NCBI GenBank assembly: GCA_964508365.1
Contig: CAZDTP010000013.1
Coordinates: 1,669-65,668, forward strand
Reading direction: 5' to 3'
DNA length: 64,000 nucleotides
Source of the DNA: an uncultured archaeon
GTDB taxonomy: Archaea; Asgardarchaeota; Lokiarchaeia; Sigyniarchaeales; SOKP01
The notes below the pieces were generated by a model that was not told where the DNA came from, made no database searches, and saw nothing but the letters and a program-made list of their open reading frames with translations. The position numbers were made by a program, and so were the translations under genes. Each line of letters opens with the position of its first letter. Position 1 is the first letter of the stretch. This document shows, in pieces, positions 1-64,000 of this stretch.

Positions 1-375
1 CCGATTCTTTAGTTCTTCTCTTTTAATGCCAATTGTTTCGTTAATTTCCTTGAATTTATTTCGACTTTCCTGAATTTTAGTTTCCAATTCTTGGCGATTT
101 CTCGCTAATTCTGCATTATCTTCCTCGAACTTAACTATGTCTCGTTGACTTTGGGAAATTTTGTTTTTAAAGGTGTTTATTTTTTCATTATTGGATTCGA
201 CTGTTTTTACCAATAAATTTTTACCATCTTCGTATTTTTCCAGTGATTCAAGGATTTTTTCGGGTTGCATTCTTAATTTAGGAATATAATCGCTGTTGAT
301 CCCACTAATATCAACAATTACAGAAGCCATTTTCTTTAGTGATGTTTTAGCATCTAATAACGGTGTTTCACTCAC
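1..375 (-). CDS. Coiled-coil protein, 5' part (runs off the window start)
   Basis: Hand translation from GTG at 375: MSETPLLDAKTSLKKMASVIVDISG...KISQSQRDIVKFEEDNAELARNRQELETKIQESRNKFKEINETIGIKREELKNR, open to position 1. Heptad-like E/K/Q-rich sequence; AAGGTGA RBS just upstream. Not in the ORF track. Confidence 0.75.
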   Translation of the reverse strand, partial: MSETPLLDAKTSLKKMASVIVDISGINSDYIPKLRMQPEKILESLEKYEDGKNLLVKTVESNNEKINTFKNKISQSQRDIVKFEEDNAELARNRQELETKIQESRNKFKEINETIGIKREELKNR

Positions 376-498
376 ATTAAATTCACCTTATTATCTCAAA
401 TATAAATATAATTTATGTATAGAGCACGCATTATTAAATTTGTATTTTTCAATATTGTTAACTATTTAAGACTAAAACAAAAGAATAACTCAAAAAAA

Positions 499-1338
499 TT
501 ACATATCTTTTGAGATTTCCTTTAAAAACCTTGAAGATTGAAGGGTCATATCAATACTTCTTCTTCTCATAACCGTGTTTAGATTCTCTATTAACTTTTC
601 GGTAAAATACTTGAAATCAAAATGAGTTGCAGGATTAATGCGATAATAACTTTTTAAAAAGAGGTTAATTAATTCAATTTTTGATTTAGGATAATTTATT
701 TCAAATACTCCAGGATTTGTATCAAGCAAAGAACAGCATATCCAGGCTATATCATCTATATGATTTCCCACATAAGAATCTTCAAAATCTAATCCAATTA
801 TTTTATTGTCTGAAGGATTATATATAAAATCTCTTAACCGTGTATCGCCTTTATTTAATACTTTCACATGCGAATGCTGTTTATCTTCTATTATATTAGT
901 TATATGGAGTTTACTTAACCAATTGGCTAATTTATCTATACACATCAAAAGTTCTTTCTTAGTATTAGTGTCTAAGCTGTCTAAATCAGCAACTTCTAAT
1001 AATCTATCGTTAATGAAGTCGCATAAATTGATACCTTCTATCTTTTCAAGTATCAGATACGGTTTTTTAAAAAATATAATATTAGGAACTAGAATTTCTT
1101 GCTCGTAAAGTTGCTTTAGTGTATCATACTCAAGATCAGCATTATCATTTCTGAAGATTTTAATTACCACTTCTTTAGGTAATGATTCTGTCTTTCTATT
1201 AAAAGTCAAACTTATAACTATATTTTTTTTACTCTGGAATTGAGATAAAATGAAATGGTTAAACTTATCAATAAACTCTGGGAAATCTTCTTTAAGATCA
1301 ACTATTAGGTCTTTCCGTATTTTTAAAAGCTCCAACAT
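499..1338 (-). CDS. Atypical protein-kinase-like / phosphotransferase (APH/RIO-like fold)
   Basis: VVIKIF lysine motif, LILEKIEG hinge, KGDTRLRDF catalytic-loop variant, LDFED metal-binding motif. Confidence 0.7.
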   Translation of the reverse strand: MLELLKIRKDLIVDLKEDFPEFIDKFNHFILSQFQSKKNIVISLTFNRKTESLPKEVVIKIFRNDNADLEYDTLKQLYEQEILVPNIIFFKKPYLILEKIEGINLCDFINDRLLEVADLDSLDTNTKKELLMCIDKLANWLSKLHITNIIEDKQHSHVKVLNKGDTRLRDFIYNPSDNKIIGLDFEDSYVGNHIDDIAWICCSLLDTNPGVFEINYPKSKIELINLFLKSYYRINPATHFDFKYFTEKLIENLNTVMRRRSIDMTLQSSRFLKEISKDM

Positions 1339-1556
1339 TTAACTCTAAGAATAATTCGATGAGTATACCATATTGGTTTATGGAAATCTGTAAATTAAGT
1401 TATTATTATTAAATATAAAAGATAAATTTCTCTGTTCCCATACTCAAAAATTAAAATCTAAGCTTTTAAATTTTGTGAAGATGTTCGTGTTAAGGAATAT
1501 ATGGTTTATTATTAATTATCAGAGTAACAAATAAAAGAATACATTTTATAGATAAT

Positions 1557-2447
1557 ATGATGAATTCTCAACAAAAAAAATATAAACTTGGAATTTTCTA
1601 TGGTCCAGATCCGGATACAGTAATGCTAGCGCAAAAATTCGTTGGAAACCTAATAAATGACGATCAATTTTGTAAAGCGTGTGAATTACTAGAAAAAGAT
1701 GTCAAATGCGATAAATGTAGAGAACATTTAGGTAATTTTTCTAGTTCGATTTACTTTTACGATATGATAGGAGAAGATGTACCCGATTTTATTGAAGACC
1801 CTGAAGATTATTTACCGAAAACCTTGCCTCAAGTAGATTTTTTATTAGTAGTTGGGATTCATCAAGATTTACTCTCCGGGTTACCAGAATACTTAAAGGA
1901 TAAGAATATTAAAGCTATATTTATTCCAATTGAAAACCCAAAGTGGGTCCAACCTGGTTTACAGGTGCAAGTGTTAAAAGATTTTGAGAAATTTGGAATA
2001 CAAGCAGCGTTTCCAAAACCATTTTGTGCTCTAAGTAAAGAATTGAATGAATATAATAAAGTAGGTTTCAACATTACAGAGGAGCGGGACAATATAATAG
2101 AATTTATTGAACACTATAAAATAGGAGAACCTATTGTATCGTTATTATTATCCGATGACGGTAAATCAATTCAAAAGACATGCGTTCTTCAAAGTGCACC
2201 GTGCGGATCTTCATATTTTGTGCTCCAGCAACTAAAAGCTAAATATATTGAAAATGGAGAGCTAAGTCTAAACGAAAGAATTAGTAAGGCTCATCATTCA
2301 TATCCTTGTAATGCATCAATGGATCAAGATGCAATACTGAAAGACTCTATTCTCCATGTCGGAGGCTATTTGATAAGAAACGCTGTTAGAAGAGAATTAG
2401 GTCTCGAAGAGCAGGAAGGTCAAAAATTAGTCTATATTGTCAAATAA
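1557..2447 (+). CDS. DUF166 family protein (archaeal, sometimes annotated as thymidylate synthase)
   Basis: GIHQDL, FPKPFC, VLQSAPCGSS and HHSYPCNASM motifs recalled for this family; N-terminal CxxC..CxxC. Confidence 0.7.
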   Translation: MMNSQQKKYKLGIFYGPDPDTVMLAQKFVGNLINDDQFCKACELLEKDVKCDKCREHLGNFSSSIYFYDMIGEDVPDFIEDPEDYLPKTLPQVDFLLVVGIHQDLLSGLPEYLKDKNIKAIFIPIENPKWVQPGLQVQVLKDFEKFGIQAAFPKPFCALSKELNEYNKVGFNITEERDNIIEFIEHYKIGEPIVSLLLSDDGKSIQKTCVLQSAPCGSSYFVLQQLKAKYIENGELSLNERISKAHHSYPCNASMDQDAILKDSILHVGGYLIRNAVRRELGLEEQEGQKLVYIVK

Positions 2448-2664
2448 TCTCATTTAGTTTAGAAATTAAATATAAGGTTATAATTTATAATTAATAATAA
2501 GAAAAGGAGCTTGAGTTTAAACTCCAAATATTACAAGATAAATAAAACTCTTACTTCTCACATAATTCAAATAGTTAAACAACTCAATTTAGCGGTTTTG
2601 ACTGACATTAACCTCTTTTTATTATATAATATAAAGCTTTTTAGATACATCGTATTTACATTAC

Positions 2665-4827
2665 TTGGTGATTGATATCATTACTCAGTGTACAAATACT
2701 CTCTGTATAGACGAAGAAATGGAGAAAGAAGAGGAATCGCTTTTCGAAGAAAAATTCTGGTTTTTCATCATACCTTCCGCATTATTACTTGGAATTTCAA
2801 TATTTTTAGAATTTTTTACTGATGCTGTATTATTAAGCCAAACCTTAGCAGTGGCTTCAATATTACTTTCATGTTATGGAATCCTAAGCGAAGCTATAAA
2901 AGACATTCTTGCTAAAAGGATTACTGCGAACATTCTAATGTTGGTTGCAGGCATCGCCTCTTTTTTTATTTTACACGGTCAGGAAGGAGCAATGGCAGTA
3001 TTATTGTATGCAATTGCAGAATATTTAGAAGAATTAACTACAGATAAATCAAAGAATGCTATCAAGGAACTACTTGAATTAGCTCCTGACGAGGCTTTAT
3101 TAAAATCTGCAGAAGGTTATATATTGGTTCCTACTAAAGAGATAAAAGTGGGTGACATTGTTGGAATTAAACCCGCGATGAAAGCCCCAATCGACGGGAA
3201 AATAATAAAAGGTGAATCATACTTTAATGAGAGTGCAATAACGGGTGAATCTCTTCCTGTTTTTAAGAGTGTTAGCGATGAGATATACGCAGCAAGTATC
3301 AATAGCGATAGTTTCGTTGATATAGAGGTTACAAGAGAAAGTTCAAACACGGTAGTGGCAAAAATTGCTGAAAGTATTAAACTAGCTCAACAAAATAAAA
3401 GTGATAGCGAACGATTTATAGAAAAATTTGCCAGGTACTATACACCAATAATATTAATTAGCTCGCTTCTCGTTATGATCATACCAACATTATTGTTTGG
3501 CTTAGATTTTAATCAATGGTTCTATCGAGGATTAATTCTATTAGTTGTATCTTGTCCTTGTGCTCTCACATTATCCACTCCTCTAGCGAATATAGCCGCT
3601 CTGACGAAGTTAGCAAAAGAAGGTATTCTTGTTAAAGGTAATAAATTTATTGAAAAAGCGAAAAATATCGAATTAATAGCTTTTGATAAAACTGGGACAC
3701 TCACCGAGGGTAATTTGAAAGTCTTTGAAATTTTCGAGTATGCTTTAAATAAAGAGGAGATTATAAAATTAGCTGCCAGTTTAGAAACACTCTCAGAGCA
3801 CCCTATTGGAAAGGCTATAGTTTCGCAAGCAACACAAATGAATTTATCTTTATATCCGGTGGAGTCATTTAAGGTAATAAAAGGAAAAGGTATCAAGGGA
3901 GAAATTCAAGGAAATTTTTATTATGTTGGTAGTAAGAAATTTTTTGAAGACCAAAAATTTAACTTCTCTGGAGAACCTTTAAATGAAGTTGAATTGTCTG
4001 GAACAATTCCGATATTACTGGGTCAGAATTCAACCATATTAGGAGTTATCACCATTAGAGATGTCCTAAGAGTATCTGCTCCGCTTTTAGTAGACGGATT
4101 AAAAAAAAGGGGTTTTAAGTCAGCGATGATTTCTGGAGATAATCAGAAAGTATGCAATACAATCGGGGCGTGTTTAGATCTAGATTCTTCTTATGGTGAG
4201 CTACTGCCGGATCAAAAATTAGAGGAAATAAAAGATTTAAAGAAAAAATACAAAGGAGTTGCCATGGTAGGGGATGGAATAAATGATGCTCCTGCTCTTG
4301 CCACATCGGATCTTGGAATTGCAATTGGTGCTTCAGCAACTGATTTAACCTTAGAAACTGCAGATGTAATTGTAATGAGCGATGATTTGAAGAAAATATT
4401 GACATTTTTTGATATTTCAAAGAAGACCAATAGAATCATAAGGCAAAACATTTGGACATCAATTATTATCAAAGTGATGTTTGCGATTTTAACCGTTTTT
4501 GGCTTAATGACTCTGTGGCTTGCTGTTGGAATAGGCGATATGGGTGTTTCTCTACTAGTCTTAATAAATGGAATGACAATATTCAGATATAGGACGAAAT
4601 TTAAAGAAATTTCTATAGAACATTTGGAAAGTGATGCGAAAACTATTATTTGCAAAACTTGTGAAACTAAAAACATTATACCCCAACATCATGGACGCGA
4701 TATGATTGAAAAAGAAGGTAAATTAATATGTTGGAGAAAATTGTTTAGTAATGACGATTTAGAACCGTGCGAAGAAGAACTACCTCTCTTTTGCCCAAAA
4801 TGTGAAAACAATTTAGAAGTTGTTTAG
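2665..4827 (+). CDS. Heavy-metal-translocating P1B-type ATPase (Zn/Cd/Co-like) with C-terminal Cys/His domain
   Basis: TGES, SCPC transmembrane motif, DKTGT phosphorylation site, SEHP, GDGINDAP. True start may be GTG 2668 or ATG 2719. Confidence 0.93.
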   Translation: MVIDIITQCTNTLCIDEEMEKEEESLFEEKFWFFIIPSALLLGISIFLEFFTDAVLLSQTLAVASILLSCYGILSEAIKDILAKRITANILMLVAGIASFFILHGQEGAMAVLLYAIAEYLEELTTDKSKNAIKELLELAPDEALLKSAEGYILVPTKEIKVGDIVGIKPAMKAPIDGKIIKGESYFNESAITGESLPVFKSVSDEIYAASINSDSFVDIEVTRESSNTVVAKIAESIKLAQQNKSDSERFIEKFARYYTPIILISSLLVMIIPTLLFGLDFNQWFYRGLILLVVSCPCALTLSTPLANIAALTKLAKEGILVKGNKFIEKAKNIELIAFDKTGTLTEGNLKVFEIFEYALNKEEIIKLAASLETLSEHPIGKAIVSQATQMNLSLYPVESFKVIKGKGIKGEIQGNFYYVGSKKFFEDQKFNFSGEPLNEVELSGTIPILLGQNSTILGVITIRDVLRVSAPLLVDGLKKRGFKSAMISGDNQKVCNTIGACLDLDSSYGELLPDQKLEEIKDLKKKYKGVAMVGDGINDAPALATSDLGIAIGASATDLTLETADVIVMSDDLKKILTFFDISKKTNRIIRQNIWTSIIIKVMFAILTVFGLMTLWLAVGIGDMGVSLLVLINGMTIFRYRTKFKEISIEHLESDAKTIICKTCETKNIIPQHHGRDMIEKEGKLICWRKLFSNDDLEPCEEELPLFCPKCENNLEVV

Positions 4828-5154
4828 CTTATCTATTCTTTTTCAAGTTTTAAAAAAAATTATTTATGTCGACAAAACCTTAAGGTAGTGACCAAGGATT
4901 ATAAGGGCGCCAAACCTTTCTTTCGGGCTCCTCATACTCTTTATCCTGATTGTCCTTTTTATTGTTTTTAGTCAAATAAAATTTTACTTTTTTCCAGCAC
5001 ATAAAAATACTCAAAAGTTAAAAATTTTTGTTAATATAAAAAAACACACTGACCGACAATTTTTAGTACTTTAAGAAATCTTTAATAATAAATTTATGAG
5101 CTAATATTTTCATTAAATAGAATTTTTTCAATAGAAATTTCGATATTACTTAAA

Positions 5155-5274
5155 TGCGGGAAGGGAGATTCGAACTCCCGGACCCCTACGGGACTGGATT
5201 CCAGTGATTAATTAAAGACTAAAATCAATCAATTTCTGAGTCCAGCGCCTTTGACCAAACTTGGCAATTCCCGC
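5155..5274 (-). tRNA. tRNA-Leu(CAG) with 35-nt intron
   Basis: Minus strand: acceptor stem GCGGGAA/TTCCCGC plus discriminator A; D-arm GCCAAGTTTGGTCAAAGGC; anticodon stem CTGGA/TCCAG with CT-CAG-A; long variable arm TCCCGTAGGGGT; T-arm GGGAG-TTCGAAT-CTCCC; CCA not encoded. Confidence 0.95.
5199..5234 (-). other. tRNA intron (35 nt; either 5200-5234 or 5199-5233, same mature tRNA)
   Basis: 42 nt lie between the anticodon-stem arms instead of 7. Internal 9-bp stem TGATTGATT/AATTAATCA; central helix UCAG/CUGG. Confidence 0.9.
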
Positions 5275-5468
5275 ATTTATTTAATAATTAAATATTATAA
5301 ATATACCTAAATTTTAAGATTAAAAAATATAATTGTATGAAATTTTTATACCTTGTGAACTTTATTCCTTCCTTTAGCCTTTTATCATTATTTAAAATTA
5401 ACAAAAATCCTAAGGTTCATATATATTAGAATTTTTTACTTCGGTAGGTAATTGAAGGATTATTAATT

Positions 5469-6263
5469 ATGCCGAAAGTAAAAGTAAATACAATGAATAT
5501 TTATTATGAGATTTATGGTACTGGCTCTCCTTTATTAATGATCCTTGGTTTAGGAGCTAATATTACTTGGTGGGGTAAGTATTTCATCAAAGGATTAGCA
5601 GATTATTTCAAAGTGATTGTGTTTGATAATAGAGGAACGGGACAATCTAGCAATCCTAAATCTCAATATACCGTCAGAGAATTAGCAGATGATGCATATA
5701 ATGTATTGAAAGCTTTAAATATTGAAAATACTTTTGTATTCGGGCATTCAATGGGAGGAGGTATTGCTCAAGAATTAGCAATTAATTATAGTGGTATAAC
5801 TAAACTAATTTTATGTAATTCTAATTGTGGGAGATCAAAATCTATTTTAGCATCTCCGGATGTTTTACAAATAATTGATAAAACGACATCGGGGAGAGCC
5901 CCAATTGAAATTGCCAAGGAAAGCTTAAGAATATTTTATTCACCTGAATTTATAAAGAATCATCCTAAACTTATTGATTACGCTGTTCAGAACATGGCTA
6001 AAAGCCAAATGCTTCCAAGAAATTACGAATGGCAGAGGAACGCAATTAAATCGTTTAAAACCTGCGATAGATTAAAAAATATTAAAATTCCAACTATTAT
6101 CATGCATGGCGCGAAAGATGTATTGATACCACCACAAAACGCCAAAATTCTCGCTGACTTAATCCCTAACGCCCATATAAAGATGTTTGCTGAAAGTGCT
6201 CATGCTCCCTATGTGGAAGAACCAGATGCAGTTATAGAAGCGATAGTTGAATTCCTCCTATAA
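5469..6263 (+). CDS. Alpha/beta fold hydrolase (enol-lactonase/esterase-like)
   Basis: FDNRGTGQS, nucleophile elbow GHSMGG, HGAKD acid, SAH histidine. Confidence 0.9.
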   Translation: MPKVKVNTMNIYYEIYGTGSPLLMILGLGANITWWGKYFIKGLADYFKVIVFDNRGTGQSSNPKSQYTVRELADDAYNVLKALNIENTFVFGHSMGGGIAQELAINYSGITKLILCNSNCGRSKSILASPDVLQIIDKTTSGRAPIEIAKESLRIFYSPEFIKNHPKLIDYAVQNMAKSQMLPRNYEWQRNAIKSFKTCDRLKNIKIPTIIMHGAKDVLIPPQNAKILADLIPNAHIKMFAESAHAPYVEEPDAVIEAIVEFLL

Positions 6264-6370
6264 GTTCTCCATTAATTAGTATACTCCACATTAATTTTTA
6301 TACCAGAAATTATAATATTATATTAATCTTAATTTAAAGTATAGTAAAAAAGCGTTTTTAAGTTAGAAAA

Positions 6371-7111
6371 ATGTCAAATGAAGAACCTCAAAAGAGTAAT
6401 GGCAAGGACAACGAAGACCTTCCTCGAAGAAAGGTTCAAACAATTACGGTATATCAGTTCAACGATGAAGTAGGAGATTTCGAAGAACTCATTATGGATC
6501 CTGATATAAAATTGCATGATTTATTGGATGATGATTTTATCCTTTTGTTTGTTGATCCCCAGCATAATAGAGTTTGGTTGTGGCATGGACATAACACGAC
6601 AACTCGAATGAAATTCATCGCAGCAAAAACAGCACCTTCAATTCGGGACAAACACGGTATTGCTTTTAAGCTCACAGCAGTTAACCAAGACGACGAGTCC
6701 CAAGGCTTTAAAGTGATGCTTGGTCTAGAGCAAGAATTAGATTACGAAAAAGGTCAAACTGGACCCGCGTATGAAGGTACAAAAGAAGATCTTGAACTTC
6801 TGAAAACTTTATCATTAGAAAAAATACTTCTACTCCTCGAAAAAGCTGGAGTTCCTGAGGGATTGGAGCGAAAAATGGTTATCGTGAAAAATCAAATCTA
6901 TGGATATCGAGAATATGATCGAAATTACTTAGGCTCAGTAATTAAGGAAAAGCAACTTTTCCCTTTAAAAGAAGAAATTGAGGATGGAGCCTATTTGGCA
7001 GATAATTATATCCCTAGAATGCTTTTTTCATATAATAATGTAGTTTTAATAGAATTATTAGAAAAAATCGAAATAGATGATAGTATACAAAAGAAATCAT
7101 TGAAAGATTAG
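6371..7111 (+). CDS. Gelsolin-like domain protein (one gelsolin repeat plus C-terminal extension)
   Basis: LDDDFILLFVD...RVWLWHGHNTTTRMKFIAAKTA matches the gelsolin repeat pattern (xxFILD...I(W/Y)xWxG.....xx.A...A). Confidence 0.7.
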   Translation: MSNEEPQKSNGKDNEDLPRRKVQTITVYQFNDEVGDFEELIMDPDIKLHDLLDDDFILLFVDPQHNRVWLWHGHNTTTRMKFIAAKTAPSIRDKHGIAFKLTAVNQDDESQGFKVMLGLEQELDYEKGQTGPAYEGTKEDLELLKTLSLEKILLLLEKAGVPEGLERKMVIVKNQIYGYREYDRNYLGSVIKEKQLFPLKEEIEDGAYLADNYIPRMLFSYNNVVLIELLEKIEIDDSIQKKSLKD

Positions 7112-7121
7112 ATGCTTGAAA

Positions 7122-7274
7122 ATGAGTGCAAATAGGTCAAATCAAAACATTAGACACAGAACCTATATAAAAAAAAAACAAAGAAGACTTACGAGGAATT
7201 CATTAATAATAATAGCTATATTATTTCTTAGCGTTATTATAAGTATCGTCATAACAATTATCGCATTACCTTAA
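7122..7274 (+). CDS. Small (50 aa) tail-anchored membrane protein
   Basis: Hand translation MSANRSNQNIRHRTYIKKKQRRLTRNSLIIIAILFLSVIISIVITIIALP*. ATG lies 11 nt after the upstream stop; below the ORF-track size cut-off. Confidence 0.55.
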   Translation: MSANRSNQNIRHRTYIKKKQRRLTRNSLIIIAILFLSVIISIVITIIALP

Positions 7275-7342
7275 TTTTGTTAGTAATTGTTACCTACATT
7301 CGTAGATTAATTAAATCACTCTAAATTATTTTTTCTTGAAAA

Positions 7343-8068
7343 ATGAAAATAAAACGAATGGATTTTATATTCTTTATTATTTTAGGGATAATTACAATAA
7401 TCTCTATAGATTTTATAATAAATGAACCTCATCGCGTTTTTATTGAAAATATTTCTAGTATCCCTCCATTTCAAGATCTCGCTTCAGGGTTATTAATAAC
7501 ATTTTTAGTGTGTTTAATTGGGAATTTATTACCAATTCCCACCCCTTATACATTTGTGGTATGTTTTAGCTCGTTACCATTTCTTCAAACAAATCTTTTA
7601 ATTCCCGTAATTGTAGCACTTATAGCTAGTTTAGGAAGTTTAGTCGGAGAACTAGGAGGATATTTTGTTGGAAGAGGCGTTTCTGCATTTATTTCTGAGG
7701 AACAGAGTCAGAATTTGAAAAAATATCAAAAATTCTTAATTGAACATCCAAAAACTGCTCCTTTCATGATTTTTTTATTTGGTTTTACTCCCTTAAATGA
7801 TGATTTCATAATAATACCTCTAGGAATTATTAAATATAGTTTATTAAAGACAATTTTTTGGTGTTGGTTGGGCAAGTTGAGTTTGATGTTAGTATTTTCG
7901 TATAATATTATAAACATTTGCAGTCTTCTAGGAGGGGAAAATTGGATTTTAAGTATTATTTCAATGTATTTGATTACGATTATACTATATATAATTATAA
8001 AAATAGACTTGTTAGAATCTTATAACAAGCTCATAGAGAATTTTTGTAAAAAAAGGGAAAAAAGCTAA
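7343..8068 (+). CDS. DedA/VTT-domain membrane protein
   Basis: Multiple TM segments, LGSLVGELGGYFVGRG, FTPLNDDFIIIPLG. Confidence 0.75.
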   Translation: MKIKRMDFIFFIILGIITIISIDFIINEPHRVFIENISSIPPFQDLASGLLITFLVCLIGNLLPIPTPYTFVVCFSSLPFLQTNLLIPVIVALIASLGSLVGELGGYFVGRGVSAFISEEQSQNLKKYQKFLIEHPKTAPFMIFLFGFTPLNDDFIIIPLGIIKYSLLKTIFWCWLGKLSLMLVFSYNIINICSLLGGENWILSIISMYLITIILYIIIKIDLLESYNKLIENFCKKREKS

Positions 8069-8097
8069 TTTCTCCATTTAATAATATTTTGAATGAT

Positions 8098-9624
8098 TTA
8101 TTTTTCTTCTTTAATTTCTATACCATCAGTTAAAGTAACGCTATCAACCATTAATCCTTCTGCTTTTCGGTAATCGTCAAAAGTTCTAGCTTCAACTTTT
8201 TTCATGTATTTCAGGAGCTCATCTTCCACGTTTTTCTCTAATTCGGTAGGGTTGTGTGCTTCAAGAATTTTATCGACTTTTTCTCTGGCTCTTTCAATAA
8301 TATTTTTTGCTCCCTTCTTCTGCCATGTTGAACGCCTGGACCTATCAGCCAATCGTGGCATGTACAATTCTGACTTCATGTGTTTTCGAGTGTGTGGTTC
8401 AGCAAGAAAGTTAACACCTTTTTTATCACTCGTAGCGACTTTTTTGATTACATCTATTGCTATCGTATCATCGTTCACTTTTATTCCTTCCATTGCTCTT
8501 TTTACCATACCAACTAAGTCATCATCAATAACTAAAAGCTCTAAAGCTTCAACTAAAGTTGCTTCGTAAGTACCTGCGCAAGTTATATAGTTTACTCCAG
8601 CTTGAGCAGCGAGCATTAATGTTTGAAATCGTTCATACCCATTTTGTAAATCCAATAATTTAGAATCAGTCCCAGCTCCAGGACCCCGGGATGGGATGTT
8701 GTAAAATCGCGCTAATTGCGCAATTCCAGCTGTAATCAAGCCCATTTCTACAGAACCCATAGCTGAATTCCCTGAACGCATATCTGTAACGTGAGAAACA
8801 GTACCAAAAAAAACTGGCGCCCCTAGATTAAAAATTTGAGATACGACAGCACTACCTACAATTTCAGCGTTTGTTTGTGTTAATAAGCCCGCTAAAGTTA
8901 CCGGTGCTGAGGCTCCTGCTAATGCTTCTGGTGCTATGATTGTTGGTTGTTTGTACTTTGTAAATATCGCAAATCCATTTGTCATGATTTGAGGCAAGTG
9001 AAGAGGGCTGGTAGGATTCATAAAACCTACGAATCTTGGTTTTTCGACTAACTCCTCTTCCCCGCCCACGATAATTGAAGCCATATTCATCATATCCTGC
9101 GAAGCTAATCTCCCTAAGCATCCCAAACCATACGGTTTTTTTGTATTCTTAACCCATTGGTATATACATTGAGAATGAATAGTTATGTAAGACACATCAT
9201 TAGGCCACACATCAACGTGGGAGCACATGATGTTTTCTAAACTATCAACAATTTTAATTTGTTCAATAGTATCTGTTAAAACTGTTTTCCTGACTCCTTT
9301 TTTATTCGTTGGGTCATATATTTTTACGGGTGTTCCGATAGTTGCGAATTGAGTGCTATTTGTATTAACTTCGAACGAGAAAGAACCGTCAGGACCATGT
9401 AGTTTAAATGAATCTGGAACTGTTTTTAGTTGTTCTTTTACTAGCGATTCAGGGAATTTAACAAAGTGAGATGAGTCATCTACCATCGCTCCTTTTTCTT
9501 TTAAGATATCTCTTGTATCTTGAGCATCTACTTTTATACCTACTTCCGATAACAAAGTCATAGACGCAGAATGAATAGCTTCAAGTTCGTCCTTCGAAAA
9601 CACTTCGATTTTTTTTAATTTCAT
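8098..9624 (-). CDS. mttB: MttB-superfamily corrinoid methyltransferase (non-pyrrolysine)
   Basis: IHSASMTLLSEVGIKV N-terminus, GASAPVTLAG, TDSKLLDLQNGYER, LVIDDDL; no in-frame TAG. Confidence 0.9.
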   Translation of the reverse strand: MKLKKIEVFSKDELEAIHSASMTLLSEVGIKVDAQDTRDILKEKGAMVDDSSHFVKFPESLVKEQLKTVPDSFKLHGPDGSFSFEVNTNSTQFATIGTPVKIYDPTNKKGVRKTVLTDTIEQIKIVDSLENIMCSHVDVWPNDVSYITIHSQCIYQWVKNTKKPYGLGCLGRLASQDMMNMASIIVGGEEELVEKPRFVGFMNPTSPLHLPQIMTNGFAIFTKYKQPTIIAPEALAGASAPVTLAGLLTQTNAEIVGSAVVSQIFNLGAPVFFGTVSHVTDMRSGNSAMGSVEMGLITAGIAQLARFYNIPSRGPGAGTDSKLLDLQNGYERFQTLMLAAQAGVNYITCAGTYEATLVEALELLVIDDDLVGMVKRAMEGIKVNDDTIAIDVIKKVATSDKKGVNFLAEPHTRKHMKSELYMPRLADRSRRSTWQKKGAKNIIERAREKVDKILEAHNPTELEKNVEDELLKYMKKVEARTFDDYRKAEGLMVDSVTLTDGIEIKEEK

Positions 9625-9641
9625 TTAATATTCACCATTAT

Positions 9642-10298
9642 TTACATTAGACGTTTTAATAATTCTACAGCTTCAATCGCATCATCAGCCCATCCATCAG
9701 CGCCAATTTTTTTGGCCCAATCCTCCGAAGTAGGAGATCCACCAACGATAACTTTATATTTATCTCTTAACCCTCTCTTCTTAAGCTCTTCTATAACTTG
9801 TTTCTGAAAGTCCATAGACATTGTTAAAAGAGATGATAATCCGATAATATCCGCACCTACTTCTTCTGCTTTTGATATGAATTGATCAGCTGTAACCTCG
9901 ACTCCTAGGTTATATACTTCAAATCCATTCGAAAATAAAAAAGATCCGACCAAATCCTTTCCAATACTATGCACATCACTTTCTACAGTTCCTATAACAA
10001 CTTTTCCCATCGTCTCCTTTTCCTCTCCAGTAGCTCTAATTGCAGGATCTAAAACTTCATCTATCACCACCTTTACAGTTTCAGCAGAGCCAATGAGTTC
10101 TGGAAGAAATATTTCTTCCTGTTCGAATTGATCTCCCACAAATTTCATAATATCTCCTATAATTTTTAATAAATTAGGAGCCGTTGCTTCGTTATTTTTT
10201 AGGATTAATTGACAATATTCTTTCAATCTCTCTGTCTCCCATTCGATGACGAGTTCTTTTATTTTATCTTTAATAGACACTTTCTCTACAACTTGCAA
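9642..10298 (-). CDS. Cognate corrinoid (B12-binding) protein, MttC-like
   Basis: EIFLPELI cap domain; GTVESDVHSIGK (DxHxxG); GLSSLLT; VIVGG. Confidence 0.92.
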   Translation of the reverse strand: MQVVEKVSIKDKIKELVIEWETERLKEYCQLILKNNEATAPNLLKIIGDIMKFVGDQFEQEEIFLPELIGSAETVKVVIDEVLDPAIRATGEEKETMGKVVIGTVESDVHSIGKDLVGSFLFSNGFEVYNLGVEVTADQFISKAEEVGADIIGLSSLLTMSMDFQKQVIEELKKRGLRDKYKVIVGGSPTSEDWAKKIGADGWADDAIEAVELLKRLM

Positions 10299-10407
10299 AT
10301 TATAATTTTTGTATTATGATATAATCATTTGGAAAAAAAGTTTTTCATAAATCATTGGTTTATTATAATAAAATGTTCACCATCTTTAATTTCGGGAATG
10401 TAATAAT

Positions 10408-11916
10408 ATGAAGTTAAGTAAGCTTGAAGTTTTGGAAAAAGAAGAAGTTGAACTCTTCCATGAGAAGACTCTTTATTTATTAGAAAATGTTGGCATTAAG
10501 GTCGAATCTGAAGAAGCTCGTGATCTATTGAAAGATAATGGAGCAGTTGTGGATGAAACTTCTGAAGTCGTAAAGTTTCCTGAGGAGTTAATTATGGAAC
10601 AACTTAAACTTGTTCCGGACAACTTTAGATTGTGGGGTTCTGATGGATCATTCAATTTTGAAGTGAACACAAAAACCACGAATTTTGCTACCGTTGGAAC
10701 TCCTGTAAAGATTTATGACCCAACGAATAAAAAAGGCGTTCGTAAAACTGTTTTAGACGATACTATTAAGCAAATTCGAATTGTAGACACTCTAAAAAAT
10801 ATTGTGTGTTCACATGTTGATGTGTGGCCAAATGATATTCCCTATTTAGAGCTACACTATCACACGATTAAAGCGTGGGCTACTCACAGCACGAAACCTT
10901 ACGGTTTGGGATGTTTGGGTCGAGTAGCCTCCCATGATATGATGAACCTTACCTCTATTATTGTAGGAGGAGAAGAGGAATTAATTAATAAACCCCGTTT
11001 AATAGGGTTTTTTAATCCGGTAAGTCCTTTAATCTTAAATAAGCTCCAACTTAATGGCTTATTTGAATTTGCAAAATATAAACAACCAACAATTATAGCA
11101 CCAGCTGCGAGTGCGGGGGCTACAGCTCCAGTTACGCTAGCAGGGTTACTTATTCAGTCTAATATGGAAACTCTTTCCTCTATCGTTCTAACTCAACTTA
11201 TTAATCCGGGGTGTCCAGTGTTCTATTCGACTATGAACGCCCCGATGGACCCTCCAACGGGAAATGTTGCGTGGGGATCAATTGAAACAGGACTAATCAC
11301 TATTGGTGCAGCTCAACTAGCGCGGTTTTACAACATCCCATCTCGGGGTCCTGGTTTAGTTACTGAGTCGAAATGTTTTGATCTACAAAATGGGTTTGAA
11401 CGGTTTATGACGCTGTTTTGTTCAGCAAACGCCGGGATTAACTATATAACTTGTGCTGGAACTTATGAATCTTCGCTCGCAGAAGCGTTAGAATTATTAG
11501 TTATTGACGATGAGTTGATAGATGTTATAAAAAGAGGATTTGACGGCATAAGAGTTGATGAAGAGAGTATTGCTGTGAAAGAAATAACTAGAGTAGCCAC
11601 TGAGGGGAAGAACTATTTAATGTTAAAACACACCGCAAAAAACACTCGAAAGGAGATATATGTCCCAAAATTAGCGGATCGAGATCGTCGAGGTATCTGG
11701 CAGAAAAATGGTTCAAAGGATATAATAGATAGGGCAAAAGAAAAGGTTGATTCCATACTCGAAACGCAGAAAGGGCCAGGTATATCTAAGGAAATAAATG
11801 ACAAGTTACAAAATTACTATAAGATAATATCTGCGCGCAGTTACGATGATTTTCGTAAAGCTGAAGGAATGAATGGAGCTACTGCCCCAAAAATAATTAA
11901 TGGATTGGAGGAATGA
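10408..11916 (+). CDS. mttB: MttB-superfamily corrinoid methyltransferase (non-pyrrolysine), paralog 2
   Basis: Same family motifs as 8098-9624; shares the near-identical block TIGT/TVGT-PVKIYDPTNKKGVRKTVL and CSHVDVWPND. Confidence 0.9.
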   Translation: MKLSKLEVLEKEEVELFHEKTLYLLENVGIKVESEEARDLLKDNGAVVDETSEVVKFPEELIMEQLKLVPDNFRLWGSDGSFNFEVNTKTTNFATVGTPVKIYDPTNKKGVRKTVLDDTIKQIRIVDTLKNIVCSHVDVWPNDIPYLELHYHTIKAWATHSTKPYGLGCLGRVASHDMMNLTSIIVGGEEELINKPRLIGFFNPVSPLILNKLQLNGLFEFAKYKQPTIIAPAASAGATAPVTLAGLLIQSNMETLSSIVLTQLINPGCPVFYSTMNAPMDPPTGNVAWGSIETGLITIGAAQLARFYNIPSRGPGLVTESKCFDLQNGFERFMTLFCSANAGINYITCAGTYESSLAEALELLVIDDELIDVIKRGFDGIRVDEESIAVKEITRVATEGKNYLMLKHTAKNTRKEIYVPKLADRDRRGIWQKNGSKDIIDRAKEKVDSILETQKGPGISKEINDKLQNYYKIISARSYDDFRKAEGMNGATAPKIINGLEE

Positions 11917-11919
11917 ATA

Positions 11920-13203
11920 ATGAATGACGAGAATAGACAAAAAACAATGGATCAAAAAAATAAAGAATTACGAGAAAAATGGGATAAATTACATTTTGAT
12001 TCTCAACAGGGAAGAGCTGGTGAAGACCCATACCCTACTGCATCTGGAAGCTTAAGAATCCCATTATATGCAACAAAATCATATGCGTATTCTTCGTTAA
12101 CAGAATTATTAAAGAATCATTACTATTACTCGAGGACAGAAAATCCAACATTATATGCTTTAGATCAGAAGCTTGCTACTCTTCACGGTGGAGAATCAGC
12201 AGTGTCTGTAGCCTCAGGTATGGCTGCAGTACATTTAGCATGCTCAAGTGTATTGCAACAACGCGTAGAGAGAGCTAGACCAAAAAAATTAAAAGCTTTA
12301 TTACCTCAAACCAATCCCGATTGCATTCCAAATGTAATTATTCATAATAATCAATACACAGGAGTGTATCGATTGTTGACAAAAATCTATCCACAAATCG
12401 GAGTAATGACTAAAATTGTTGATCTAAGAGATCTAACAGAATTAAAAAACGCTATTGATGAAAATACAAAATTAATTTTTGTAGAAACTCCCTCTAATCC
12501 AAATTTAGATGTATTAGACATTCAAAGATGCGCTGATCTAATTCACGAAGTAAATGGAAAATGTATCGTTGATAATACATTTGCGTCTCCAGCGTTACAA
12601 AAACCATTGAATTTCGGAGCTGATTTAGTAGTAGAAAGTTTAACGAAATATGTCAATGGACACGGCGATACGTTAGGTGGTGTGATCATCGGTCCAAAAA
12701 TAGAATTGCAAAATATTAGATATTTTTGGTTAGAAACGCAAGGAGCAGTGATGAATCCCTTTAGTGCTTGGCTTATCTTAAGGGGTTGTAGAACGCTTAG
12801 TTTAAGGATGGAGCGTCATTGTTCAAACGCATTAAAAATAGCCAATTATTTAAAATCACATCCAAAAGTAGCAAAAGTGATATATCCCGGTTTAAAATCT
12901 CACCCAAACCATGAAGTTGCTAAAAAGCAAATGAAAGCATTCGGAGGTATGATTGGTTTCGAATTGAAGTCAGTAGAGAGCTGTTACAAATTCATAGATT
13001 TATTAAAACTAATTAAGGTTGGTGTTTCCCTCGGAGATACTACATCTTTAATTGAATATACATCAGTTATGACTGGAATCGATCTCGCTTCGTGGGAAAA
13101 ACGGAGAATGAACATATCAGACACACATTTCCGATTTTCAATAGGTTTAGAATATCCTGATGACTTAATTAATGATTTAGAACAAGCATTAAAAAAAATA
13201 TAA
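11920..13203 (+). CDS. PLP-dependent Cys/Met metabolism enzyme (cystathionine/methionine gamma-lyase family), divergent
   Basis: YSRTENPT, ASGMAA, ETPSNP, DNTFASP, SLTKYVNGHGD (PLP lysine), SLG, FRFSIGLE. Confidence 0.9.
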   Translation: MNDENRQKTMDQKNKELREKWDKLHFDSQQGRAGEDPYPTASGSLRIPLYATKSYAYSSLTELLKNHYYYSRTENPTLYALDQKLATLHGGESAVSVASGMAAVHLACSSVLQQRVERARPKKLKALLPQTNPDCIPNVIIHNNQYTGVYRLLTKIYPQIGVMTKIVDLRDLTELKNAIDENTKLIFVETPSNPNLDVLDIQRCADLIHEVNGKCIVDNTFASPALQKPLNFGADLVVESLTKYVNGHGDTLGGVIIGPKIELQNIRYFWLETQGAVMNPFSAWLILRGCRTLSLRMERHCSNALKIANYLKSHPKVAKVIYPGLKSHPNHEVAKKQMKAFGGMIGFELKSVESCYKFIDLLKLIKVGVSLGDTTSLIEYTSVMTGIDLASWEKRRMNISDTHFRFSIGLEYPDDLINDLEQALKKI

Positions 13204-13218
13204 AAAAAAAGAAATAAA

Positions 13219-14595
13219 TTAAGAAGACCTTACTTTCTCCATTTTATCTTTATGTAATTCGGCAAGTTTTTCTTTCATTTCTAATACTTTCTTCTTTGAG
13301 AAGGGATAGAAATATAGACAAACTAAGGAAATTCCTAAAGCAATTGCAGGTATAATTACAAATAAAAATCTTAATCCAAATATCACATCAACTCCCGGAT
13401 TTGGAACATATTCTTCCCAACCAGTTTCAGTGAAGACAAGACTTATAGTTGTAATTGAAAGAACCATTGAAAGTCGCATAAAGAAATTAGCAATACCAAA
13501 AAAACTTCCCTCTCTTCTGACACCTGTTTTTAACTCGTCGTCGTCGACGCAATCTGCAACGATGTACCAGATAAAGTATAACATTCCTCCAAAACCGATC
13601 CCCATTAATATTACTACTATAATTGCAGGCATATACGAAGATATAAAGAGCATAGGGATGGTTGCTATCACATAGGCGATTATCGAGAGTCCATATCCTA
13701 GTCTTCCCCCTATTTTAACATCTATTTTTTTCCATAGAAACATTGACACAATCCCAACGATATACAATAATCCCATGAGGATTGAAGTTTCGAATGCTGA
13801 AGTAGTTCCAAGGACTTCTGCAGAGAAAAGTGGAACGATAGTAGCGAGCAACAATAGGATATACTCATATAGGAAGAACATTATAATGTAGAGCACGAAT
13901 CCTTTGTTTTTAAAGGTGTGTTTTAAAGATTGGAAGTAACTAAACCCTTGTTGGTAGTCTAATTTAAATTCTTCTCTTTCTACTGCACCCCATTTAAGGA
14001 AGACTAACAGTGCTACTCCAACGATTATAGCAGTAACAATCCCGTTCATCAAATACCCATCTCTAGTGGTCTGATCTCCGATAAAAATACCTGGAACGAG
14101 TGCTGCTAAAATTAAACCGATAGCCGCTAAGATTTGCCGTATTGTGTTAACTTGGGTTCTTTCTTCAACTGTAGTATACAATTCTGGAAATAAGGAATCG
14201 GTAGGAAGTGCAATAAGAGTATAAGCAGTATCGTATATTAATAACATAATCAGTAAATAGAAGAATTGTGCCATTTCACCACTAAAAGGTGGTAGCCAGA
14301 TTAAAATCTCTAAAACTAAAACGGGGATTAGCCCGACCATAATATAGATTCTTCTTCGACCCCATCTAGAATGCGTTCTGTCGGAAAGGTATCCTATTAA
14401 TGGATCATTAACTGCATTCCAAATTGTCCAAATAATGAACGCTCCTCTAATCAAGTTCACATCTAACTTTACTGCAGCAAAATAAAAAGTAAATACCCAC
14501 AGGTTAAAAGCACTGTTTATAAACCATTCTACGCCATTTCCTAAAGAAAAACTCCATTTTTGACCTTTACTAAATCGTGTACTCATTTGAAACAA
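13219..14595 (-). CDS. MFS transporter, glycoside-pentoside-hexuronide (MelB/GPH) family
   Basis: WNAVNDPLIGYLSDRTHSRWGRRR, ADCVDDDELKTGVRREG, about 12 TM. Confidence 0.9.
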   Translation of the reverse strand: MFQMSTRFSKGQKWSFSLGNGVEWFINSAFNLWVFTFYFAAVKLDVNLIRGAFIIWTIWNAVNDPLIGYLSDRTHSRWGRRRIYIMVGLIPVLVLEILIWLPPFSGEMAQFFYLLIMLLIYDTAYTLIALPTDSLFPELYTTVEERTQVNTIRQILAAIGLILAALVPGIFIGDQTTRDGYLMNGIVTAIIVGVALLVFLKWGAVEREEFKLDYQQGFSYFQSLKHTFKNKGFVLYIIMFFLYEYILLLLATIVPLFSAEVLGTTSAFETSILMGLLYIVGIVSMFLWKKIDVKIGGRLGYGLSIIAYVIATIPMLFISSYMPAIIVVILMGIGFGGMLYFIWYIVADCVDDDELKTGVRREGSFFGIANFFMRLSMVLSITTISLVFTETGWEEYVPNPGVDVIFGLRFLFVIIPAIALGISLVCLYFYPFSKKKVLEMKEKLAELHKDKMEKVRSS

Positions 14596-14711
14596 CCTTT
14601 TTTAAAATTAAAATTAATGGTGAATTAAATTTTCAGTACTATTTTAAATTGATTATAATACTCACTAAAAAGAGTTATTTGTGGATCGGCAAAACTCTGT
14701 ATGGTTAATAG

Positions 14712-14924
14712 TTACGCTCGAGAATATTTCTCTATGATGTAGTTTTGTAAAGACCAAGCATATTTTTCAAGATTTAAGAGTAACACTTTTTGTTGAATTT
14801 CTCTTAAATACGGCACATCTAAATTCTCAAATAAATGTTCTAAATGTTCAATAGTATCAAAAATATTTACGATTGTTTTCCAATCTCTTTCCCATTCCTT
14901 ATCTTTTAGTTCTAATTGATTCAT
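14712..14924 (-). CDS. Small helical hypothetical protein
   Basis: 70-aa ORF with ATG and an upstream AGGAG-like site; no motif recognised. Confidence 0.6.
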   Translation of the reverse strand: MNQLELKDKEWERDWKTIVNIFDTIEHLEHLFENLDVPYLREIQQKVLLLNLEKYAWSLQNYIIEKYSRA

Positions 14925-15039
14925 TATAGGAGATAATAAATTTATAATTATTATTATGATTTCTTTATCAATTCAATAGGAACTTAGATATAAAAATGTT
15001 TAGATATATCCAAATTAGTAATTTAATTATTAATATCGA

Positions 15040-16188
15040 TTAGGTATACAATTGAAAATGTTTTTCGACTAGTTCTTTTACATCGATAAATTCAGAAATA
15101 TTGATTAAACGATTTAAATCTTGGATATCTAATAGTATATTTTTGTATTTACTATTGAAGTCGTTCGAGAAATTTAACATAAGGTCTTCTATAATATCAT
15201 TTTTTTGATTAGTGATAACCACTAAAGCATATCCGTAGTCATTTTCATACCTAACAACGATATCTGCTTTCTTTGTTTGGATCACATCGATTTTATCAGT
15301 TTTATCGATGAACTCGTTAAGTATATGGTTTAATCCTATAATAATGGTGCCCCATCTTGCTGACTTGATTTTGTAATCTGTTGCATTATCAAAATTATAT
15401 GAATAAAGCACGATCCCAGATTTATGGTAAATATTTACTGAATAAATTCTGTTTGGTAAAATGAAAAGCATCTCTGGTTTCTTAATAAGCATTATGTCAA
15501 CAGCAAAAGATGAGATCCACCATATTATAATATACATTTCTCTATAAAGAGTTTCTTGAAGTGATATATAAAGCAACAGCATCATTATCGAAATAGAAAT
15601 AAGCAGTGTATTTAACAAGAACGGTGAGCTTTGCTCTTTACTTTTTGTTTTGTCGTGAATTATAGCCGCGCTATAGAGAAAATAAATCGTAATAAACAAT
15701 TCGAATAGAATCGCTACAATACTGGTGACTAAATTAAATTTGAAATTTATGTTAGAAGGATTCATTATTGAAAACATGGGTGGAGGTGGACCATATAATG
15801 TTAATGTTATTGAATCAGGAGTTGCCAAAGCGCCAATTAATAGCCCAAACAGAAGAGTAAAATAAATGAAAGGAAATAGTTTATTTTTTTTATATTCATT
15901 AAAAAAAGAATAAGTTATGGAAGTAAATAATAAGGTTATAAAACCAATTACTAATGATGTTTTCCACATTAGGATATTAATATCATAAGATATAAATATA
16001 ACTATTGAAAACATAAAAAATGTAGAGAATAAAATTCCTGCTATAAATGTATTTGCGATATTTAAGAATGCCATTAAATCTGTACCATATTTATTACGAT
16101 GTCGAAAAATTTGAATTAAGGTATTAGTGCTTAAGATTAAGATGAGGATATAACCAATTATTAAAGAAGTTGAGATCGTATAATTCAT
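15040..16188 (-). CDS. 7TM membrane protein with C-terminal longin-like domain
   Basis: Seven hydrophobic segments, then IYSVNIYHKSGIVLYSYNF...IIIGLNHILNEF...YGYALVVIT...LMLNFSNDFNSKY (beta-beta-alpha-beta-beta-beta-alpha-alpha pattern). Confidence 0.7.
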   Translation of the reverse strand: MNYTISTSLIIGYILILILSTNTLIQIFRHRNKYGTDLMAFLNIANTFIAGILFSTFFMFSIVIFISYDINILMWKTSLVIGFITLLFTSITYSFFNEYKKNKLFPFIYFTLLFGLLIGALATPDSITLTLYGPPPPMFSIMNPSNINFKFNLVTSIVAILFELFITIYFLYSAAIIHDKTKSKEQSSPFLLNTLLISISIMMLLLYISLQETLYREMYIIIWWISSFAVDIMLIKKPEMLFILPNRIYSVNIYHKSGIVLYSYNFDNATDYKIKSARWGTIIIGLNHILNEFIDKTDKIDVIQTKKADIVVRYENDYGYALVVITNQKNDIIEDLMLNFSNDFNSKYKNILLDIQDLNRLINISEFIDVKELVEKHFQLYT

Positions 16189-16441
16189 ATTGTAATGTGT
16201 AAAAAATATCTTCTAATTAACTTATTGAAATACGAAAATCTATGAGATTTCGAAGGGCATAAAATAAAAATATACCTAATTAAATAAAGAAGAAACATTC
16301 ATTTTTAAGAATTACTCAAGAACCATTCAAAGAAGAGATAAAAAAGAATAGTAAATATTTTTATAATAAAATAGTCTTTTAACACATTCAAAGTGCTATT
16401 CCTATATATTTTTCAACTCTGCTATATATTAGTTAGAATAT

Positions 16442-17542
16442 TTACGCCTCTGTTAAATAGTGGCTAAAATTTTTGATGACAAGTTTATTAGCATTATTAA
16501 ACTTAGAAACATCAATTAAACGGTTTAAATTTAATAAATTTTCTTCATTAATTTTGGAAAAATCTAACATAAATCTCTCTACAGCAGATTCCAGAATTTT
16601 ATTTCTATGTTTGGCAATTAATAAGGCAGCATAACCTAATTGTGTATTAAAATTAAAAACTACAGCGCGATCTTTCATTTTTATGTGAGTTACTTGAGTT
16701 TCTACATTAGCAAGGTTAGCCAAAATATGACTTACCCCGATAAGAATACTTCCTTTTAATAGACTTTCATCAACTTCTTCTCTTGTTTGAAAGTTAAAAG
16801 AATAAAGTAGAATCCCTGACTTATGGAAAATAATTAAATCATATATTTTATTTGTAAAAACCGCAAATAGGTTAGGTTTTTTAATAGAAATACCGATAAA
16901 ATATCCAATACTAATAAGATACACTATAGAATGAAGTATCCTTAAGTAGATATCTAATGTAATAAGATATAAACTGTAAAAAAAAATGTTTAGGCTAAAA
17001 AGGAGGATAAAGATATAATAAAATTTACCTAATTTCTTGTCAGCAAAATTATGATATCCTGTTATTTGTATAATCCAAGAAAACAATATGATACAAGAAT
17101 TAAATAGGATAATTGAGGTTAGTAATCCAATGTTATTAAATAAGTAGAAATATTCAAAATCTTTCTGGATAACAGTAAAAGAATCGGGAACGAAGAGTAG
17201 ACTCAAAAAAATTCCTCCTATAAAAATATAAATCAGCGCGGGTAAAAATCTTACTTTACTGTCTTTGTTTAACTCAAGGTTATGTATTGATGCAGTCATT
17301 CCTACTGAAATAATTCTTGTAATAATTGAAATATACCAAATTATCAATGCTAAGGGGATGTCGAAGAAAATTTCTGCTGATAAATTAAACGAAATAAAGT
17401 AGGTTACTTCGCTTATGAAGAATAATATAAGTAAAATAAAAAATCCTAATTCAGCTTCATATTTTTGTCTATTTAATATTATATAAATTATGTCAATTAA
17501 ATAGATTAGAACAAAAATGCTAATAAATATGCTTGCAATCAT
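16442..17542 (-). CDS. 7TM membrane protein with C-terminal longin-like domain (paralog)
   Basis: Seven hydrophobic segments, then IYDLIIFHKSGILLYSFNF...ILIGVSHILANL...LGYAALLIA...AVERFMLDFSK. Confidence 0.7.
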   Translation of the reverse strand: MIASIFISIFVLIYLIDIIYIILNRQKYEAELGFFILLILFFISEVTYFISFNLSAEIFFDIPLALIIWYISIITRIISVGMTASIHNLELNKDSKVRFLPALIYIFIGGIFLSLLFVPDSFTVIQKDFEYFYLFNNIGLLTSIILFNSCIILFSWIIQITGYHNFADKKLGKFYYIFILLFSLNIFFYSLYLITLDIYLRILHSIVYLISIGYFIGISIKKPNLFAVFTNKIYDLIIFHKSGILLYSFNFQTREEVDESLLKGSILIGVSHILANLANVETQVTHIKMKDRAVVFNFNTQLGYAALLIAKHRNKILESAVERFMLDFSKINEENLLNLNRLIDVSKFNNANKLVIKNFSHYLTEA

Positions 17543-17681
17543 CTATTCTATTAGAAATATTTATTAATGAATTTCGTTTACTTTTTTGTCAAAGTAGATT
17601 GACAAAGTCAGCTACAAACATATAATGGTCTAGCAAGGTATAAGAAGTTTTACATGAGAAGTAAGATAATAAATTGATTTA

Positions 17682-18188
17682 TCAACTCACTTTCCTCTTT
17701 ATATGGCCTTCTAACCAACCAATTTTCTCCGTTTCTCGAATATCGAACTGGGAAATGTATGGCTTGATATCTAGTACAGGTGTTTTATCTAATATATCTA
17801 AATTATTGACAATTATAATATTCTCCTTAATCTCACTAAGTTCTAGAATAGAAAAACCTATAGGATTTGGTCTAAAGGGTGTTCGGATGGCAAAGACTCC
17901 TTTAATCTCGTCTTTCAAAAAGGGTTTAGATTGTAGAGGAACAGGGAGTTTTACCATGTCAAAAAAGTAAATGCAAATAATATGAGAAAAGCCAGCTAAA
18001 TCTTTCAGCGCTTTTTGGTATTGTTGAAATATCTCTATTTTTCCTTTCGCATCAGACATAGTTGATTGAATAGGGATTCCCTTCAATTCCGTAAAGGGAG
18101 AATGGACAATTCCAATGGGTTGAAAACATATCTTGTTTGGGAATTTTCTTTCATTTGGATCAATTAATTCTCTTTTTTTGATTTCCAT
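17682..18188 (-). CDS. trmO: tRNA m6t6A37 methyltransferase TrmO (TsaA)
   Basis: PIGIVHSPF, GVFAIRTPFRPNPIG, LDKTPVLDIKPY. Confidence 0.92.
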   Translation of the reverse strand: MEIKKRELIDPNERKFPNKICFQPIGIVHSPFTELKGIPIQSTMSDAKGKIEIFQQYQKALKDLAGFSHIICIYFFDMVKLPVPLQSKPFLKDEIKGVFAIRTPFRPNPIGFSILELSEIKENIIIVNNLDILDKTPVLDIKPYISQFDIRETEKIGWLEGHIKRKVS

Positions 18189-18290
18189 ATTCTTGAAGAA
18201 CTCGTAATTAAATATAAAACTTTATTCTGGTTAATAAGAATATAACTAATTAATTTTTAAATTGGATCGAGGTTTTTAGAGTATACTTTT

Positions 18291-20219
18291 ATGATTGAGT
18301 TTGAAGAATTCCTAAATGATAAAGGTTTACTTGCAAACTTAATGGAACGATATGGAATCGATCAAAGAGACAAAGAAATTTATAGCTTTTTTTATAAACT
18401 CGTAAAAAAATTATCAATCTATAAAACGGAACAATCTCGAAACAATACTAAAAAAAGATCTGATTTTTTTAATCTCGATATAGTTGCATCAATCTATGAG
18501 GAGAATATTCCTCATTACATAAGAAAAAGAACTGGTGAATTTTATACTCCCAAATCTGTCGTAAACTATATACTCAACGGTATTGGATACACCACAAGAG
18601 GTAATATCATTACCAGAAAAATTATGGACTTAAGTTGTGGATCAGGAAGTTTTTTAATTAAAGCAGCCAAAATACTATACGAAAAGCTATGTGATCAAAT
18701 TAATGTGAAAGAAGTATCAAAAATTCCTTCGGAACAAGTAATGAATATTATTAAAACAATCAGAAATAATATTTTTGGAATTGATGTTAATCCAATTGCT
18801 TGTGTTTTATGTCAAATCAATTTATATTTCACTCTTTTTGAGCTCTTCAAGATTATTTCTGAGGATAGGAAAAATTATTCAGTTATAATGTTCAATATCT
18901 ATAATAAGAACACTATTCATATAGAATTAGATTGCAAATTTGATTATGTGGTAGGAAATCCGCCATATTTGTTTATCCGAGCGATTCCATTAGATATGAA
19001 GAGAGAAATAGAAAAATTAATTCTTGAAACAAACAAGGGACAATATGATTTATATCAGATCTTTATCGAAATTGGTCTTAAACTATTGAGAGAAGGGGGA
19101 TTACTAGGATATATTGTCCCTGATTCTATATTAGCGTTAACAAACCGGAAATTATTACGAAAATTTATCTTTAATTCAACCAAGATCAAAGAATTATGTC
19201 ATCTGGGTCCGGCATTCAGAAATCCAAAAGTTTCTAATCTAATCTTGATATTACAAAAAGAATTAAACTTGAAAAAAAGATTAAATAATAAAATTTCAAT
19301 TAAAAAATCATTGAATAAAAACTCTCAAATTTCATATATAAAACAAGAAGCGATTAAAAAACACGATTATAAGTTTGTTATTAACTTGAATCAGAGAGAT
19401 GTAGAAATTTTAGATTACTTGAAGTCAAATTTTCCAAAACTATCAGATTTAATGAATGACACTCGATTTAGTATATCACTGAAACGAGGAGTAGAGATTG
19501 GCAAGGAAGGTTATATTGTTTACTGTGAGACATGCCAAATGTATCATCCTCTTCCAAAAAAACATTTAGTCTGTAAGGTCTGCGGATCTCCTTTAAAGGA
19601 AAAATTTGTTGATAAAATTATATTAGACAGTATTCCAGAAGGATTAGAAAATAGATTTCAACCTTTTTTATATTCAATAAATAGGTATTCCGCAAATAAT
19701 TTTAAATATATTAGACTTGGGATGGAAGGAATTAATTACAAAGGTGAAGACACTTTTAAAAAACGAATTGTAATTAGACAATTAAGTCAGGAGAACCATA
19801 TATGTGCCACTTATAATGAAAATGCTTGGACATCTCAATCAATTTATAATCTTGAAATAGTAAGAACTCCAGTTTTAGAATTTAATCATTATTACCTTCT
19901 TGGTCTTTTAAACTCCCATTTACTCTCATATTATTTTTTAAAATCGTTTGGATCTTATAAAATTTTTTTTCCAAGAATTCTTATTGAAAAACTAAAAAAT
20001 TTGCCAATTAAAGTTCCGCAAAGCCATAGTGAAAAAGAATTAGCAGAAGAGATCAAAGAAAAAGTTCTCAAATTACTTCAAATTATTCAAAAAAATAGTA
20101 TAGAAGCAAAAAATCTAACGAACCAAGTAGAAGTTATTGTTCAAAAACTGTATAAAATTCCTCAGATTGATTTTCAATATATAGTAAGATCAACAATGGG
20201 ATTAAATATTAAAAATTAA
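18291..20219 (+). CDS. N6-adenine DNA methyltransferase (Eco57I/TaqI-like, gamma class) with target-recognition domain
   Basis: GEFYTP, DLSCGSGSFL (motif I), GIDVNP, GNPPY (motif IV), TaqI_C-like C-terminus LLGLLNS...FPRILIEKLKNLPI. Confidence 0.9.
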   Translation: MIEFEEFLNDKGLLANLMERYGIDQRDKEIYSFFYKLVKKLSIYKTEQSRNNTKKRSDFFNLDIVASIYEENIPHYIRKRTGEFYTPKSVVNYILNGIGYTTRGNIITRKIMDLSCGSGSFLIKAAKILYEKLCDQINVKEVSKIPSEQVMNIIKTIRNNIFGIDVNPIACVLCQINLYFTLFELFKIISEDRKNYSVIMFNIYNKNTIHIELDCKFDYVVGNPPYLFIRAIPLDMKREIEKLILETNKGQYDLYQIFIEIGLKLLREGGLLGYIVPDSILALTNRKLLRKFIFNSTKIKELCHLGPAFRNPKVSNLILILQKELNLKKRLNNKISIKKSLNKNSQISYIKQEAIKKHDYKFVINLNQRDVEILDYLKSNFPKLSDLMNDTRFSISLKRGVEIGKEGYIVYCETCQMYHPLPKKHLVCKVCGSPLKEKFVDKIILDSIPEGLENRFQPFLYSINRYSANNFKYIRLGMEGINYKGEDTFKKRIVIRQLSQENHICATYNENAWTSQSIYNLEIVRTPVLEFNHYYLLGLLNSHLLSYYFLKSFGSYKIFFPRILIEKLKNLPIKVPQSHSEKELAEEIKEKVLKLLQIIQKNSIEAKNLTNQVEVIVQKLYKIPQIDFQYIVRSTMGLNIKN

Positions 20220-20232
20220 CAATTAGATGCTA

Positions 20233-20424
20233 TTAAAATTGAGAATCTAAGAACGAAGGATTACTCAATTCCTTCTTACCAACATACATTTTTAAGATAG
20301 TATCCCATTTTTCTGCCAAATCTTTTAAACCCGTTTTTTCAAAAAGATTTACAGCTCTAAACATGATCTCTTCTATTTTGTTCTCTTCAGACCTACTGTC
20401 TCTTAAATGCAAATTATCTACCAT
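20233..20424 (-). CDS. Small hypothetical protein
   Basis: 63-aa ATG ORF filling an intergenic gap; amphipathic helical composition. Confidence 0.4.
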   Translation of the reverse strand: MVDNLHLRDSRSEENKIEEIMFRAVNLFEKTGLKDLAEKWDTILKMYVGKKELSNPSFLDSQF

Positions 20425-20632
20425 AAAATAATGAAGAAATAATTTGAATAAAAAGAGAAATAATATTGTGATATAACCTAAAAAATGGGATTCTAATTTC
20501 TCCGAGAAATCCCTACTACCTTGAAAAAAGATGTTGTATGATAAACAAGAAGAAATGGTTATTTCTATATCTTTTATAGCTATATTTATATTATTTAAAA
20601 CAATAATATTTTTAATAAGACGTACTTAGAAG

Positions 20633-21619
20633 TTGAATTCAATGGAAAGTTTACCTAATATTGATTTACTTGAATCGTTATTAGAAAATTACATGTTCGA
20701 TATTGATGGAGCTATTGCAGTGGCAATTTGCGACAGAGATGGTTTTATTATCGCTTCGGATAGCAAAGAAAAATCGGGAAAAGAATCTGATTCGGTGATG
20801 GGGGCAATATCAGCTTTTTTAGACATCTATATCGATCGGATTAAAGACGAGTTCCAGACACAAAGCAACTTTTTCAACATAACTTCTATGCAAGATAAGA
20901 AATTTGCTTATTGCTCGATGGGTTCACGCTCAATATTGACAACTATCGCGGATCCTAAAACATCTGACTTAGAATTACGAATATATTCTGAATATATAGC
21001 GGGGAAAGTGGAACTTGTTCTTGAGGGATTTGATAATGTTTCTACAGAGATTCCGGAGATAATTCGCGTTTTATCAAAAAGAAGGGAAGGAAAATTACCA
21101 AAAGGTGAATTCACATCGAAATTAATACTGACCGGAGATTTTAAAGTGGGAAAATCATCCCTTATTAAAAGATTTATCGAAAACATGTTTAACGAAAGTT
21201 ATATAGCTACCATTGGGGTAGAGATCTCAAAAAAATCCGTTGTAATGGACGAAGAAACCATTGTTAATTTTGTTTTGTGGGATATTGGAGGTCAGATCAG
21301 CTCAATGGCACCATATAGGCATAGGTTTTACGAAGGAGCAAGTGCAGCGTTTATAGTAATAGATAGAACCCGATTAAATAATTTAGAAAGTGTAAAAACC
21401 TGGTATAAGGAAATTAAAAAATCAGTCTCACGTGATATACCGGTAGTGATAGTTGGTAATAAATCAGATTTACAGAATGAATTAGTAATCAGTGAAGAAG
21501 AAATAAAAGTAGTTGCTAGAGAACTCGGTTTCCACTATATTTTAACATCAGCACTAACGGGGGAAAATGTTAACGAAGCGTTCCTTTATATTGCTTACAG
21601 ATTCATAGAGAAAGCGTAA
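20633..21619 (+). CDS. Roadblock/LC7 domain fused to Rab-like small GTPase
   Basis: N-terminal GAIAVAICDRDGFIIAS roadblock pattern; G1 GDFKVGKS, G2 ATIG, G3 WDIGGQ, G4 NKSD, G5 TSA. Confidence 0.88.
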   Translation: MNSMESLPNIDLLESLLENYMFDIDGAIAVAICDRDGFIIASDSKEKSGKESDSVMGAISAFLDIYIDRIKDEFQTQSNFFNITSMQDKKFAYCSMGSRSILTTIADPKTSDLELRIYSEYIAGKVELVLEGFDNVSTEIPEIIRVLSKRREGKLPKGEFTSKLILTGDFKVGKSSLIKRFIENMFNESYIATIGVEISKKSVVMDEETIVNFVLWDIGGQISSMAPYRHRFYEGASAAFIVIDRTRLNNLESVKTWYKEIKKSVSRDIPVVIVGNKSDLQNELVISEEEIKVVARELGFHYILTSALTGENVNEAFLYIAYRFIEKA

Positions 21620-21789
21620 ATCATTATAAACAAACTTTTTAAATCTCATACTAATTCTTAAATTAGTAAGATCACAATTGAATTTTAAAAATAAAATAGT
21701 TAATAAAAATCAAAGGAGGTTATCAAAAAATAGTACTAAAAGTTATATTCAACGAAGTTTTGGCTGCTTGAAACCAATCTGGCTACTTA

Positions 21790-22656
21790 ATGGGCTTTTC
21801 TATTAAAGAACTAACATATAAAGGGAAAAAACTTATAGAACTGACAGAACAAGTGTTTGCTGGTCCGTGGTTTAGTTTTAAACTTAAAAACAAGAGTTTA
21901 GAGCCTATTGGTGTGCTCCTAAAAAATGTCGAATCAACTCCGATCTATAAAATGGTTAATAGTCGTACTGGAACCACAATTGATCGTATTACACTTGATT
22001 TTGATATAAGGGAATACCTAAGAAAATTAATCGCACTGAAAAAGATCAAACCAATTGCTCTCAGTGAACAAAATTCTCTGATTCGTTTATACATCGATGT
22101 TTTTAATCGTCCTAAAGTCAATTATATCAATGCTTTCTTCACGATAAAAAACATTTCAGACTACGATTTACTAGATTTTTCTTTATATTTCGTCTTTGAT
22201 TTTGATATCAATGGGTTAGACGGATTTGATAACGATTTATCAGGATACGATGAAAAGAACGATGTAATTTATCAATATGATGACACTAGTTTATATGGAG
22301 GGTTTTCTCCAATATCTAGATCAACATATTATGAAACTTGTTTAACTAAAGATTTCAATATCAGCAGTGAAAGATTAAATCTATCTAATACGCTATACGA
22401 TCAACCAGGAGAAATTTTATCTGCCTTACAAATCGAATTTAAAACTTTAAAACCGGATCAGTCGTTTCAGACATCTCTAACTATTTCTGGAGCATTAAGT
22501 AAGGAGGAACTTATAAAAAGCATCAACGAAGGTAAAATCAACGCAATGAAGTTTTTGTCTCAAGTAAACAGATCGGTTAAATCGAAACAGAGAAACGAAC
22601 AAGAAGAAGCTTTCATTAAACTTAATCTCAAAGAATCCGTTGATTGTAATGATTAA
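21790..22656 (+). CDS. Hypothetical protein
   Basis: 288-aa ORF, beta-rich central part (YFVFDFDINGLDGFDND); no family recognised. Confidence 0.7.
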   Translation: MGFSIKELTYKGKKLIELTEQVFAGPWFSFKLKNKSLEPIGVLLKNVESTPIYKMVNSRTGTTIDRITLDFDIREYLRKLIALKKIKPIALSEQNSLIRLYIDVFNRPKVNYINAFFTIKNISDYDLLDFSLYFVFDFDINGLDGFDNDLSGYDEKNDVIYQYDDTSLYGGFSPISRSTYYETCLTKDFNISSERLNLSNTLYDQPGEILSALQIEFKTLKPDQSFQTSLTISGALSKEELIKSINEGKINAMKFLSQVNRSVKSKQRNEQEEAFIKLNLKESVDCND

Positions 22657-22752
22657 ACCGAATTTAATGATTCAAATAAAAAAATCCGAAATGGAAAGTT
22701 ATTTGATGAATACTCTGCGAGAGGTGGGTTTAATAAAACTCTTGATTACATT

Positions 22753-23991
22753 TTATAGGAAAAAAGAGGACATATTAAAATCATCTAAGAGAAAATCACT
22801 AATCGTAATAAGCTTAATTTTATCAATTAGATTGGCTTTGTTGAGGTATGCTTTCAAAAATGGTTTCAAATTTATATCTTTATCAAATTTAGAGTTAATT
22901 AAAATTATATAGCTTTTTATGTTTTTATCAATTAGAATCCCTTCTAGATATCTAAGTACAGTATTTTCTTTTAGTTTTTCATTTAGTTCATTACTAATCT
23001 TAACTTGATTAAAGATTTCCTCTTCGATTAAGAGATAATCTAATATGACTTCTATTTCTTCTGCACTTTTAAGGTAGACTACCCCTTTTTGTTTCTGTTT
23101 TTCAATTTGAATCTTGATTTTTTCGTTTCGAGCTTTTTCGTATAATTTATACATCATAAACTGATAATCTCTAAAAATGCCAGGTTTACTATTTTCAACT
23201 TTCTCATCGACTATTTTCTTATAGTTTTTATTCAGCTCGTAACCTATGCCATTTCTAAAGAGACTCTTTGCCACTTTTAATGTTGTACCAGAACCCAAGA
23301 ATGGATCCAAGACAGTATCACCAATATAGGAGAACATTCTTATTATTCTATATGGAAGTTCTTCAGGAAACATTGCGATATGTTCTTTTTGTAGCACTCC
23401 CGGGAATTTCCAATGCCCAGTGAACCACTTTTTCCACTCACTCAACGGAATTTTTGACATCTCTTTTGTAATCGGATCAACTTTCCTCTTACTTTTACCT
23501 TGATATTTTTTAAAAATAAGAATGTGCTCGTAATCGTATGTAAGCAAGCCATTTCTTGGGTAATAAATAGATCCCATTAAGGTGCAGCCTCCTGTAGTGT
23601 TAGTAGTACTAATTTTTTGCCAAATTATATCTCCTAGAAAATCGAAACCTAACTCCAAACAATCAGTTATAATGTTACTAGCGATTGATAAAACCCGATA
23701 TCTTCCAAATTCAGAAGTTCTTAGATATTGATCTCCTATATTTATAACCATTCTGCATTGAGATTCGAGGACTCGATAACATTCAGACCAAACTTGCTTT
23801 AACCTTTTAAAATAGTCATCAAAAGTCCCAAAAAAACCTATTTGATTCTGATTACCATAATCTTTAATTTTACCGTATGGAGGTGATGTAACTATTAATT
23901 GAATTGAGTCGTCTAAAACCTCCCCCATACTTTCTGAAGATTTAAAATAGACTTTAGGCTCTTGAGTTTTAAACAAGTTTCCTGCGTTCAA
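22753..23991 (-). CDS. Site-specific DNA methyltransferase (N4-C/N6-A, beta class) with C-terminal extension
   Basis: TSPPY (motif IV) precedes DPFLGSGTT (motif I); HIAMFPEELP. Confidence 0.9.
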   Translation of the reverse strand: MNAGNLFKTQEPKVYFKSSESMGEVLDDSIQLIVTSPPYGKIKDYGNQNQIGFFGTFDDYFKRLKQVWSECYRVLESQCRMVINIGDQYLRTSEFGRYRVLSIASNIITDCLELGFDFLGDIIWQKISTTNTTGGCTLMGSIYYPRNGLLTYDYEHILIFKKYQGKSKRKVDPITKEMSKIPLSEWKKWFTGHWKFPGVLQKEHIAMFPEELPYRIIRMFSYIGDTVLDPFLGSGTTLKVAKSLFRNGIGYELNKNYKKIVDEKVENSKPGIFRDYQFMMYKLYEKARNEKIKIQIEKQKQKGVVYLKSAEEIEVILDYLLIEEEIFNQVKISNELNEKLKENTVLRYLEGILIDKNIKSYIILINSKFDKDINLKPFLKAYLNKANLIDKIKLITISDFLLDDFNMSSFFL

Positions 23992-24114
23992 TTAAAAGCA
24001 CATTTTTTTTTTTGCTTTTTCTTTAAATTTATATATAAAAGTTTTCACTGGTTAATTAATGGAATTCATCATATATAATTGATGAAAGTCTGAAAGCAAC
24101 AGTGATCAATTTTT

Positions 24115-25029
24115 ATGGGAAAGAAGATATTATTATTAGGGAGAGCTGGTGCAGGAAAATCTACTTTAAAAGAAATCATTTTTGAGGGCAATAATCCAGA
24201 TGAACTATTGATACATTCCCTCGCACCTACTCGGGGGATAGAAACATCAGTTTATTCTTGGTTGGATATAGAATTAAGCGTTTTTGATACTTCGGGACAA
24301 GAGCTCAAAAATCTATTAAAAGACGAATCAGAACAATTACTCGCATTTGGAGGCGTAGATATAGTTATATATATTTTTGATTATGAAATCTGGCATAGTG
24401 ATTCGCAGGATATAGCAGAAGAAATACAAGAAGTGAACAAAATTATAAGAAGGATCAATAAACAGGCGCAATTAATATTAATTTTCCATAAAATCGATCT
24501 TATTCCAAAAATTATTCGAAACAATGTTAAAATACTCACCTATCAAATTCAGAGCATCATTAACTTACCTATAAAACATTCAGTGTATTTCACGAGTATA
24601 GCCCAAGATTATATCTATAGCGTCCATAATGCGTTTTCAGAAATTATAAGTAGGTTTTCTGAGAAAAACTTTTCTTTAAAGAAAGCACTCGATTCTACCA
24701 TTACAAATTTTCCCGAATGTATTTGCTACATAACAGATTATAACAATAGTATTATAGTTCAATCAAAATCTGACGACTTTAATATCAACCTAATTTACGA
24801 ATCGTATAGAATTTTTTACCACTTGTCTCAAGATAACAAGATTTCAACTTATAACGATGGAAAGCCACACTTGCTAAATGTAGACGATAAAATTTTGAGA
24901 ATGTTAATGATTCCCCTTGAAGCGCCAAATTTAAACCTTAAATTACTCGTAGTTGCGACTGAATCACTTGAGGAAGGCCTTTTAAATAGCCTAGCGAAGA
25001 AGATTCTGAGCAATCTAAATATTTATTGA
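24115..25029 (+). CDS. Rag/Gtr-like small GTPase with C-terminal roadblock-like domain
   Basis: KILLLGRAGAGKST..EIIF, APTRGIE, FDTSGQE, HKID (histidine G4 typical of Rag), TSI. Confidence 0.85.
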   Translation: MGKKILLLGRAGAGKSTLKEIIFEGNNPDELLIHSLAPTRGIETSVYSWLDIELSVFDTSGQELKNLLKDESEQLLAFGGVDIVIYIFDYEIWHSDSQDIAEEIQEVNKIIRRINKQAQLILIFHKIDLIPKIIRNNVKILTYQIQSIINLPIKHSVYFTSIAQDYIYSVHNAFSEIISRFSEKNFSLKKALDSTITNFPECICYITDYNNSIIVQSKSDDFNINLIYESYRIFYHLSQDNKISTYNDGKPHLLNVDDKILRMLMIPLEAPNLNLKLLVVATESLEEGLLNSLAKKILSNLNIY

Positions 25030-25058
25030 GACTTTTGAAAACTAGAATTATCAAAAAC

Positions 25059-26159
25059 TTATTTTTTCGTTTGTTGAAAATATCCAACGATTCGTAGTTT
25101 ATCTTCGAAACGGTTAAGTTCCGTTATAATCCCTTTTAATCCTTCCCCACTATGAAATACTGATTTATCAAAACGAATCTTCATAACCCCACTTTTACCA
25201 GGGATGATATTTTGACCATCAATAAATTTAAAAGGAGAAAGTGTTAAATTTATTAGACCATAAAACTGGAACCCATCATTAGATTTAATCATCCCACTTT
25301 TAGGTTTATAGAATTGACTAACAAAAACTTCGGCTTCAATTTCTTTTTCCCGTTTAAAGATGCCAGGAGTAACAATGATGTTGTCGCGGCTTATATCTTT
25401 AGGAGAGATATTACCTTTTAAAGCGAGACCTACTCTATCACCTTCATAAGCGACTTTGAAGTTTCTATCGTGTTTTTGAATACTCCTGATAATTACTTTC
25501 TTTACTGCGGATTCATAGCCTGTTATTTCTAACATCTGACCACTATGGACTTCGCCCTGTTTTACAATTCCAAGAATAACGGTCCCAATTCCTTTAACAG
25601 GAAATACATGGTCAATAAACACCTCAGTGTTTCTTTCATTAACGCTAGTTTTCTGTAGAAACTCATTTCCAAGCTCTACAATTATTCTTTTTAGATTTTC
25701 ATAATCCTGTTTAGCTTTAAGTTCGAAAATTTGTACGTTTTTCAAACTAGTATTCTCCAAAATCGCCCTAATTTTATTTTTCGTCTCAGTTAATTTCCAA
25801 TCCGTGTTTGAATTTATTCCAGCAATTACTACCAAAACTTTAGTTCTATATAACTTTGAAAATATGTCCATTCCAACTAGTATTTCTCCAACTGAAGCAT
25901 TTAATCCAATATTTAAATCTATAGTGAGAATGTGAATATTAGATATAGCTAAAGTTTGCAAAAGCGGTTTTATCTTTTCGGGATAATCTAGGGGAGTTAA
26001 ACCACAAAATACTTGATTTAAAGTCTGATCTAAACGATTGTAAAAGAGAATATCTGATTTAGTCCCTGGGGAACCCAAAGATTGACCTATTAAATTGTTT
26101 ATATCGAAATTATCCCCGAGGATTCCCACTACGAAATTTTTTTCAGCTGGTTCATTCAT
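25059..26159 (-). CDS. SelB/EF-Tu domain II-III-like protein with degenerate G domain
   Basis: VFIDHVFPVKGIGTVILGIVKQG, IRSIQKHD, GDRVGLALKG; no intact GxxxxGK(S/T). Confidence 0.8.
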   Translation of the reverse strand: MNEPAEKNFVVGILGDNFDINNLIGQSLGSPGTKSDILFYNRLDQTLNQVFCGLTPLDYPEKIKPLLQTLAISNIHILTIDLNIGLNASVGEILVGMDIFSKLYRTKVLVVIAGINSNTDWKLTETKNKIRAILENTSLKNVQIFELKAKQDYENLKRIIVELGNEFLQKTSVNERNTEVFIDHVFPVKGIGTVILGIVKQGEVHSGQMLEITGYESAVKKVIIRSIQKHDRNFKVAYEGDRVGLALKGNISPKDISRDNIIVTPGIFKREKEIEAEVFVSQFYKPKSGMIKSNDGFQFYGLINLTLSPFKFIDGQNIIPGKSGVMKIRFDKSVFHSGEGLKGIITELNRFEDKLRIVGYFQQTKK

Positions 26160-26292
26160 TAGCTTTATTAAATATTGAAATCATCAAAAACTTTTTGAAA
26201 TTCTACTTCAATGGAAATCCACGCCAGAATAAAAACAAAATTATTAACTGAGAGCAAATTAATTAACTAAAAAAAAAGAAATTATTTTAATT

Positions 26293-27810
26293 ATGCCCCG
26301 AAATAATTTAGTGAATCAAGTTATATTAATATTGATTGACGATCTTAGAGCAGCTCATTTATTTGACTTAATTAATAAGGGAAAGACCCCAAATATAGCT
26401 CAGATTGCAGAGAATGGTATTTCAAGCCGAAATTGTATTACATCCTTTCCAAGTGTAACTTTTCCTTGCTATAGTAACATAATTATTGGTTCTTATTCGG
26501 GATACTTCCCAAAAGAGGGAAGCGGGACACCTATGTACCATTGGGTAGGAAGATCATATCCTTTAATAGAAGAAAAAAAATTTCCAATTATTAGAAATTA
26601 TGGAAAAGGAAGTCATCTTTTAAAATTAAATAACGATATAGGACCAAACTGCCAAACTATTTTCGAGCAAGTTAGCGAGGGTAATTTTTTAAGTTCTTTA
26701 AATCTTATAAATAGAGGTTCAGTTTTAATCCCTCCAGTAGAATACACATCCTCTTCAATACTTAAAGGGGTTGAAAAATCATATATTGATCCTCAATCAT
26801 TTTTTCCAGAAAAAGATGTTCCAAAGGTAACTGTTGCGTATATCCCTAAAACAGATGATTTAATGCACAATAAAGGCTTCGATCATCCCGAGTACATTAA
26901 AGAGGTAATCGATTGTGATAGATACATCGGTTCATTAATTAAAACTCTTAAAAACACAGGTTATTATGATTCAACCGCTATAGCAATAATATCTGATCAC
27001 GGAAATTATAGGTCAGAGAAGATGTATGACATCGCCCCTTTTTTTAAAGAAAGCGGATTTACCCAATATTTACCTAAGAACGGAACTGGCGATTTCGACT
27101 GTCATATGGGGGGTCTTGGATTTTTTAACTTCCCTGGAGACGATTGGTACCATCATCCAACTCTCGAACAGTTGAAAAGATTTATTCCCAACGGTGTTGG
27201 CAGCAAAGAGTTAGATGTGTTTGAAACTTTATGGAAAATTCCAGGCGTAAAGGCAATGTATTACAGAGATAACGACAACACCCCAGACAAAGGTATAATT
27301 TACCTTGAACATAAAAAAGAGGAAACGGGAAAAAAGTTCACCGATATTATTGAATACGAAGGGCATGGAAAAAACCAAAAAACTAAATATATTCCCGATG
27401 ATAGAGATTTCTATAAATATAGTAAATATGAGGAATCTGCGCGGCTCATAGATGGAAAATCGCACAATATTGATGAATGGTTAAAAGTTACTAATCTGAT
27501 TGATTTTCCTATCTTAGTTGACCAAGTACCACGCTATTTTAAAAATCCCCGATCTTGCGACATATTAACTTCCACGCTTGGAGAGTACGGATTTGGATAT
27601 GAGCATGGAAAAACTGTAGCTTCTACTCCGTATAGTCATGATATAGGAATTAAAAAGTCTATGACAGTTCCCTTTATAATTGGGGGTTCTCCTAATGTAC
27701 CTTCATTAGAATTACCATACTGCAAGACGACAGATATGGTTCCGACTCTATTATATTTATTGGGAGAAAAACCACATTATAGCGTCGTAGGGAAGTCAGT
27801 TATCGGTTAA
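26293..27810 (+). CDS. Alkaline phosphatase superfamily, nucleotide pyrophosphatase/phosphodiesterase type
   Basis: LILIDDLR, FPSVTFP (catalytic Thr), TDDLMH, ISDHG, SH near the C-terminus. Confidence 0.85.
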   Translation: MPRNNLVNQVILILIDDLRAAHLFDLINKGKTPNIAQIAENGISSRNCITSFPSVTFPCYSNIIIGSYSGYFPKEGSGTPMYHWVGRSYPLIEEKKFPIIRNYGKGSHLLKLNNDIGPNCQTIFEQVSEGNFLSSLNLINRGSVLIPPVEYTSSSILKGVEKSYIDPQSFFPEKDVPKVTVAYIPKTDDLMHNKGFDHPEYIKEVIDCDRYIGSLIKTLKNTGYYDSTAIAIISDHGNYRSEKMYDIAPFFKESGFTQYLPKNGTGDFDCHMGGLGFFNFPGDDWYHHPTLEQLKRFIPNGVGSKELDVFETLWKIPGVKAMYYRDNDNTPDKGIIYLEHKKEETGKKFTDIIEYEGHGKNQKTKYIPDDRDFYKYSKYEESARLIDGKSHNIDEWLKVTNLIDFPILVDQVPRYFKNPRSCDILTSTLGEYGFGYEHGKTVASTPYSHDIGIKKSMTVPFIIGGSPNVPSLELPYCKTTDMVPTLLYLLGEKPHYSVVGKSVIG

Positions 27811-27887
27811 ACTAAGTTTGAGATCAATTTGAAAAATGTTTATAATTTTTATTCCTTTTCGTTAATAAGTAGAAACTAAATATATAT

Positions 27888-30698
27888 ATGGTAATACGTA
27901 TTAAAATGAAAGCTAATCACATAATTATCGTTCCTGAAACGCATTGGGACAGAGAGTGGTATCTTCCTTTCCAGGAATATCGCGCAAGACTTGTTATTTT
28001 GTTAGACAAGCTTTTAGAAATTTTAAGAAGCAATTCAGAATATAAAAATTTTACATTCGATGGTCAAACTATCCCATTAGAAGATTATCTTGAGGTTCGT
28101 CCAGATTGTGAAGATGAGATAAAAAGATATGTTAAAGAGAAAAGACTATCCATCGGCCCAATGTATATTTTACCCGACGAATTTTTGGTTTCTGGAGAAT
28201 CCTTAATAAGAAATTTGCTTATTGGACACCAAATTGCTAGAAAATTTGGTAGAGTTATGAAAGCAGGATATATTCCCGATCCATTTGGGCATATTGCTCA
28301 ACTACCACAAATACTTAAAGGGTTCGAAATTCCTTCCGTTTTGTTTTGGCGAGGATTTGGAAATGAATTTGAAGACCAAAATTTGAATATCGAATTTTTA
28401 TGGAATTCCCCCGGTAATTCTAGTACAATAATAGCTATATTTTTGATGTTAAGTTATGGATCTGTAGCAGATTTGAATTTAAAATCAAAATCAGGTAAAT
28501 TTAGTTCAGCACTTCATAAAATTAAAAGGGTAATAACAAGATTTGAAGAATTTACTGCAACTCCCTATGTATTATTAAATAGTGGTTCAGATCATCACGA
28601 AGCAAGACCTGAGATTCCAGCATTAGTAAAGCAGTGGAACGATTTATATCCTGATAAGGTTTTAGAACAAAATGATTTCGAATACTATGTAGACAAGGTT
28701 TTAAACTATAATCCAGAATTAAAATCATTTCAAGGAGAATTGAGGGGTGGAAAGTATGCTCATTTACTTTCTGGAGTTTTTTCAGCTCGCATGTGGATTA
28801 AACAGAGAAATACAGCTATCGAGTATTTGTATGAAAAATACACAGAGCCACTATCTGCTATTACATGGGCACTCGATAAATATAAAAAATTTCACTATCC
28901 TAAGGATTATATTCTAACGGGTTTAAAATGGCTCATTAAAAATCACCCACATGACTCTATTTGTGGCTGTTCAATTGATCAGGTACACGATGAAATGGAA
29001 ACAAGATTTGATTGGGCCGAACAAATCGGAAATGAAGTTTTTAAAAACACGATGATTTATTTGTACGACTTAATCTCAATTGAAAATGAGAAAAATAAGA
29101 TACCTATAATTATTTTTAACCCACTTCCTTGGAAAAGGAAAGATTTAGCCCATTTCAACATTATTTCTAATACCAACAAAACTGGTTTCAAATCCCCAGA
29201 AAATTTTAAAATTACTGATTCGAATGGTACAAATGTTCCGTATCAGTTTGTTCAATGCGAAGAAGAACCTAGATATAGAGTGGTATATTCAATCAGCTTT
29301 TATTGCTCATTCTTAGCCGAAGTGCCTGCTTGTGGGTATAAAGTATATTATATTATTCCAGGAGAGAAACCCGATAAAGTCGATCTTAATGAAAATAAAT
29401 TAAAGCTAAACATAAACAGTATTGAAAATCAATTTTACCTTATTAATGTTAATTTTAAAGGTCAAATTAATGTTTTAGATAAAAATTCGGGTAGATTATA
29501 TGAAAATATCTGTTTCTTCGAAGACGAAGGAGATTGGGGGGATGAATACGATTTTTCAGGACCACTTGAAAATCAAACGGATCTTAAATTCACATCTGAA
29601 GATTTGAATATTATGGAAATTTTGCCATTGATTGATGGTTTAACTCAAAAAACGCTTAAGATTAGAGCAAATCTTAATTTACCTGCGTCTTTATCGGAGG
29701 ATAGGTATGTGAGAGACGAATATCTGGTTTCCAATTTAATTGATATTTACATCACACTTTATAATGATATTAAGCGAATAGATTTTAAAATTGTTTTAGA
29801 AAATGCGAGTAGAGATCACAGAATTCGCGTGCTCTTTCCTTCAAAAATTAAATCTAAAAGAGTATATAGCGATGGACACTTTTATGTCAATCCTCGAAAT
29901 ATAGAACTACCTGAAGCTGAAAGTTGGGCTCAGAAACCATTGCCCACAAACCATCAGAAAGATTTCGTGTCAATTAGCGATGATTCAATAACTTTTTCGG
30001 TTTTAAACAAAGGATTACCAGAATACGAAGCTTTAATTAACGATGATAATACAATATCTTTAGCTATTACTTTACTTCGCAGTATTGAATGGTTATCTCG
30101 GCATGATTTTGCTTCGAGAAGAAATAACGCGGGCCCAGACTTAAACACACCAAAAGCTCAATGTATTGGCAAACATACATTCGAACTCTCTCTTGTTATT
30201 GAAGATGGTAAATCTGACTGGTTAACAAGCCAAACACATGTTAGAGGAAAAGAATTTAATAATCCCTTTTATGTTATCGCACCTGATATTGTGAGGACTT
30301 CAATAAGAGCGTCTGATAAAATTGTTTTAACACCATTTGGGATTATTTCATACTTTAATGAAGCAAAGCGGCAACAACTTCTCCCATTTTTGCCCTCAGA
30401 GTTAAGCTTTTTAGATGTAGAGAATAAAAATATTATCCTAAGTGCATTGAAAAAGACGGAACAAGGTGATGATTTGATCCTTAGATTTTATAATATATCT
30501 CCAAAAACGGAAGATACTATAGTATCTATCTGTAATTTCTTACAAATTCAACACATCGAAATAGTGAATTTTTTAGAGGAGAAACCTAAATCGGAAATAA
30601 AAGCAAATCTTGAATTTAAATCCGGTAACACGTTCACTCTCAAAATGGAGCCTCATGTCATTACAACTATTAAAGTACACACTCGTTTGACTCAATAA
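27888..30698 (+). CDS. Alpha-mannosidase, glycoside hydrolase family 38
   Basis: ETHWDREWY, FDGQ, PDPFGH, GSDH, HPHDSICGCS. Confidence 0.93.
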   Translation: MVIRIKMKANHIIIVPETHWDREWYLPFQEYRARLVILLDKLLEILRSNSEYKNFTFDGQTIPLEDYLEVRPDCEDEIKRYVKEKRLSIGPMYILPDEFLVSGESLIRNLLIGHQIARKFGRVMKAGYIPDPFGHIAQLPQILKGFEIPSVLFWRGFGNEFEDQNLNIEFLWNSPGNSSTIIAIFLMLSYGSVADLNLKSKSGKFSSALHKIKRVITRFEEFTATPYVLLNSGSDHHEARPEIPALVKQWNDLYPDKVLEQNDFEYYVDKVLNYNPELKSFQGELRGGKYAHLLSGVFSARMWIKQRNTAIEYLYEKYTEPLSAITWALDKYKKFHYPKDYILTGLKWLIKNHPHDSICGCSIDQVHDEMETRFDWAEQIGNEVFKNTMIYLYDLISIENEKNKIPIIIFNPLPWKRKDLAHFNIISNTNKTGFKSPENFKITDSNGTNVPYQFVQCEEEPRYRVVYSISFYCSFLAEVPACGYKVYYIIPGEKPDKVDLNENKLKLNINSIENQFYLINVNFKGQINVLDKNSGRLYENICFFEDEGDWGDEYDFSGPLENQTDLKFTSEDLNIMEILPLIDGLTQKTLKIRANLNLPASLSEDRYVRDEYLVSNLIDIYITLYNDIKRIDFKIVLENASRDHRIRVLFPSKIKSKRVYSDGHFYVNPRNIELPEAESWAQKPLPTNHQKDFVSISDDSITFSVLNKGLPEYEALINDDNTISLAITLLRSIEWLSRHDFASRRNNAGPDLNTPKAQCIGKHTFELSLVIEDGKSDWLTSQTHVRGKEFNNPFYVIAPDIVRTSIRASDKIVLTPFGIISYFNEAKRQQLLPFLPSELSFLDVENKNIILSALKKTEQGDDLILRFYNISPKTEDTIVSICNFLQIQHIEIVNFLEEKPKSEIKANLEFKSGNTFTLKMEPHVITTIKVHTRLTQ

Positions 30699-30731
30699 TC
30701 TTTGTGATAAGAAAGAAGAGAGAACTATAAA

Positions 30732-31322
30732 ATGTGGAAATCAAAACTTCTCGAATCTGTTAAGACCTTTACACATCCAGCATGGGGGATAATTCATTTT
30801 CAAAGAGTTTACGAATTAGCGATTAAATTAGCTGAAAAGCAAAATTTAGATGTAGATAGCGATTCGTTGTTTGCTGCTGCATATCTACATGATATTGGAG
30901 CTTTCGCACCATATCGTCAAAAAGGAAAAGATCACTCTGATGTTGCACTCGAAAACTGCTCAGAAATACTCTTATCTATCGGTTTTCCAAAAGATAAAAT
31001 CGATATCGTTAAAGACATTATTAAGTGTCATATGTTTTATGTTAAACCTTCTGATATTAAGGAGTCTATAATTTTTCATGATGCGGATACGCTTGATTTT
31101 ATGGGTACTATAGGTATTTCAAGAATACTTGCGATTGTAGGAATAGAAGATTGGACTCCTGACTTAAAAAGCGCGATTTTTCTTATTCAAAAGTTCCATG
31201 ATGAGTTACCCCTACAATTATATACAAAAGCAGCAAAAGAAATAGGTAATGAGCGGATGTTTGAAATGAGGGACTTCTTAGCTAAATTATCTCAGCAAAC
31301 AAATAATTTTGAATTGATATAA
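30732..31322 (+). CDS. HD-domain phosphohydrolase
   Basis: HFQRV, YLHDIG, KDH, HDADTLD. Confidence 0.9.
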   Translation: MWKSKLLESVKTFTHPAWGIIHFQRVYELAIKLAEKQNLDVDSDSLFAAAYLHDIGAFAPYRQKGKDHSDVALENCSEILLSIGFPKDKIDIVKDIIKCHMFYVKPSDIKESIIFHDADTLDFMGTIGISRILAIVGIEDWTPDLKSAIFLIQKFHDELPLQLYTKAAKEIGNERMFEMRDFLAKLSQQTNNFELI

Positions 31323-31473
31323 TAAATAGTCAATATTATTTTTATTTAGAAAAAATTAATTCTCGTAAACTAATTTTTCCAATTATATAATTAATACTAT
31401 TGGTTATGTGAAACGATTTTTATTCTAGGGCTCTTTAGTCACAAAAAATACAAAAAGAGATAATTATTAATTT

Positions 31474-32583
31474 ATGAAAGAATTTGACATCGTAGTTATA
31501 GGAGCTGGTCCTGGCGGTTCAATAGCAGCAAAAGTCGCAGCTGATAATGGATATTCAACTTGTTTTATAGAAAAAGAGAAACTCGAAAAAAGCGGACGGT
31601 ATAAAGCGTGTGGTGGAGCAATGGCATGGGAACTTATCGAAGAAATTGATTATCCTGAAGATAAGATTGGCCGCGTTATCGAATCTCTGGAACTTCATCA
31701 TGTTGATGGTGAAAATTTTTCAAAAAAAGGTAAAGGTGCAGTCGTGTGGAGAGATTTATTTGATAAATTCTTAACAGACTTAGCGACTGAGAGTGGAGCT
31801 ATATTAAAAGATAACGAGCAATTGATTAATATCAAAAAAAATAAAGCTGGTTATCAAATTTCAACTAGGAAAGAGGAATACAAAGCTAAATACGTAATTG
31901 CCGCTGATGGTGTTTCCTCTCCGACTCTAAAACTCTTAGGCTGGCCTTTTTTCAAGAGTCAAGATGTAGTTTTAACGATTACTAAAGAAATGAATTCAAC
32001 AAAACCTTATATTGATAAAATTCTTGGAAACGATACTGTTCACTTATTTTTTGGGATCAAGGACTTAATATCTGTAGGTTATGCTTGGTTGTTCCCAAAA
32101 ACAAACAAAATCACTGTTGGTTGGGGTAACCAAATTGACTTAGTAAAGAATTCAAGAAAAGAGTTTGAAAAGTTTTGGGCGCTTCCATTTGTAAAGGAAG
32201 CCTTGAAAAATTCCACAATGGAGATCTTTAAACCTCATCTAATTCCCGTAGGACTTAGACCGAAGCTTTATGAGGAGAAAGTATTTGCTGTGGGTGATGC
32301 AGGGGGTATGGTTGATCCTATAAGTGGAAAAGGAATCCCCTATGCTATGATGTCGGGTCAAATTGCTATTGAATCTATAAAAACTTGCGAGAAAAAAGAC
32401 AGAATCGATAAATTAGAAACCACATACGAAAATTCTTTAGATCGGAAATTCCTTAGGATACTGAAAGCAAAGAGAATAGTTAGAGACAAGATATTCAAAG
32501 ATGATGATAGTCTAAAAAAATTTTTAAGATTGTGGGAAAAGCATCGTGCTTCCGAAATAGTTATGAAAAATTTATTGGATTAG
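31474..32583 (+). CDS. Geranylgeranyl reductase family flavoprotein (DGGGPL reductase-like)
   Basis: GAGPGG, KACGG, IAADG, GYAWLFP, VGDAGGMVDPISGKGI. Confidence 0.88.
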   Translation: MKEFDIVVIGAGPGGSIAAKVAADNGYSTCFIEKEKLEKSGRYKACGGAMAWELIEEIDYPEDKIGRVIESLELHHVDGENFSKKGKGAVVWRDLFDKFLTDLATESGAILKDNEQLINIKKNKAGYQISTRKEEYKAKYVIAADGVSSPTLKLLGWPFFKSQDVVLTITKEMNSTKPYIDKILGNDTVHLFFGIKDLISVGYAWLFPKTNKITVGWGNQIDLVKNSRKEFEKFWALPFVKEALKNSTMEIFKPHLIPVGLRPKLYEEKVFAVGDAGGMVDPISGKGIPYAMMSGQIAIESIKTCEKKDRIDKLETTYENSLDRKFLRILKAKRIVRDKIFKDDDSLKKFLRLWEKHRASEIVMKNLLD

Positions 32584-32665
32584 GTGATAAAATATCAAAT
32601 TTATTCCATATTCAAAACTGTATAAACCAAAAATTAATGTCGCGATTGGTTCTATTTTTAACAGA

Positions 32666-33661
32666 ATGACTGACCAAATGGAAAATAAGTTTTTAATAGA
32701 TTATTATTCTGAAATGAAAGATTATTTTTTAGCAGGAGGCAAGAGAATCAGACCATTGCTGACTATTGCAGCATATAATGGGATTACAAATACAACGGAA
32801 GACGAAATAGTTCTTCCAAGTATAGGGATAGAATTTTTACATAATGCAACTTTAATTCATGACGACATCATAGACAAGGACAATTTTCGACGGGGCAAAC
32901 CTGCTTTTCACTATAAATTTGCGCAGTATCACTCGAAATATCAGTTTAAGAAAATGAATGCTGCAGATTTTGGAACCAGCATAGGTATCATTGGGGGAGA
33001 TACAGCGTTTATTGTGGGCTCACAGGCTTACTTCAACAACAATTTTGCGATGGATTTAAATCTTAATTCAATTCAATTTTACAGACAGGCCTTTACTGAG
33101 GTAATTCATGGTGTCTTAATTGAAATTGATATGGTAAATCAGAAAAATCTATCAATCGATGAGTATATCAATATGATTTCGCTTAAAACTGGAGCTCTTA
33201 TTGAAAAATCAATCCTAATTGGAGCAAGCTACGCAAAAATTGAGAAAGAATACACCCCTTATTTGTCAACATATGGTGTAAACTTAGGGATTATTTTTCA
33301 AATAATTGATGATATCTTAGGAACATTTGGGGACGAAAAGGTAACTGGAAAACCTATAGATGGAGATATTCGCGAAGGTAAACGCACTTGCTTGTTAATT
33401 GAAGCTATAAACAATTTAGGTGTAAAAAAGAAGGAGTACTTAGTCAACCTTATGTCGAAATCAGAGATGAGTGAAGAAGAAGTAGAAGAAGTAAGAGACA
33501 TATTTAAGGAAGCAGATGCAATTAATTCATGTAAAATGCTTGCTTCTAAATATTACGAAGAAGCAAAGGATGCACTTGAGAATTTGAAACCAGTTGTGAA
33601 CGAATCCGAAATAGAACTTTTTGGAAATTTACTAAAATTTGTATTAGAAAGAGAATTTTAA
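32666..33661 (+). CDS. Polyprenyl (geranylgeranyl) diphosphate synthase
   Basis: GGKRIRP, LIHDDIIDKDNFRRG, LKTG, FQIIDDILG. Confidence 0.93.
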   Translation: MTDQMENKFLIDYYSEMKDYFLAGGKRIRPLLTIAAYNGITNTTEDEIVLPSIGIEFLHNATLIHDDIIDKDNFRRGKPAFHYKFAQYHSKYQFKKMNAADFGTSIGIIGGDTAFIVGSQAYFNNNFAMDLNLNSIQFYRQAFTEVIHGVLIEIDMVNQKNLSIDEYINMISLKTGALIEKSILIGASYAKIEKEYTPYLSTYGVNLGIIFQIIDDILGTFGDEKVTGKPIDGDIREGKRTCLLIEAINNLGVKKKEYLVNLMSKSEMSEEEVEEVRDIFKEADAINSCKMLASKYYEEAKDALENLKPVVNESEIELFGNLLKFVLEREF

Positions 33662-33696
33662 ATACCATACATAGTCTTTATTTAAGGTGAAAATAT

Positions 33697-34248
33697 TTGG
33701 TACTTGTTGCAATTACTGGCGCTAGCGGTATTGAATTAGCAGTAATTTTACTCCAGCAATTGAAGAAAGCTGGATTAGAGACAGAACTAATTATCACAAA
33801 AGTAGCCGAAAAAATCATAAACATTGAAACGGATTATCAGGTAGATAATATAATTGAATTGTCTGATAAATATCATGATGTTGATGATTTAACAGCAGGT
33901 CCTGCTAGCGGTTCTTATAAAAATAACATTATGATAATAATCCCATGTTCTATGAAAACATTAGCAGCAATTGCTAACGGTTATACGGATAACTTGATTA
34001 CTAGAGCGGCAGATGTGATAATAAAAGAACAAAGGAAGCTAATCTTAGTTGTAAGAGAAAGTCCCTTCAGCGCAATTCACTTAGAAAATATGCTAAAGCT
34101 ATCCAGATTGGGTGTTGTTATTGCGCCACCAATACCATCTTATTATATAAAACCTAAAAGTATCAAAGAAGTTAACGAATATTTCGTTGGAAGAATACTT
34201 GATCACATCGGTGTTGATAGCGATATCAAGAGATGGGGAGATAAGTAG
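33697..34248 (+). CDS. ubiX: Flavin prenyltransferase UbiX
   Basis: ITGASG, ASGS, PCSMKTLAAIANG, RAADV, VRESP; AAGGTGA RBS before the TTG start. Confidence 0.93.
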   Translation: MVLVAITGASGIELAVILLQQLKKAGLETELIITKVAEKIINIETDYQVDNIIELSDKYHDVDDLTAGPASGSYKNNIMIIIPCSMKTLAAIANGYTDNLITRAADVIIKEQRKLILVVRESPFSAIHLENMLKLSRLGVVIAPPIPSYYIKPKSIKEVNEYFVGRILDHIGVDSDIKRWGDK

Positions 34249-34267
34249 ATAAGATAAAACTATATTG

Positions 34268-35362
34268 CTATTGATTTAACCAGAGGTATAAATCACCAAT
34301 AATAACACATTTCTCCCGTTTGTTTTTCAATTCACTCAAATTGTTCAAATTCATTAGCCATAAACTTGAGCGTAATTCATTTTTCAGCGTTCTTATTTCC
34401 CTTACGGTATTTGATATCGTATTGTTTTTCCTATCTTGCCATGAGGATTTTAAGAATTTATAAGCAAACCCACCAACATCGGCACCGAGTACAATCGATT
34501 TAGCAATATCAATTCCAGTTTTTAATCCACCGGTAGCAATAGTTAATTTTTGAGATACTTTTCGTACATTGACAATACTGACGGGTGTAGGAATCCCCCA
34601 TTCCCTAAATACATCTGCTGGGTTTCGGGAATATCTATCATTATCAAAATTATTACGCTTTGATTCTATCGCAGCAAAACTCGTACCACCAGTTCCTCCA
34701 ACATCAAATCCATCAAAACCTAACTCATCAAGCATTAAAGCAAGATCTTGATTAATACCGGTACCAACTTCTTTTGCGATAAGAGGAATCTTAGTTTTTT
34801 CTCTAATTTTCTTGAAATTTTGTCTAAAATTTCTATACGAAATATTGCCCTTATATTGAACAAGTTCGTGTAAAGCATTTAGGTGAATAGCCATCACATC
34901 AGCATTTACCATATCGATACAAGCAGTCAAATCTTCTTGGCTAAAATAAGTTGAGCTTACCTGACCTAAACCCAGATTTCCAATAACAGGAATAGTAGGA
35001 GCAAATTCACGTACGATTTTAAAAGAGTCTATAGTTGATGGATCTTCTAATCCAATTCGCTGACTTCCAACACTCATGATGATATTTTCTTCTTCTGCAG
35101 CTTTGGCTAGGATCTTATTGACCTCTTTTGAAACAGGATGTCCTCCAGTTATCGCCGAAATGCAAACAGGCGCGGAAATTTTCTTATTAAAGAAATTTAC
35201 TGTAAGATCAATCTCCTCGAGATCAATTTCAGGAATAGCGTGGTGAATTAGTTTGATATCGTCAAAATAGTTAATAGAATGTTGTACGTCGTATTCTATA
35301 GGAATTTTTAGATGTTCTTCCTTTCTATTGAATATTTCTTTAGTTTGTTCTGGTTTAGGCAT
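34268..35362 (-). CDS. fni: Type 2 isopentenyl-diphosphate delta-isomerase
   Basis: RKEEH, SAITGG, GSQR, IHLNALHE, AKEVGTG, GGTSFA, ATGG. Confidence 0.95.
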   Translation of the reverse strand: MPKPEQTKEIFNRKEEHLKIPIEYDVQHSINYFDDIKLIHHAIPEIDLEEIDLTVNFFNKKISAPVCISAITGGHPVSKEVNKILAKAAEEENIIMSVGSQRIGLEDPSTIDSFKIVREFAPTIPVIGNLGLGQVSSTYFSQEDLTACIDMVNADVMAIHLNALHELVQYKGNISYRNFRQNFKKIREKTKIPLIAKEVGTGINQDLALMLDELGFDGFDVGGTGGTSFAAIESKRNNFDNDRYSRNPADVFREWGIPTPVSIVNVRKVSQKLTIATGGLKTGIDIAKSIVLGADVGGFAYKFLKSSWQDRKNNTISNTVREIRTLKNELRSSLWLMNLNNLSELKNKREKCVIIGDLYLWLNQ

Positions 35363-35377
35363 ATTATCTTTTTCAAA

Positions 35378-36193
35378 TTATTCATTAATTAATATATTTG
35401 TACAATTTAAATTTTGATTCGTTAATGAGTTAAGGATATAACCTTCGATTAATCCATTTATTAATTGGACAGGAATTTTGGATTTACAGATAGTTTTGAT
35501 GAAATCAAGTTTACCTCTTATACCACCTGTAACATCTATCTTTTGACCGAGATCTGCTAAATCTAAACTATCTAATTCGTTGGAATAACATTCTGTTACT
35601 ATTTTAGAATTATCACTGTTATCCTTATCAATGACATATAATCCATCAGATTCCATAGCAAAAACAACTTTTGAGATATGATAATTTTGTAGATTTTGAC
35701 ATAACGCCAAAATTATTTGATCTCCAGAAATAATAGAGAAAGAACCTTGCTTATCAAGTATAATATCACCGTATAGAATCGGCGTTATGCCCAAGTCTAA
35801 AGTAGTTTCAATAACATCCAAAGATTTAGTTAAAAGGATTTCAGAATCTTTAATAAAGATACTAGAAGCTTGAATTGATAAAACAGGGTAATTTAATTCT
35901 AAAAAATGATTAATTAAATAGGTATTAAACTTATTCATAGATTGATGGGTTTGAGCAACCCCAAGAATTTGATTAGGAATAGAGCTATCAAGACCTTTAG
36001 AAATATTAAATTTTTTTGCTAAAGGATGACCAAATGAACCACCACCATGGATTAAAATAAGTCTTTCATTTGCTTCAATAATCTGGTGAATGGCACTTTT
36101 AATAACATCTTCTCTAATGGAAAATGGTTCGTTTTTGTCAGTGAGTAAACTTCCTCCTAATTTTAATAGAATTACTTCTTTATTACTATTCAA
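35378..36193 (-). CDS. ipk: Isopentenyl phosphate kinase
   Basis: LKLGGSLLTDK, IHGGGSFGH, SGD, DVTGG. Confidence 0.93.
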   Translation of the reverse strand: MNSNKEVILLKLGGSLLTDKNEPFSIREDVIKSAIHQIIEANERLILIHGGGSFGHPLAKKFNISKGLDSSIPNQILGVAQTHQSMNKFNTYLINHFLELNYPVLSIQASSIFIKDSEILLTKSLDVIETTLDLGITPILYGDIILDKQGSFSIISGDQIILALCQNLQNYHISKVVFAMESDGLYVIDKDNSDNSKIVTECYSNELDSLDLADLGQKIDVTGGIRGKLDFIKTICKSKIPVQLINGLIEGYILNSLTNQNLNCTNILINE

Positions 36194-36206
36194 ATCTACC
36201 TAACAC

Positions 36207-37142
36207 TCATCCAATCATTGTTTTCCAGGCGTTAAAACCTTCATTTTCCATAGCATTTGCAATATTATGCTGAACATCTTGGTTTTCGGCTAATGCAATA
36301 ACCAATCCACCGCGACCAGTTCCTGTCAACTTTGCGCCTAATGCTCCATTATTTAACGATATTTCCACTAATTTATCGTTTATTTCTCCCGAAACCGATA
36401 TTTCTTGGAGCAATTTATGATTTTGGTTCATTAATTTACCAATGCTAAGGGCATCACCCTCAAGCAACGCTTGTTTAGCATCTATTGCTAGTGAATGGTA
36501 ATCACTAAATATCTTCTCAAATCTAACTGGATTGGCTTCCTTAAGTTTACGAACATCAGCAACTACTTCTGCAGTGGAGGCTGTAATTGCGGTGTTTCCA
36601 ATTACTAACGGCATCTTTTTTCCCGAATTAACAATTTCCATTTTATTTTTTCCACCGTTTAGGTTTTTTTCGAACCATATTAGGCCCCCATAAGTAGACG
36701 CTGTATTATCAATTCCTGATGGGGTTCCGTGATATGCTTTTTCGCCTTCGTAGGCAGCTTCGTTAATCTTTTCGTCATCCAGCATCAGAGTAAAACTATC
36801 GTTTATTGCACGGGCTAGAGAAGTAGCTTGTGCAGCAGAAGCACCAACACCACTGGCGGCAATTAAATCTCCAGAAAAAGTTATTTCAAGTTTCTGGGAT
36901 CCAACATCTGTGTTCATGTGTTCAATAACATTCTTAATGGATTGCATTGCCTCGTCGTATTTTTTCTCTTTATAACCTGGAGTGGCAGGACGTTGATCGA
37001 TAACTTCCCAACCTATTCCATCAACCACTTTAATTTCAGCAGTTGTATAAGAACCTAATGCTGAGGCAATAGCAGGGAGTCCATAAACGACAAAATGTTC
37101 GCCGAATAATATCGTTTTGCCATATCCCTTTCCAGATCCCAT
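36207..37142 (-). CDS. mvk: Mevalonate kinase
   Basis: GKTILFGEHFVVYG, GVGASAA, HGTPSGIDN, KLTGTGRGG (GHMP kinase). Confidence 0.93.
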   Translation of the reverse strand: MGSGKGYGKTILFGEHFVVYGLPAIASALGSYTTAEIKVVDGIGWEVIDQRPATPGYKEKKYDEAMQSIKNVIEHMNTDVGSQKLEITFSGDLIAASGVGASAAQATSLARAINDSFTLMLDDEKINEAAYEGEKAYHGTPSGIDNTASTYGGLIWFEKNLNGGKNKMEIVNSGKKMPLVIGNTAITASTAEVVADVRKLKEANPVRFEKIFSDYHSLAIDAKQALLEGDALSIGKLMNQNHKLLQEISVSGEINDKLVEISLNNGALGAKLTGTGRGGLVIALAENQDVQHNIANAMENEGFNAWKTMIG

Positions 37143-37532
37143 TTATTTCATCTCCACGATACCTTCGTTACCATTAACAATTAAATATTGTCCAGTTTTA
37201 ATATCATCAATATTAATCTTATCCACGCATGGAATTTCACTGATTATACAACCGACTGCGATGATAGTATCGATTTCCTTATTTACAATTGCTACTGGAG
37301 CCGTATTATTTTTCTTCATTCGATACATCGTATAAGAACCTACTGTCGATCCTTTACCAGTAGGAAAAACTAATACTTTTCCAGTGATAATTTGACCCTC
37401 AAGTTCGTGACCCACTTCCACCACTCTTCCAGTTTCGGGATCTACTCCACCATAAAATGAAATTCCATCTTTTGTTACTATCGCTTCTCCTTCGGCGACT
37501 CCCTTATATACCTTTCTTCCTTTTAACTTCAT
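37143..37532 (-). CDS. Phosphomevalonate dehydratase small subunit (AcnX swiveling domain, DUF126)
   Basis: ISFYGGVDPETG, KVLVFPTGKGSTVGS. The ATG at 37532 overlaps the large-subunit TGA (ATGA coupling), so it is preferred over 37553. Confidence 0.9.
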   Translation of the reverse strand: MKLKGRKVYKGVAEGEAIVTKDGISFYGGVDPETGRVVEVGHELEGQIITGKVLVFPTGKGSTVGSYTMYRMKKNNTAPVAIVNKEIDTIIAVGCIISEIPCVDKINIDDIKTGQYLIVNGNEGIVEMK

Positions 37533-38722
37533 CTCGTCGCCTCCTCGATGCATTGTTCAATTGAGCCAATTTTTACTTTGAATTTGTTTTTTGCACGCCC
37601 GTAGTAACACGCTTTTGCTGAATCCACCATAATTCCTTTGAATCGTCCCTTAATGGGTGCGACTACGCAACAGGTATCAGCAGCAAATTTAGCCCCTGCA
37701 CCTTCAATAATTTTGGTGTAGCCTGCTTCATCTGCTATCTTTTTAGTTGGTCGAGCTGTGGTAATCCAGAATTCTTTTTTAACTTTCTTTCCCTCTAAGA
37801 GTTTTGCGAGATTAGCAATTTCGTGAATTGAAGCGTGCGGACAACCTATACTTACAAAATCGATTTCAATTCCATCGTCTATGAGTTCAGTACGAGCAAA
37901 TTCTATCTCATTTTGATTTATTTCAAACCTAACATCGCTTGGTTTTGGGTATTTAATATACTCAGGAGTAATGTCTTCCATGTGGAATAATGCTGTACCT
38001 CCATAAGTCGCAACTGAAGCACAAAATGATTTGAGTTCTTCAACTGTAGCTGAGGGAATTCCCGTGATATAAGGAATTTTTTTCCCTAATTCAACTAGTT
38101 TATCACCAATTATTTTTCCCAGCACTCCAAATTCATCCGTACCTTTGACAGGAGCATTCACCGAGACTAAAACTTGACCATGGCGATTTTTATCTAAATG
38201 ATAACCGTAGTTAGGCGTTCTTCCTGTTAAAGCGGCAGCCAATGCACTTGGTCCGCCTTCACGATTCGTTCGAGCACCTATAACCGAATTAGAATAACAA
38301 ACAGCACTACTTTCAGCCCAAGCTATATGCTGTCCGTAATGAGGGGTGTTCCCTATAAGATATGGAGTGCAAGAACATGTGGTTATGATTCCCATTTTAG
38401 CAAAAGCATCGATAGCTCGATTTTGATTGATTGCAAACTCTTCGTCTATTCCCAATACCTGCCAGTTTTCGCGATCCATTCCTGCCGGATTTAAAGTCGT
38501 TAAAACTTTTACTTTCCCATCTTCAGCCATTTCACTAAGAAATTCTAAACCAGCTTCTCCTAAATTAGCATACGATACGCCTGCTATTTGAACACCATGA
38601 ACTTCAATCATATTTTCCGCTTCAAATATTTCACCTAGAGTGGTTAAAATCTCCATTGATTTTTGCGTAGCTTTACCGTATTTCCCTTCAAGCATATCTT
38701 TTTCTTCTTGATTTAGCTTCAT
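37529..38722 (-). CDS. Phosphomevalonate dehydratase large subunit (AcnX, DUF521)
   Basis: QIAGVSY, CSCTPY, WAESSA, RTNREGG, IGCPH, DTCCVVAP. Confidence 0.92.
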   Translation of the reverse strand: MKLNQEEKDMLEGKYGKATQKSMEILTTLGEIFEAENMIEVHGVQIAGVSYANLGEAGLEFLSEMAEDGKVKVLTTLNPAGMDRENWQVLGIDEEFAINQNRAIDAFAKMGIITTCSCTPYLIGNTPHYGQHIAWAESSAVCYSNSVIGARTNREGGPSALAAALTGRTPNYGYHLDKNRHGQVLVSVNAPVKGTDEFGVLGKIIGDKLVELGKKIPYITGIPSATVEELKSFCASVATYGGTALFHMEDITPEYIKYPKPSDVRFEINQNEIEFARTELIDDGIEIDFVSIGCPHASIHEIANLAKLLEGKKVKKEFWITTARPTKKIADEAGYTKIIEGAGAKFAADTCCVVAPIKGRFKGIMVDSAKACYYGRAKNKFKVKIGSIEQCIEEATR

Positions 38723-38734
38723 GTTTTTTAACTC

Positions 38735-48287: not shown

Positions 48288-49988
48288 GTGAATAACTTTA
48301 TGGCAAAAGATAAGAAAAAGAAAAAACAGAAAGGATCAAGTAAAGATGCGTATGGGACTTTCTCTCAAATGATAGGACAAGATTCAGGTAAAAAGCATAA
48401 AACTAAAGCAACAGCAGTTGGTGAACTTCCTTTTGGTGTGAGTCTTGGCAACCCTATAGATAGATCTACTGATAAATTATTTCTTGGGACCGATTATCGA
48501 GAAATTTTAATACCTGAAAGGTCATGGGCAGATATTCTTGCAGATATCGAACATTGGACACCTTTACCCTTCACACATGGAATAGAAATGGAATTAATTA
48601 TCGCTGATGATAATGGGGATTATCCTCCTGGCGACGAAATGGTTTTTCGAATGAAAGAAATCGTGAAAGACGCAATTAGAATTATGGATCAGATTTTATA
48701 TGAAGGTAGAGAGAATTTCTTACCTATTCCAGATTATATAAGGCAAAAGGTAACTGCTAGACCATATGGTCGAGATGATCTTGAAAAGGGATATGCAATG
48801 GATATCAGATATCGTTTACCCAATGGAGGTGAAGTAGACATAGATACATTCGCTCGCGACGGTAATGTAACTGCTGTGACATACATATTAGAACTTGTAA
48901 CTCCTCCCTGCGAATACGCTGAAGAAATGGCATATTGGGCAAGTACCTTGTTTCTGCTCGCAAAAACGACCTTACCTAACGATTTACATATAATTGCGTC
49001 TGCCATAAATCCTGCTGCGAAGGAATATATGCGTGGACTGACTCAAGCGGATCACAGCCATATTGGAGCATTCAAATCAGATTTGGAAAAAGTCCAAGCT
49101 TATTGTATGATAAGAAATTTTCTTCCACATATTATTGCACTTACTTGTAATTCTCCAATACTAAATAATCAACCTACAGATGTAGTTAAGATTGTTAACA
49201 ATAGAATAACAGCTCCAAATTGCGTTCGTTCCTTAAGATTGAAAAATAACACTACAATGCTTAGTAATAACGATCCTAAGCATTTCATTCCTTACTTAAC
49301 TGATCTTAGCGAGAATTCTATTAATTATTTCCTTCAAACCATCCAAAAAGCAAGCTTAGAGGACGGTAGATTTCAAGATGTCTTCCCAGTTACAGATTGG
49401 GGGACGATAGAGATTAGAATTAGCGATGCGCAAATATCAATCTGTCGTAGAATTGGTATAGCTCTTTTATTGGAGGCAATGTGCTATAAGGCTCGAAAGT
49501 TATTAGAGCAAGAAGTATGGGTACCAGATGCGGGAAGTGAGACAATTGCTTATAACAGAAAAACAGCAATTGAACGAGGATTAATTTCTCTATTTCGGCC
49601 CCAGAACCTTACGCGAGAGCATCTCGCACAGTATGATCCTGAATTTGCTGAGCAATATCTGGGCCCTGAAAACCAACCAGTTAGATATATGATGCAAGCT
49701 TGCCAAAGAATGTTCTTCTATCTGAAGGATGTCTTAAAAGAACTTGGATTTCTCTACTCTCCGTTTCTGAAACCTATCCTTCAGTCAGTTTTTGGAAATG
49801 TAAGCTATGCTGAACCTCCAATAACCGAAGCAGAATATCAGTTAAGCCTTTATCAGTATAAGTTAGATAATAACGAAAATCCCAATATTTTATACGATTT
49901 GATTTACTTTACGATTGAATATTGTCAGGATCCCTTAAATAATCCATTAACTGGAGTTTTATCGCTTCCAAGAGAAATGAGAGAATAA
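48288..49988 (+). CDS. Glutamate-cysteine ligase family 2 (GCS2) / carboxylate-amine ligase
   Basis: THGIEMEL, ILELVTPP, DHSHIG, WGTIEIRISDAQ; likely start ATG 48300. Confidence 0.8.
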   Translation: MNNFMAKDKKKKKQKGSSKDAYGTFSQMIGQDSGKKHKTKATAVGELPFGVSLGNPIDRSTDKLFLGTDYREILIPERSWADILADIEHWTPLPFTHGIEMELIIADDNGDYPPGDEMVFRMKEIVKDAIRIMDQILYEGRENFLPIPDYIRQKVTARPYGRDDLEKGYAMDIRYRLPNGGEVDIDTFARDGNVTAVTYILELVTPPCEYAEEMAYWASTLFLLAKTTLPNDLHIIASAINPAAKEYMRGLTQADHSHIGAFKSDLEKVQAYCMIRNFLPHIIALTCNSPILNNQPTDVVKIVNNRITAPNCVRSLRLKNNTTMLSNNDPKHFIPYLTDLSENSINYFLQTIQKASLEDGRFQDVFPVTDWGTIEIRISDAQISICRRIGIALLLEAMCYKARKLLEQEVWVPDAGSETIAYNRKTAIERGLISLFRPQNLTREHLAQYDPEFAEQYLGPENQPVRYMMQACQRMFFYLKDVLKELGFLYSPFLKPILQSVFGNVSYAEPPITEAEYQLSLYQYKLDNNENPNILYDLIYFTIEYCQDPLNNPLTGVLSLPREMRE

Positions 49989-50014
49989 GTATATATCATA
50001 AAAATAAAAAAAAG

Positions 50015-51568
50015 TTGATATGGAAAACTATGCTTACTGCGATTATTGAACAGGAAGGAAAAATTCGAGCGGAAAATATATTTGTAATCGATTCTCATTC
50101 ACATTTAGGAGAAGATGTAGATGGAGCAACCATGATGAATCCCTTAGCACCAGGAACAGGAACATTCGACTTTTGGGGCAATGTCCAAGGTAGAATAAAA
50201 TCCGATTGGGCTATTACAGGAGAACAATCTTTTTCAACAAAAATAGATGGTAAACACGCTAAGATTAGTTGGGAGTTCAATCCATACCCCTTTACAGATA
50301 ACCTTTATATTGCGTTAGAATCGTTGGGGAAAAAGCATTCTGATTTAAAAGCAAAATCGAAATTTTATGCTTTTGTCGACCAAGGTGTGGTTTTCCCGTT
50401 TCAGGATGTGTTTAGGGATAAGCATCCAGAAGCTCGATATCGAGCCAGTAATATCAATGTTTCTCGATTTACTACTCGCTTTCCTTTTTCCATGAAATTA
50501 ATTGGGTATGCGCGTTGCGATCCAATGGAAGGGGAAAAGGCAATAAACGAAGTAGCTTACGCTCGACAGGAATTAGGACTCCGAGGATTAAAACTCCACC
50601 CTCGTTCTGAAAGATGGATTGATGATATTAATTCAGGGAAACCTTTAAGAGTTTTAGTTGAAGCTGCTAGGCATTCTCTACCCGTAATTTTTGATACTCG
50701 AGGAAGAGGTTCGATACTAGATATCGCAGAATTAATTAAGTCAACGCGTTCAGTTATAATTCAACAAAATCCGACTTTATTACCTCACTTTAAAGTAATT
50801 ATTGCTCATTTTGCTCAAGGAAATATAGGTGATTATGAGGTTTATAACGCTTTAGTTCAACCCAATACCTATGGGGACTTATCTATGCTTCATGGTGAGG
50901 GTGCTGGGAACTTTTTTGAGGATTTTCGAAAATGGTTCAAGTCACACGATAAGAAAAGAGTGGATAATCGAGATTGGTCAGAATACCTCCTTTATGCTTC
51001 TGACTATCCTTATTTTGGAGATATACACGCTCAAAAGCTTATAAAATACATTATAAATAAACGATTTTTCGATACTGGAGGAACTGTTAAAGATATCAGA
51101 AATATCATGGGCTTAAATCAGCTCAAACTTTTACCTGAATATTCCCTACCACAAAAAAAAGATTCTGATTCTCCTTTACCAAGTGTACTTCTATCTAACG
51201 CTTCAAATCAAGAAATAAATCCTTATGAGGTAGCGATTAAAGTAATAGCTGAATTACTTACTAATAATAAGATTGATATTAGGCGTTTCTGCTTACAGTT
51301 CAAAGATTCTTGGAATGAAATTAGTGAAGATGTATTATTAAACATCTTAAAACGCACGAGTAACGAAGAAATCCCAACCCTTTTGACGACAATTTTGAAA
51401 AACCATTTGGGATTAATCGCACCATTAAATAAAGAAGTAACTTGGAATATGTTTGGTTATCGGTATTTTAACCCTAAGGATCGTAAATTTTTTACCTCTT
51501 TGTTGAAACATAACTACTTAGCTTTAGATGAAAAGCAAGCTATCAGCTGCTTAAATCAAATATTCTAA
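50015..51568 (+). CDS. Amidohydrolase family 2 metallohydrolase with C-terminal extension
   Basis: VIDSHSHLG, GLRGLKLHP, IIAHF, YASDYPY; likely start ATG 50030. Confidence 0.82.
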   Translation: MIWKTMLTAIIEQEGKIRAENIFVIDSHSHLGEDVDGATMMNPLAPGTGTFDFWGNVQGRIKSDWAITGEQSFSTKIDGKHAKISWEFNPYPFTDNLYIALESLGKKHSDLKAKSKFYAFVDQGVVFPFQDVFRDKHPEARYRASNINVSRFTTRFPFSMKLIGYARCDPMEGEKAINEVAYARQELGLRGLKLHPRSERWIDDINSGKPLRVLVEAARHSLPVIFDTRGRGSILDIAELIKSTRSVIIQQNPTLLPHFKVIIAHFAQGNIGDYEVYNALVQPNTYGDLSMLHGEGAGNFFEDFRKWFKSHDKKRVDNRDWSEYLLYASDYPYFGDIHAQKLIKYIINKRFFDTGGTVKDIRNIMGLNQLKLLPEYSLPQKKDSDSPLPSVLLSNASNQEINPYEVAIKVIAELLTNNKIDIRRFCLQFKDSWNEISEDVLLNILKRTSNEEIPTLLTTILKNHLGLIAPLNKEVTWNMFGYRYFNPKDRKFFTSLLKHNYLALDEKQAISCLNQIF

Positions 51569-51581
51569 AAAGGTGAATAAA

Positions 51582-52109
51582 TTAACTTACAAACAATGTT
51601 TTTGTAAGAAGATTATTAATAAGCAAATTGAAGACATCTTCTATGTTCTTTCCTGTTTTAGAGGAAGTTTTAATACTAGCAATTAAATCAAACTTTGTTA
51701 ATGCTAGTTTTGATACATTATCATCATTATTATTTTCTGGATCAACAAGATCGTATTTAGTTCCAACAAGTATTATTGGTAAGCTAGAATTATGCATTCG
51801 TACCAACTCTACCCATCTATTAACATTATCCATTGTTGCTAGATTTGTTAAATCATAGAGCAATAGGGCTCCCGCCGCACCTTTTACATATTTCTTTAGT
51901 AGGAATCGAAATCGTGTTTGACCTCCGAAGTCCCATAATTGCAGTGCTATATCGTATTCTTTTATTTGAATGCGTTTGAGATAAAAATTTACCCCAATTG
52001 TCATTTTTTGGTCTTCTGTAAACAATCCCTCAACATATCTCTGCAGAAGTGTTGTTTTACCTACATTTCCATCCCCAACTGTAAGTATTTTAAATAGAAT
52101 TTGCTTCAC
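51582..52109 (-). CDS. Rab-like small GTPase
   Basis: GDGNVGKT, MTIG, WDFGGQ, TKYD, SSK; no C-terminal cysteine prenylation motif. Confidence 0.9.
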   Translation of the reverse strand: MKQILFKILTVGDGNVGKTTLLQRYVEGLFTEDQKMTIGVNFYLKRIQIKEYDIALQLWDFGGQTRFRFLLKKYVKGAAGALLLYDLTNLATMDNVNRWVELVRMHNSSLPIILVGTKYDLVDPENNNDDNVSKLALTKFDLIASIKTSSKTGKNIEDVFNLLINNLLTKTLFVS

Positions 52110-52135
52110 TATAATAAATTACCCAATTATTTGTT

Positions 52136-52525
52136 TCATTGTTGAACTAAAATATACTTAAGTTTTTCACACTTATCGTAAAATTCTTTGCTAAGTGAAT
52201 TATATATGGTGTGAATTTCATCAATAATTTCTTGAGACTTTGAGGTCCATGTAGGATAATCCAATAGATAAATAACTATATTTGCATTTTCAAATGCTAT
52301 CAACTGTTCCTGCTCATCCTCTAATAAATAAGGTAATTCTTGGCCAGAAGTATCGAATGCACCTAGTTCTAAGTCCATCCAGTAATATCCTTTAAGGTTG
52401 ATGCCTCGAGTAGGTTCAAGTGGCTTAATCATTAAATCTTTAGGATCGTATCCCTCAAAGATTAATTTGATTATGCTTGTTTTACCAACTCCAGCTCTAC
52501 CTATTACTGAAATCTTATTTGGCAT
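52136..52525 (-). pseudogene. C-terminally truncated Rag-like GTPase
   Basis: G1-G3 present (GRAGVGKT, PTRG, DTSGQE) and clearly paralogous to 24115-25029, but stops after 129 aa, before HKxD and G5. Confidence 0.65.
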
Positions 52526-52909
52526 GATTATTTATTGATCACCCTGAATTCCTCCCATTTTAATATGCGAATAACATTTTCAATTAAAATTGCTAATTTA
52601 ACTATCTTGATATAAAACCTAATATAAAAGCATATAATTTTTGTGTCAAATGTTAATTTGTACATTAGAAATAGTGTATATGAATATAAACTTAAGTAAA
52701 AAGTCCTTAATCTTTATTGAGCATAATAAAACTACAATTTTAATTGTTTTTGATTTCAAGCTGAAACAACTCTTATCATTTTAAGTATTTTTCCTATCTA
52801 AAATATTTTCTACCAAAATATTTAAATATTAGGATTTCTGTACTAATTATACTTAAATTAGTGTAGAAATATTTTTTTTTGTATTAAAATCTTAATGATA
52901 GGCTAATAA

Positions 52910-53326
52910 ATGTTTATTCAAACAGAGTCATGTAGCGAACCAGAAATCCCAATATGCAGCACGGAAATGCTAGGATTAGAAGCTATTCAGGTTGCTAAGT
53001 CTGGTAAAAGGTTAGATATTATTTTTCATAGAGGAATAGCACTTTCTCTTACTCAAAAAATAATGAAACTATATCTAGAAAAAATTATTAAAGCAAAACA
53101 GGGCAATCTAATTGCTTCAGTTGATGATTTTGGCGTATATATTCATTTTTTCAGTTTACATTTAGACAAAATTCTGGTTATCATTTATGTTGATAAGAAA
53201 AACAGTGTTGTTGACAAATGCACGAAAATGTACATACTCTATAAGAAAATTTATGACTACATTCAAAAAAGAAGCCCTATTACGGAAATTTTAGATATGT
53301 GCAAGATGACAATCAAAATCAAGTAA
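52910..53326 (+). CDS. Hypothetical protein homologous to the N-terminal half of 53453-54262
   Basis: IIKAKQG...DDFGVYIHFF...ILVIIYVDKK aligns with ILKKKQG...SDYTIYMHYF...IIVIIYLDTK. Confidence 0.6.
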   Translation: MFIQTESCSEPEIPICSTEMLGLEAIQVAKSGKRLDIIFHRGIALSLTQKIMKLYLEKIIKAKQGNLIASVDDFGVYIHFFSLHLDKILVIIYVDKKNSVVDKCTKMYILYKKIYDYIQKRSPITEILDMCKMTIKIK

Positions 53327-53452
53327 TACGGAGCAAGAAACGGTCTAATTTCCCCAGGTTAAGAAAAAATGAGATATTTCTGGTTGAAGTCCTATCAATT
53401 TCTATATAAGCAAGAAAGCGTTTTAAACATAGACCAACTTATTTTATGGGCA

Positions 53453-54262
53453 TTATATAACAAAGTAATTATCTAAAATGTTTCCAAATCTTTGAAATTG
53501 TGATATATTCCCAGTAAAGGCTTTTGGGCTTATATCGTCTTTATACATGTCCAAAAACTCATCAGATACTATTTGCATATATTTTTGATCAAGTTTTGAG
53601 ATTCTCTCCTCTCCTACTAAATAGGCAAAAATCACATTATTTTTTACAGTCAAATAAATTTGCTGATTTCCAAAGTTTATATGGTTCAGTTCTACGCCAG
53701 GTCCTTGCCCAATCATTTCTTTAGTAAAGATTAATAAGGCGGAAATAAAACCACTAATTTGAATTTCAAAATCCCTCAATCTACTTTTTTTCTTGTTCAT
53801 TTTAGAATAGAACAAGTGACCTGAGGTACTTATTATAAAAAATGCTAATATAGAATCGGACTTTGGAATGATAAAATCGTAATCGCAAATTTCTTGTATA
53901 TCACTGAATTCTTCACAAGAATAGATAGCTTCATTTAATTTTTTAGAAATTTCATAATAACTCGAAAATTTCATTATTGACTCTTTAGTATCCAAATAAA
54001 TAATGACAATAATTTCACTAGGATTAGTATTGAAATAATGCATATAGATCGTATAATCGCTAATCAGTTCAATTGCAATACCTTGTTTTTTTTTCAAAAT
54101 TTTATTCTTATTTAGTTTCAGTATTGTGTGAATTAGTTGGATGCCTATTCCTTTTTGGAATAAAACTTGCATGGTACCTCCAGCATTTAAGTCTGATATT
54201 TTTATCAACCCTACACCAAGAAGATGCATTGGTGGAGTGCTATCATTATCTAGAACTATCAT
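53453..54262 (-). CDS. Protein with C-terminal longin-like domain
   Basis: AFFIISTSGHLFYSK...ISGFISALLIFTKEM...INFGNQQIYLTVKNNVIFAYLV...VSDEFLDMY. Confidence 0.7.
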   Translation of the reverse strand: MIVLDNDSTPPMHLLGVGLIKISDLNAGGTMQVLFQKGIGIQLIHTILKLNKNKILKKKQGIAIELISDYTIYMHYFNTNPSEIIVIIYLDTKESIMKFSSYYEISKKLNEAIYSCEEFSDIQEICDYDFIIPKSDSILAFFIISTSGHLFYSKMNKKKSRLRDFEIQISGFISALLIFTKEMIGQGPGVELNHINFGNQQIYLTVKNNVIFAYLVGEERISKLDQKYMQIVSDEFLDMYKDDISPKAFTGNISQFQRFGNILDNYFVI

Positions 54263-54637
54263 AATCTATTTTTGCTAATAAACCTAAAATTATTATACTT
54301 TTTGTTCAAATTAAAAAAAAAATAGTAATTTAAGATTTATATTCTACAAATTGATAATAATCGTGGTCATATTTAAGCTTTTTTATAACAAATTTAAATT
54401 CATGGGTTTTTAAAAAAAAAATAGTGTATAATATGCAACCTTTATTAATTTTCCACTATTTGTGAATTGTTTAGTTAACATTTTAATATTACTTCTTTTA
54501 TATAATTGTTAAATTCTAATAACTTGATAGTTCCAAAACTCTCAAAATTTAAAAAAAATAAGATTCGATGAAATAACCGCAAAAAAGTAAAGAAATATCT
54601 TTTTCATTGTTAGTAATTAATAGATGGTATCATAAAA

Positions 54638-55777
54638 ATGTCGAATGGAACAATATCCGTCCTTATAATTGAAGACAATCCTGGAGATGCCAGACTCATT
54701 GAAGAAATGTTAAAAGAAGCGAAAAGAGCGAATTTTTTATTTATTAATCAAACAACTCTTAGTGGTGGATTAGAAGAGCTTCTAAGTAATAAGATTGACA
54801 TTATACTATTAGATCTCAATCTTCCTGATTGCACTGGGCTCGATACCATATCAATTATACATGAAAAGGTTAAGGCAATGCCAATTATAATCCTAACTGG
54901 AAGAGTGGATGAAGAGTTAGCAATTGAATCTCTTAAACGTGGAATGCAAGACTATCTGGTTAAGGGAAAAATAGATTCAGGACTTTTGGAACGCTCAATT
55001 CTGTATGCCATTGGGAGGCAACAAGTAATGCAGGAACTTGATGACTCTAAGAAAGAAATTCAGGATGCTTTTCACCGAGCTAATTTTTATAAAGATATTT
55101 TTGCTCATGATATGAGCAATATCTTACAAGGGATATTATCAGTAGCACAAATTACTAAGTTTCAATTAGGCAAAACTAATGATCCGAATGAAATTTTGAA
55201 TATTATAGGTATAATTGAAAACCAAATCATTAGAGGATCAAAATTGATATCAAACGTTCGCAAACTTTCTGAAGTTGAAGAATTGGAAGAACCTTTGAAT
55301 TTGATTGATGTTTGTAGTCTTCTGAAAAAAGCTATAGGGAACTTAAAAAATGCTTATCAATCACATTCTATAAAGATCACGGTTGATTCTCATAATAATA
55401 GCATCGTTATCAAAGCAAATGACTTATTGTTAGAAGTGTTTGAAAATTTATTAATGAACGCTGTGAATCATAACGAAAATTCAATAATAGAGATATTAAT
55501 ACGAATTTCTGAGGAATATCGAGAAGGATTGAACTACATTAAAGTAGAATTTATTGATAATGGAATTGGTATTGAAGACTCTAGGAAAGTAAATATATTT
55601 ACAAGAGGCTCAAAGGAGAATAATTATGTTGGAGGAATGGGAATTGGGCTATCACTTGTAAATCTAATTGTGGAAAGATTTGAAGGCAAGATATGGGTAG
55701 AGGACAGGTTTAAGGGAGATTCGACAAAAGGTAGCAATTTTATTGTCATACTTCCCGCAATTGAGCTCAGAAAATAG
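54638..55777 (+). CDS. Hybrid receiver-histidine kinase (REC-HK)
   Basis: IIEDNPGD, LLDLNLPD, LTG, YLVKG; H-box FAHDMSN, NAVNH, DNGIG, GMGIGL. Confidence 0.9.
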   Translation: MSNGTISVLIIEDNPGDARLIEEMLKEAKRANFLFINQTTLSGGLEELLSNKIDIILLDLNLPDCTGLDTISIIHEKVKAMPIIILTGRVDEELAIESLKRGMQDYLVKGKIDSGLLERSILYAIGRQQVMQELDDSKKEIQDAFHRANFYKDIFAHDMSNILQGILSVAQITKFQLGKTNDPNEILNIIGIIENQIIRGSKLISNVRKLSEVEELEEPLNLIDVCSLLKKAIGNLKNAYQSHSIKITVDSHNNSIVIKANDLLLEVFENLLMNAVNHNENSIIEILIRISEEYREGLNYIKVEFIDNGIGIEDSRKVNIFTRGSKENNYVGGMGIGLSLVNLIVERFEGKIWVEDRFKGDSTKGSNFIVILPAIELRK

Positions 55778-55783
55778 TCTTAG

Positions 55784-58039
55784 TTATACATTATTTTTAG
55801 TATCAACATTATATTCTTTAGGAATTGAAAAAAAGAAGGTTGTACCTTTTCCTACTTCGCTTTCAAACCATATTTCTCCACCATGCAGTTCGATTAATCT
55901 TTTAGTTAATGCCAAACCGATTCCTGAACCAGGTACTGGTTTACTCTTATCGTTTTCTATTCTACCAAATTCTTTAAACACAATGTCGTAATCATTCTCA
56001 GCAATGCCAATTCCAGTATCTTGAATTTGGAACTCCCATAACCTATCTTTAACTCCACACTTTAAACTGATTTGTCCTTGTTCTGTAAATTTTATCGCGT
56101 TGTCAATTAAATTATATAAAATTTGCTTAAATCGTAAAGGATCTGCTTTAATACGAGTATTTTCTTCTATATTAATTAAATTCAGTTTAATACCTTTCTT
56201 TATAAAAAGATGGTTTACAATTGAACCGATTTCTTCAAGTATTGGTAATAGTTTAAAAGTTTCAATATTCAATTTAAATTTTCCCATATCTATAAAAGAC
56301 AAATCAAGTATTGTATCGATTAATGACTTCAAGTGGTTTGCTTCAGATGAAACATCCGTGAGAAAATCAATCTGGTCGTTATTTAGAGGGCCATAACTCT
56401 TATCTAATATAAGAGATGTGAAGCCTATGATCGCATTCAGAGGAGTTCTCAACTCATGAGACATCATCGCTAGGAATTTGGATTTAAATTCCAAGGATGA
56501 GATTAATTGATCTAATAATTTTTGTCGTTCTCTTTCCGAGTTCTTACGCTCAGTTATATCTGAGAAAAAAGATTGGATTATAAGATTATCTGCGATGGCA
56601 ATGATAGTTGATGTAATTTCGAGATCAATTTTTCTTCCATCCTTTCTCTTATTCGTAATTTCTACTTTAACTGGATCAGATGAATTATAAATATCTTCAG
56701 TATAATGCTTTGTTATTACATCTGAAAAATCTGAGGTAATTAGATCAAAAATCATTAGATTTAATATTTCACCCAATTGATATTGAAAGAGCTTTAAAGC
56801 TTTTTGATTTGCTCTTATAATTTTTCCAGTTTCATGGATTAAAAATATCGCTACAGGAGCATCTTCAATCAACACATTCATATCATGTAATGTTTGTTCT
56901 AGTCTTCTTAACTCCTGTTCTGATTGCTTAATTGCTGTGATATCTTCAATTAACACATAAATCAAGTCTTGGTTGCCAATATTGATTGAGGAAAAGTTTA
57001 ACCTTACCCAAAGTAAAAATCGATTCTCTTTTAAATATCTAAGTTCCACGGGATTTGGAAAGTTTCCTTCAAGAATTTCACTGTGAAGTTTGTTAAACAA
57101 GTCTAAATTTTCTGGATTTACCAAAGGTGTATCTCTATAGCCTTTATTTACAATCTCATCTTTGCTAAAACTAAATAGTTGCTCTAAGCTAGAATTACAA
57201 TCAACAACCACACCTTGTTTACTTAAAATCAAAAATGGATATGGTGAATTTTCGAAAAGATCACGATATCTTTTCTCAGATTCTTGTAATTTCAATTCAT
57301 ACATCCTGTGTTCAGAGACATCTCTAATTGTTAATAAATCAACTCTTTCTCCTTCCCATTCTATTTCTACTGAATTTACTTCAGCAATTGCGATTTTACT
57401 AGGTTTGTGAATTACAGTTATTTCTTTTGTGTCTGGACCAGTAGGATATCCAAACTGTTTACCAACAAAATCCTCCTTATTCCGATTAAAAAATTGCTCA
57501 GCAATAGGGTTTACAAATCTTACGATGTTCCTTTTATCAACAATAATAATACTATCTGCATTTTTTTCAATAATTTTTTTTAACTGCGATTCATTTTTTT
57601 GCAGTGTTAGCATCAGCGCATCAATCGTCCGATTCATTTTATTTCTTTCAATAGCATAAAAAATTGAGCGCACTAAAGAATTACTTTCGATTTGGTCTTT
57701 GATAAGATAATCTTGAGCTCCTGCTTGAACAGCTTTTCGAGCAAAATTTTCATCTGAAAAACCGGTAAGGACAATTATTGGAATATTATTTGTTTTTTCC
57801 CTTGTTCTCAGAATTGTTTCGAATCCAGAACTATCGGGAAGAGTAAGGTCTAATAGTATTATATCTAAATCATTTTCCTCAATATTTTTTAATCCATTTA
57901 CAAGATTTTTAGAGAATGTTATGTTGAAATTGAAATCCTCTGCGCTTTTCAATAATTCCTGTATTAAACGAGAATCTCCTGGATTATCCTCTATAAGTAG
58001 GATTGAAATAGTATTCTTTTCTGTCTCTTCAATTGACAT
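55784..58039 (-). CDS. Hybrid REC-PAS-PAS-PAS-histidine kinase
   Basis: REC LLDLTLPD; three PAS-like segments; SHELRTPLNAI, NAIKF, DTGIGI, GSGIGL. Confidence 0.92.
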   Translation of the reverse strand: MSIEETEKNTISILLIEDNPGDSRLIQELLKSAEDFNFNITFSKNLVNGLKNIEENDLDIILLDLTLPDSSGFETILRTREKTNNIPIIVLTGFSDENFARKAVQAGAQDYLIKDQIESNSLVRSIFYAIERNKMNRTIDALMLTLQKNESQLKKIIEKNADSIIIVDKRNIVRFVNPIAEQFFNRNKEDFVGKQFGYPTGPDTKEITVIHKPSKIAIAEVNSVEIEWEGERVDLLTIRDVSEHRMYELKLQESEKRYRDLFENSPYPFLILSKQGVVVDCNSSLEQLFSFSKDEIVNKGYRDTPLVNPENLDLFNKLHSEILEGNFPNPVELRYLKENRFLLWVRLNFSSINIGNQDLIYVLIEDITAIKQSEQELRRLEQTLHDMNVLIEDAPVAIFLIHETGKIIRANQKALKLFQYQLGEILNLMIFDLITSDFSDVITKHYTEDIYNSSDPVKVEITNKRKDGRKIDLEITSTIIAIADNLIIQSFFSDITERKNSERERQKLLDQLISSLEFKSKFLAMMSHELRTPLNAIIGFTSLILDKSYGPLNNDQIDFLTDVSSEANHLKSLIDTILDLSFIDMGKFKLNIETFKLLPILEEIGSIVNHLFIKKGIKLNLINIEENTRIKADPLRFKQILYNLIDNAIKFTEQGQISLKCGVKDRLWEFQIQDTGIGIAENDYDIVFKEFGRIENDKSKPVPGSGIGLALTKRLIELHGGEIWFESEVGKGTTFFFSIPKEYNVDTKNNV

Positions 58040-58232
58040 GTTAAAGCATGTAACTTCTTTGTATTATTTAGAAAATGCTATTATTATCTCACTATCAAGT
58101 AGGATTTCAACAGCTTTAAATTTATTTCCAATATTCATGTTTTATTACTTCTCTTTTTTTTTATATTAATTTTAATGATTACCATTTAATTAAACTTAAA
58201 TAATTGATAGTTAAGATGTAATTGATGGTATT

Positions 58233-60500
58233 TTACTTTGTTTTATCTAAATCTTGTTCTCTTGGAATCGAAAAGAAAAATGTCGAGCCTTTTTCAAGTT
58301 TAGATTCAACCCATAACTTTCCTCCGTGACGTTGGATTATTTTTTTACATACTGCTAATCCTATTCCAGTTCCGGGATACTCTCCTTTTGTATGTAGACG
58401 TTGAAATATTATGAATATGCGTTCAAAGTTTTTTGAATCGATACCAATCCCATTATCTTGAACTGTGAAAAGCCATTCATTATTTTTCGTCTCTCCTGAA
58501 ATTTTAATCTTAGGAGGCTCCGATCTCTTAAATTTAATTGCATTAGCAATTAAGTTTTGAAAAAGCTGTATCATTTGGGTTTCGTCAGCGATAATAACTG
58601 GTAAGGGTTCGCTCGTAATTACCGCATTAGAATCGCTTACAGATTCCCGTAAAATATTCAAGACTACTTCTAAGATAATATTCATATCTGTTGGTTTAAA
58701 TACCTTTCCTCGAGTTCCAACTCTGGAGAACATTAATAAATCGTTAATTAGATTTTGCATTCTGGTCGCACCATCGACAATAAAATCGATAAAGTCATGC
58801 GCCTCTTTATCCAGGATATCCTTATAGCGTTTTTGAAGTAATTTAGCAAATCCTGAAACCATTCGAAGCGGTTCATGAAGATCGTGTGAAGCGATGTAGG
58901 CAAATACCTCAAGTTCTGCATTAGAGCGCTTAATTTCTTCTAAAGCTTTAGCTATTTCCTCTTCCGCTTTCTTACGGTGGGTGATATCAATAAACGAAGC
59001 TAGCACAGATATAGGATTAGAATACATATCATAAATCATACTTGCTGAAAGTTGGACATAAAATATTGAGCCGTCCTTTTTCTGAGCACTGAGTTCACCA
59101 TCCCAATTTCCAATTTTTTGAATGTGGGCAATTATTTCGTTAACTTTCTCTTTTGGTTGCCAAAACACTCTACTATTTTTGCCTAAAATTTCTGTATCGG
59201 TTGAATAACCCCAAAATTTAAGAAATGAAGGATTCACATAAGTTAAAACTCCTTTTAAGTTGGTAATAGCAATAGCGTTAATGGACGATCTTATCGCAGA
59301 TTCTTTGATCCTTAATTCCTGTTCAAATTGTTTGCGCTCAGTGATGTCTATTACAATTGAACGAGATTCAATAGTGTTACCTTTAGCATCCAATACTGGT
59401 TTCGAAGACATACTTATCCAGATGTGATTGCCATTTTTAGTTTTCATTAGGAGTTCTTCATCATAAATCTCCTCACCGCTCAAAAACCTGTTAAAAACGC
59501 CTATCGCTTTTTCTATACCATTTTTTGTATCAGCGTATAAATCAAAAACAGTCATGTGTAATAATTCTTCTTTAGAATAGTTCAGAAGTCTCTCCGCTGC
59601 TTTGTTGCATCTTTTAATTGATTTATCGGGACCAATTGAGAAATAAGCGTGGGGAGCCTCTTCAAATAACTCTCGATATTTTTCTTCTGATTCTTGTAAT
59701 TGATCCTGTATTACCTTTATATCTGTTATATCTCTTCCAACAACTAACGATTTTTTAGAGCCGTTTTTATCATAATATGTTTTTCCTCTAAATTCAAACC
59801 ATATATAATGCCCTTTTTCATGCTTATATCGTATATGTAGTTTATAAGGCCCCCCTTTATATCCCTCTCTAATGGCCGACCCAAGAATCTTACGATCATC
59901 TTGATGAATTATGGAAAATAAAAAATCCTGTTTCCAAAAAAGATGAGCAGAATACCCTAGAATTCTTTCATGAGTTTCCCCATTAACATATTCTATTTCC
60001 ATCTTTTCATTATAAGCTAATATTAAATCATCGGAACCTTCAGATATTAATCTATATTTCTCTTCAGATTCTTTTAAGCGTTTTTCTGACAATATTCGGT
60101 CAGTTATATCTCTTGAGATTGTTATTACTTTTAATAGACCATCAGAATTTTTAAAGACTGATGCTTTAGTTTCTACCCAAATATATTTTCCATTTTTGTG
60201 TCGAAGCTTTAATTCCCCAGTTGATCCGCCCTTTTTAAAACCTCGTCTTAATATGTTGTGAGATATTTTATAATCTTCTGGATTAATAATATCATAATGT
60301 GCTTTCCCCAATATATCCTCGTTAGAATAGCCTAGAATTTTTTGATAAGCTTTTTCATTTATATATTCATATTCAAATTTATTATTTAAAACAGCAAATA
60401 AATCATTTGCATTCTCAGAAATAAGGCGATATTTTTCCTCAGATTCTATTAATTTTTGTTCCTTTTTTTTAACTATATTACTCTCCATCTTAAATTTCAA
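58233..60500 (-). CDS. Multi-PAS (four) sensor histidine kinase
   Basis: Repeated ESEEKYR-LISE PAS starts; SHDLHEPLR, NAIKF, DNGIGI, GTGIGL; likely start ATG near 60488. Confidence 0.92.
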   Translation of the reverse strand: MKFKMESNIVKKKEQKLIESEEKYRLISENANDLFAVLNNKFEYEYINEKAYQKILGYSNEDILGKAHYDIINPEDYKISHNILRRGFKKGGSTGELKLRHKNGKYIWVETKASVFKNSDGLLKVITISRDITDRILSEKRLKESEEKYRLISEGSDDLILAYNEKMEIEYVNGETHERILGYSAHLFWKQDFLFSIIHQDDRKILGSAIREGYKGGPYKLHIRYKHEKGHYIWFEFRGKTYYDKNGSKKSLVVGRDITDIKVIQDQLQESEEKYRELFEEAPHAYFSIGPDKSIKRCNKAAERLLNYSKEELLHMTVFDLYADTKNGIEKAIGVFNRFLSGEEIYDEELLMKTKNGNHIWISMSSKPVLDAKGNTIESRSIVIDITERKQFEQELRIKESAIRSSINAIAITNLKGVLTYVNPSFLKFWGYSTDTEILGKNSRVFWQPKEKVNEIIAHIQKIGNWDGELSAQKKDGSIFYVQLSASMIYDMYSNPISVLASFIDITHRKKAEEEIAKALEEIKRSNAELEVFAYIASHDLHEPLRMVSGFAKLLQKRYKDILDKEAHDFIDFIVDGATRMQNLINDLLMFSRVGTRGKVFKPTDMNIILEVVLNILRESVSDSNAVITSEPLPVIIADETQMIQLFQNLIANAIKFKRSEPPKIKISGETKNNEWLFTVQDNGIGIDSKNFERIFIIFQRLHTKGEYPGTGIGLAVCKKIIQRHGGKLWVESKLEKGSTFFFSIPREQDLDKTK

Positions 60501-60594
60501 GCCCCCTCATTTCTTACGATTTTCTTCAATATCTTACCTTTTATAATTTTTGAAATTAATATTTCGTTCTCATCATTTAATTACTCATAATAAT

Positions 60595-61062
60595 TCATTG
60601 AGAATTTTTATTTGGTGGTAGTTTAACAATGGAAAACCAAAAAGCATCAATAGATTTTACAACTTTGATAAATTGCTCCATATCAACAGGTTTGGTGATA
60701 TAACAATTCGCATGGAGCTCATATGTTTTGATAATGTCCTCTTCTGCGTTAGATACTGTAAGAATTACTACAGGAATTTGTTTAAGATGTATATCCTGCT
60801 TTATTTCAGCCAACACTTCACGACCATTTTTCTTTGGCAAATTTATATCTAAGAGGATCAGGTCTGGACGTTTCACGCCCTTAAAATTCCCTTTTTTTCT
60901 TAAATAAGCTAAGGCTTCTATACCATCTTCGACTACATTAAGATTATTAATAATTTTAGCTTCTTTCATAGCTTCTTTTGTTAAACGAATGTCACCAAGA
61001 TTATCTTCTACCAGTAAAATCTCAACCTGTTTAATTTTTTTGTTAATATTCATTTTTTTCAC
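60595..61062 (-). CDS. Single-domain response regulator (Rcp1-like)
   Basis: LVEDNLGD, PDLILLDINLPKKNG, LTVS, ANCYITKP. Confidence 0.92.
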   Translation of the reverse strand: MKKMNINKKIKQVEILLVEDNLGDIRLTKEAMKEAKIINNLNVVEDGIEALAYLRKKGNFKGVKRPDLILLDINLPKKNGREVLAEIKQDIHLKQIPVVILTVSNAEEDIIKTYELHANCYITKPVDMEQFIKVVKSIDAFWFSIVKLPPNKNSQ

Positions 61063-61198
61063 ATATTTATTTTCTTTTATAACAATACTCTATTTAATTT
61101 CAGATGTGGCTTAGTTATTTTTACTCATTTCTCATATAGGATTTAACAAATTTATTAATATTTCAAGTAATGACATTTTAATTTGTTGAAATTTATTG

Positions 61199-63484
61199 TT
61201 AAAATTCATAATTTCTGACTGACTTTTTCGGGATTGAAAAATAAAAAGTGGAACCTTTTCCCACTTCTGATTCCACCCAAATCTTACCATCATGACGTTC
61301 AATTATCTTTTTACATATAGCCAATCCTATCCCAGTACCTTCATATTCCTCTTTTTTATGTAAACGCTGAAAAATAATAAAAATCCGATCGAAAAATTGG
61401 GAATCAATCCCAATTCCATTGTCGCGAACGGAAAATATCCACTGGTTTTTTTGAAGCTTTGCAGAAATATGCACAACTGGGGTTTCCTCCTTCCTATGGA
61501 ATTTTATAGCATTATAAATTAGATTTTGAAGTAATTGTACAAATTCTGCTTTATTTCCAATTAGTATGGGTAGAGGATCGTGAGTAATTTTTGCATTAGT
61601 TTCTTCAATTTTTATTCTAAAGTTACTAATAACATCTTCTAGGATGATATTTACATCAAGCTGACTAAATTCCTTTTCTTTTCTCCCAATTCGCGAATAA
61701 AATAATAGATCTGTTATCATTAATTGCATTCTTTTTGCTCCTTCTACGATAAAAGTGATAAACTCATTAGCATCTTCATCTAATTTGTCTTTATAACGTT
61801 TCTCAAGCAATTGTATAAAACTTGTAATCATTCGAAGTGGTTCTTGTAGATCGTGAGAAGCTACATAAGCAAATCTTTCGAGTTCACTATTTACTTCTTT
61901 CAAATTTTCTAGAGTTGAAAGGAGATCCTGTTCACCCTTCTTAAGCTCAGTAATATCGTCCCCGGAACTTAGGGTTCCAATTATTTCTCCGTTATTATCA
62001 TATAATAAAGAGCTATGCCAAGCAATTATTATTTCCTCCCCACTTTTAGTTAAAATAGAGTTTTCATAAAATTCCGTATTTTCAGTTTCATTCCGCATTA
62101 AATTTTTAAAAATTTCATATATTTCTTTAGGATTTTCTTTAGGGATATAGATATCAAACCAATTTCTGCCTATTAATTCACCTTCGGTATATTGTAATAT
62201 CTCGTAACCTTTTTTATTTAACATCACTATATTACCCCTTTTATCAAGAACAACGAGAATTACACCAGCAATGTCAAGATATTTTTTTATCTTTTCAGTT
62301 TCTTCGATTAATTTTAGTTCCACTTTCTTACGCTCAGTAAAATCTTGGTTGATCGTTACAACTCCTTGAATTTTTTCCATATTATCCCTAATTAAAGTTG
62401 AGGATGAAAATATGTTAATTAAAGTATTATCCCTCTTTTTCTGATTGATTTCACCCTTCCAAAATCCATTTTCAAAAATCTGTTCATTAACTTCCCCTTT
62501 TTGAGCGTAAGGGTATTCTTCTGGAATTATTTCTGGCAGTGATTTACCAATTACCTCGTCTGAATTCCAACCATACATATTTTCTGCTGCTTTGTTCCAT
62601 GATTTAATCTTAAGATTTTTATCCGTGGATATTATAGCATCTGAAACGTTCTCCACAAGTAGTGCCTGATATGCCAATTCTTGCTCTAATTTCTTTTTCG
62701 AGGTAATGAGACGTTGTTTTTCAAACACAGTACTGATTTTATTTAGGATATCATCTATTTCCAGTGGTTTCATAATATAGGCCGATGCTCCTTCGTTTAA
62801 AGCCCGTATCACGGTTTCAAGAGAACTATAGGCGGTCATCATCATCGTTTCCATATCAGGATGCATTTTTTTCAACGGTACAAGTAGCTCTATCCCTTCA
62901 ACATCGGGAAGCTTAATGTCCAGAAGAACCAAATTAAAACTGTTATTCCGAGCTATCTCTAACGCTTCATATCCAGTTCCTGCTGTTTGTACATTATAAC
63001 CTTTTTTATTAAATATTAATGCCAATGTCTTACAAGTGTTTTCATCGTCATCAACAATCAATATATTCTCATTTGTGGTAATATCATTACTTTTTTGACT
63101 CTGTTTCTTAAATTTCTGCTCTTCTATAAAAACACGGATTGCATTTAAACTATCATCCATTTTAAGGGGTTTGGTGATATAGGAAGACGCACCGTGATTA
63201 AGAGCATATATCGCAGTTTCTAAAGTACCCATCTCCGTGATCATCATTATATCCATAAAAGGACGAGTTTTTTTCAAAGGTCCAAGTAGCTCTACGCCTT
63301 CTATATCAGGAAGCTTGACATCTAAGATAGCCAGATTGAAATCTCTTTTCTTTACCTTCTCTAGCGCCTCATGACCTGTTCCTACTGTTTCTACCTCATA
63401 CCCTTGCTTTTTAAATATGAGTGCCAATGTTTTACAAGTACTTTCATCTTCATCAATTATTATAATACGTTCTTTAGATTCCAA
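61199..63484 (-). CDS. Hybrid REC-REC-PAS-PAS-histidine kinase
   Basis: Two REC domains (LDVKLPD, LDIKLPD), two PAS, SHDLQEPLR, NAIKF, GTGIGL. Confidence 0.92.
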   Translation of the reverse strand: MESKERIIIIDEDESTCKTLALIFKKQGYEVETVGTGHEALEKVKKRDFNLAILDVKLPDIEGVELLGPLKKTRPFMDIMMITEMGTLETAIYALNHGASSYITKPLKMDDSLNAIRVFIEEQKFKKQSQKSNDITTNENILIVDDDENTCKTLALIFNKKGYNVQTAGTGYEALEIARNNSFNLVLLDIKLPDVEGIELLVPLKKMHPDMETMMMTAYSSLETVIRALNEGASAYIMKPLEIDDILNKISTVFEKQRLITSKKKLEQELAYQALLVENVSDAIISTDKNLKIKSWNKAAENMYGWNSDEVIGKSLPEIIPEEYPYAQKGEVNEQIFENGFWKGEINQKKRDNTLINIFSSSTLIRDNMEKIQGVVTINQDFTERKKVELKLIEETEKIKKYLDIAGVILVVLDKRGNIVMLNKKGYEILQYTEGELIGRNWFDIYIPKENPKEIYEIFKNLMRNETENTEFYENSILTKSGEEIIIAWHSSLLYDNNGEIIGTLSSGDDITELKKGEQDLLSTLENLKEVNSELERFAYVASHDLQEPLRMITSFIQLLEKRYKDKLDEDANEFITFIVEGAKRMQLMITDLLFYSRIGRKEKEFSQLDVNIILEDVISNFRIKIEETNAKITHDPLPILIGNKAEFVQLLQNLIYNAIKFHRKEETPVVHISAKLQKNQWIFSVRDNGIGIDSQFFDRIFIIFQRLHKKEEYEGTGIGLAICKKIIERHDGKIWVESEVGKGSTFYFSIPKKSVRNYEF

Positions 63485-63515
63485 TTCTTGTTTTCCTCCA
63501 GAGAGATTCTGCTTT

Positions 63516-64000
63516 TTATTTTTTCTTTAAAACTTCGTTAATTAATACAAGCATATCTTCGATATTTATTGGTTTATTAAGACACGTATAAGCGCTATTA
63601 TCCATAGCATCTTGGACTAACTCCTCCATTTCCTGAGAGTACGCAGTAATCATAATCGCTACTATTTTAGGATTTATCTTTTTAAGTGCTAAAAAAGTTT
63701 CCAGACCGTTTAAGGTCGGTAACTTCATGTCGATAAAAATAAGATCAAATGGTTTCTCCAACACTTTTTTAATGGCATCCTCACCGGTATTAGAAATACC
63801 CACTTCATAACCCTTCTTGATGAGAATATTTTTTAATGTACTACAAGTCCCTGGATCGTCGTCAACGATCAAAATTAATCCCCCCTGTTTAGTATCTTTG
63901 GAATTTTCGATAAGAGAGAGGATATTTTCAAAATTTAAGGGTTTATATATGACTCCATATGCTCCTTCCTTAAGTGCGTCTTGAATTAAATCTTCAACAG
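63516..64000 (-). CDS. Multi-receiver response regulator, 3' part (continues beyond the window)
   Basis: The frame is open from 63998: VEDLIQDALKEGAYGVIYKPLNFENILSLIENSKDTKQGGLILIVDDD..., i.e. the end of one REC followed by a complete REC (FIDMKLP, CLNKP). Confidence 0.88.
   Translation of the reverse strand, partial: VEDLIQDALKEGAYGVIYKPLNFENILSLIENSKDTKQGGLILIVDDDPGTCSTLKNILIKKGYEVGISNTGEDAIKKVLEKPFDLIFIDMKLPTLNGLETFLALKKINPKIVAIMITAYSQEMEELVQDAMDNSAYTCLNKPINIEDMLVLINEVLKKK

Follow-up and report, generated by a model that had tools for sequence, protein, structure and literature searches.

To our knowledge, the very large superfamily of MttB methyltransferases without pyrrolysine (non-Pyl MttB) has only about six known substrates, all of them quaternary amines, and we know of no characterised member of the MttB superfamily that acts on a sulfonium compound or a thioether. 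The closest described relatives of the locus reported here are the glycine betaine:tetrahydrofolate system MtgB/MtgC/MtgA of Desulfitobacterium hafniense (PDB 2QNE, 9YCE), in which Arg312 of MtgB binds the substrate carboxylate (PMC13080624), and the Pyl-dependent trimethylamine system MttB/MttC of Methanosarcina barkeri (7XCL, 7XCN). An MttB-type methyl donor and a corrinoid protein are tied to sulfur amino-acid metabolism in the split methionine synthase/MtgBCDE of Ruegeria pomeroyi and Phaeobacter inhibens, where the corrinoid protein is common to betaine demethylation and methionine synthesis (PMC12478193). For the other two kinds of protein encoded at the locus, the nearest described counterparts are the PLP-dependent methionine gamma-lyase (MGL) of Citrobacter freundii (2RFV) and two transporters with the MFS_2 fold, namely MFSD2A, which is sodium-dependent and carries a trimethylammonium head group, and the melibiose permease MelB.

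Here we describe a five-gene cassette that shares with the MtgB system a non-Pyl MttB TIM barrel, a small corrinoid partner with a DxHxxG motif, the counterpart of Arg312 and a RamA-type activase. Unlike the MtgB system, the cluster has no MtgA-type gene and includes an MFS_2 transporter, presumed to be the substrate importer, and a dedicated PLP enzyme of the gamma family. The association of an MttB-type donor and a corrinoid protein with sulfur amino-acid metabolism recalls MtgBCDE, but the cassette lacks a homocysteine- or pterin-binding subunit and has a PLP enzyme of lyase type as partner in place of a methyl acceptor module. With a probability of roughly 55%, we consider the genes to form an accessory cassette for uptake and catabolism of an onium, amino-acid-like substrate in one Loki-type Asgard family.

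Organisation of the locus

The cassette lies in a stretch of 64,000 nucleotides, which is referred to below as the window. The stretch is contained in salt-marsh metagenomes and its host is a Loki-type Asgard archaeon; a search of sequencing runs gave no RNA run matching it. The open reading frames and Pfam matches bore out the gene content and layout that a preliminary description had given for positions 8098–14595. On the minus strand, the gene for the first methyltransferase, MttB-A (8098–9624, 508 aa), has the corrinoid protein gene (9642–10298, 218 aa, TTG start) 17 nt upstream of it on the same strand. A divergent, AT-rich intergenic gap of exactly 109 nt (10299–10407) separates this pair from the plus-strand genes for the second methyltransferase, MttB-B (10408–11916, 502 aa), and the PLP enzyme (11920–13203, 427 aa), the latter starting 3 nt past the MttB-B stop. 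The MFS_2/GPH transporter gene (13219–14595, minus strand) is convergent with the PLP gene and lies 15 nt from its stop.

The 109-nt gap probably serves both transcription units as their promoter region. It contains a AAAAAGTTT(T/A)TC element that recurs in the majority of the orthologous intergenic regions, irrespective of layout. With 17 copies in the whole genome and no enrichment at the other methyltransferase loci, this element has the look of a generic promoter element.

The corrinoid protein is the cognate B12 carrier. It matches the Rossmann B12-binding domain (PF02310, 91 bits) and the helical cap (PF02607, 38 bits), and its translation contains the DxHxxG motif (ESDVHSIGKD) of methylotrophic carriers of the MtgC/MttC/MtbC type, while its best NCBIfam match, MtgC (NF047995), scores 188.8 bits and thus stays below the cut-off of 310. 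With regard to the transporter, PF13347 scores 211 bits and TIGR00792 158 bits (cut-off 231), and among solved structures the MFSD2A lysophosphatidylcholine symporters come nearest (82 bits), followed by MelB (60 bits). The transporter gene was found at every locus that extends far enough; however, because the genome contains about 27 MFS_2 paralogs, the adjacency of a single transporter is weak evidence.

The two MttB proteins

MttB-A and MttB-B are 60% identical to each other and match PF06253 over their full length with 353 and 321 bits, respectively (cut-off 25), placing both in the MttB superfamily. The only NCBIfam MttB model matched, TIGR02369, scores 422 for A and 371 for B, below its cut-off of 525 in both cases. 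An AF2 model of MttB-A (pLDDT 82) has the predicted TIM-barrel fold of both MtgB (9YCE; TM 0.83–0.84) and M. barkeri MttB (7XCL; TM 0.83–0.85).

By eye, the position equivalent to pyrrolysine had earlier been placed within GPGAGTDSK of A and GPGLVTESK of B, with TAG in neither. Alignment to M. barkeri MttB (7XCL, '...AGSXSDAK') confirmed this estimate: opposite Pyl334, A has Gly and B has Val. Both MttB genes are uninterrupted open reading frames and therefore contain no in-frame TAG or other internal stop, and together with the residues at the Pyl position and the TIGR02369 scores this led us to reject a Pyl-dependent identity. Among orthologs the position is variable in clade A and Val throughout clade B; hence it is not clade-defining.

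The active-site signatures set both proteins apart from their characterised relatives. Identity is about 32% to MtgB and about 33% to Pyl-MttB for A and B alike. Gly110-Thr111 of M. barkeri MttB is kept as the invariant Gly97-Thr98, whereas the Tyr364 position is Thr or Cys and an Arg stands in place of Tyr329. Arg313, which equals MtgB Arg312, is invariant in both clades. In contrast, the cation-pi pair Tyr97/Phe356 and His348 of MtgB are not kept: the residue opposite Tyr97 is Gly or else Ile/Val, according to the aligner used, Phe356 is matched by Thr in A and by Ser in B, and His348 falls opposite a gap adjoining Cys349. Clade A has an invariant Glu233 at an active-site position (that of MttB Met249), and clade B combines Arg313 with Ala233, a Met-rich set (Met253, Met276 and Met280) and an invariant Cys323. 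Moreover, the two clades share the invariant residues Cys134, His136, Cys169 and Cys349, which are absent from MtgB and MttB. The compared active-site residues, Glu233 and Arg313 among them, are predicted by the model to sit at the C-terminal ends of the barrel strands. Judged by their sequences, A and B form a distinct non-Pyl MttB clade relative to MtgB and Pyl-MttB, the two enzymes that the comparison covered (NCBIfam has no models for the Eubacterium limosum enzymes MtcB, MtpB, MtyB and MthB, which are characterised for carnitine, proline betaine, butyrobetaine and phosphocholine). The low identity to MtgB and the absence of its aromatic pair and His348 uphold the distinctness from the betaine enzyme on which the original proposal of a new substrate had depended.

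The PLP enzyme

The PLP enzyme belongs to the gamma family of Cys/Met metabolism (PF01053, 400 bits) and is the sole Cys_Met_Meta_PP member in the genome. Its best PDB match is C. freundii MGL (2RFV, 305 bits, about 39% identity), with which it shares the gamma-family catalytic set, aligned and invariant: the PLP lysine (Lys210), Tyr113, Asp185, Arg374 and Tyr58/Arg60 of the Y-x-R loop. Residues specific to MGL are nevertheless missing, as YTG stands for YGC (Cys115 to Gly) and 'LE-T' for 'LKDI' (Lys239/Asp240 to Glu plus a gap). The enzyme also differs from MGL in having 'ES' for 'HS' before the PLP lysine, YTSVMTG for HPAxMTH and a clade-specific 21-aa insertion ahead of the catalytic Tyr. 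It reaches none of the NCBIfam cut-offs, neither that of the top match PRK07811 (CGS; 371 against 513) nor that of TIGR01328 (MGL; 350 against 550).

In the phylogenetic tree the PLP clade received 100% support on a stem of 1.31 substitutions per site, as sister to other Asgard PLP enzymes. It falls on the MGL (non-Glu339) side and is split from the Glu339 clade of CGS/CGL with 98% support; as in MGL, the Glu339-type A-E-S-L-G-G of cystathionine enzymes is replaced, here by G-V-S-L-G-D. Given the lack of the Glu339 motif, the separation in the tree and the sub-threshold PRK07811 score, identity as a cystathionine gamma-synthase or gamma-lyase was rejected. The earlier assignment to the gamma-lyase family is thus retained as far as PF01053 and the MGL-side branch are concerned, but does not extend to Cys115 and Lys239/Asp240 of MGL or to the curated cut-offs. 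The sequence points to a divergent MGL-side branch for which gamma-elimination, as opposed to gamma-replacement, is the putative reaction.

Conservation and distribution of the cassette

At all 34 Asgard loci that encode the PLP protein and have flanking DNA, the PLP gene (orthologs 61–93% identical) lies beside the corrinoid protein/MttB-A genes. Three layouts occur. In each, MttB-A and the corrinoid protein gene point away from the remaining genes and the GPH transporter gene is convergent at the far end; between them stand MttB-B followed by the PLP gene, the PLP gene followed by MttB-B, or the PLP gene alone. MttB-A is therefore the universal member, present in all three layouts and always adjoining the corrinoid gene. 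MttB-B is optional, directly precedes or follows the PLP gene whenever present, and splits into a pre-PLP and a post-PLP subclade. Because about one quarter of the loci lack MttB-B, stepwise demethylation by two MttBs, as originally envisaged, cannot be the general scheme.

Of the 135 genomes in GTDB family f1, about 72 have a PLP ortholog, and, contig-edge cases aside, MttB-A/B are found in the same ones. The cassette is accessory, several 98–100% complete genomes of the same genus being without it. Orthologous cassettes are limited to f1 and one neighbouring family, and bacterial PLP homologs (at most 42% identity) have no MttB nearby. In the sister family f3 the five genes are kept at 51–63% identity and the flanking genes of f1 are absent. 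In family f16, an ortholog of the GPH transporter (61–63%) is convergent with another MttB type, MttB-X, in all seven genomes, and an MGL-like PLP gene of the same Asgard clade lies 1–3.4 kb away in five of them; MttB-X is 29–30% identical to A, yet has the Glu233 and Arg313 of A. The preliminary description had made much of the MttB-lyase linkage and asked whether it recurs; it does so at all Asgard PLP-ortholog loci, in three gene orders, with other flanks in f3 and with near-perfect co-occurrence.

Within f1, synteny extends to neighbours that are clearly unrelated, namely a gelsolin-like ORF, two 7TM proteins and a VTT/DedA protein, and some of the conservation is therefore due to relatedness. 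This synteny and the restriction to one or two families would be expected if the MttBs carried out ordinary quaternary-amine (betaine-type) demethylation beside a functionally unrelated PLP gene kept through inherited gene order only, and the quaternary-amine substrates of all characterised non-Pyl MttBs, with Arg312 conserved there as here, are in line with it. We consider this explanation improbable, since the adjacency has outlasted three rearranged layouts and the changed flanks in f3, PLP and MttB-A are present or missing together throughout the 135 genomes, the PLP clade is highly derived and confined to the cassette context, only 3 nt separate MttB-B from the PLP gene, and f16 has a similar GPH-MttB-PLP neighbourhood built around a different MttB type.

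Partners encoded elsewhere

The preliminary description had noted that the window holds no MtaA-type second methyltransferase or RamA activase, and the contig indeed has no URO-D/MtaA-, MtrH- or RamA-type gene; the cassette thus has no gene of its own for a second methyltransferase (MT2). Other contigs encode one RamA-type activase, 15 URO-D/MtaA-like, 4 MtrH-like and 2 pterin-binding proteins. Contig C36 carries a row of genes for a corrinoid protein, a homocysteine S-methyltransferase (the only PF02574 member in the genome) and an MttB, and on it a GDSL lipase gene adjoins an MttB gene other than those of the cassette.

The row on C36 would suit a role in methionine biosynthesis or salvage, in which an imported donor would supply the methyl groups that the MttBs load onto the corrinoid protein, the PLP enzyme (of sulfhydrylase, gamma-synthase or beta-lyase type) would make homocysteine and the homocysteine methyltransferase would convert it to methionine, much as in a split MetH or Ruegeria MtgBCDE with its shared corrinoid protein. 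The status of the PLP gene as the genome's sole Cys/Met-family gene and the rank of the CGS model at the top of its NCBIfam matches, though under cut-off, also fit. Such a role is unlikely, however, given that the homocysteine methyltransferase and the cassette are independently distributed in f1: many genomes have the former without the latter, and genera g7 and g13 the reverse. Moreover, the cassette is accessory, with its own importer and no homoserine-activating gene, and its PLP clade falls on the side of MGL and apart from the Glu339 clade of CGS/CGL.

Proposed pathway

We infer a catabolic direction, an order of steps and a substrate as follows. The MFS_2 transporter would import a methylated onium compound that has a carboxylate and, probably, an alpha-amino group that is free or can be unmasked. 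MttB-A would pass one methyl group on to the neighbouring corrinoid protein in its Co(I) state, and MttB-B, where present, may obtain a methyl group from an intermediate of the pathway or from a second substrate that is less polar. A methyltransferase encoded elsewhere, for which the MtrH-like and URO-D/MtaA-like proteins are candidates, would unload the methyl-corrinoid into C1 metabolism, and the single RamA-type activase would re-reduce the carrier. Finally, the methionine-lyase-like PLP enzyme would act on the demethylated C4 amino-acid skeleton and split it, through gamma-elimination, into 2-oxobutyrate, ammonia and a leaving group.

As to the substrate, our guess is that S-methylmethionine is the most economical candidate, because one demethylation yields methionine, a gamma-lyase substrate, and because a supply is plausible near cordgrasses. 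Spartina cordgrasses are described as making DMSP via S-methylmethionine (PMC11464771).

A lipid-derived onium head group, such as that of DGTS (trimethylhomoserine) or of a lyso-lipid, could also be imported by an MFSD2A-like route, N-demethylated by the MttBs and subjected to gamma-elimination as an O-substituted homoserine. This PLP family has O-substituted homoserines among its standard substrates, MFSD2A symporters are the nearest solved relatives of the transporter, an alpha/beta hydrolase and the VTT/DedA membrane protein are encoded upstream in most f1 loci, and the lipase on C36 adjoins an MttB. We nevertheless think this very unlikely: the PLP chemistry requires a primary amine and hence three demethylations, whereas known non-Pyl MttBs take the first methyl only and many loci have a single MttB; furthermore, the hydrolase and VTT genes are absent in f3 and f16, and the transporter resembles MFSD2A only weakly (82 bits). 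Equally hard to credit is a lyase-first order, in which the PLP enzyme would free dimethylsulfide from S-methylmethionine or methanethiol from methionine (as gamma-lyases do) and MttB-A/B would demethylate the volatile product, for although two MttBs would fit two successive methyl groups, Methanolobus metatranscriptomes suggest that MttB-type enzymes may handle dimethylsulfide (PMC10762971) and Cys134/His136/Cys169/Cys349 could form a putative thiol-activating metal site, the carboxylate-binding Arg kept in both clades would be superfluous for a volatile sulfide and many loci have one MttB.

Returning to the uptake and catabolism of an onium amino acid, we tentatively advance a more specific and rather doubtful version. 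Clade A and the f16 MttB-X may be the first sulfonium-amino-acid (S-methylmethionine) demethylases of the MttB superfamily, clade B might remove a second S-methyl group, that of methionine or methanethiol, perhaps with the help of the putative clade-specific Cys/His metal site, and the derived gamma-lyase might burn the C4 skeleton, together making up a new corrinoid-dependent route. If true, this would allow Loki-type Asgard archaea to turn organosulfur precursors of plant and algal osmolytes into sulfide, 2-oxobutyrate and C1 units.

Implications

The cassette is a conserved and well-defined case, amenable to testing, of an MttB substrate whose chemistry is constrained by a neighbouring enzyme. 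Since its five proteins are small and soluble or of a standard membrane type, expression and assay are feasible. Asgard physiology is mostly genome-inferred. If the substrate is a sulfonium or other onium amino acid, the reaction scope of corrinoid methyltransferases would be wider, salt-marsh and marine sediments would have an added sink for organosulfur compounds and osmolytes that competes with methylotrophic methanogens, and a concrete substrate could be named for non-methanogenic methylotrophy in Lokiarchaeia.

Gene content and layout

ORF listing and profile searches matched exactly the gene content and layout given in the preliminary description. The window has a G+C content of about 31%, and the cassette in it begins with the genes for MttB-A (8098-9624, minus strand, 508 aa) and, on the same strand, a corrinoid protein (9642-10298) that combines a cap and a Rossmann domain and carries a DVHSIG motif. 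An AT-rich intergenic gap of 109 nt (10299-10407) leads to two divergent genes on the plus strand, which encode MttB-B (10408-11916, 502 aa) and, 3 nt past it, a PLP enzyme of Cys/Met metabolism (11920-13203). On these the gene for an MFS_2/GPH transporter (13219-14595, minus strand) converges. MttB-A and MttB-B share 60% identity. An MttB-B::PLP fusion, suggested by a 934-aa open frame for one MttB-B in the genome search, was rejected because a TAA stop stands between the two genes in the DNA.

The element AAAAAGTTT(T/A)TC is kept in the divergent gap (10299-10407 in the window, and the orthologous gaps) across all three layouts, despite diverged surroundings. The genome-wide count of the intergenic element, 17, is near chance. 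As a regulon mark of methyltransferase loci, AAAAAGTTTWTC was rejected, none of its 17 matches genome-wide being at other such loci. A 246-aa ORF at 6371-7111 has no Pfam match and a centre that is gelsolin/cofilin-like by eye. Its synteny with the cassette extends all through f1, the GTDB family to which the window belongs, and the two are probably unrelated.

Conservation and linkage of the cassette

A linkage search with the PLP protein, using one genome per species, recovered 34 loci from Asgard genomes with 67-93% identity, followed by an abrupt fall to bacterial homologs at no more than 42%. The association of MttB and lyase genes first noticed in the window recurs in other genomes: wherever the flanks of an Asgard locus were long enough, the PLP gene had the genes for MttB-A and the corrinoid protein as neighbours. 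Near the bacterial PLP homologs, an MttB was found at none of 46 loci. Nearly all proteins closely related to MttB-B or to the PLP enzyme came from MAGs labelled Promethearchaeota, Lokiarchaeota or other Asgard names. The stretch was nearly complete in salt-marsh metagenomes and partial in metagenomes from soil, aquatic and marine sediment sources; a search for evidence of expression and operon structure found it in no RNA run. One contig filed as 'Candidatus Nanopelagicaceae bacterium' (L007, DATKTW010000123.1) contains the entire region, with proteins 91-99% identical to those of the window, and is almost certainly mis-binned.

Three gene orders were seen, namely that of the window, one with MttB-B after the PLP gene and one with MttB-B missing. 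In a tree of Asgard MttB paralogs only, for which two further MttBs from the window's genome served as outgroup, MttB-A belonged to a single clade (A), present in all layouts and always adjoining the corrinoid gene, and MttB-B to another (B), with two subclades that correspond to the positions before and after the PLP gene. Tree and gene orders thus indicate that MttB-A, corrinoid protein, PLP enzyme and transporter form a constant core, and that MttB-B is optional and always touches the PLP gene. Two genomes of the window's genus (L005 and L006) have no MttB-B. Their PLP, corrinoid and transporter proteins are 92-93%, 86-88% and about 85% identical to those of the window, but the identity of their MttB-A is no higher than about 65%, and it sits on a long branch (0.42), which suggests that it was replaced or evolved fast following the loss of MttB-B.

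In a set of 400 genomes from the phylum, about 72 of the 135 f1 members and one genome of a neighbouring family have a PLP ortholog (at least 61% identity); two isolated matches elsewhere may be binning errors. The clade A and B MttBs were found in the same genomes, contig-edge cases excepted, and were missing together with the PLP gene from several 98-100% complete genomes of the window's genus. It follows that the cassette is accessory and that its genes come and go together. Since unrelated neighbours (the gelsolin-like ORF, a VTT/DedA protein and two 7TM proteins) are also syntenic inside f1, conservation there is partly mere relatedness; in the neighbouring family the five cassette genes occur at 51-63% identity without the flanking neighbours of f1. 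Extra 'orphan' MttBs of the two clades in other f1 genomes have heterogeneous neighbours (HAD hydrolase, AMP-ligase, DUF362, PmbA/TldD, DUF711, M20 peptidase), and these gave no clear hint of a substrate.

The cassette is limited to one GTDB family and a neighbouring one, and a third family (f16) has a looser analogue, a second case that is independent in part. In 7 of 7 f16 genomes, an ortholog of the window's transporter stands tail-to-tail with a different MttB type, MttB-X. At 61-63% identity this ortholog is far closer than any paralog in the genome of the window, where the best of about 27 reaches 41%. In five of the seven, a gene for a PLP enzyme resembling methionine gamma-lyase (MGL) lies 1-3.4 kb away, and its product belongs in the tree to an Asgard group sister to the window's PLP clade. 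The conserved row (L088 2199-9286; L089, L113-L117) consists of an M48 peptidase, MttB-X, the convergent GPH ortholog, a PHP-domain protein and the MGL-like PLP gene, and no corrinoid gene was found near it.

Properties of MttB-A and MttB-B

Neither MttB gene contains an internal stop, in agreement with their description as non-pyrrolysine enzymes, and alignment placed Gly in A (GPGAGTDSK) and Val in B (GPGLVTESK) at Pyl334 of M. barkeri MttB, as previously estimated by eye. This difference was rejected as a specificity determinant because the position is variable inside clade A. MtgB, the glycine betaine methyltransferase of D. hafniense, and the pyrrolysine-containing trimethylamine enzyme of M. 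barkeri were used, as sequences from PDB alignments, for residue mapping only. Identity of A and B is about 32% with the former and 33% with the latter, and an AF2 model of A (pLDDT 82) fitted both equally well (TM 0.83-0.85).

Four residues of MtgB have been shown by experiment to bind glycine betaine, with Arg312 binding the carboxylate (PMC13080624). Arg312 alone is kept in A and B, whereas Tyr97, Phe356 and His348 are not. Genome surveys describe Asgard MttB homologs as probable quaternary-amine methyltransferases (PMC11291895). An ordinary betaine system with an unrelated PLP neighbour seems an unlikely reading of the cassette.

Thirteen positions are fixed differently between A and B. 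Glu233 is invariant in clade A, where M. barkeri MttB has Met249. In clade B the residue here is Ala, several Met residues occur, and Cys323 is invariant. MttB-X has Glu233 and Arg313 in common with clade A, though only 29-30% identical. We infer that the Arg and Glu pair would fit a zwitterionic, amino-acid-like head group, or would stabilise an onium centre. Moreover, Cys134, His136, Cys169 and Cys349 are invariant or nearly so in A and B but not in MtgB or MttB; further clade-specific cysteines are C323 in B and C153 in A. By secondary-structure placement only, the AF2 model puts the Cys/His and Glu/Arg residues round the mouth of the barrel, where successive strands have their C-terminal ends. 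The Cys/His residues may form a metal-binding or redox site there. We know of no such site in the MttB superfamily.

Properties of the PLP enzyme

The PLP gene is the sole member of its family in the genome. The enzyme retains the Schiff-base Lys, the catalytic Tyr, Asp, Arg and the Tyr-x-Arg loop, and its top solved match is C. freundii MGL (305 bits, with gamma-synthases at about 280). Val-Ser-Leu-Gly-Asp stands where cystathionine enzymes have Glu339, and the tree groups the enzyme with other Asgard enzymes on the MGL side, apart from the Glu339 clade (98% support). In contrast, Cys115 and Lys239/Asp240 of MGL are missing (Glu takes the place of Lys239), the catalytic Tyr is preceded by an insertion of 21 residues, two further conserved motifs differ, the stem branch of the clade measures 1.31 substitutions per site, and the protein reached none of the curated-model cut-offs. 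In these respects it is not a standard MGL.

Partners and transporters

The absence of a second methyltransferase and of an activase, previously noted for the window, extends to the whole contig. Off the contig, the genome encodes one RamA-type activase, 15 URO-D/MtaA-type, four MtrH-type and two pterin-binding proteins; its corrinoid proteins number six and its MttBs four. Genes for methyl transfer and import are greatly expanded in this genome, including about 27 MFS_2/GPH paralogs, several of which adjoin URO-D or corrinoid genes (e.g. contig C23, 44191-47403).

Contig C36 (L094 9737-12751) carries co-oriented genes for a corrinoid protein (215 aa), the genome's only PF02574 homocysteine S-methyltransferase (295 aa) and an MttB of a fourth type (480 aa), a row that looks like a three-part methionine synthase with MttB as methyl donor module; near it are a GDSL lipase, an EamA carrier, a PIG-L deacetylase and an MFS_2 carrier. 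The cassette itself could be a methionine-biosynthetic module, but across f1 the homocysteine S-methyltransferase is distributed independently of the cassette, which counts against a role in methionine synthesis and leaves this reading doubtful. On contig C50 (L093 6780-10632), genes for an MttB (481 aa), a PIG-L/LmbE-family deacetylase (280 aa) and an MFS_2 carrier (464 aa) are co-oriented. With a second pair of PIG-L and MFS_2 genes present on C36, a further methylated substrate seems indicated, which may be an N-acetylated compound or an amino sugar.

The nearest solved relatives of the cassette transporter are MFSD2A lysophosphatidylcholine symporters (82 bits), followed by the sugar carrier MelB (60 bits). 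That the substrate is the head group of a betaine lipid or lyso-lipid nevertheless appears quite improbable. MFS_2 carriers adjoin three of the four MttB genes of the genome, and some lie near URO-D genes; they appear to be the host's usual importers of methylated substrates.

Proposed function

A route in which the lyase acts first, via dimethylsulfide or methanethiol, is very unlikely. No paper in the literature searched mentions Asgard archaea and methionine gamma-lyase together.

The candidate substrate that requires the fewest assumptions is S-methylmethionine, because one demethylation would yield methionine, a gamma-lyase substrate. DMSP in Spartina salt marshes is made via S-methylmethionine (PMC11464771).

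The cassette most likely serves to take up and catabolise a single methylated onium compound with a carboxylate and an amino-acid-like skeleton. MttB-A would load the methyl group onto the corrinoid protein, from which a methyltransferase encoded elsewhere would pass it on to a C1 carrier, and the lyase-like PLP enzyme would cleave the demethylated C4 amino acid to 2-oxobutyrate, with MttB-B as an optional second donor enzyme.
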